In this document: positions 1-64,000 of the stretch, piece after piece
How the letters are laid out: each line of letters starts with the position of its first letter
Numbering within the stretch: position 1 is the first letter of the stretch
From: Piromyces finnis finn
Taxonomy: Eukaryota > Fungi > Neocallimastigomycota
Length of the DNA: 64,000 nucleotides
Direction: 5' to 3'
Assembly: GCA_002104945.1 (NCBI GenBank)
Contig: MCFH01000004.1
Location: forward strand, 682,001 to 746,000
Made by a program: the position numbers and the translations under genes
Notes under the pieces: model-generated
The model's input: the letters and a program-made list of their open reading frames with translations, nothing else
Told to the model about the DNA's origin: nothing
Databases searched by the model: none

Positions 1-109
1 TTTCAATATTAACAAGATTGTGTAAAGATTTAGAGTTGTTTCATTTTAAGTAGAATAACAACCTCAACAACTTTTTTTTATATATAGTTTGAATTTAATA
101 CAAGCATAC

Positions 110-149
<40 letters not shown>

Positions 150-492
150 AATAGCAATGAAATATTAAATATTTGTTATATTAAAAATATTTACTTTTTA
201 TTTCTTTATTTCTTTAGAAAAATATTAAAAAAAAAAATTAATATTTTTATAGCATAAATATCAAAAAAAGTAGAATTAATATATTATAGGAAAATATATA
301 AATTTCTTTTAATTTTAAAATAAAATAATAATTCAAATTTATAGTTTATATGAATTAAACGTAATATGAATGAAGGAAAAAAATTTAAAGATTTTAAAAA
401 CAAGAACTTTTTTTTTTTTAATAATATAATGGGTTTAACTCAATAAAGTCTATATTCTAAATTTTTTATTAACCTCTTATGTATATATATAG

Positions 493-625
493 GTTAGTTT
501 AAATGCTTTCAACTTTTTATTCTCTGAAATGATTCAGTATTCTCAACAAAGAGTTAGTGGTACAGTTCAAGAATTAGAAAAAAAGTTTGTATAATATTTT
601 TATTTTATAAAATAAAGTAAAATAA

Positions 626-656
<31 letters not shown>

Positions 657-1494
657 GTACTTACTATATATATACATTATTTTATCTTTGTACTATTTTT
701 ATCATAAATAATGATAAAGGTTAAGTGATTTTGGATATAGAGTTGGTATTAGAGTTGTCGAACTTTTAAATTGGAGAGAAAAGAATGGTAAAAGAGAAAT
801 CAAAATACTACAAAATTTATACTTTATTCATACCAATGTTTGGAAAATGTTATTTGGTAAACAAGCCGATTCTTTAGAAAAGCATACTGAAAAAGAAGAT
901 GAATGTAAGTATAGAAAAAGGGGAGGATAAAAAAAAAAAAGATAAATAGTCTTTACTATTATTATTATTTCTCTTTTCCTTTACTCATTTTATTTTATTA
1001 TTCATCATAAATAAATAAAAAAAAAGTTATTTTATTTTTAAATAACAATACTAATTTAAGCCTATATATATAATTATATTTTTTAATAATAAAAGACATG
1101 ATTTCTGATAATGAACCAATTATTACTAAATATATCTCTGTTCCAAAGGATTATCATTCTTTAGCCTGTGGTGCTTTCTTAGCTGGTATTGTTGAAGCTA
1201 TTTTAGATGGTGCTCAATTAGTAAATATCTTTTTTTTTTTAATATTATAATTTTTAGGTTTAACAAAATTATAAAGAATAAAAAAAAATATATATAAAAA
1301 AAAAAAAAAAAGGGAGGGGGAATCATTTTTATTTATTTCATTGTTATATATACTTTTTATTTACTTTTTATTTATTTATTTAGCCTGCAAAAGTTGAAGC
1401 TTTTGCTAATCCACAAGAAGGTTTCCCAACTAAAACTACAATTGTTATTAACTTTGATCAATCCGTTATTGATAGAGAAAAGTTATTCCAATAA
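493..1494 (+). CDS. TRS31: TRAPP complex subunit 5 (Trs31); 5' exon not identified
   Basis: Exons 493-584, 720-904, 1096-1220, 1384-1494 with GT-AG borders splice to VSLNAFNFLFSEMIQYSQQRV...GYRVGIRVVELL...VWKMLFGKQADSLEK...YMISDNEPIITKYISVPKD...CGAFLAGIVEAILDG..PAKVEA...TTIVINFDQSVIDRE. These are TRAPPC5 hallmark motifs. Start codon exon unresolved. Confidence 0.93.
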
Positions 1495-1699
1495 ATTCTT
1501 TTATTTTTTTGTTATTAAAAAAAAAGAAAAAAAAAAATTCATAAACAACAATCCTGTAACAATCATTAACTACATGAACAACCAAATCATCTTAATCATA
1601 TTATTAAATATATACTTTTTTTTTTTTTTTAATTAATGATAAACCTTAATACCTTATAATATTTATGTATATAGATTAAGAATAATAATAATAAAAATA

Positions 1700-1733
<34 letters not shown>

Positions 1734-2222
1734 AAATAAATAAATAACAATATATATATATAAAAAAAAATAGTTTACTCATTCATTCATTTTAATAAAC
1801 TATTATAAAGAATTGTAAATTCATTATATTATTATTTTATATTATATATTTTTATTTTTTATTATTACTTTTTTTTTATTTATGTGCTTGAAAGAAAAAA
1901 AATTTTTTTTTTCTTTTTCTTAGTTTTTGTTGAATAAAAATTTCCTTTTTTCTTTTTTTTCCTTTTTTTTTTTTTTTACTATTATTTTTATATTTAAAGA
2001 ATATTTCTTATTAATAATATTAATAATAATTCATTAACTATTATAATATAAGAAATGAAATAGTCTTTAAAATATAAATGAAAAAAAAAAAGGGGGGGTT
2101 AAAAAATAAAATTGAAGAGGAATGCTTTTAGAGTGATGGTATTTATATTAAATAAATTGAAATAAAGATGTAAATTAATTCTTTTTTTTTTGACAAAGTA
2201 TTGAAATGTGTATCTATGTTAA

Positions 2223-2378
2223 TTAAGCCTTAGTAGCAGCAGCTTGCTTTTGTTGTTGGAATTGTAATTGAAGAGTGGCAACTTCATTCTTTTTCTTTTC
2301 TTGCTTTTCTTCAAGATCCTTGATTAATTTTTCAATTCTCTTACTATTTTATTCATTAATGAAATTTAAATAATATTG

Positions 2379-2413
<35 letters not shown>

Positions 2414-3592
2414 TTTTTTTTTTTTTTTTGGATGTGTGGGGAGTAAGAATAAATAAATAAAAATATACAATATAAATATATTTATATTTTTTAGATAAAA
2501 AAAATAAAAATGAATATTATTGTTATTATTATTTTAAGTGATATTTTAAAGAATAATAAAAATAATTATTTACATTTCACCGTTAATGTATTCTAAACGC
2601 TTATCAACATTTTGAGTAGCATCAGCTCTATCTTGTTTAACAAGAACTGGACCGATCATCTTATATATAACAGAATCATCCTTTAATTCTTTAAATTCCT
2701 TTTTTTTTTTTAAAAAAAATATATATATATATATATTGAATAAATTTTTAATAATATTTATTTATTTGATAAATTAAGTGAATATACAATTTATTGTCAT
2801 TTTCAGTGTTAAATGGATGGTTTATTATTAAAAGATTAGATAATTAATTTTAAAATACAAATGTATAATAAATTAGAATATAATTGAAAAATATATATAT
2901 ATATATATATTTAAAAGTATGAAAAATATATATTATTTTTTATTAATATATTTATGGAATATTTAAAATATATATATATATATATAAATACTTGTTGGAT
3001 AGCTTCATTTTCTTGCTTTTGAGATTCTAATTGTTGTCTTGAAGTAACAGTCTTGGTGAAATCTTTTTATATATGTATAATAATATATAAATATATCGAA
3101 TTTTAATTAGACTTTTATTTTTACTTCTTATATATGATAAAAAAGGGGGAAATAAGTATTTTTTTTTTCTTGTTTTTGTTTAAATGCAATTAAAAGAAAA
3201 ATATCATAATTTTAAAACTATAGAAAATCCTTTTATTTGTAAATATTTATTGTAACTGATATAATGTAACTATACTTTTTCATTTGTATTTAATTAAAAT
3301 AATATTTCTTTCGTCTATATATTTTATTTTTTAAATAGTAATTATTATTTTTAATATGAAAAAGGGAATTTTTATATAAACTTCTTCAATAAAAGTCATC
3401 AATTTCTTTATTAATCTGTTCTTTATTTTAGTTTATTATATATTTTATTCTAATTTTTTTTTTCTTTTTTTGTATATTGTATACCAAAATATAAGTATCT
3501 AACTATATATATATCTATTAACCTCTTTGAATATCTTGGTATTCCTTTACAGCTTTTTCTAATTGTTGTTCAAGTGTTGATTTTGAGGCCAT
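2223..3592 (-). CDS. PFDN6: Prefoldin subunit 6 (beta-type; Gim1/Yke2)
   Basis: Exons 3592-3523, 3062-2992, 2698-2574, 2343-2223 give MASKSTLEQ...RQQLESQKQENEAIQQEFKELKDDSVIYKMIGPVLVKQDRADATQNVDKRLEYINGEIKRIE...; YKxIGPVLVKQ and NVxKRLEYI are PFDN6 signatures. Confidence 0.95.
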
Positions 3593-6500
3593 TTTTATTT
3601 ATTTTCTTTATATATAGTTTTTGAAATTTTTATAATATCTATATAAAAATAAAATAATAAAAAAAATTTTTTAATAGATATGGTTTAATCACTCATACAT
3701 TACAATTTTTCAGCCAATAATATTTTTAGAAAAATTAATTAATTACATTTATTATTTACTATTTATTATTAGGTTCAACTTTTTTTTTTTTTTACCTACT
3801 ACAAAGATGTAGCCTAACTTTTTCATTGTTATATTAGTTATTATGGTGTAATATTAAAACGTTTTAGCTATTATAGAAGGGGGGAAACATATTAAAATAA
3901 TGATAATTTATTTTGCTATTTTGTTATAGATGTATATGTGTAATGTGGTATAAACACAATTATCAATGAATAAATAATATATAGATATAATTTGTTATTT
4001 TAATCGATAGTTAATAAATAATATAAACTAGAAAAATAGTATAAAAAAATTATTGAAAAAAAAAATATCCATTGTTTTATAGATATATTAATTTTAGTTC
4101 TTTATTAATCCATTATTTATAATACAATCTAATAATTAAAATAAAAAAAATAAATATTAATAGTTGTAAACTATTAGATGCCATATATCATATACATCAT
4201 AAACCATTTAATAATAATAATTTTAAGTAATGTATATCATGTTACTACATCTATAAAAGATAATTTAAATATAACTATAATATTCATAAATATATTATAA
4301 TTAATACCCAAAATTTCTTTTTTTTTTTTTGTGTGTGTGTTAAAAATAGCCGAATTTTATAGGCTATTATTATTGTATATTAATATGAAGACAAGTTTCC
4401 CCTTCTTTATCATTTATTTTATTATAATCTATAAAATAGTGCTAATGCTAATAATCTACAATCCACAATTAATTTATATTTATATTGACTAAAATTCATC
4501 ACACTTTTGGTATTCATCTATTCATTTATTGATATACTAGATAATAAAAATAATAAATGCTTTTTTAAAATATTTTAATTATACCTATGATTATTCTATA
4601 TATTACATTATATTTTTTTTATTAATCCTATAAAAAAAAAAAAATAGTCATTATAACAGTTCAATATTTCAATTATTGTATTAGATTTGAATAAAAAATT
4701 GTTGATAAATAATAGTCTTTAAAAAACATAATTTAAACTTGTGTAACGTAGATTTCAATTCATAAACAAAAAAAAAAAAAAGGTTTTAAACATAATTTCA
4801 ATCTATTTATAATAAAATAAACATTACTATTGTTGTTATTACTATTGTATATTGTATACTATTGTTGTTATTATTTACATTATTTTATATATATTTTAAT
4901 AATTCTACTCTATTATTCTATGTAGTCATTATAAATAAATAATAGAATACTATTTTAAAAAAAAAAAAATCACCATAAAACAAATTTTTTTGTACTACTA
5001 AACGTTAATTATTTTTAATTTACCTATTTATAGTATTATTAGTAAATAAAAATAAAAAAAGAGAAAAATCTTTTACTTTTTATATTTATTCTGAAAAAAA
5101 GTTATCTTTTTTTAATAATACCTAATATCCTTTAAGGCTACAACATTTTTATAATTTAATTTATCAGTTTCTTTCCATAGTTTGAAAATAATATATATTT
5201 TTAACATGGATATAATGCCAATTCTTTTAAACAAAAAAATATTTCTTTAACATTTAATTCATTCCTATTCTAGGATACATTGGCAAAAAAAAAAAAAAAA
5301 AAAGTAATGAATTTCAAAATTCTTAAAATTATTGTGGTTTTTCTCTTTCTTTTAAAAGGTTAGAGCTTTTCGTTATAGCCTTTTATATATATAGAATTTT
5401 AGATAATAATGTTTTAGATGTTTATTAAATAATAGACTTTAAATGACATTCATAATTTTATAAAAAATAGGCATTATAAGCTATGAATATATATAAGAAA
5501 TATAATATATATATATAAAGAATATATAATCAATTATAATAATAATAATACTAATGTAGGTATAGAAAGGTTTATAATTAACCTTAATTTTTCTCCAATT
5601 CAGAATAATTTAAGTTGTATGACAAAAATTTACCTATTATTTTATTTTCAATAACAATAATTTCCTTTAAAAAATGATATTTATATTCAATGAAATGTAA
5701 AATATAAATGAAAATGTATTAAATGATATAGAAAGAGGCCTTTTTATTTAATATAGATAAAAGCGAAGAAAAAGTTAATTTTTATTGTAATGATTTGACC
5801 TTTACAAAAATTAAAAAATTTTTATATTATAAATTTCTATTAATAATTAATATTTTTTAAAAAAAAAAAAAAATATAAAATTCCACTTTTGCTAAAAAAA
5901 ATAAAAAGTTAAATGGCATTAAATAAAGCGTATGGAAACTTTTACCATATAATTGATATTATTTTGTTTAAGATTCTTATCCTAAAAATTATTATAAAGT
6001 TTATATTCGTTTTCAAAAACATTAATATAACTTTTTTTCTTGACAAACTTTAAATCGTATATTAGACGAATAGTAAATCTAAATTTTATATATTTTAATA
6101 TTATTGATGTTTATTCATAATAATGATATTATGATTTTAAATAATGTTATTATTTAGATATCAATAGTTTTATGTATATATAATCGTTATTATAATGTTC
6201 TTTTTTTCTTTTTTTTTTTTTTATCCCATTTTATTAATAATTAAAACAAAAAAGTAATTGCCTTTTTTTATACTATTTTCTGACTTTTTTTTTTTTGTAT
6301 ATAAACTTTTGTATATTAAATTTTTGTATATTAAATTTTTATTATTTATATTATTCATTAATAGAATTATATATTTATTTAATATATTCAAAACATATTA
6401 TTAATATAATATCTATAATATCTATTTTATATATTACTAATCCAATTTTATTTATATATAAAACGAAATGAAGAAAAAAAAAAAAAGTTTTCTTTAAAAA

Positions 6501-6958
6501 AAAAAAAGAAAAAAAAAAAAAACTTTTTTCTTAATTTATACAAATTAATAAAAAAGTTGATTATTTAACATTAAAACCTTTAATAATAACAGAAGTAATA
6601 TTGTTTTATTTTAGGGTAATTTTTATAATAAGAAAATATCGGATATTTTGTAAATAAGAAAAAAAAAAAATAGTAATACGAAAAAGTTAAAATAAATATA
6701 TTTTAATTTGTAAATTTTGATAATAATAAATAGAAAGGTAATAATACCAAAATAAAATGTAAAGAAATTTCATTCAATAAAAATAAAGAAATAAACAAAA
6801 TAATAGAAATATTAGAATTAATGACATATATAAAATCAAAACAACAACAATCTATAAGACAATGGAACAAAGTAAATAAATAAAGAATAATGCAATAAAT
6901 AGAAATGTCAACATCCATGGTATTAATAAATCGTTAGCCAATACAAAAGCAAACAATG

Positions 6959-6992
<34 letters not shown>

Positions 6993-7621
6993 AACGAAAT
7001 AAAAAAAGAAGAAAAAAATATGATTAATAATTCTTTGAAAATTTTTTATGTTATATAGTTAACTGTTGATATTCTAATAATTTATAAATATTTAAATTTC
7101 AACCTTTTAATTTATTCTATACTTATAATCAAGTAAATTAATTAAAATATATCATTAACAATAATATTTTTTTTTATTTTTTATTTTATTTTCTATATTT
7201 TATATTTTATATATTATTTATATTATTTATTTTTCATTTGGAATTGGAATAATAATACAGTAAACGATAAATAAATAAATAAAACAATAATAAATAGAAT
7301 CAAAATAAAAAAAAAAAAAGAGAAAAGAATTCACTCTTTTATATATTCTTATTATAGTAATACATTATTTAAGAATATACCAACTAAACAATAAAAAAAT
7401 AATAGAATAAATAAATTTAAAATCAATAATTAAATCATATAAATTCAATTTTACATAGTTTTTAATTATTTAATTAAAGAAATCTTTTTGAAAATTTATA
7501 CAAACATAAAATCAACAATATTTATATTTAATACTTTTAATAATAATTTAAAATAATATTAATCATCATAATTAACAACTATAGAATTATATATAAATAA
7601 TAATAATTAATATTAAGAAAA

Positions 7622-10007
7622 ATGTCAAATCAACAAATTGAAACTGATTCAAATCTATTATCATTAGCAGAAATGAAAGGGGAAGAGCAAGTAGAAAGTC
7701 CAGATAGTGAAGAACTTTTAATTAAAGCGTCAAATAAAGGTAAAATAAAAGAATCACAAGATTTTGAGGATAAACCACCACTTATTAATGAAAAGAAAAG
7801 TAATTCCAGTTTATCATTTAAAGCAATTAATGATAATCAATTATCCTATAATGTAAGTAAAGGAAAAAGTACTCAAAAATTATATAAAGAACCATCAAGT
7901 AGCGTAATAAGTGATATCGATCAAGATAATATAAGTGTTACTACTTCTGTTGTTACTGATGCATCAGATATTAATAATATTAAAGTACATCAAAGTAATT
8001 CTCAATCCTTAAGAAATAAACGCTTTAGTTATAATAGTCCAAGTAACACAAATGGTCATCATTGGACAACTAATTCAAGTACCATAAATAATATAGCTTC
8101 TGCACCTTCTTCTTCTTCAAATGTTGCTGCTTCATCATCAAACTCATCATTACCTAACGCAAATAATGCAAATAGTAACAGTAACAATGGCCGTAGATTG
8201 TCATTGACATCTCGTGGACTTTCAGGTTCATTTGTTGAATTAATTAATATGACACTTAATTCAAATAACAATAATTCAAATAATAATAATAATAATAATA
8301 ATAACATAAATACTGCTTCATCACAACATCCTTTTAATGGAAATGTATCTATTGGTAATGATTCCCACCCAATAAGTTTTAATTTTGAAAATGTAGATTC
8401 TTATGAAACTGAAGAAAATAATCAAAGACCATCCCAAGTTGGTCCTGGTAGAGCAGCATGGATTCTTTTCAGGTATGAAAAATAAGAAAAAAAAATTTTT
8501 TTTTTTTTTTTGGTATATAAAAATGCATATCATCTTGTTGTATAATATATAATATATAATATATATAATATATATTATAAAGGGTTATTTATTATATATA
8601 AATATGAATTGATGCTATGTTATATTAATTATATATGATGGTTTCACAATATTTATTAAATATATTAATTATATGATTATTAATAATATAATGATGAATT
8701 ATTGTTAAATTCCTCTATTTTATTTTTATAATATATTCTATAGGGTATATGCTGTTGTTAAATTCTTATGGTCATTTGTTTTCAGTGTTCTCTACTTTGT
8801 ACATTTTATTATTATAAAGTAAGAATAAAGCAAACCAATCCAAAAAAAAAAAATTAAATTATTTATTTATGATTATTTTGATATAGATAAAAGAATAATA
8901 GTTTATTAATATTTCAAAATAAAAAAAAAAAAAATTTTATAATTTTCATATTATAATAGAAGCAAATCTTGTGATCAAAAAATATATAAATACTCAGTGG
9001 CACTTACTGTTGTTTATGCAATACAAGCTATTTCTACTTTAATTTTAATCATTTATTTACCAACTAGTATTACTAGATATACCAATGTTGTAAGAAGAAG
9101 GTAAGAATTTTATTAATAATAATAATAAGTTTTTTTCAATTATATATTATAATATAAAATTTATAATAGCACATCTTCAACTATTTTATTGAACTCTAGT
9201 AATTTCTAATTTTTTATTTTAAATTACATATACAGAGTTGTTATATCAAACCGTGCTTGGAGAATAACCTCATATACTGTAATATTTGAAGTTATTATGG
9301 TTATTATTGGCGCAGTATTAATATTTAATAAGGATCCACTTTGCGTAAGTTCTTTTATCCCTTTTTTTTGTTTGTTTGTTTATTTAAAATCAAAGTTCTT
9401 TAATAATTATAGTTAAACAAATTATTAATGTTTTTAAAAATCTATAAATATTTTAATATGAATTTTATTCTATAGTCTTTCAATGAGAATATGGCTTATG
9501 TTAAAATTACCAAGGTTCTTATTATTATGGTAATTTCCTTCTACACATTAATATGTTTACCATTCTTCCTTATACCATGTATTTGCGCTTTTAAACTTTT
9601 ACCAGAATACAAGGGTATATCTGATAAAGTTTTAAAGAGATTCAATTCTATTCTTTATAATCCTACTGAAGAAGTAGATGAAGAAGATGCACCATCTTGT
9701 TCTATTTGTATGGAAAACTACAAACCAGGAACAAGAATTAAGCGATTACCATGTAAACATGAGTTCCATCCCGAATGCATTACCCAATGGCTTGAAACCA
9801 ATAATTCATGGTAAGTTTTTTTTTTTCTATTGCATATTTTATATATAAATTTTTTAAGAATATGATTATAATAAGAATCACAAGTAATTAACAAATATAT
9901 ATTGTATATCTATAAATATCTATAAATATTTATTAATACCTATTCTCTATATCAATTTATTTTCATACCACCAAAACAGTCCAATTTGTAGACAATCTTT
10001 CAAATAA
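7622..10007 (+). CDS. Multi-pass membrane RING-H2 E3 ubiquitin ligase
   Basis: About 6 exons (7622-8472, 8744-8818, ~8962-9100, ~9236-9344, ~9477-9811, 9980-10007). Long S/N-rich N-terminus, 4-5 hydrophobic helices, then C-terminal CSICMENY...[26 protein letters not shown]. The last CPICR is completed only by splicing. Confidence 0.9.
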
Positions 10008-10319
10008 AATTTTCATTAAAAAACTATCAAAAAAAAATAAAAAAAAATAAATAATTAAATAAAATAAAATAAAATAAATACTAAAAAAAAAAAAAAAAAA
10101 ACATGTTTGACACATATATATTATAATTTTTTTTAATTCAATTAAATTATTACATTTAATATAATACGTATTAATGCAGCATTATATACAATATATGCAA
10201 TATGCAATATACACATAATTTTTTTTTATTATAATCATTATTTTTTTTTTTTTTTTGCTAGATATTTAAATAAAAATAAACATAAAAATAATTATATAAT
10301 TATTATTATTTTTGTTTTT

Positions 10320-10351
<32 letters not shown>

Positions 10352-10497
10352 TGAAACTAAGAATTATTGGTATAATATATTATAAATAAATATATATGTA
10401 TCCTTTTTTTTTTTTCTTTTTTTTTTTTCTTCATGATTACTATTATAGAAATAAATAAAAAATAATATAATAAAATTCTTTTTATATAATTATTATA

Positions 10498-18097
<7,600 letters not shown>

Positions 18098-19702
18098 CTT
18101 GCCTCAACAATTTTATTTTTAATATAATTTTTCTTTTTTTTTTATTTTATTTTTTCTCCAATTGAATGTAAACTTCTTCGCCAATATTTCTTTCTTTATT
18201 TTTGTTTCCTTTTTTATAAAAACTAAATAATTTAGCTTTAAAAAACACAAATTAAGATAGTGTAATTGTGTTTTATTATAATAGAACAATAATTATGTGC
18301 TCTACAAAATTACTAAATGGGAATACAAAATATTTAACTATTTAATTTATAAATAATTAATAATTTGAATTTCAAAATAATTATAGATCATTTCTCTTTG
18401 TTTTATGTTCTAGTTATTAAGAGTATTATAAAAATACTATTTTATTGGAAATAAATTTAAAATATAATGGTGATTAGGAAATAATTTAACCTTGTTTAAT
18501 CTTATATTCCCAATAAAATAGTTCTACTCTTTTCGATTTTTTATTCTTTCCAATTATGAATATCTTAAATGTTATAAAAGTCTGGGTATTGTATGATTTA
18601 TCAATTCTACCTTTTCTTCAATAGAATCTTTATTTTAAAGTAAAATAAATATATACACAATTAATTTAAATAGTTGACATTGTAATAATTAAAATTTGAA
18701 TTTGTTTTAATAAAAAAAAATTAAAATTTTAAAATTTATTTAAATATAATAATTAAAGTTTGGATCGTTTATTGAAAATTTTTTATTATTCCATTATTTC
18801 ATTCATAAAAATTATAAAAATTGAAATGATAATAATTAAAGAAATAATATTAAAGGGAATAATATAAGGAAATAATAAATAAAAATAGCATCATTAAATG
18901 GTTAAATAAATCAATACCTATTTCAATCAAATAAAAAACAAGACTTATTTCATAATCTTCATACATAAAATACTAATTAATGTTAATATTGCTTATGAAA
19001 GCTACTTAATAATCTTGAATATTGAGTAAGACTTTTTTATTTCAATTATTAAATTCATATTGAATATATCAATACATAGGATCAATATTCAAAAGAACAA
19101 AAGAACGATTAAAAAAGAGTTAAAATGAATGTTAACCATCAATATATAATCACTTTTTTCTAATGCTTTATATGTACATTTAATACTTTTTAATAAGTAT
19201 TGCATAAGCTTTTAATTTATGAACTTGATCTTATTTAGTATTCTTATGTAGTTCTTTAAGGTCATTTTAATCACCGAGTTTTTTATACTTTAAAAAAAGA
19301 CGATACAGTGCAAGAAAGAATTGAATAAAGCTTCACTTTTTTATACCCTTCCTGGTCTTTTTTTTTTTAAAAACTGAAATTTTAAAAAGTTTAAAACTTA
19401 TCTTTTAACTTCATTTTATGCCAATCATATACATCTATAATATATGAATGAATATAATTCTAATTTATAAAATTAAAATTAAGAATAATTAAAACTTTTT
19501 TTTTTTAAAGATTATGTGTAAAAATGTGTATTAGTAAAATATCATAATTAATATATTTATCTAAATATATAAATATATTAAAATTAATTAAATAATATAT
19601 TAGGGAATAGTATTTAACATTAATTACAGAAATGAATAAATTCAAAAAAAAAAAAAAAAGTTTTTATTTTCAAATTCTTTTTTATTAAATAATTAAAGTA
19701 AA

Positions 19703-21070
19703 ATGTCTATTTTTACACCTATTAATCAATTAAAATTAACAAACGTTTCCGTTGTAAGATTAAAGAAAGGAGGAAAACGTTTTGAGATTGCTTGTTATAA
19801 AAATAAAGTATTAGAATGGAGAAAAAATGTGTATGTTTTTTATTAGGTTATTTGTAAAATAAATCAATTTTAAATTTATAATTAATATTTAGATATTGAC
19901 AATTTATTAAATTTAAACCCTTATTGTCTTTTATATATTTATTATTTTATTAGTGAAACAGATATTGATGAAGTTTTACAAATCCACAATGTATTCAATA
20001 ACGTATCAAAGGGTTTAACTTCTAAGAAAGATGATTTAGTTAAAGCTTTTAAAACTGATGACATTGAAAAAATTATTTTAGAAGTAATTATAAATAAAAT
20101 ATAATTTTATTAAAATATTAGACTTTAGGCACTTATTTATTTCATATATAATATTTCTTTTATATATATAATCTCTTTTAATATTTTTTTATGAATATTC
20201 ATTCTTTTAAATATTAAATACAATTTCAAAATCAATATAAAATATATATTATCAATAAAATAAAAATATTCTTATGAATTATAATTTTTTTTAAAAAAAA
20301 TAAAGATATTGAAAAAAGGAGAATTACAAGTTAGTGAAAAAGAACGAAACCAACAGATTTCGACAAAATATCGAGATATAGCAACAATTGTAGCCGAGAA
20401 ATGTGTTAATCCAGATACTAAAAGACCATACACTGTTACTATGATTGAAAAGGCCATGAATGATCTTCATTTCTCTGTCAATCCAAACAGAAATGCTAAA
20501 CAACAAGTAATATATAAAGCATTTTAAATTGAATTTTTAAACAATAATAATAGAAAGGAATTATTAATCATAATAATATAATAATTAAAATAATAATTAA
20601 AATAATTAAAAAAAAAGGCTTTAGATGTAATTCGTCAAATTCAAGAAAAGAATATTATGCCAATTGCTAGAGCTCAAATGCGTTTAAGAATAGCTTTACC
20701 AGCTAAGGAAGGCAAAAAGATAAAGGAAAAATTGTTATCTTTAATAGCTAATGTTGAAGATGAAGATTACTCTGATGGTTATGAATTGGTAATAAAAATA
20801 TGAATAAAAACAATATAAATTGACAAAATGGAAATATTAATAATATTATTTATTATTGTTTAATTGATTTTAACCTATTTCATATTATTGTTATTTCAAA
20901 AATAATGTATATTGATAATTATATATTTTATTCTTTAAAACTAGATTTGTGTTATTGATCCAGGAAACTTTAGAAATATTAGTGATTTAATTCAAAAGGA
21001 AACTAAAGGTAAATCTCAATTAGAACTCTTAAACTTAGCTGATACCCGTGAAGGTGACCAAAAATTCTAA
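19703..21070 (+). CDS. SDO1: Ribosome maturation factor SDO1/SBDS
   Basis: Exons 19703-19830, 19954-20083, 20306-20506, 20618-20788, 20945-21070: [36 protein letters not shown]...[14 protein letters not shown]...[22 protein letters not shown]...[14 protein letters not shown]...[10 protein letters not shown]. Confidence 0.98.
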
Positions 21071-21625
21071 GCTCGAAAAAAAATGAATCAAAATAACGGA
21101 TTACCCTGTCAAAGTTTTAATAGAAATGTAAAAATTTACATATCAAAAATAATTAATAAAAAAAAGAAAAAGAAAAAGAAAGGATTTTTTAAATTAATAA
21201 CAATAATAAGTAAATAAATAAATAAATAATACCTCGTAATATATTTAAATAGAGATATGAGAAAAATTTAAAATATTAATATAGTTATAGAAGTTGATAC
21301 ACATTGTTAGATTTTTCTTTTTCTATTTTTTTTTTTTTTTCATTTTAAAAAAAAAAATAATAATAATAATTATTTTTGTAAATATGTATAAATTATTTTA
21401 AAAAGTTATAAATGCAAACCTATTAATAAACTTAATAAAGTAAATAAAAAAAATGTTATTAGAAATAATTTGAGAATTTATAAAAATAAAATAAGAAAAT
21501 AATCTTTATTTTAATTGTTAATTGTTATTATTTAATGAATTATAAAATCAAAATCAAAATGATATAAATATAAAAAGGGTATGTTATATATCATTAAGTA
21601 TTATATATATAAATAAATAAAAGAT

Positions 21626-22579
21626 TTATAAAAACAAAAAATATCCAATAGTAAATAATATGATTGAAATAATGTAAAATCTATATTTATGCATAAATGA
21701 AGGTTTAGGATTAGTATTCAAAAGTATATTTTCGTACTTTTCATCATAGGATATATCCTCTTCCCTATCATTCTCTTTTTCATTCGATAACACTTTTAAA
21801 AAGCCTTCAAGTGATTTTTGATTAAATCGCTGATAATTTTTCTTTTTTAGTATTTTATGATCATAATCATATTTATCTGTAATTATTTTTCTATCCTCAT
21901 TTTTAAATCGGTGTAAATGCTCTTTTTCTTCTTCATCATCTAAAATACAATTTATAACACCTCTGGCATAGGTAATAGTTTCATCCTCCTCTTCTTCCTC
22001 ATCACTAAATACGTAACCACGTCTTATATAATAACGAGAATCATTGCAATCTAAATCATCTTGATTATCTCCTATTTCAGTCAACATTTCTGTATTAAAC
22101 AAATCATTATGAAATTCTGTATCAAATAAATCTGAATTATAATATTCTTGCTCTATTGATGATTGATAGTTGTCATTATCATTATAATAATTATCATGTA
22201 TGCTTTCATTCTGAGAATTAAGCTTTCTTTGTTGTTCCTCAATCAATTTTAACATATTTCCTTGTTTTATACAATCTTCACAATATTTTTCATATTCTTC
22301 ATTTGTTAAAAAATCTCTACTACTTTTTAAAATTTCATTATGAAGTAAATTTTTAATTTCAGGTAAAAAATTTTCTATTAAAATACAATCTTGATATTTA
22401 CAGATAGGACAAAGGAAAGAACAAGATTTTGTAAACCATGAACAAATACAATTAAAATGATATGAATGACTACATGATAAAGAAATGATTGATGGTATAT
22501 ATGATGGATAATTGAAATTACTTTCTTTTAATGATTCAAGACAAATAGTACATATAACTTCATTTTTATTATTTGACAT
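21626..22579 (-). CDS. Intronless RING-H2 protein with C-terminal transmembrane anchor (putative E3 ligase)
   Basis: 317-aa single ORF. N-terminal CTIC...LSCSHSYHFNCICSW...CPIC (C3H2C3), acidic middle region, C-terminal FYIISIILFTIGYFLFL. Confidence 0.88.
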   Translation of the reverse strand: MSNNKNEVICTICLESLKESNFNYPSYIPSIISLSCSHSYHFNCICSWFTKSCSFLCPICKYQDCILIENFLPEIKNLLHNEILKSSRDFLTNEEYEKYCEDCIKQGNMLKLIEEQQRKLNSQNESIHDNYYNDNDNYQSSIEQEYYNSDLFDTEFHNDLFNTEMLTEIGDNQDDLDCNDSRYYIRRGYVFSDEEEEEDETITYARGVINCILDDEEEKEHLHRFKNEDRKIITDKYDYDHKILKKKNYQRFNQKSLEGFLKVLSNEKENDREEDISYDEKYENILLNTNPKPSFMHKYRFYIISIILFTIGYFLFL

Positions 22580-23062
22580 TGTTATTTATAAAATAAATAG
22601 CTGGTATATAAATATATAATTATTGCTAATAAATAAATAAATAAATAAATAAAAATGATTTCTATAATAAATATTTTGAGATTTGACTATTTAAATTTTA
22701 ATTGATGATTAAATATTAATACTTGTTAACAATAATAAATAGAAAATAAAGTATATTATACATTATCATGTATTCCTATTATACTTTTTATATAATTATT
22801 ATTATTATTATTTAAAATAATAATTATAATTTTATAGTAATTTTGAACGTTATTTAATTGTAAGAATTATTATATTTACTAATTACATTTCAATTTCAAT
22901 TCTGATGAAAAATCATTGTTTTTACAGAAATTTCATTATAGGGTCCATATATTTATAATATTTATAATATAAATATTGAAATATTGTGTACTAATGAAAT
23001 TGCAATATAATATAAATATAGAAATAATTGTACTAATATAAATTGCAATATTAAGAGAAAAG

Positions 23063-23094
<32 letters not shown>

Positions 23095-23450
23095 GATTTA
23101 AAATCTTTGAATACTTTTGTATTTTCAAAAGTTATCAAACTTTAATTCATTATTACCAATAATAATTTGAGAAATTTTATATTTATTTTAATTTTATTTA
23201 TAAATATAAATAAATATATAGACAACAATACACTATAAAATTTAACAATACTTCAACAAAAAAAAAAAAAAAAAAAAGGTGAAATGATAAAATTATATAT
23301 ATATATATTATTCATATAATAAAACTTTATAATTCAAGATAATTATTTGAAAATAAGAATTAAAATTATTAAAAAAATACTAAATTCAAATATTTTATAT
23401 TTAAATATAACATTTTAAACAATTATACCATACACCAATAACTAGTATAT

Positions 23451-23583
<133 letters not shown>

Positions 23584-23676
23584 TATTCTTTACATAATAC
23601 TTTATAAACTTCATTTATAAATATATTATAAATACATTAAATTAAATGAAATTTATAAAACATTTTTTATACTATA

Positions 23677-24264
23677 TTATTCAATCTTTAATCTGACAAT
23701 ATCATTTTCAGTGACATTATAAACATGTTTACCAATAATTGTTCTTACATTTCTAATATCTTGAATTTCTGGACTTGCAAATTCAATATATGAATGTTGA
23801 TTATCATTTTTGTTTTCTTCACTATAATCATCATAACAATAAACTGAAAATTCATCCAAGATATCTTCTAATGGGTATTGGGTAATAAATGCTTCAGAAG
23901 GCTCATTTTCTTCAAATTCAGGTTCTGGTTCATACATTATTGATGTAACATATAGCTCTTTCAAATCTTCCTCGATATATATAGTATAATCTTTTTCTAT
24001 TTGATTCTCATCTTCATCCTCTATTTCTCTATAATATCTTTTTCCATTATATTCAATAACATAAAAGGATTCTTCTCTTCCTGTTCCTAATGTCCAATCT
24101 TTTAAATCTCTAAGTGTTTTACTTAAAGCTTCATCTGAAATTCCTTTTAAACTTATACTATTTAATGATTTTTTTTCTAATGTTTTATAAATATGAGGTT
24201 CCACTAAAGTATATTCTTTTCCTTCAATATACTTTTTAGGTGTATAATCTCTAATATTTTTCAT
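23677..24264 (-). CDS. Intronless 195-aa acidic hypothetical protein, bacterial-like (HGT candidate)
   Basis: Uninterrupted ORF with complex, globular-looking sequence (LYVTSIMYEPEPEF...FITQYPLEDILDEF...SYIEFASPEIQDIRNVRTIIGKHVYN). An open frame of this length and complexity is unlikely by chance in such AT-rich DNA. No eukaryotic family recognised. Confidence 0.8.
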   Translation of the reverse strand: MKNIRDYTPKKYIEGKEYTLVEPHIYKTLEKKSLNSISLKGISDEALSKTLRDLKDWTLGTGREESFYVIEYNGKRYYREIEDEDENQIEKDYTIYIEEDLKELYVTSIMYEPEPEFEENEPSEAFITQYPLEDILDEFSVYCYDDYSEENKNDNQHSYIEFASPEIQDIRNVRTIIGKHVYNVTENDIVRLKIE

Positions 24265-26268
24265 CTTACTTTGTTCCGATGTTATAAGAAATTATAATAT
24301 ATCTTTTATTTAATTATAAAACCGTACTTTCTTTTATTAATTTCCCATAATTTATTTATTATATAAACTTTAATAATTTTAATTTTTTTATTTATATTTT
24401 TATATGATAATTCTTTTTATAAAATATATATTTTCATATTATATTCTAGAATAATAAAATAATAATAATAAACCAGAAACTACTTCATTTATATATATTT
24501 TATTTTGAATAGTTTCTTACTTATTTCATTTACATTAACTTATTATTTAAATAAGTATATATTTTTTCTTTTCCATTTCCATATCCAATATAATATGCTA
24601 GAAATTAGCAGATATAATCAGTAATACACTAACTAACAACAAATCTATCCATAGCAGTTTTATTCTTCAAGTGAATTTGAAATTAGAAAAAGTATTATAA
24701 TAAAATTAATTAACCATATATGGAAGTTTTATTATTAATTGAAAGACACTTTTAATTATTAAAAAGTAATATAATAAAATAAATAAATATATTTAAACAA
24801 TAATTATTAAATGCAATATAATAATATACATATACAATTATAATCATATTCTTTGTTTTTAGTATCTACTCTTTCAAATATTTTTTATAAAAACAATCAT
24901 CATAACCTAATCTTTCCTCTATTTTAATAAAGAAAAATAATATTTAATAATATTATATTTTATATATTAAAACTATTATTTTTAGTAGATATAATTGCTA
25001 TTATTGATTATAATCATACCATGCTTTTTGCTTTATGATAACTTTGTATTCTTTGAAAACCAATTTCTTTCAAAGCCTTTTTTTTAATAGAAGAATCTAT
25101 TAAAATAAGAAACCTTTGATATAATTATTTTTTTTTAATAATTCGTATTAGTTTATTTAATTAATTTTTATATAACATTGTTTCACATTATATTTAATAT
25201 ATCGTGGCTTTTAGTAATAATTATTTTGGTAGTACAAAATTATAATATGACTTTACTCTTTTTATTTTAATAATATTATATTACTTTTTTACCGATGAAA
25301 TGTACTTAAAGATGCATAGAAATAAATAAAAACAAGTCATTCTATCTTAATTTTAATAAAGACAATCTAATGATTATTCATAATTATTAGTGGTAGGACT
25401 ATAACAACATGAATGTAACATATGAGCATGTTAAAAAATGAAATAATAGGAAATTAGTTTTATTAATTCATATAGATTTTTCATAATAGTATACATAGAA
25501 AAAGTAATAATTAAAGTTTGTTCTGTTACTCATAATATATTCAAATTGATTTATCTAATAATAATTATTAAACTAATTAAATTTAAAATATTATATTGTA
25601 TTTAAATTAATATTTTGAATATTAAGAGCCATGTAACATCATTATATTATATAAAACGAATATAAAAACTTTAATAATTAATAAAACATTATTTATTAAT
25701 ATTTACATAAAATAAATTAAAAACCTTTCAAAATTAATGTGACTTTATATATATGAGGCGTATGAAATACAATTGATAATCAATATAATTTATGTATAAA
25801 CATAGATTAAAGAAAAAGTATTCAAGATGTTTTAAACTCTTTTTTTTTATGTTCTATTTTAATCTTTATAGTATATATAATTTTTGTTTTAAATACTGAA
25901 ACAAACTTTTATTATTGTATATATTTAATTAAATATTACTAAATAAAGCTATATTACTAAAAAATAAAAGTTATTATTGTTTTTTTTTTTGATTATGAAA
26001 TATTTCAAACTATTAGATTGTATTTATTAAATGTAATTTTTTTTATTTAATAATACATTTAAATTGTCAATTAATGCTTTAAACAGGCTGGATGATTATT
26101 ACCAAGATAATAATAAATATCAATAAAAACGAAAATATGAATAATATTAGCTATTATTAAAGATTTTATATGTATAATCTAACTTTTAATGCAAGAAAAA
26201 AAAAGTAATTGAAAAATTCGAAAGGTAGGTATATTTTAATCTAAAACAAAAGTTCAAATCATGCGTAT

Positions 26269-26348
26269 ACACGTGAATTATAGAATATAATATTTATAAA
26301 TACTGAAACATGTGAACATTTCATTTCAATCATTAAAAAGTCACATGT
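26269..26348. promoter_or_regulatory. Cluster of three ACAYGTGA E-box-like sites
   Basis: ACACGTGA at 26269-26276, ACATGTGA at 26308-26315, TCACATGT (reverse complement ACATGTGA) at 26341-26348, in very AT-rich intergenic DNA. Confidence 0.45.
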
Positions 26349-26967
26349 ACGTATAGATATATGCACTAAAGGAATATGACACAATAATAAAAATAATTAT
26401 AGAAATAAATTAAAATTTATTGATTAAAAGAACAAAAGAATATTATTTCATTTATATAGTATATGATTAAAATATATGATTAATCTATTCATTTAATATT
26501 AATAATATATTGTTTTTTTGGGTTATTTATAAAGGTATTGAACGCTTTATACTAAAAATTTTCCCATTTTTAAATATAAAAAAAGTATTAGTAGAAATAT
26601 AATCCATTAATGTTTTAATTTTTGTTTAAAAAGAAGAAAAACTAAAAAAATAAATTAATAAATTTTAAAACTATTTAAATAAATAGAAAAGAATAATATT
26701 TTCATTTTATAAAAATAATATTATTATCTTTAAACAAAAAGAAATTATTGGTTGTAATAAACAATCTCTATTATTCTTTTATTTATTTTTAAAAGAAAAA
26801 GAAAAATATATTAGGTAATTATAGAAATATTTAAATTTATCTTATATACATTTCAAAGGTTAAGAAAATATTAACGGAAATTAACAATTTTTGTTATTAA
26901 TACTATTTATTATTTTATATAATTTTTAAAACGATGGAACGCTTAACTGATATCGCATTTATTTTAT

Positions 26968-27009
<42 letters not shown>

Positions 27010-27528
27010 TTTTTTTTAAAAAAATATAAAATATTTATTAAAAATACAATACTCTATGTATACTTAAAAAACATTAAAATAGTGTAATATATTTATATTA
27101 TGATAGCGTTTTAGTTTTTTTTTTTTGAAAATTCAAAAAAAGAAAAATTAAATCAATATCTTTAAAGATATATTGGTTTTAATTATTATTATTTTTAATT
27201 GAGTATATTTATTTTAAAATTTCAAATAATAATAATAATAACTTTAAAACAATTATATATATAAAAGCGGAAATAAAAAGAAATATTTTTTTTTAATTGT
27301 ATTAATTTAATTAGTTATTTCTCTCTATATTTTTAAGTTAAATTTAATTGTAATTTTTTAAGATTTGATAGTTTTGTCTTTATTATATATATATTTCTTC
27401 TTTATTTATAATACAGTTACGCTTTTACAATACAACAACAACTCATAAAATTAAAAAAAAAAAAAAAAAAATTATAATTTTGTTGATATTTATGTTAATA
27501 TAAAAATATATAAAATACACAAAACAAG

Positions 27529-28986
27529 ATGGATAGTCAAAAATCTGAATTTGACTTTGAATATCAAAACTCTCAATATGGTAGTATAGATAATTCAAAG
27601 CCATTAATATATCAAAAAAGTTATACATCTTCTATACAGTCACAACCATTTTCAAAAGTTAAATATGAAAGTTTAAATGAAATTCATTTAGATTTTTCAA
27701 AAGCCACATTTTTCAAAGATGGTCATAAAAGTGTTGGAAGTAATGGTAGCATAAACAATATTAATGGAAGTAAAAATTCAATTTTATCTTCATTATCAGA
27801 AAGTTTAAAGCAGAAAACAAAAAGTATTTCTTCAAACTTACCGGCTATCAATACGGATATTAATTCTTTAAATAAATCAAAAACTTCTCATACACCATCA
27901 ACAGACTCTACCATAGATTTACCTTTTCATAATAAAAATCTCCCAATTTCAATAGATACACCATTATCTGCTGTTAATTTATTTAAATCAATATTATCAC
28001 CAATAAGTAAAAATCAAAATGATTTTCAAGAAAGAGATATATCTTTTGATTATCAAAACGGATTTGTTGATAGTTTTGTTGATGATCAAAAGGATGATAC
28101 TCTAGCCGAAAATATTAATCCTAATATATCAATATTATCTTCTTCATCATTCGATTCAAAATCACAAACGTCAAACTTTAGAAGCTTCAAAACCTTTGAA
28201 CGTTTAAGAGATCAATTAGCACAAGAACAAATAAAGAATGAGACTCAGACTAGACATTTGAGGGAAAATATTATTCATAATCAATTTTCCGAACAATTTA
28301 GGAATGAATTTACTCATAAAGCACCTTCAATAAAAAGAGAAAATGCATTTTTAATTTCTTCCGGTAAAAATGATCCATTTAATCCTAATATTTTTTCCAA
28401 TGCAAAAACATCCCAAGAAGATGATGCAAATAATAACGAAAACCATTTCTTATCATCGGAGAGTAATGGTCATCATCGTAATAAACCCCTTAAATTTAAC
28501 TGGGCAATACAAACAGAATCTGAAAAATATATTAGTAAATTAGGTAAACAATAATAATAATAATAAATAAGTAAATAAATAAATACCATTATTTATTAAC
28601 ATTATTTTTTAAATCATCATATGATACAGAGTCAAAAATCAAAAAAATAAAAAAGGCGCCTAAAGAAATAATAGTGGAAATTCCAGACGATGGTAAAATA
28701 AAAGTTCATCATTATGTGTTATATATTTTTTTAATATAATAATTCTTATGAAATTTTATTATAATTTTTAGATTTTGATAATTATGCTTATGATTCTGTT
28801 ACTGAAGAATCAGAACTTTTATCAGACAGTGATTCAATTAATCAACCTTTAATTAGTCGTAGTGATGCTGGTAAGAAGTTAAGAAGAAGAAAGTACATTA
28901 TTCAAACATTGAGAGACAATAAAAATTTAATAATAGTTATTATACTAGCATTACTATTGGCTGTTATAGTTTTTCTTTTTTTATAA
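27529..28986 (+). CDS. Uncharacterised S/N-rich protein with C-terminal tail-anchor helix
   Basis: Long exon from 27529 to a GTAAAC donor near 28545, a short exon ~28631-28692, and a last exon ~28773-28986 ending KLRRRKYIIQTLRDNKNLIIVIILALLLAVIVFLFL*. Confidence 0.8.
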
Positions 28987-31966
28987 ATTAATAAAAATAT
29001 TAATTTATATTCAAATCCATTTATTAATATACCATCATAATTGAATCCTAATTCATTACTATCTTTTTATTTCAAAAACGAGCTAATCGAATAAACAAAC
29101 CTAAATATTTCACTTGACAGTAATAATAGCAACAATTAAATTAAAAATAAGCTAATTTAAAATGTTATAAAGAGAATTATTATTAGCCTACGATATTCAT
29201 TAGTGATATTTTTATTAATGGATAAAGCAACAATAATATGAAAAAAAAAAATCAATAATAAGATTTAATAAAAATAATAATAATTCAATTAATATATAAA
29301 AAAAATAATCACATTACAAAAAAAAAAAACAGAAAAAAAAAAAAAAAACGGAATAAAAATGTATGAAGAATTAAAGTAAAATACAAAAGTTTATAAATTT
29401 TTTTATTGTAAGATATTTCCATAATTAAAAAGTGGATATTAATAACAAAAACAAATAATAAAGAAAGGAAATGATTATTTATTTTAGATAAAATAAGTAT
29501 ATTTGTTCCTCAATATTTAATAATATATTATTATTTGAAAAGTAAAAAAAAAAAAAAAAAGAAAAAACAAAAACAAAAAAATTAAAATATTAAAAAGTAT
29601 TTTTTTTTTTTTAAAAAAAAAAAATCATATCATTACAATCCAACATTCATGCGCAAAAAGGAAAAGATAAAGAAGAGTTTCAAAATCGATTAAAAGGAAA
29701 TTCCTCTAATTAATAATATTTAATCCACTCGTTATTTCACCATAATAGACATTTTTTTTTATTGTAACATTAAAATTTTGTATTAAGAATAATTAATAAA
29801 TTAATTTTTTTAAAAAAAAAAAGGTAATAATCGTTAAACTATATGATATTTTATATTATAATTCTTATAATATAAATTCATTAAAAAGAAGAAAGAAACA
29901 ATTTCGTAATTATATCCTATCAATTATAATATGATACGTCAAAAATAAAATAAAATAAAATGAATAAAAACCCACATTATATTATGTCAATTATAATATA
30001 ATATTAAAATAAATGTACATTTTTATCTCTTTAAAACTAAAAAATAAGTAACAAAAAAAAAAAAAAAAAAAAAAAAAATAACAAAATAGTTAATAAATTA
30101 ATCATTCTTATTATTTTAGTATACCATAAAAGCAAAAACATTTTTCTTTAGAAATATATATATATATATATATATATATTAAGAAACCATAAGAAAAAAA
30201 AAATGAATTTAGATAATAGAGAATGAATAGTATTATTAATAAATATTTATAAAATCTAATAAAATAATGTGTAATAAAAAAATAAATAAATAAAAAAAAA
30301 AAACAATTTATTATAAAAAAGTAAAAAAGTAATAATATTTGTGGCTTTAAATAATTCATTACTTTTAATTGTCAATTCCATAATACTTTCATTTTATTTT
30401 AAAAGTTTGTTATTACGTTATTTGAATAAGTTTTTTCTTAATACTTTTCTTATTTAACATTTATAAAGATATTTACCAAGGGAAATACTAGTGATTCTTT
30501 CAAATGTGCCATTACTTGTGCTTTTGATAATTTGAAATTAATAATTAAAAAACTTTTATATAAAAAACAAATGTATCAATTATATATATTACAATATAAT
30601 GAAATAAATTAATTTTTAATCATATAAAATAGTATAAAATATGGGTAAATTTTTTTTAAAAAAAGAAGTTATTAATATTATATATTATATAATATAATAC
30701 AAATATACTTGTACATAGTACAATTATATATATATTTGAATTATTATAATTCAACAAGTTTATTTAATATTAAATAAATAAATAAAAAAAAAAAAAAAAA
30801 GATTTAATATATATAAAAGATATAATAAAATTTAAATATCAATATAAAGAAATATTTCTTAAATAATAACAATAATAATATATAATAATAGCAATATTTT
30901 ACAATACCAATAATTTAAAAAGTAAAATTCCTTTAAAAAAAAAAAAGGAATCAAAATTATTTCATAAGTAATTACGTATTTAATGGATGAATATGATTAA
31001 ACAATAATATACATAAATTGAATAAATTATACAAAACTAATTATCACCAAAGAAATACTATTACAAAGTAATATTTAATACTTTATTTTAATATATAAGA
31101 TGTTCAGAAATAAAATATTATATGGAAATAAAAAAAAGAGGGGAAGATATTGAATAAGTACTATTAACCAAAAAATAAATGATATTACTTGTGCTATGAG
31201 GAAAAATAAAGATAAAATAAAAAAAAAAGATTTTGAAAAACTATAAACCATTTTTATTTTTATCATTATATATTAAATAGATTAAAAAATAAATACATTT
31301 AGACTACTACCAATAATTTGCAACTTGTAATCAAATGTATAAACATTTATAATAATTAAAATAAGAATCAATTTATAATCTTAATAAGTATTATAGAAAT
31401 GATTTATTACTTATTAAAAATTATTAAAAGCCTCTACCTGTAAAACTATTGAGAGTAATCAATTAAAAGAAAGAAGAGTTTAAATATATTAATACATTGA
31501 ATATTGACGTCATCAAATATAGTTATAAATAAACTGAAATTTCGAATTTTATAACATTAATTTATGTACTTTTAATAATCATTGGAATTGAAAGAATATT
31601 TAAATATTAAATCTCATAATAATCACGAAGTTATTGAAACCAGCCAGTAAATTTATTAAACTCCATAGAAGAAGAAGAAAAAAAATTATAAAATATTAAT
31701 TAAAAAAAATGAAAATATAGAGGATGAAAATATAGAGATTATATTCCATATAATATTTTTTATTTCTACCTTGCTTCAAATTATTATTCCTTAAAATAAA
31801 TATAAATTAGTATAGTGGACTAACCTTTTTAAATATTAATATATATATATATTAATACATGTTTAATATATATTTTTTTATAACAAAATAAATTAAGATA
31901 ATTCAGATTCTTTCATAAAGAACTTTGTTCCTTATAAATTTACATTTAAATTCATATTAAAGTAAA

Positions 31967-34628
31967 ATGACAAATTGTACAATAACTTCTGATGAAATAA
32001 ATTATCTTATATATAGATATTTAGTAGAATCAGGTAAGGATATCAAAATTTTTACTTTAAAAAATAAAATATAACAATATATATATATGTAATTAAAAAA
32101 ATAATGAAATTCTTTTTTCAAATAATTTTATATATTTTTTATTTATCTATTGAAAAATAATATCTAATTCATGTTAAATATATACTAATATTTAACAAAT
32201 TCATAAAAACTAGGCTTCAAACATACCAGTTTTATGTTTCAACATGAAACGCATATATTACAAAATAGTAATATAAAAACTGAAAATGTTAAACCAGGAG
32301 CATTAATACATTATTTACAAAAAGGTTTATTATATACAGAAGTTGAATACCACGCAAATGAAGTAAATAATTAATATAGTCATTTAAATATTTATTATAA
32401 CATAACATGTTTTAAATAAACAATACCAATTTTACATTTTATTAAATTTCAATATTCTTTTTATATATAAAATTTGTAAAAAAAAAAAAAAAAAAAAAAA
32501 ACTAAACAAAACAAAAATCAAAATAATGATAATGATAACAATAAAAGGATGGAACTGAAAAACATTGTATAGCACCATTTTCACTATTAACACCACATCA
32601 TTGTAAAACAGAAGAAGATGATGACGATAAAGACAATAATGACACAGACTATTCCATTAATACCTCTCTCAATAATAAATTATCAAATAATAAAAGAAAT
32701 AGAAAGGAAAGAAAAAGCGATATAAAAAGAGAAAGAAAATCGGATAAAAGAATTAAAAAAGACAATGATGAAAGTACAAAAGATTCATTAAATGAGTCAG
32801 AAGATATTGAAGTTGACATTGAAAATAGTAATAATGAACAGGAAACTAATTTAATATCACAAAAGGATATTGTCAACTTTGTTGGTAATGATACTTCAGT
32901 ATATGTATGTTCTTGGAATCCAGTTGAGCCATTATTAGCTACAGGGTTAATATTTTAATATACTATTATATACATTATATAGTACATTTATAAAATTTTA
33001 TTTATAAAATAACATTTTATAAAAAAATTTTTTTTCAATAATAATTAATATTCAAAAATTCTATTAATTATTTATATATTATATATTATATATTATATAT
33101 TATATTATTATATAGTTCTAAAGGAACTGCTAGTATATGGACTGTACCGGAATCACCAAATGATCCAATAAAACCACCTATCATTCTTGACCATAAACAA
33201 GATAATAAAGAAGTTCCTGATGTAACATCTATAGAATGGAATGTAAGTTTAATAAATATAAATGTGTTTAATAAACGAATTGTAAGATAAATAATAAAAA
33301 TAATAATTTATATATGATAATTTTATGTTTTATATAATAATAAAAATAAATACTCAATGTTTGATAATAAATAGCCATCTGGCACATTATTAGCTACTGG
33401 GGCTTATGATGGACTTGCTAGAATATGGAATAAATCTGGTCAATTAGTACACGTCTTGAAAAAACACACCTTACCAATATTTTCATTAAAATGGAATTTT
33501 GATGGTAACCTCTTCTTAACAGCAAGTGTTGATAAAACTGTTGTTATATGGGATAGTAGAATGGGTGAATTCCGTCAACAATATAGTTTCCATTCAGGTA
33601 TATATTTAAATAATATTCATAGTAATTATTTCTTTCTTTTTATAGTTCATGCTTTAAATTAATATATATATATATTGTTTTTTTTCTTAATTATTAGGAC
33701 CTGTTATGGATGTTGATTGGAAAGATAATACCACATTTGCATCTTGTTCAACAGATAAACAAATTCTTGTATGCCAATTAGGATCTTTAAAACCTCTAAA
33801 ACGATTCATAGGACATGAAGTAAGAAATTTAAATAATTATAAAAAATTATAAAAAAGAATTTTTTATATTTAATTTAAATTAATAATATATATATATATT
33901 TATAGGATGAAGTTAATATTATAAAATGGGATCCAGAGAGCTCATTGTTGGCTTCATGCTCAGATGATAGAACAGCTTGTGTTTGGAGTTTAGATCAAGA
34001 TGATCCAATTTGTACATTAAAAGAACATAAGAAAGAAATATATACAATAAAATGGTGTCCAAATTCTACAAAGACTAAAATATTAGCAACGTAAATATTT
34101 TATCATAATAATTTATAAATGAATACTTTTTTTATAAATAATTAAATATTAAAATAATCCCATTTTTTTACCATAATAAAATTATATGTATAAATATAGA
34201 GCATCCTTTGATTGTACTATTAAATTATGGGATGTAATGAATAACATTTGTTTATATACACTTCGAGACCATAATGAAGCTGTCTATTCCGTTTCATTTA
34301 GTCCAAATGGATTATACCTTGCCAGTGGTTCATTTGACCAACACTTAAATGTTTGGTCTGTTGAGGTAAGTTAAAATTATAAAAGGAAATTTTGAATTTT
34401 AATAAAATAATGTAAATATAGATATATTAAATTTAAATTTCATTGTACATTAAAAAAATGTTAGACTGGTACATTAATGAAAACATATATTGGTGAAAGT
34501 GGAATATTTGAAACTTCATATAATAAGAAAGGAGATAAAATCGCAGTTTGTTTTGCAAATTGTGAAGTAAGTATAAATATATATATATATATAATTTATT
34601 TTAATCATTTTTAATATAAAATAAAAGC

Positions 34629-34659
<31 letters not shown>

Positions 34660-34742
34660 TTGATAATTTTTTTAAAATATATTTTTACCATTCTCACATT
34701 TAGACTGTTGTAGTATATTTAAATTTAGAAAATAAGCAATAA
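31967..34742 (+). CDS. TBL1: LisH/WD40 protein TBL1X/TBL1XR1 (Sif2-like)
   Basis: [31 protein letters not shown]...[20 protein letters not shown] (LisH/F-box-like), then WD40 repeats ([21 protein letters not shown]; [13 protein letters not shown]; [12 protein letters not shown]; [10 protein letters not shown]; [12 protein letters not shown]; [11 protein letters not shown]; [23 protein letters not shown]). About 10 exons. Confidence 0.95.
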
Positions 34743-35529
34743 AAAGTATTATCATTCTTTCTTTTTTCTTTTAATTCTTTTTTTTTTTTTTTCTTTTTAT
34801 TTTCATCAGTATAAACTTAAAAATTAATCAATATTTATAAATTTTTTTTTTTTATTATTATTATATAATAATATATAATCATTATATAATAAATTGTAAT
34901 ATCATTACAAACTATTTTCATAATTTCTATGAAATAATCTTTAAAAATTTATTAAGAAGAATAAAATAATAATAATAATAATAATATATAAAAAGTATTA
35001 TTATAAATTTTAAATTTTATATATATTTATATACATATTCCATGCTTTTTTTTTTTTTTTTTTTTTTATAATAATAGTAATAATTAAAGAAAGTAGGGAA
35101 AGAAAAAAAAAAAAAAAGTATAAAAAATAAACTTACGACAGAAAAATAATAATTGCCATCAGATAAATTTTGTAATTCACCATTATAAACTACACTCATA
35201 TATATCATATATATATTATAATTAAGCATTTGATTTGATTTATATTATAATTATTTTATTTATAATTTATTTCAATTAAATAATTTAACCATTGATAATA
35301 ATTATAAAATTATATTCCTAATTGCTCTTTTTTTGTAATATTATATATAATGATTTAATGTATTATAAAAAAAAAAAAGGTATATTGACATTTCGATAGA
35401 GATTTTTTTTTTTTTTTTCATTCTTTTTTTTTTTCATTTTCTTTGTTAATATATATTAACATTTTTTATTCCAGTCAAAAATGTTATTATATTTTTATAT
35501 TCATAAATTTTCAAAAAGAATAGAAAAGC

Positions 35530-36039
35530 TTATTGTTCTCTCCATTGGAATCCACACTCCGTACACTATTGATATCATTAAGGATTTATATATATTAAAT
35601 AGTTTTAATAATAGTAATAAAATGTGAAAATTATTATTTGATTTATCTAATAAATGAATCAAAATATATATATATGTATAATGTGTATACCTTGTAGAAA
35701 ATAGTCATTGGTTCATCAGCAGAACGAGTTTGAATTTGCATAAAGAATGCCTTACCATTTTCACACTTTGGACAAGTAGCTAATATGATGACAAAAAAAA
35801 AAAAAGGAAAATAATGAAAGGTTATAAGTATTATTATGGTTTATTATTTGTTTGTGTTTGCATTAATTTATAACTTATTTTTATAATTTTGTTTTAAAAT
35901 ATGGAAAATAAAATTTCTTTTCTTTATATACCTTCAGTACTATCAACATTTTCCCAGGCTTTAGCACCACCCAATACATCATCAACTTCCTTTCTTTTGA
36001 ATTGGGTAACTTGTGTTTGCTTTATATTTATTTATTTAT

Positions 36040-36081
<42 letters not shown>

Positions 36082-36257
36082 GAGTAAAATTAATATATTT
36101 TCTTAATAGTTATTAAATAGATTAGCAATCCATAATTAATAACAACAATATCAAATTTTAGATATTTTCTTTAAAAATCAATTTGAAATTTGAATTTAGC
36201 AATTTAAATTTTAAAATCTTTTTGAAATTTCTTTTTATATACTTGAAGTAAAATTAA

Positions 36258-36298
<41 letters not shown>

Positions 36299-36720
36299 TA
36301 TATATATATATATATTATAAAACTTTTAATATTTTTATCGTTAAAATTTTGAAATATGTGATTTGACTGGAAATTTCATTAGTTTTGAATTGTGTTGCTT
36401 TATTAATAATACTGAATGAATAGATACAAAATACAGTAAAGAACAGTAATGTCTTATGTAGTTTCTCATTTATTAAATTATTCATAATTTTCTTTTCTTT
36501 TATTCTTTTTTTATTTGTTTTTTTTTAAATGTCAAATGTTCATAATAAACATTTCTTTGAATTATAAACAAAATGAAAACTATATTGTATTAAATTAGAT
36601 ATTTACAGGTCGTATAATTGGGAATACATATGGACATGTTTGACAATAAAATTCTTGTATTCCTTGAAGATTTAATTGTAACAGTAACATGTTACCACAA
36701 GAAGGGCAGAACCATGACAT
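35530..36720 (-). CDS. RPC11: RNA polymerase III subunit C11 (RPC10/POLR3K)
   Basis: Four exons splice to MSWFCPSCGNMLLLQ...FYCQTCPYVFPI...FKRKEVDDVLGGAKAWENVDSTEATCPKCENGKAFFMQIQTRSADEPMTIFYKCTECGFQWREQ. Two Zn ribbons and the TFIIS-like QTRSADEPMT motif. Confidence 0.97.
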
Positions 36721-39700
36721 TTTTATATTATTATATATTTATTAAATAATATGAATTTTTATGAAAATGTTTATTTTTTTTAAAAAAAAAAAAAAAAAAA
36801 GAATATATATAGTTATATTTTAATTAAATATTTAAATATTAAAAAATATTAAAAAATAAAATAAAATAAAATAAAATAAAATTGAAAATAAATGATTTCA
36901 CTTTTATTCTATCAAGAAATCAATCTTTTCAACTTTCAATTAATTGTTAATGAAAAAATATATTAAAAAAAATAAAAATAAAAAAAAAAAAAAAAAGAAA
37001 TATTATTTATTTTTTTCCAATCATATTAAAAATATTTTTAAAAAAATTAATTATAATTAAAATTAAGTATAATTAAAATAAAAAAATGTGGTATCACATA
37101 AAATCACTACAATATCATGTGAAATTCAAATGTTATTTAAAAAAGTAGACTTTAAAAGTAATATAAAAAATAAATATCCACAGGATAGGTTTAGTTTAAA
37201 ATTAAATATATACGATATAAACTATAATTAATTTGAATAATATTACTATTTTATAATTACTACATATATTCATTAATATCTATTAAAAATGAAATGATAC
37301 TAAAAATCTATTTACACTTTATAATATGTATATTATTGAATATTATAATATTAGAGTTTTATATAAAAAGTTTTTTTTTTTTTAATATATATAATGGTGT
37401 ATAATTTTAAAAATACTTTGGTTAAATCAAGCTTTATTTTTGGTAGTTTTATACTATTATTCAATAAAACGACAACAATTAATATTATCAATAAAAACTC
37501 ATAAAATATATTTTAAAAGTTAAAATCTTAAAATAATATATAAATTTGAAAATATCTTTTTTTTAATCCTAAAAATTATAATTACTTCTTTTACCTAAAG
37601 AAATAAATAATAATTACTTTTTGATGACATTATATTTTTCATCAAAAAATAGCGTTTATGCTAATCTCCATTTCAACGAGAAAGGCAAAAAAAATATATA
37701 ATTTCAAATAAAAATAAGAATTATTTTAAAATTTAAAGAATAATTATAATATTAAAAGAAAAAAACAAAAGTAATTAGTTTTCATTTTCTAAATTAATAC
37801 CCAATTTTATATTTAAAATGAATTATTTAATTAGTAATTAAATATGAAAAAAGTTTTTTTTTATCCAAATTTTGAGAAAAGCTGAAACATTCAATAAAAA
37901 AATAAAATTTTAATTATATACAAATAGTAGTAATAGTGCTTTTTTTTTTTTTTTTTTTTATAAAAAAAAGTGAACTTAATGCATATATGATTTTAATGCA
38001 TTTAATTTAATTTAAACTATAGATTTTTCCTTATTAATGTCATATATTTTTTATTTTTATAATAATGTGTTAACTATTAGATTTGCTAATGAATCTTTTT
38101 TCTTTTTCACTCTGTAAATTAAATTGTAGAAGTAACAATCCACAGAAAGTTCATGGAAGAATGAAAGGTTTTTATATATATATTTTATGTTCATTAACAA
38201 ATAATAATGGTATTAATTACAAAGAATGAAATTAATATTGAATTTATACTGAAAAAAATTTTAATTTCTAATTTTTTAAAAAAAAAATAATCTTAAATAA
38301 AAAAAATAAGTTATAAGTTTAAAATAATAATAAAATATAACAATAATTACAATGAAAATTCTTAAAACATTATAGTAATAATTTATTTTTTCTTATAAAG
38401 ACAAAAAACACATATTATATTTTATTTAAATGATTCATATAAATTATAAAAAAAATATGATTAATAAATTAATTTTTTTTTAAAAAAAAAAAACATTTTT
38501 AATATATTATTAATTAAAAAAAAGAAAAGAAAAATGGTATATTAAAATTAAAATATAATATTATTAAACATTGAAATATGATGGTATTATTATATGATTT
38601 TAAAGATATTATTTTCCAATTATAATAAAACAGGAAAAAAAAAAAAAAAAAAAAAAAGATTTTTACTTCATTCAAAAATTAACAAATAAAATTAAAATTT
38701 GCTATAATAATAATAAAATTCGATTTTTTAGTTTTTTAATTTATAATATTTACTATCATTAGTAAATAATAAAATGTACTTTAAATTCTTAAAAGTTTAT
38801 AATAATAATAATAAATTCATTCCGTTTTTTCTTTTTCCTTTTATTTTTACTTTCAACAATAAATAATAATTTTTTAGATATTTAAAATTAAAATTAAAAT
38901 TAAAAATTAGTATAAATAAAATTATTTTAATTAAAAAAAATCTTTAATAAAATATATTAAATTTATTTATTATATATAATAAAAAAGTAAAAAATATATT
39001 AAATTTTTTGTGTTTTGTTTAAAAAAAAATTAAATAAAAAATTTAAAAAAACAAATAATTTTAATTATAATTAAAGGAAAAAAAAGAAAAAAAAGTTTGT
39101 TACATATATGAATAAAAAATAAAAAACTCTTTATATTTATTTTAATAAAAAAAAGTCACAAAAAATTGACAAATATCATATTAATATAATACTGATATTT
39201 GTTATATTAATAGTATATACCTTTATTAATTCAAAACGTCAAGAGTTAATTTAAAATTACAATTATATTTCACCAATTAAAGATACCATAATTGAATTTT
39301 TATTTTTTATAATTACCATTTACTTTTTTTTCTTTTAATTTTTGAATACGTATATTAAAGAAATTGAAAAAAGTTTTGGAAAACTGAACATACCAATTAT
39401 ATAATATAATGAGTAATGTCAAAAATCAAATATTATAATATTTTATTTCGTATTATATATATAAAGAAAGTTCTTTTATTACATATAAAAATAAATATAA
39501 AGGAAGAAAGAGGATTATTAAGCAGCAACTATATAACTATATAAAATAAGAGATTACATAATTCGTATTATGTTAAAGTCAACAAAATATAAAAAGAAAA
39601 ATTTATATAAAAAAAACATACATATATTATTTAATATTTCTATGCATTTCAGAAATCAATCTCTATTTATTCAATAATTATTATATTAAATAAAACTAAA

Positions 39701-39961
39701 TAAACTAGTCACATAATATATCATTAATTATTATAAACCAAAAAAATAAATACAACGAATTTAATGATAAAATTAAAAAAAAAAAAGAATTTATATTTTT
39801 TTTATTATTACTCTTTTACCTTTATACTAAATAATATACTTTTTATATTAATAATTTTTTTTGTGTATATATATAATATGTTTTATTTGATGTATATACA
39901 ATCTTTTGAAAATATAAAATCATCAATAATAACATAATTCAATGAATTAAATACTAAAAAG

Positions 39962-41957
39962 GTACAAAAAATATTAGATCTAATTGGTTTGCAAATTTAA
40001 TACCTAGATTGAGAAAAGAATCGAAATCAAATAATAGTAATATCAACAATAACAATAATAATGCCAATAATAATCGTATCAATGATAAATTTTCGTACCC
40101 AAAAGATTGTCTAACAAATGATGGTAGTATTTCCCCAAAGAAAACTGAGAAGAAATTTATTCCAAATTACTTTTCAAATTCCGCAAAAAATCAGCGTTAT
40201 ATAAGTAGTACCAATGGTAGTGGTATATTAGCCATTAAAGGAATGGATGATGATAATAGTAAAAATATGTTTGCTATATCACCATCTAATTCATTAGATA
40301 ATACAGATTTTAGATTAAAATCTGATTATACCTTGATTCAAGAAGAAGATTATAACATGAGTACATCATCTAATATTTTTTATTATTTATATATATATAT
40401 ATTCTTTTTTTTTTTCTTTCTTTCTTTCTCACATATTCTAATGTTATCAAATATTTATTAATATTGAAAATTATGTTTAATTTAATAAAATCAATATATC
40501 AATTCACCGCAATCCAATTTTATATTGATTTTAATGTATACTATTTATTACCCTTTTTTTTCAACGTTTACTAAAATAAGATGAGAATTTTTCTGATATT
40601 GAAGATATATATCAAGAATATTCAGGATCTTCTATTATGCAAGTATCATCATCAATAAATCTTCATCAAACCTCATCTTCAACAATATCTCAATTATCTA
40701 CCCTTTCTTCCATGTCTGTATCTTATAATCCAAATAAAAAAGATATATCTGAATCATCTTCACTTTCAAATATGCAATCTAGTAATTCAATTTCAGAATC
40801 TGGAATTGCATCATTTTCATCTATTACTAATGAAATTGCAAACAAGGTTAATTTAAATAGTATTGATGAAAAGATAAATAAATTAGATGCATCATCATCA
40901 TCAGATACCGAATACTCCAGTAATAGTATAATCAATGATTTTGAAATTAAAAAGGAACCATTAATCACTCATAAAATAAATGATAAGAAGACAAAAAATT
41001 CAATTAATGTTTTATCTCGTTTTAATCCAAGTAAAAATAAAAAAAAGAATCAAAATCAAAATCAAAATAAAATTAAATCAAAAGTTAGTTATTTTTTTAT
41101 TTTATTTTATTATTATTGCTAAAAAAAATTTGATAAAACCAAAATATTAATTTCATACTCATTTTTTTATTAAAAAATTAGGTAAAATCTAAATCAAAAA
41201 ATGATAATAGTTTAAGATCACTAACTATGAATCTTAAATCATATAATTCTAATCAAAACTTATCTTCAAGTACTTTAAATGCTGCATCAATATATGGTTC
41301 TGTAAGTTTTGTTCCCATATAAAATAATAATATTTATAATACAAACTAATATTATTTATGATAATCTTTTTATATCTTTTTATAAAACTATACCGGAAAT
41401 TATCAGGATAAAAACATTAATAATAATAATATTAATCAATATTATTCTAATTCCAATATTAAAAATTCAACAAAGAAAAGTGATATTATGAGAAATGCAT
41501 CTAAAAAACCATATAAAAATTTGAAAGATTATAAACCCAATTTTGAATTTAATAATAAAAGTTATTATCATTTACAAGATATGAAAGAAAAATACAATGA
41601 ATCTTTTAATAAAGTTTCTCATGAAAATCTAAAGGCAGCAAGTAATAATAGCAATAAAAATTATTCATATAATAAATCAAAGCGTGTGGATGAAGTCAAA
41701 AAAAGAAAATCATATTACAATATAGATAATAAAGGACATAATGTTGAGAAAATTCCAGTTCAAAAGACCTCGAGCAATAGCAATATAAACTCAAATGGAA
41801 TAAATATGAATAGTAATTTTCTTTATATAATAGATATTTAAATTGTAATTTTAAAAAAATAAATTCATTCGTGACTAATTATTTTAAATTATATAAAAAT
41901 GGTTATACTTATATTTAAAATATAATAGAATATAATAATAAAAACAAAATTAATAAC

Positions 41958-42040
<83 letters not shown>

Positions 42041-44530
42041 CAATAGTAATACCAATAAAATTATTATTAATAACAACAATAATAACAGCAATAATAATAG
42101 CAATAGCAACAATAATAATATTAAAAATAATAATAGTAATAACAACAGTAGCTGTAATAATGAAATCAATAATAACTATTTCCAAAATTATTCATTGAGA
42201 CCTCCGGCTGCATCATTCCAAAAATATAGATCACATAGTAACGATTTTATGGATAGAGCAAAAAAGATCCCATATAATCATAAATATTTGATGAATAAAA
42301 GTAGTATGCAAAATTTCAACATTGAAAGTTATTATAACATTGTTAAAAACAGTAATATGAATACTTATAAAAATAAACCTAAAATGTTTAATTCAAAATA
42401 TCAATATAATGAACAAGATAATTTAAATAGTAATTCTACTTCATCTTCTACATTAGTTAATGCCACTACATCTTTAAGTATATCACCAAAAGTATCAACA
42501 TCCTCTTTTGACTCAAATTCTTCAAATAATACCTATAATCATTACTATGAAGAATTAAATAAGAAGAATTTTAATAAATTCAATGAACTTAAACAACAAC
42601 AGGAACAAAAACAAGAACAAGAAAAAATAAATTCAGAAGAAGAAGAAAGAAGTCGTCGTCAAAAAGAAATTCAAGCATTAATGAGTGGAAAAGTAAATCT
42701 ATCTAAATACTTTAATAAACACTATATTATTGGTGATCTTTTAGGGGATGGTGCCTTTGGATTTGTTTTAACAGCTATTCGTCTATCTGATTCCACTGAA
42801 GTAATTAAAATATTTTAAAAATAAATAATACTTCGTATTATAATGTTTTATAATCAATATAGTTATTGATTAATTAAATCTTATGATTAATATATATATT
42901 TATTTAAAAATAGGTCGCTATTAAATTTATAAATAAAACAAAAATTCCAGAAGATTCATGGATTGAAGATCCACAAATCGGAAGAGTACCACAAGAAATT
43001 TCTATACTAAACAGAATTAATCATCCAAATATTATCAATTTCATAGAATATATTAATGAAGAGGATTATATATTACTTGTAACAGAACTTCACGGTACTG
43101 AATGGGATGCCTCAAATCCGCTTTTAAATCCAATAAAAAATTCAGGTTTAAGATTAGCTAAGCAACAAAAAATAGAAGAAAGAGTAATACGTAAGAGAAC
43201 TTCATGTGATTTATTTGAATGTATTGGTATGTCATTTATATATATATTTAATATCATAATATATAATATATAATTGTGTATTAAATTTAATTTTTTAAAA
43301 AAAAATGAATATCATTTTAATCACTTTTAACTTTCATTATGCTATTTATATATTATTATAAACTATTGATTTGATTATTAATTATACAGATGCACGTAAG
43401 TATTATTTAATATTTTATTTAAGAATAATATATAATTATAATTATTAATATATACTAATATAATAATATTAATTATATCAATAGATACAAAAATGGCCAA
43501 AGCAACTACTCAAAAAATATTTGCCCAAATTGTATTAGCAATTTATTATTTGCATAGTTTAAATATTGTTCATCGTGATCTTAAAGATGAAGTAAATTTT
43601 AATAATTTTTTTTTTTTTTTTAAATTACCTAAAACAAACTTTTATTTTATGCGAAAATGAATAAAATTAACTAAATAATTATATATATATATGATTTGGT
43701 TTTTTTTTTAATAATTAAATTTAATATGTGATTAGAATATTGTTATTGACGAAAACTATCATGTAAAATTAATTGATTTTGGATCTGCATCTTATATACC
43801 AAAACGTCCAGAAAATTACTTTACAAGATTTAATGGAACTACTCATTTTGCATCACCAGAAATTGTTAAAAAGAAGGCCTATCGTGGACCAGAAGCTGAA
43901 ATATGGTAAATTAAGAATATTATTACTATTTTTTTTTATCATCATATTATCCATTTATCATAATATTAAATAAATTAAATGTAATAATAAGGAATTTTAA
44001 ACTTTATATTTCTTTTATATATTTTATAAATTTTCAATAGGTCCTTAGGTGTATTATTATTTACAATTGTATTTGGTGAAAATCCATTCCAAAATAAAGA
44101 TGAAATTATGGAAGGAAAATATATGTTCCCATCAAAAATAGATCCAGGTAAATTAAATAGAGCATTTTAATTATTTATTAATTTAAATTGTCTATAATTT
44201 CCAAATAAAATAATACTCACTTTTTGTATTAATAAATTACTATAATATATACTATATTAAAAAGAATGTCGTGATTTAATAAAGAAGCTACTTACTTATG
44301 AAGAAGATGAAAGAATAACAATAGACGAGGTATTATATAAATTCTATAATAATCAATTAAAAAAAAATATCAAAAAAAAAATTCAAAAAAAAAAATTCAA
44401 AAAAAATTCCCTTAAAGGTTTTAACTTAATCTTTTATAATTAAAATAATATAATATAGGTTGTTAAGCATCCATTTGTCAGAGATGAAATAAAGCGATTA
44501 CAAATAACATATGCCAATGGAAATTGGTGA
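39962..44530 (+). CDS. Ser/Thr protein kinase, CAMK group, PASK-like, with long low-complexity N-terminus (5' end uncertain)
   Basis: Spliced catalytic domain: LLGDGAFGFV, VAIKFI, VPQEISILNRINHPNII, DLFECID, IVHRDLKDENIVID, KLIDFGSA, FNGTTHFASPEI, EAEIWSLGVLL, GENPF. Upstream exons are N/S-rich. Candidate start is ATG 39409 followed by an intron 39413-39961 (unverified). Confidence 0.9.
41957..42040 (+). repeat. (AAT)n trinucleotide tract encoding poly-Asn in the kinase
   Basis: Pure AAT run in the frame that continues into the ORF 42195-42818. Confidence 0.85.
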
Positions 44531-45473
44531 TTTTAAACAATTTAATATTATGCATTTATTATATTCAGAAAAAGAAAGAAAGGGAAAAAAAATATTTTAC
44601 TGTAAATAATCTTTTTTTTTTTTTTTTTCCCTTTTATTGTATATTTATTGAAAACATATGTGTATATAATTAAGTTATTTATTTAAACTGAAAAAAAGAA
44701 TAATTGTAAATAAATTTTTTTTCAAAATGTTAAAAATTATAATATTATTTTAAAAGAATATATATTTTTTAAAACTCTAGTATGTGTTAAGTATAATTAA
44801 TCTATGGATATTTGTTCGTTTTTTTTTTTTTTTTTTATTAATAAAAATAAATAGTTTATTCTAAACCAAAATGATTTTCATCTTATCATTAATTTAATAT
44901 TAATGAGTTCAATTGATTTCTTTAACCTAAACTCAGAAAAACATTTATAGGTATTTATTTTAACTTGATCTCTCCATAACGAACTTTTTTTATAAAGAAA
45001 ATATTATAATAAATCATTAACCATTATAATATATGTACAAATATTTGAATTATTTATTGATTCTATATGTATATGAAAAATAAAAAAGGATAAAACAAAT
45101 CTATAATATTTTTTTATATATAGATATTGAATTTTATGGTATAAATTGGTTTAAAAAAAAAAAAATAAAATAAAATAATAACAATTTTTTTTAATTATTT
45201 AAAAAATAATATCAAAAATTAACTATTATTGTTATGTAAACGTTTTAGTTGGTTATTAGATTTTTTTTTTTTATTTTTATATTTATTTTAATTTACTTTA
45301 TATATATATATATATAATGATCTTTTTATTGTTATTATTTTTATTATTATTATTATTATTTTGTATATCTTTTATATTTACTTTTTTTTTTATTAATATT
45401 ATGATGCTGTTACTAAATTAAATTACATATTGATTGTTAGAAAAATATTGATATTAAATAAATAGTTGGAAGC

Positions 45474-47066
<1,593 letters not shown>

Positions 47067-49638
47067 TTTGAATATATTAAAAACAGCTTATTTTTTGTAA
47101 CTTCTGTTTTGCTTTATATTTTTTTTAAAAAATTATAGTTTTTCTTTATAAATATTTAAAAAAGCGAATATATTATAAATAATTATAAAAAAAACATTAT
47201 TATTAGTATCCGATTTATTTAATATCTAAATATATATGAAATAATTTTTGTGTATTAGAATAATTAAGTATTATATGTTTTTAATATATTTTTATTAATA
47301 AAAACACTTTTTCCGATAATACAATTATGAATTAATGGCTTTTTAACTTTGTAGTATAATATTATTTATTTTTTTCTTTTAATAATTATATTCTCTTTTA
47401 ATATCAACTATTTTAATATTAATTATTTGTTAATAAATTAAAATGACTTTATTATTTAATACTAGAATATTGCATATTATTGTTTTAATTGTTTACTACA
47501 AAAATTAAAATATCCTCTTTAATAATATCCCTAATTCAAACCTATTTTTATTTATAATTTATAATATGTTTTATTATTTTATTTAAATTGAATAATTTAA
47601 AAGCTTGAATTAGATTAGAATTAAATTTCTTTTTTGAAATTTTATGTTTATCCTTTTTTTTTTAATATTTTTACTATATCTAATAAAAAAGACATATGTA
47701 AAAAATATTATTCCATTTTTATTTTAATTTTTATAAATTTATTTGCTTTTTATCAATAAAAATACATTGTAAATTTTTACTTCTTTTCATTTGTGAATTA
47801 TAAAAAATATTATTGATAACTAAATCATGATTTTTATTTATTTTATTTAATAACGTTTTTATTTGCCTTTTTTCTATTTTCTTATCATAAATAGAGTTAA
47901 ATATTATAAAATTATTTTTAAAATGGGTTGATTATTACTTTGATTATTATAAGATGAATGATCAATTTTAATATTATATATAAAATATATAATATATTTT
48001 TTTAAAAAAAAAAAAAAAAAAAGAAGTTAAAAAAAATTTAATAAATAAAAATTAGGATTAAAATTTTAATATAATTATAAATAAAACAAAAAAAAAAAAA
48101 CATAAATTTTTTTGTTAATTACATATATAATAATAAATTTTAATAATTTAGTAATTTATTAGTAATTTAATTTTTATATATATAATTTTTAATATTTTAA
48201 ATATTTAATGTATTAATTATTAAATTTATTTTTTAAAAAATAATTAATTTAAACCTTCTGATATTTGTATAATAAACTTTTATAAAATAAAAAAATAAAT
48301 TAGTTATTATTATTACAATTAATGGTGGTGGTGGTGGTGGTATACTAAATGTTTTTTAAAGTATAAAAATAATAAAGTATAATTTGAGCTTAATATAAGG
48401 GCTAGAATAGCATTATTAATAAATATAACTAAAAATATATATACAATTCAATACTTTTTAGGTATTATTGTTTACCAAAAAAATATCTATTTTAATTATT
48501 TATTTAATGTATACATTTTATATATTAATGTAATATAAAAACATTAATATATCAATTGTTCTTTTTATTCTTAATTTTTTTTTTTCTATTACAATTAAAT
48601 GGGAATCTTTTGATGAAACATGTTTATATAATTATTTTATATTCTATTTATTTATCTTTTTAGTCATATAATGTCATTATAATTTCTATGCCCTATTATT
48701 CATATTTAGAACAAATTTTATACATAATTTATAATTATAAAATATTCAAGACTTTATATATTAGTAATATTAACAATATAATCAGTGGTATTAGAAATTT
48801 AATTAATAAAGCTTTCAACATTATATAAATATTTTATTCAATTTATTAATATTCAACAAATAAGCAGTTGAAGTATAGTAAAAAAAAAAAGGGGGGCATT
48901 TGTCCATTACTCAATATACAATTAATTATAAATATAATTTCAAAATAATTAAAAAAAGTAAGAGTTTTAATGTTAATAATAAATTAATGACAATATTTTC
49001 ACAATTAAAGAAATAAGCAAAAGAAACTAATAATGTATATTTGTTTGTAGAATATAATGTTATTTATTGTATTAAGGACTACACAATTAAATAATTATTG
49101 TTATATAAATATTATTAAAAATAACATTCATATTAATTTTTTTTAAAAAAAAAGAAAAAAAAAATCTTTATTTTCAGTGTAGAATAAAAAAATTCATTTT
49201 TTCCTTTCATTTTTATAATTTTGATTTCTATAATAATAAATAAAATATAAAAAAATTAAATCTTTTATTTATTTATTTATTTATTTTTATTATTATTGTT
49301 GTTATTTTTTTTTAAAAAAAACACTAGTTATTTATATATTTATATATATTTATATAAATGATATAACTCAAAAATAAAAAATTGATGGAATTTGGTATAT
49401 ATATAATGTTACATCTATTTTAACCTCCAAACGATATATATATAATAGAATTTTGTTATTGACGATATATATTATAGATTTTATAATAATAAAGCTATCA
49501 ATAAAAATTACTATTTTTTTTTCTCCCCCCCCCCAAAAAAAAAAAATATTTTATATAAATTATCGGCATTTTATATTTGATTTCTTATTATCTTAATAAA
49601 AGATTTATTATCAGTACTCATTATTTCTATATCGTATT

Positions 49639-49733
49639 TAAACCATCCCTAATCATTAATGAAATAATTACTATTTTAGAAATTTTTAAAAACCATCACT
49701 AATCATTAATGAAATAATTAGAAATTTTTAAAA
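49639..49733. repeat. Tandem duplication, about 50-nt unit, 2 copies
   Basis: AACCATCCCTAATCATTAATGAAATAATTA(CTATTTTA)GAAATTTTTAAA is followed by AACCATCACTAATCATTAATGAAATAATTAGAAATTTTTAAA: one substitution and one 8-nt deletion. Confidence 0.92.
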
Positions 49734-50747
49734 GCATAAATTTCAATATTGACAGAGATGCTATGTACTTAATAATTATTAACAGTTTTTATAATGAAAA
49801 GTAATATGACTTTTTTTTAATGATTATAATAAAAGGAAAAAATAATATTAATATATTCTGAATTTTATTTAGAAATATATTGTTTTGAATTAAAAATAGA
49901 TTTAAATATATATTATTTTATATTGAATATATGACTGTTTAATTAAAAATATATATTAATATATTATTTCTATGGTAAACATTTCTCTATATGAAAATTA
50001 ATATATTTTAATATATTAAAATTATGATCATAATTATAATCAAATATTATTTTTTTATTATATATAATATATATAGTATTTTTTATATAAAAAATATATA
50101 ATATTAAATTAAATAATATATATAGGATATAAAATCAAGCAAAAGTGTTTTAATTTTTTTTTTTTTCAAAATAGCTTTTTAGTATATAAATATATAAATA
50201 TAAAATTAACAATTTTCAAAAAAAAAAAAAAAAAAAAGAAAATTAAATATATATAAAAGAACATTACAAATAAAACTTTGTTAATTCAAAAGTATAAAGA
50301 AATAAAAAAAGAAAATAAAAAGAAAAAAATGCTTAATTAATTAATGAAACAACCATTAAATTCATTAATTAATAAGCTATTTTAATACCAAATTACACTT
50401 TATTATCACTACTATCTTTCATAATTTATTTCAATAACCAATTCAATTAAAATATAATCATTTTAGAATATTAATAATTATTATATAGAAAGTATAATTC
50501 AATTATTACTTTAGTATATAAAATATTTTACAATATTTTAAGATAGTATATATCTTTAATAAATATAATTGGTTAAATTATATATATTAAAAAGTGTATA
50601 TAAATAATTACAGTAAATTATAAAAATACAAACAATATTCAATTCAAAAAATAAATATATTTATATACAATTTAACATTTAGAAAAAAAATACTTGAATA
50701 AAAAATAATAATAAATAAATAAATAAATATAATTATTAAAAATAAAA

Positions 50748-52000
50748 ATGAGTTTAAATAGTATCTTAGAACAAAAATTGTCAAATTTAGCAGAAAAGTA
50801 AAATTAAATATTATAATTGCTTATAAATTTATATAATTCAAATTTTAAAATATATTAAAAAATAATTAAATATATAATTTTTATATTTAAAAATATTAGA
50901 GAACTTCAAATTGAATTAGAACCTTTGGATTCAAGGGGAATGTATATTAATCCTCACCAAGATACCATAACAAGAAAAGATGTAATGAAAAATATTGCAA
51001 ATCGAATTATCCATTCAAGAAAATACGCATTATTTTATATATTTGTAATTATATTATCTTTAATAGTATTAATAACTGTAAGTAAAATATCTGCAGATAA
51101 AAATAAAATAAAAATATATAAATATTATATTTTTACTCATATATAATATATCTATATAATTTATTTATAATTTATTTTCATAGTCTTTCAATACAAAATG
51201 GTAAATAATTGTTTATATATATGTTTTACCATTTAAATATATACCAATTTAACAATATCTCTAATTATGAATTACATATTTTTCATTTAAAAATACTAAC
51301 CTAACATCATTTTAAATAATTTCAGTTTATCAACAATATATCTATTAATGGACTATTTCATAAATATTTCTTTAATTATCGAAGTATTATTAAGAATTAA
51401 TGCTCTAGGAAAGGTATTCATTAACAACATTTATTGATATGTATTATTATCTAATTCATACGAAAAAATATATTAAAATATTTATTAAATAAATCTTTAT
51501 ATTATAATAATAGAATTATTGGAAGTCATTCTTAAATATAATTGATATAATCATTGTACCATTATGTGTAATCACACTTATTTATTTAACAGTCGACGAT
51601 TGTTCAAATCGCCAAGAAAAAATAGCTGATAATATTATTATAGGTGTCAGAAATGGATTACAATTATTTAGATTAGTATTACTAATTAAAAAGTAAATAC
51701 AAACCCAAAAATTTTTAATCTTATTAATTTTTATAATTTATGAAATTATTATTTATATAAATATTTTATACTAAATTCATTTATATATATATATATATAA
51801 ATTATTATTATTATTATTATTAAAATAGTAATGACATATTTTCTTCAGAGGTTGAAATAGTAGATTTCAGTAGTATTGATAATAATCAAGAAGAAGAAGA
51901 ATTATCTGAAATTATTTCCGACGATGCTACAATTGACACAGGTGCTGATATGGATTTTTTAATCGAATATGAGGAATTTGAAAAAGAACTTGCACTATAA
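50748..52000 (+). CDS. Small 4-TM ion-transport/voltage-sensor-like domain protein with no pore domain
   Basis: Exons 50748-50797, 50900-51077, 51184-51200, 51326-51413, 51514-51692, 51829-52000, all in phase. S1 KYALFYIFVIILSLIVLI; S2 YLLMDYFINISLIIEVLLRI; linker GKNYWKSFLN; S3 IIDIIIVPLCVITL; S4-like IGVRNGLQLFRLVLLIK; acidic tail. Confidence 0.82.
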
Positions 52001-52481
52001 TATATTAAATAACATTAAATAAATTAGATAGAATAAAGATCGAGGTTCAAGTTAACAAAAAATATAACAAACCAAATATCCATATCCATCCAGTTAAATT
52101 AATATTTTATCTTTTTTAAACAAAACATTATAACATATAAAAAAATTCAATAGAATTAAACTAGAATTAAAATTAATCCTATAAATTGAATTGTAATTCT
52201 TTTTTTTAAAAAAAAATTATGGATTATGTAAATTTATTCTATTTATTATTAATATTCCATAATATAAAACTGAAAAAATTACATTTTATAATTAATTTTA
52301 ATATAACATAGAAAAAAGTATATATATAGACTTTATATGTATATATGATAAAAAGAATATATATATATTTAAAAAAATATTATCTATATCTCATTTATAC
52401 ATATATAACAATTTATAAAAATTATTTTTTTTTTTTATTAACATCGTAAATGCTAATAACTTTAGAATAAAAAATAATAAT

Positions 52482-52512
<31 letters not shown>

Positions 52513-52683
52513 ATTCATTATTTATTAGAAGCAATCGTAGATTTCTTTTTTTTTTTATAAATCTAAAGGTAAATAATGAAAGATGATTTTATTAATATTT
52601 AAATAAATGATACATTTTTTTTTTTTTTTCATTTTTGTTTTTTGTTTTTTCGATAAAAAGGATTTTTAGGATATTTTAGCATC

Positions 52684-54431
52684 TTAGAAATCAAGATCTG
52701 CATCTGGATCCTATTATTATATATAAATAAATAATATATAGATAAATAGATAGATAGATATGAATTAATTTAAATTTTAAATTACTATATCTATTATAGT
52801 ATTATAAATATAATAAATTTGCTTTACATCATCATCAAATTCATCATCTAATTCAGGATCAAAGTATATCTCTCCAGAACCAACTGTATTATCATTTTCT
52901 ATTTTTGTTAAAAAAAATATTAAAAGCATTAATAAAATTTATTCTTTATTATACAAAATGTATTGTTATGAAATATAAATTAATATTACCTTGAACATTT
53001 AAATATGGCAATTCAAGTTGATCTTTGGTTTGTTTTTCTTCTTCTGTTAAATTTAGATTAAAAGTTAAATTTTTGGTTGGATCAACCTTCTTTGATGGCT
53101 TTTTATCTTCTAATAAAGTTTGATAATTTGGTATATATTTCTTCATTAAATCAATAATCGGTATAACTGAAAGAATTGGTTTATTATTTTCGATTTTAAT
53201 GGAATAGGCCATTTCCTAATATAATGTATATTATTTTATAATTATTAATATTAATAGTTTTAATAATTATTGAGTAATTATTAACTTTATTTCATCAACA
53301 CTGACTTCTCTTAACATTTTTCCTGATTCTTTTTCATGTAAAATACTACAAATGCCATCGCTTATTGAGTTTCTTTCAATAATATCCATATCCATATCTT
53401 GTAACCATCCTTGATTTTGGAAATATTTCTTTGTATGTTCTACTAAAATATTTGTAGTTGACATATTTGCTAAAACTGCTTTAATATTAATATCATCTGA
53501 TGTTTTAATAGGATAATCTTGATGATATATTAAAATTGTTTGAATTTCATCTTTTGAGATTTCCAATTATAATTCGAAATGCATTATATAATTATAATTA
53601 TATATACATTGAGTTATTATTACAAATCTAATTAATTTTTATGAAAATACATATATTCATTTACCTTTATTAATTTCATTAATTTGTTTTATGAAATTTA
53701 ATACATTATACCCATACTTTCTTATTAAGCTATTAATGGAATCAATAATTATGACATTTTTTATAAGTGCTTATATAAATATAGAAATTGAGATTAAATT
53801 AAAAAAAAAAAATTATTATTCAATTCATTTTATAAATGTTATTGGTTTAATTATTTTTCTATGATGTTAGGTACCATTTTCTTTTTTATTCCGCTTTATA
53901 TTATCCTTGATATTATCTAAGAGTTCTTGAAGTGTATTTAAATTATTTTCTTCTATACAAGTATATCTTTTAAATAAATATTCAAATTAATATAATATTT
54001 ATCATTTAAAATTCATAATATTGCCAATATAAAATTGTTGTGATATATTACTTTGCTCTTTCAATACTTTTATTCCAATACAATGGTAATGAATCGACAC
54101 ATATTATAGTATAATAATAATCTCTATTGTATTGTAATAATATATAAATATATATAATGTTTAAATAAATGTTATAAAAGAAATTTGATTAACATATATA
54201 TAATAATTTGCAAGAAATTTAATAAAAGAATTCAATGAAATTCAAAGTTTCAATGTCTAACAATTATAATTCTAATATTGTAATGACTAACCTGTTATAA
54301 ATAAAATTATGTAACAAATATTTACAGGTTTGTGCTAATGTATCTTGTAATAATACTATTCCATTAGAAGAATTTTTATATAAATTTTGGTTTATGCCAA
54401 AGATAAAATGTTCTAAAAATGATTTGTTCAT
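52684..54431 (-). CDS. ELP5: Elongator complex subunit 5
   Basis: Spliced protein starts MNKSFLEHF...IVLLQDTLAQTC, has a central IIIDSIN, and ends VDPTKNLTFNLNLTEEEKQTKDQLELPYLNVQ...GEIYFDPELDDEFDDDPDADLDF*, the typical Elp5 C-terminus. Confidence 0.88.
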
Positions 54432-55040
54432 TACAATCAATATTATTATAATAGTTAAAAGGTAAAAAAAAAAAAAATATAAAAAAATCTACAAAAGTTA
54501 AAATATTAATATTTACAAAAAAAAAAATGTTGCTTATTACTGCTTGTATCACATAAAAATTGTCAGTGTTTAATACTTGATATAATTTATATATAAAAAT
54601 AAAAATTATTAATTTATAAAATTGTTATTATTATTTTTTTACTTTATTAACAGCAATATATACATATTGAAACTATTAACTATTAATTCAACAAACTTTA
54701 TTATTATATGTTTTAATACATATTTTCTAAATACATAATTATTTACGTATACATTACAAAACTTAAAAAAAACTAATTCATAAAAAAAATATAATAATAT
54801 GATTGGTTAAAAAGGCTTTTTTTTTTTATTGATTCGAATATGTAAATAGTTAGAAAACTATTATGAAAATAATAATAATATAAATAATTAATATTAATAA
54901 ATAAAAACTATTGTAAAAATTTGTATTATATATAATATTGATTAATTATATTTTTTTTTTTAAAAAAAATTTTAATTTTTTTTTTTTAATTTTTTTATAA
55001 TTTAAAAATCAATTTAAATCTTAAATAATTTATTATTAAA

Positions 55041-56138
55041 ATGGGTAAGGACGGTAAAGTTAAAAAGGAAAAGAAGTCTGAAAGTTCTGAAGATAACTAC
55101 GAATCTCGTTTAACTGCCCTTAATGAAATTTCAAAACCATTAGCTTCTAAAAAGTTAAACAAAAAGTTATTAAAGACTGTCAGAAAAGGTATATAATAAT
55201 ATAGATTATCAATTTTAGATTTAAGATTTATATTTTTATTTATGTTTTTATCTAAAATTAACATAAATTTAATTATTGTTGAAAATTGAATTTCTTTGTT
55301 TTTTCCTTTTCAACAAAAAAATATTTCATCATCAATATTAAATATATTTATTATTATCATTAATATAATAAAAGCTTCTAAGGCTAAGGATATTAAGCGT
55401 GGTGTAAAGGAAGTTGTTAAGGGTTTAAGAAAGGGAAACAAAGGGTAATTATTTATTAAAAGAGGAATTATATTTGAATAATCAAATCAAAATATTCTTC
55501 AATCAATCTATAATAAATTTAAAAAAAAAAGTATCTGTGCAATATCATTGGTATACAAAACAATAGACAAAAAGTATATTCAAAAATATTTCTCAAGAAA
55601 TAGTAAATATATATAATATTAGAAATTAATGAGGCAAATAGCAATTTCTTTAATTCAGAGATAAAAAATAAATAAGGATCGTGTATATATTTAATGTTCA
55701 CTGACATTATAGATGAGAAAAATGAAAAGAAAAAAAAAAGCAATAATTTAATATTAATAAACAATTAAATGCAATCACGTATAAACACAAAAGATTGATG
55801 AATAATATTTATCAATAACATTTAATAAAATCGAATTAATATCATGTTTTAAATGTGTAAAGTATTAATTATTTAATTCTTTTCTTCATATAAATAACAG
55901 TTTAGTTATTATTGCTGGTGATATTTCTCCAATTGATGTTATTACTCACGTCCCAATTCTTTGTGAAGAATCTGATGTTCCATACTGTTACGTTCCATCT
56001 AAGGAAGATCTTGGTACTGCTGGTTCAACCAAACGTCCAACCTCATGTATTATGGTTGTCAAAAACAAGGATGCTGAATACAAGGATCTCTATGATGAAT
56101 GTGTCAAGGAAGTTAAAGAAATGGAAGTCGAAGCTTAA
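55041..56138 (+). CDS. NHP2: H/ACA snoRNP subunit Nhp2 (L7Ae family)
   Basis: Exons 55041-55188, 55375-55444, 55901-56138: ...ISKPLASKKLNKKLLKTVRKASKAKDIKRGVKEVVKGLRKGNKGLVIIAGDISPIDVITHVPILCEESDVPYCYVPSKEDLGTAGSTKRPTSCIMV. Confidence 0.96.
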
Positions 56139-57591
56139 ATCTAATATATCATTGCAAATAAATTATTTAATTTAGACTCTTTTTTTTTATTAATCCTTTA
56201 TTTTCATATTATCAAAATAATCTATTTTTATTAAATTATTAATACAATAAAAATAAAAATCATATATTAAAATTTATAATAAATTGGAAGATGAATATCT
56301 TTAAAATATATTATAAATTTAAATGTATATTTTTATTATAGAACGAACTTGTTTTTAAATTTTGAACAAAAACTTCGTTTAACGCAAAATATATATTTAT
56401 TTTTTTTTTATATACTATAAACATTTTATAAATAATCTACAGTATTTAAAAATAACTTTTTTTTTAAAATATTTGTAACTAAATATTTAATTATAAATAA
56501 AATTTACCAGTTCCTAATATTTAAAATATATATTTTATTTTTAAAAAATATTAATATAAAAGTGTTTGTGGTTATTATATTAAACAATTAACTTTTTTAT
56601 TGTTTGTAAATAGTTATAAATTTTATAGTAAAAATAATAATAGATTTTTTTTCTTTTAATTCCATTATTGATTCTTTCTTTCTAATGTATGAATAAATAA
56701 TTCCTTTAATAAAATTTATAATTCTAATGGGAAATATTAATTATTAATGTATATAATTATACTATATTCAAAGTACATCTATATATAATAAAAATCCCTT
56801 TTTTAAAAAATTAAGTTTAAACAATAAAAATGGAATGATTTTGTAAATCCAAAGTTAAACCAAGTACTTTGTTAAAATCATTAATTTTTTTTAAACCATT
56901 GTGACACATATTACCAAAAATTATGTCTTATGGTTAGTAATAATTAACATTTAATAAATTTTAAGATACATTCAGAAGCATTAATGATTAGGAAATAAAA
57001 AGACAATACAAGTTCTTTATTACTAGCATTGATTAAAAATTTGCTTCATGACAAATTATAATTTTGACTTTTAGTCACATCTCGAAAACTAAAACAATTA
57101 TTATATATTCATATACAGTAATGGATTTTTATACTTTTAATAAAAATACTTATTTATATATGTTGTTTTAAATAAATATATAATTATAACAACAAAAGTT
57201 TAAAAATATTTACAAATGTTCAAAGTAAAATATATTTTACTTTTAATTCTATTGTATTTAATGGGATGTATATTATTTAAACTATTGTAATAAAAAGAAT
57301 TAACTAAATGCTTCATAATTTATATTTAGTGAGAACATTCAATACAATATATTGTATTAAATCATATTATATTGGAAGAGAACTATAATTTTTTTTTCAT
57401 TTGATAGTTATTCATATTAACAAGACTAAGTAGTTTTTTTTAGTAATGCCATTATCTTTTTACATAATTTAAATAAATTTTTTTTAATTATAAATTAATA
57501 TACATTTAATAATCTAATCTTTATAAAATTTATGTAAAATTGGAATTGTTTATTCATTGATACTATACATTAAATTAATTAAATATGCATG

Positions 57592-57599
57592 TCACGTGT
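57592..57599. promoter_or_regulatory. E-box TCACGTGT (reverse complement ACACGTGA)
   Basis: GTCACGTGTCACATAT about 830 nt upstream of the gene starting at 58426; same 8-mer as the cluster at 26.3 kb. Confidence 0.35.
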
Positions 57600-58425
57600 C
57601 ACATATTAATTAAATCTTTTAATATAAACTTAAATTATATTTTTAAATTTTGAATATTTGTAATATAACAAAAACAAAGAGTCGAAATAACGAAAAAGTT
57701 TATTAAAAACTTTTGAAAGAAAAATTTAAAACATATATCAATATTAATATATTGAAAAAAAAAAGAAAGCCTTTATCACTTAACCTATATTGAATTGAAA
57801 TTATATATAGCATCTAAAAAATATATAAGTAATACAAAAAAAAAGACTATTTTAAAAGTAATTTCATAAAATTTCTGAAAAATTTAAAAATTAATTTAAC
57901 ATTTTAATACTAACTTGTTCTACTTAAATTTTCTCTCTTTCTCTCTTTCTTTCTTTCTTTTTTTCCTTTTTTTTTTTTTTTTGCAAACTATATTCTTCCA
58001 TTTTTAATTTTAATTTTAATATATATATTAACAATATAAAATAAATTTATCAATCATTCAAATTTATTTAGTTGAATATATATTATTATTTATAAGTATA
58101 TAAAAACATATAAATTTTTGAATAGTTTTTATTTACTTTTTTATATTAATATGTTGTTTATTCTTAGAAATTATTATATATACCACACATTAAACAACAA
58201 CAATAATAAAATATTTAAGCAATTCAATTAAAATAACAGAAAAATAATAAATAAATAAATAAATAAATAAATAATAATAATAAAATAAAAATCATATACT
58301 TACATTAAACAATATATATAAATAAAATAAAATTATTAATAAAAAAGGAAGAAAAAAAATATATAAAAGTTATTAAATTTGTCATAAATTATTTATAACA
58401 ATTTTAAATATAAAATTAATTAAAA

Positions 58426-60615
58426 ATGTCAAATAGAAACAGCAACGGTAACAATAATAAATATCAACCTTCCTCAACAGGAATGAATTATGGAAAATTT
58501 TCACCTCAATTTCAACCAATAAACACAAATTTAAGAATGAACAATGGAGGTCAAAATAATTATTCAAACAATCAAGGTAATCAACATATGATGAATCAAG
58601 GAATGAATCCAAATATGAGTCCTGTATTGAATGGAATGAATCCAAGTATGAGTCCAATCATGAATGGAGCTAATCCAAATATGGGTCAAATGATGAATGG
58701 AGCGAATTCAGGGAATCAAAATAAAAAAACAAATTTTGTACCATTTCAACCACCACGTGTTTCTTCACAAGGTAAATTTCATCCTGTGAATCCAGCATCT
58801 TTTTCACCCACAAATTTTCAAAATCAACCACCAATAGTAAATAATAATAATAAAGGTATTTATTTCACTTTATTAAAAAAAAAAAAAAAAATAATATTTA
58901 CAATTTATAGTTATCTTTTTATTTAATGTTTATTAATACTTTTTTTTTTTTTTTATAACTATTATTAAAAAATAATATAATAAAATTTTATGCTATAAAT
59001 TATTTTAATTAATGAATGATAATTAATAAAAATAGCAATGGAAATTGAAATTTCTAAATTACAAGAAAAATTGAAAGAAGCAGTAAAAATTAATAAAATG
59101 GCCACAGTTCAAATCAATAAATTAAATGAAAAAGTAAAAGGTTTTGATGAATTAAAGCAAAAATACGAATCAGCGAAAAAAGAAAATAATGAGCTTCTCG
59201 AAAAGATGGAAGCTCAACAAATTAATTTTACTACCAAGAATTCATTTATTGAACAAAAATTAGAAGAATCAAAAGAGAACTTGATGTCCCTTTTAGATGT
59301 AAAATTAAAATTAGATCAATCAAAGAATGATGTTGAAAGTTTAAAAAAGACTTTAAAAAAAAATAATGGTAAAATGAAGGAACTCACAGCAAATATCGAA
59401 AAAATCCAACAAGAAAAAGAAGATTATAAAAAGGAAGTAGAACAATTAAAAGAAGAAATAAAACAAAAAGAAGATGAATATTCTCAAAATCTTGAGCAAC
59501 AAACTATTTCAAAGGAACAGGAAATTAATAATTATCAACAAGAAATTGAAGAATATAAATTAAAAATAAAGGAATATCAATCTTCAATACAATCACTTGA
59601 AAATACTATTAAGGAACAAGAAGATCAAATAGAAGTATATAAAATATCTGAAGGTGATTTAACTAATTTAAAGAAAGAGTTTGATCAAAATTTAGCTCAA
59701 TTTGAAATTAAGGATAAAAGTATTGAAGAAAAAACCAAGCAATTAAATGAAAGTATTGCTGAAAATGAAAATTTGAAAAAGATAGTTGCTGAAAAGGAAA
59801 AAGAAGCTGTTGAATATGATTATTTAAAGGGTGTATTAGAAAAGAAAGAAAATGAAATGAATGAAATAATAAAAAAAAATGAAGATCTTGAAGCATCTAA
59901 TAAGAATTTATCCAAAACACTTGAAGAAGAAAAGAAGTCATTACAAGAAAAAATTGAATTTCTTGAAAAGGCCAATGAAGAGTTGAAAAAGCAAAATGAT
60001 GAAAACAACATTACTATTAAAAATTGTCGTAGTGATAATGAAAGACAACAAATTGAAATGAAAAATATTGAAAATGCTCTTTCTGAAGCTCAGGAAAAAC
60101 TTTCAATAGAAAAAAAGACTGTTATTTCAATTCAATCAGAATATAATAATTGTCAAAGTATGTATAATCAAGCCATGGAAGCTATCAAAAGATTAGAAGA
60201 TACCCAAAGTCTTCTTCAAAAGCAACTTGAAGATAATAAAATGAAGAGGGATGAAATGACCAAGAACTTTGAAGAAAGTCAAAATATTCTTGAACAGAAG
60301 GCAAATGAAGAGCAAATTCTTACCCAACAAAATGAAGAAAACATTGCTGCCAAGGATGTAGAACTTCGTCAAATCAAAGAAGAATTTGAAGGTGCTATGG
60401 AAAGTATCAAATCTCAATACCTTGAAGTTAAAATATATAATGACTTTTTACGTAAAGAAATTAGAAAATTGAAGGGAATACCAGAAAATATTTTAATTGA
60501 TGAAGTCAATACTGAAGAAATTGAAGCTAATAAAGACCTATATAAGCAAATTGAAAATCAACGTATTCAAATTGAAAATCTTAAAGAACAACTTGAAATT
60601 TCTTTAAACCTCTAA
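58426..60615 (+). CDS. Uncharacterised protein: N/Q/M/G-rich low-complexity N-terminus plus long coiled coil
   Basis: Exon 58426-58855 (donor GTATTT) joins in phase to exon 59036-60615 (K-A-M junction); the second exon is about 525 aa of K/E heptad-type sequence. Confidence 0.88.
58603..58701 (+). repeat. 3 x 33-nt coding tandem repeat (xNPxMxxxxNG)
   Basis: Units 58603-58635 (MNPNMSPVLNG), 58636-58668 (MNPSMSPIMNG), 58669-58701 (ANPNMGQMMNG). Confidence 0.9.
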
Positions 60616-61791
60616 AAATATTTTTAAACAAAATATAGGATTAAAAAAAAAAAAAAATCAAAAAAAAAACAACACCATTATTTTGAATAATTGTTATAAA
60701 GTTTAAAAATTCTATAATTCTATATCTGATGAAGGAAAAAAGAAAATAAATAATAAACAACCATTTAATAAAAGTGGAAATAAATAATAAACAAATTAAA
60801 TACTACCAATAATAAAAAAAACAAACAATTTTTTAAATTAAAAAATTTAAATTGTCATTAACGTAATAATTCCTATCTTACTAACGTACATTTTATTCTC
60901 TCTTTCTTTTAAAATAATAAAAAAAATAAAATAGTAATAAAAATCTTTTTTTTTTTTTTTTTAAATAATAATAATAATAATTAAAAGAAAAATGAAATAA
61001 AACGGCTCTTTATATAATATAATGTCAAAAAAAGATAAAATTTCATTATCTTTTTTAAAAAAAAGTTAATATTTTTTGTGTTACCTCTTTGTAAACATTA
61101 AAATCTCTTTATTTTTATTTTTATATACCTCAGTATTTTTATTAAAATTACATAATATACTTTTAATAAATAGATATTTTTTATTTTTATTTTACTTAGT
61201 TATTTTTATATATATATATTTTTTAATTCCTTATATTATCATTAAATACTAATGATTTGTATATAACATATAGCATTATTTTGAAAAAGTAAAACGAGCC
61301 TTTTTCCTTTTTAAATATATTTATTATGATTTATTTTTTTTATTTTTTTTTTTTTTTAGTTATTTTAAAAATAATAAATTAATGGTGATTGGTGAAAAAA
61401 AGATTTTGTATATATTATAATAAATGTATAATAATAATAATAATAATAATCGTTAATTTTAATATTATATATAATTTTTAATAATAAAAATAAAATATAA
61501 TTTTTCTTTAAAAGATAATATAAAAAAAAGGAATAGAAGAAAAGAAATCACATAAATTTCTATATATATTTCTTTTTATATAATTTATATATATTTAAAA
61601 TAATAAAATAAAGAAGATAAAAAAAAAAAAAAATAGCTATTCCTTTTTTTTTTTTTTATTTTTATTCTTATTATTATTTCTTTATTTATTCCAATTTTAA
61701 CTTTATAATAATATAAAGAAATTACAAAAAACTATCTTTTCATAAATTTTTTATCATATAATTCATTTATCTATTAAAGGAATTGGTAAAG

Positions 61792-64000
61792 ATGATTTTC
61801 GATATTGATAAAGTTGAGGTAAAGGAAAAAACCACAAAGATTTCTTAATTTTCAATTAAAATTTAAAAGTTTTTTTTTTTTTCTTTTTCTTTTTCTTTTT
61901 TCTTTTTTTCATTTAAATAAGAAATTCGAAATTATAATCAAACATTCTTTTTATTGAAAAGTACAATAGTTATAAATTCAATTTTATAAACTTCAAACAA
62001 AACAAGCTAACAATAAATAGTTATAATAAGATGTTTTGAAATATGAAGTATGAAAGAGACATTATTTTCAAATAAAAATAAAAACCTAAAATACTTTATA
62101 ATAAAATTTTAGGATTTTAAAGTAGAGGATTATATTTCAAGTAATAAAAATGATAATTTATAATCTTTTTTTATAGTTGTATACACTCTCTAAATCGATG
62201 ACTATAATTTATCATTATAATTTCGATTAAAACATTATATATATATAAAAAAAAACAATTTTTTAAATTATCCTATATTATAAAATCATAATACTTTGTA
62301 CTTTGTTCTGCAATCTGAAATTTAAAAATAATTATTTAATAATGAATGAATGAATACTTTTTTACTTTTAAATGTTTTCTATTTTTTTTTATTGAAAGTT
62401 ACAATTATTAAAGTTAATTTTATTATTTTATGAAATCTTAAAGATTTAACAAAGTAAAGATATATTATAATAATCTAAATTAATTATTTTTTATCTATAA
62501 TTTTCATTACTAACATTATTTAGGAACATATTGAAAGCCATAATTCATTCTTTGATGATCTTATTGGTTTAATTCCAGCTTCACACTACTTACCAAAGGC
62601 TGAATCTGAAATTGAAGTAAATTGCTTTTAAATATATCTCTTTAAATAATATGCAATTTCAATAATTAATAATTTAATTTATTTACAAATTTAATATAAA
62701 TTAAAATAAAATTTTATATTATTTGGTGCTTATCATAATAAACAAAAAGAATGATAAATATTATCACAACACTAAGAAACAAGTTACTTCTACAAAGCTT
62801 AATGCTAAGGAAATTAGAAAGAATAAGAAGGCAAAGGTATATTGATATAATTATTTAGAAATGTTTATTTTTTTTTCTTTGTTAAAAATCAAACATTTAT
62901 TAAAATATTAATATTTTATATAAACTTATTTGTTATAAAGTTTGACCCAAATAATGTAAAGAGTGTTCAAACTTTACAAGAAGAAAAGAAAATGAAGGAA
63001 GAAGAAGAAGCCGAAGAAGAAGATACTAGCATGAATATGGGTAAAATATATATAAGTATATTTCATAAAACAGCTATTTTTTCTTTGAAATACTAATGAA
63101 TAATTTGCTATTATTTATTTTTATTATTATAATGGTGTTAAATTAAAAATTAAAAACAAACAATAAATAATAAAATTAATTATATAAAAAAAATGGTGAT
63201 GATATTTAATCCATTTTCTTATAATTTATCAAGTTCAAGAAGTTGATATTAAGGACTTAAAGCCAATGTCTAAAACTTCTAGTATTACTGAATTACAAGA
63301 AAGATTAAAGAAGAGTATTGATGATTTAAGAGCAAAGAGAAAGGCACAAAACAATAATTCTATACATAGTAGAGATGAATTATTAAAGAAACGTTTAAAG
63401 CGTAAACATGATAGAAAAGAACAAATTCAAAAGAAGAAAGAAAAGAGAAGAAAGACTAACGATATGGTTGGTATGGACCTTCCAGAAACTCAAGCTTCTA
63501 AAGTAAGTTTATTAGGAAAAAAAATTTAATTATTATTAAAGAATAAGTAACTAGCAATCACAATAGAAAGATGAATCATACATACATTTCAATGTATTTT
63601 AAAAGTATTAATTTGGGTATACTAATCTATTCATTATTTATAATTATATAAATATTTTTTTAATAAAATAATAAAAGGATAATAAGAGTGCTGGTGCTAA
63701 GGAAGTTGAAGAAAATGTATCCTTTGGTAAGATTGTCTTTAATGAAGAATTGGTTCAAAAGAAGAAGAAGGGTCCAACTGATACTTTAGGTCGCTTAAAG
63801 CAAGTTGAAGCCAACAAAGAAAAACTTGAAAAATTGAAATCTGTTGATAAGGAAAAGGCTGAAGCCCTTGAAGAAAAGATTCAATGGAATAAGGCAATGA
63901 AACTTGTAGAAGGTGAAAAGATTAAGGATGATCCAAAACTTTTAAAGAAGACCTTAAAGCGTGAACAAAAATTAAAGGAAAGAAGTACCAAGAAATGGTA
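61792..64000 (+). CDS. RRP14: Ribosomal RNA-processing protein Rrp14/SURF6 (3' truncated by window end)
   Basis: Probable first exon 61792-61818 (MIFDIDKVE, donor GTAAAG) joins exon at 62524: EHIESHNSFFDDLIGLIPASHY...KKAKFDPNNVKSV...ITELQERLKKSIDDLRAKRK...SFGKIVF...KGPTDTLGRLKQVEA...WNKAMKLVEGEKIKDDPKLLKKTLKREQKLKERSTKKW. RRP14 and SURF6 domain motifs. Confidence 0.92.

Follow-up and report, generated by a model that had tools for sequence, protein, structure and literature searches.

A bacterial-derived single-exon gene at a fixed locus of anaerobic gut fungi, from a narrow Bacillota family with a possible immunity-type role

The window, a stretch of 64,000 nucleotides from Piromyces finnis (contig MCFH01000004.1, positions 682,001 to 746,000), carries a single-exon gene on the minus strand, with a RING-finger gene directly downstream, a homologue of a gene encoding 474 amino acids upstream, and SBDS and LisH/WD40 genes further out (Table 1). 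The GC content of the window is 17.8%, an extreme AT-richness that is expected for anaerobic gut fungi. An open frame of 195 codons is far longer than chance would produce here: in 50 shuffled versions of the window, the longest open frames had a mean of 93 codons and a maximum of 126, and the number of 195-codon open frames expected by chance in the window is about 1.6e-5. Upstream of the ATG, the stop-free frame extends only nine codons further, and the GC content at codon positions 1, 2, and 3 (0.40, 0.25, and 0.11) gives a clear coding signature. The uninterrupted 588-nt ORF put forward in the original prediction is thus real, on a strand that the prediction had left unstated.

The encoded protein contains 31 Glu, 20 Ile, 18 Tyr, and 15 Asp residues and has a net charge of -22 and a pI of 4.5, in agreement with its earlier description as acidic and rich in Tyr, Glu, and Ile. 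Three motif-like blocks picked out in that description are all present in the translation and, within the family alignment, mark the stretches of highest conservation. The accompanying remark that nearly every other gene in the window is spliced was overstated, since uninterrupted frames of 530, 346, 341, and 319 codons also occur and the adjacent RING-finger gene is among the window's other uninterrupted frames; the nearby SBDS gene comprises five exon blocks, to which SBDS_N and SBDS domain II were matched exon by exon with Pfam rather than through a joined spliced model. A search of the window for a paralogue of the gene found none.

Table 1. Gene, protein segments, and synteny anchors, in positions of the 64,000-nt window
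Feature	Coordinates	Strand	Evidence or remarks
Single-exon CDS, bacterial-derived gene	23677..24264	-	ATG to stop, 195 codons plus stop; M1 to E195 align collinearly with bacterial homologues
N-terminal core segment, residues ~1-28 (MKNIR strand, short helix, beta hairpin)	24181..24264	-	Present in long and short bacterial forms
Inserted module, residues ~29-103, with invariant W57 and Y77	23956..24180	-	Only in long family members
C-terminal alpha/beta core domain, residues ~104-195	23680..23955	-	Most conserved part; pLDDT >90
Acidic loop and helix, residues 112-139 (E-P-E-P-E ... E-N-x-P-S ... Q-Y-P-L-E-D-I-L-D)	23848..23931	-	Invariant E114, P115, E119, Q129, Y130, P131, and D134
RING-finger gene, synteny anchor directly downstream of the target	21626..22579	-	Pfam zf-RING_2, 2.2e-6; 59-65% identity to the same-position gene in Anaeromyces and Neocallimastix
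SBDS gene, spliced, synteny anchor	19700..21067	+	Exon blocks 90-100% identical to L099 (A. robustus) and L100 (N. lanati)
Homologue of the Anaeromyces gene (474 aa) upstream of the target, synteny anchor	27529..28920	+	tblastn segments of 42-66% identity
LisH/WD40 gene (part), outer synteny anchor	31967..32946	+	79-94% identity to the LisH/WD40 gene of L099

A word-index search of 5.8 billion proteins returned 188 homologues, and all of those with a named organism belong to the Bacillota or to anaerobic gut fungi. The gene had been called an orphan, which is wrong: full-length relatives exist in both groups. Presence in other Neocallimastigomycota had been proposed as a check, and orthologues were found in Piromyces, Anaeromyces, and Neocallimastix; ORX84174.1, OUM56537.1, and ORY60417.1 are accessions of fungal orthologues. 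The nearest relative of the window protein is in Piromyces sp. E2 (67-70% identity), followed by Anaeromyces robustus (56%) and Neocallimastix (46%). Many bacterial relatives are 185-200 aa long and 45-54% identical over their full length, with Eubacterium, Ruminococcus, Bacilli, and Lachnospira among the named sources. When one genome per prokaryotic species was scanned, relatives were encoded by about 192 bacterial species; among the 80 matches listed of these 192, every title was Bacillota-type, mostly rumen or gut Lachnospiraceae, Ruminococcus, Eubacterium, Streptococcus, and Veillonella. An exhaustive profile search of 1.84 billion representatives yielded only 287 clusters, indicating that the family is small and narrow in distribution. 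No eukaryote other than gut fungi appeared among the named hits from the 5.8 billion proteins or in the 287 clusters. The original prediction had named widespread eukaryotic best hits with a congruent phylogeny as the contrary outcome; we looked for this pattern and did not see it.

An alignment of 56 family members is collinear from the M-K-N-I-R start to the L-x-I-E end, with 21 invariant columns that span fungi and bacteria, 34 nearly invariant columns, and a mean column identity of 58%. Acidity is a family-wide property (median pI 4.26). Roughly one in two bacterial members is a short form of ~125 aa that matches the family profile in two stretches, with residue ~27 joined directly to residue ~105, identifying residues ~29-103 of the long members as an inserted module. 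Some short forms nest within long-form clades, and the insert must therefore have been gained or lost more than once. In the N-terminal segment, M1, K2, I4, and Y12 are invariant, and the AlphaFold model places strands at residues 2-6, 19-22, and 25-29. The C-terminal core, found in about 36 bacterial short-form loci, carries the conserved blocks YVTSI, SQYPLEDILD, EF, IGKHVYN, and the terminal L-x-I-E. The acidic loop and helix at residues 112-139 show the highest conservation of any element and, judging from this, may form a binding or active surface.

AlphaFold2 produced confident models, for the full-length protein from the family alignment (pLDDT 92.2, pTM 0.81) and for a short form, which folds into a compact alpha/beta domain (pLDDT 94.1, pTM 0.87). 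Searches with the single sequence and with the profile found no family match above threshold in Pfam, NCBIfam, PADLOC, PHROGs, or PDB sequences; a Pfam scan at E-values up to 10 gave only a sub-threshold hit to PAS_GdpP and none to DUF1911, and a feature search of the ESM Atlas returned no usable match. Structure searches with the full-length model stayed within noise (Foldseek against the PDB, best E 0.65; VIA-align wide, best Z 5.3; atlas TM at most 0.38), as did those with the short core (best Z 5.6; Foldseek E at least 0.42). The weak structural neighbors are generic alpha/beta sandwiches (RRM/KH/ACT, BMC, and T3SS-chaperone/YbjN), of which T3SS-chaperone/YbjN-like and ferredoxin-like (RRM/KH/ACT) sandwiches were the commonest with both models, at Z 4.2-5.0 over 60-85 residues. 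The T3SS-chaperone/YbjN matches (Z 4.5-4.9, rmsd 2.8-3.8, ~80 residues) fall below the stated noise level of the tool, Z 7-8, and come without a sequence signal; the likeness to these and to the ferredoxin-like sandwiches is probably one of general topology, not of relationship. The earlier statement that no function could be named for the protein holds after sequence searches and after Foldseek on the predicted structure, which gave no relative.

In a maximum-likelihood tree, the seven fungal or fungal-type sequences form one clade (ultrafast bootstrap 98, SH-aLRT 95), the sister of which (97/84) is a 24-member clade of rumen Lachnospiraceae and Eubacterium that includes Eubacterium ruminantium, Lachnospira multipara, Lachnobacterium bovis, Agathobacter, and Coprococcus. 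When the bacterial short forms were added and the root was placed among divergent short forms, the fungal clade lay eleven nodes in from the root, and this deep nesting gives the direction of transfer as from bacterium to fungus. GC content at third codon positions is 9-15% in the fungal copies and 11-19% in host ORFs, compared with a bacterial median of 33%; the host-like values indicate that the transfer is old and that the gene has been fully ameliorated.

The gene lies in the same genomic setting in three genera of gut fungi, which share the order LisH/WD40, 474-aa gene, target, RING finger, and SBDS. We mapped six-frame segments of the orthologous loci of A. robustus (L099, 14.5% GC) and Neocallimastix lanati (L100, 18% GC) onto the window and found them collinear; in both species, the orthologue is flanked by eukaryotic genes. 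The homologue of the 474-aa gene has no match to a Pfam family. The window protein sits on a 1.48-Mb contig, and the contigs of the three assemblies range from 0.22 to 2.4 Mb. Because the locus is common to three independent assemblies, contamination and a chimeric join are excluded, and the gene must have been present in the common ancestor of these fungi. A chimeric assembly join, which the original prediction had listed among the outcomes that would count against it, was thus checked and not found. Inspection of L018 and L102, two short contigs of fungal type, revealed no diagnostic poly(A) tail.

The gene is under purifying selection yet evolving much faster than its neighbors. Pairwise dN/dS among five fungal sequences (NG86) ranged from 0.27 to 0.53 and was below 1 in 10 of 10 pairs, with the reservation that dS is difficult to estimate at 10% GC3. 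Between fungal genera, the protein retains 46-70% identity and the neighboring SBDS 90-100%. This fast evolution, together with dN/dS values of up to 0.5 that indicate relaxed constraint, would suit a functionless relic whose open frame survives by chance or under weak constraint. We consider such a relic very improbable: in fungal DNA of 15-18% GC, about 10% of codons would be stops by chance, yet the five fungal CDSs that were read run at full length from the same Met to the same Glu, as do two further predicted proteins. All fungal copies have also kept the family-invariant residues along with the exact start and end, and the consistently low dN/dS ratios point the same way.

We put at about 97% the probability that a complete bacterial gene was taken up once by an ancestor of the crown gut fungi from rumen Bacillota (the closest being of Lachnospiraceae/Eubacterium type), was integrated between the RING-finger and 474-aa genes near SBDS, and was then inherited vertically, codon-adapted, and kept under purifying selection. 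The gene has the marks of a xenologue, in that its closest relatives are bacterial, it nests within a bacterial clade, and it is integrated in native fungal DNA. The original suggestion of a rumen-bacterial hypothetical protein, horizontally acquired and retained by the fungus, is borne out by the Bacillota homologues, the nested and monophyletic fungal clade, and the synteny. The opposing explanation that there was no transfer, and that the gene reflects bacterial contamination, a chimeric assembly, or an old eukaryotic gene that all other lineages have lost, is effectively refuted. It would have to account for the presence of the gene, in three independent assemblies, at one locus flanked by eukaryotic genes with introns, for host-like codon usage, for a fungal clade nested within a single bacterial phylum, and for the restriction of eukaryotic members to gut fungi among named hits and clusters; what speaks for it is only the general caveat on interkingdom claims at identities below 70% (10.1101/2020.10.15.341461).

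The transfer itself is not new, as orthologues of the gene are already catalogued by Ciach et al., 2024 (PMC11291939, supplementary table), where ORX84174.1 from A. robustus, ORY60417.1 from N. californiae, and ORX58483.1 from P. finnis make up 'Cluster_331', of class 'hgt', with donor taxid 186802 (Eubacteriales). The three species are given there in separate rows, without function, family description, or synteny. The main text of the same study reports one tree that held three fungal subtrees, and trees with several subtrees were read as repeated transfers (PMC11291939); that tree is probably the one for Cluster_331. The catalogue and our analysis thus concern the same gene family, apparently as three fungal subtrees in the former and as one ancestral acquisition here, and the synteny and the monophyly of the fungal sequences favor a single transfer over three separate ones. 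Text searches by locus tag and accession found no paper on the protein itself.

Anaerobic gut fungi have taken up hundreds of bacterial genes, and one more is therefore unsurprising. Our analysis contributes evidence that the gene was acquired once, in an ancestor, and has stayed at a fixed locus, a first description of the bacterial family (a core of ~125 residues with or without an insert of 75 residues, with no Pfam model and no recognizable fold), and a testable functional lead, in that some members are carried within arrays of immunity genes on mobile elements. Both a new domain-family entry and structure determination would be reasonable for this family.

We looked to the bacterial gene neighborhoods for further indications of function. 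A conserved operon partner was sought by clustering 1,332 neighboring ORFs from 80 loci and was rejected, as the best cluster was present at 11 of 73 loci and in scattered positions. The gene had been advanced as a candidate for an undescribed system; it is instead a solitary gene. Its usual place is in a run of unrelated, small to medium-sized genes with the same direction, and the large genes upstream of it have housekeeping roles (RNB/S1 and tRNA-synt_2/GAD, for example). Immunity proteins of polymorphic toxin systems, in the sense of Zhang et al., 2012, are encoded directly downstream of a toxin gene that has a cognate C-terminal toxin domain and is co-transcribed with them; this arrangement was not seen here. 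For the most part, the contexts are generic accessory arrays in which GNAT acetyltransferases are frequent: a Pfam census of 95 adjacent co-directional neighbors at 73 species loci was led by GNATs (10/95) and 2H/LigT phosphoesterases (5/95), with no toxin domain adjoining the gene among the 25 commonest of 114 families. In about 60 loci, no recognizable immunity or toxin family was found within 10 kb. Several loci of Ruminococcus, Lachnospiraceae, and Streptococcus are ordinary chromosomal accessory slots free of immunity and toxin genes; in the Streptococcus short-form slot, for instance, the order is TatD, RNase M5, GNAT, target, DUF1697, WYL, and GyrI-like.

Such contexts, with acetyltransferases and other genes of detoxification type, could suit a stand-alone protein for protection against stress or xenobiotics, either a small-molecule binder or an unrecognized enzyme, kept by the fungus for tolerance of rumen metabolites or antimicrobials; this is the main alternative to the reading favored below. 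Besides the leading position of the GNATs, the neighborhoods include MatE, MFS/TetR, ABC/FtsX, VanZ, AAA_33, His_Phos, and NUDIX genes, as well as isochorismatase, GrpB, abhydrolase, DUF1697, and GyrI-like genes. Conservation of polar residues is unusually high: the invariant E114, E119, D134, N151, E161, and K179 and the near-invariant H180 are of the kind expected at an active or ligand site, and if the ligand or substrate were common to bacteria and fungi, the gene could be expected to work without a bacterial partner. We nevertheless regard a role of this kind as rather unlikely, given that no enzyme family or fold was matched, that no neighboring pathway is conserved, and that the domains fused to members of the family are associated with protein interaction and immunity islands rather than catalysis.

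A smaller set of bacterial loci has a different character. The most widespread bacterial member is P0074, found in 379 collection blocks. It belongs to an array of some 22 small genes, all in one direction, among them Imm33, SMI1_KNR4/SUKH_6, GAD-like+T6SS_Tdi1_C, DUF6985 (twice), DUF4299, and DUF3916. The region resembles a conjugative element, with RadC, DUF2958, methylases (MT-A70 and cytosine), a sortase, and a TED/SpaA adhesin upstream of the array and XRE HTH, sigma70_r4, and HTH_17 genes downstream. A second member (P0018) is preceded by two DUF6572 genes; transposase genes lie nearby, as do GmrSD, FRG, and Mrr genes at one of its loci. In immunity proteins of the T7SSb, DUF6572 forms the conserved C-terminal region, and it occurs downstream of LXG toxins (PMC12558993, PMC13253547). 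A third member, a short form in L087, is directly preceded by a DUF1266-Imm33 protein. Neighboring genes of recognized immunity families, as in poly-immunity loci, are seen for these three members and are absent at most loci. At family-member loci, the only ones covered by this comparison, homologues of the island genes were found near the family member in 11 of 80 species. NCBIfam supplied no name for any unannotated island gene. At another locus (L075), the -1 neighbor has the same length as that of L087 (354 aa), a likeness of length alone.

Rare fusions join the core domain to DUF6985 (twice), BspA-type LRRs, DUF4272, and an XRE HTH. Short contigs left the surroundings of the HTH-core and core-LRR-DUF6985 fusions uninformative. 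Remote homology between the family and its recurring neighbor DUF6985 was considered and rejected (hhalign probability 0.3%).

The conjugative-element-like setting of the P0074 array, the transposases and, in one locus, the GmrSD, FRG, and Mrr genes near P0018, and an integrase fragment adjoining the HTH_3-core fusion would also be compatible with cargo of mobile elements acting in phage or plasmid conflict, in defense or anti-defense, or with a sensor or partner domain of XRE regulators, the fungal copy having passed into an unrelated regulatory use; strong acidity could in that case mimic nucleic acid. This explanation seems improbable to us, as PADLOC and PHROGs gave no match and most loci are chromosomal and without defense genes, and a phage-directed role offers no obvious cause for retention in fungi over tens of millions of years.

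For the product of the gene, we tentatively favor, at somewhat less than even odds, a small, strongly acidic, cytoplasmic alpha/beta protein that would act as a stand-alone protective binder, an orphan protein of immunity type, a reading drawn from the contexts of some bacterial members. We favor it because the protein is small, acidic, cytoplasmic, partnerless, patchy in distribution, and mobile, and because it is repeatedly found among, or fused to, components of immunity arrays. Under this proposal, the protein would bind directly to, and so neutralize, a toxin delivered by neighboring Firmicutes, for example of the T7SS/LXG class or another polymorphic toxin class, and the invariant acidic loop and helix at residues 112-139 would be the likely surface of contact with the toxin. 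An immunity-type function would work unchanged in a fungus that is exposed to the same bacterial toxins, in parallel with what has been proposed for the PoNi gene of gut fungi. Against the proposal stand the composition of the adjacent families, in which GNATs are the commonest and the 25 most frequent of 114 include no toxin domain, the roughly 60 loci and the Streptococcus slot that lack recognizable toxin or immunity genes nearby, and the mean column identity of 58%, which is high for an immunity family. Searches of Pfam, NCBIfam, and PADLOC and the structure searches found no likeness in sequence or structure to a known immunity family (Imm or SUKH).

That the family constitutes a structurally new class of toxin-immunity proteins is doubtful at present. 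If it were true, retention at a fixed locus would imply that rumen Firmicutes attack fungi with a delivered toxin acting in the cytoplasm, such as one of the T7SS/LXG class. The gene would then join PoNi and the Imm51 homologue of Caecomyces as a further case of independent acquisition of bacterial immunity genes, and would point to their capture as a general strategy of these fungi. Should the immunity reading hold, it would support the view that contact-dependent toxins of bacteria have shaped the evolution of rumen fungi, and the protein would provide a handle for finding the toxin.

The closest known parallel is the PoNi (DUF1911) immunity gene that gut fungi acquired from Ruminococcus, described in a preprint that also mentions an Imm51 homologue in Caecomyces (Rizvi et al., 2020; 10.1101/2020.10.15.341461). 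Like the gene described here, fungal PoNi is an intronless bacterial gene of ~200 aa in Neocallimastigomycota, with a rumen Firmicutes donor, present in several genera among native intron-bearing genes, and a role in shielding the fungus from contact-dependent toxins of bacteria has been proposed for it. The two differ in that the bacterial toxin partner of PoNi, PoNe, is experimentally verified, whereas the present family has none, and in that PoNi is more than 70% identical to its donor, compared with 45-54% here; since the gene matches neither DUF1911 nor any other Pfam family, it does not belong to the PoNi family. Some members also share with the orphan and poly-immunity arrays of polymorphic toxin systems a location among Imm33, SUKH/SMI1_KNR4, Tdi1_C, and DUF6572 genes, but most members lie outside such arrays, no cognate toxin was seen, and the family is not a named Imm family. 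The mobile-element-borne 'acquired interbacterial defense' clusters of Bacteroidales form a comparable class. With respect to its fungal host, the gene is an uncharacterized addition to a known class, that of bacterial genes domesticated by gut fungi.

In the supplementary table of the published interkingdom transfer catalogue (Ciach et al. 2024, PMC11291939), the orthologues of the acquired gene, grouped there as Cluster_331, occupy three separate rows, one each for Neocallimastix, Piromyces finnis and Anaeromyces, which apparently correspond to separate subtrees. Because synteny is conserved among these genera and the fungal clade is monophyletic, the sequence comparisons indicate one ancestral transfer instead of the catalogue's three separate entries.

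The intronless RING-finger gene that adjoins the acquired gene has kept this position in all three fungal genera. Its RING domain is conserved, with 59-65% identity to the other fungal genera across the first ~130 residues, and its acidic tail is poorly conserved. A second open frame, homologous to the 474-aa Anaeromyces gene found upstream of the acquired gene, has no family found in Pfam; the gene is apparently conserved among gut fungi, with no assigned function. Repeats also occur in this neighborhood: a near-perfect (TATT)n microsatellite lies ~90 bp past the stop codon of the acquired gene, probably within its 3' region, and a poly(A) run lies further downstream (see table).

Location of features in the fungal window and at bacterial loci carrying family members
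Feature	Location	Strand	Description
RING-finger gene	window 21626-22579	-	intronless; adjoins the acquired gene
Poly(A) run	window 23058-23092		35 bases
(TATT)n microsatellite	window 23446-23584		34.8 copies, 99% matches
Open frame	window 27514-28551	+	346 codons
Co-directional array	L001:541-11943 and L103-L105		~22 genes; metagenome contigs
Accessory slot	L064, L078, L090		variable; Streptococcus spp., downstream of TatD and RNase M5

Among bacterial relatives, the core domain (~95 residues) is also found fused within larger proteins (P0225, P0212, P0175, P0170 and P0150), whose partners across the set are BspA-type LRRs combined with DUF6985, or DUF4272, or an XRE-type HTH. DUF6985 recurs additionally as a neighboring gene of family members. 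We considered DUF6985 as a homologue of the family and rejected it, the two families not being homologous.

Three Streptococcus species share the slot downstream of TatD and RNase M5; besides the short-form family gene, it contains genes for a GNAT, a DUF1697 protein, a WYL regulator and a GyrI-like protein. On the metagenome contigs (L001 and L103-L105), the array is carried by a conjugative-element-like region and contains Imm33, SUKH/SMI1_KNR4, GAD-like plus Tdi1_C, two DUF6985 genes, DUF4299, DUF3916, TPR and many unannotated genes, one gene of the array being indexed in 793 blocks of the collection. The array seems to be a Firmicutes equivalent of mobile clusters of orphan immunity genes.
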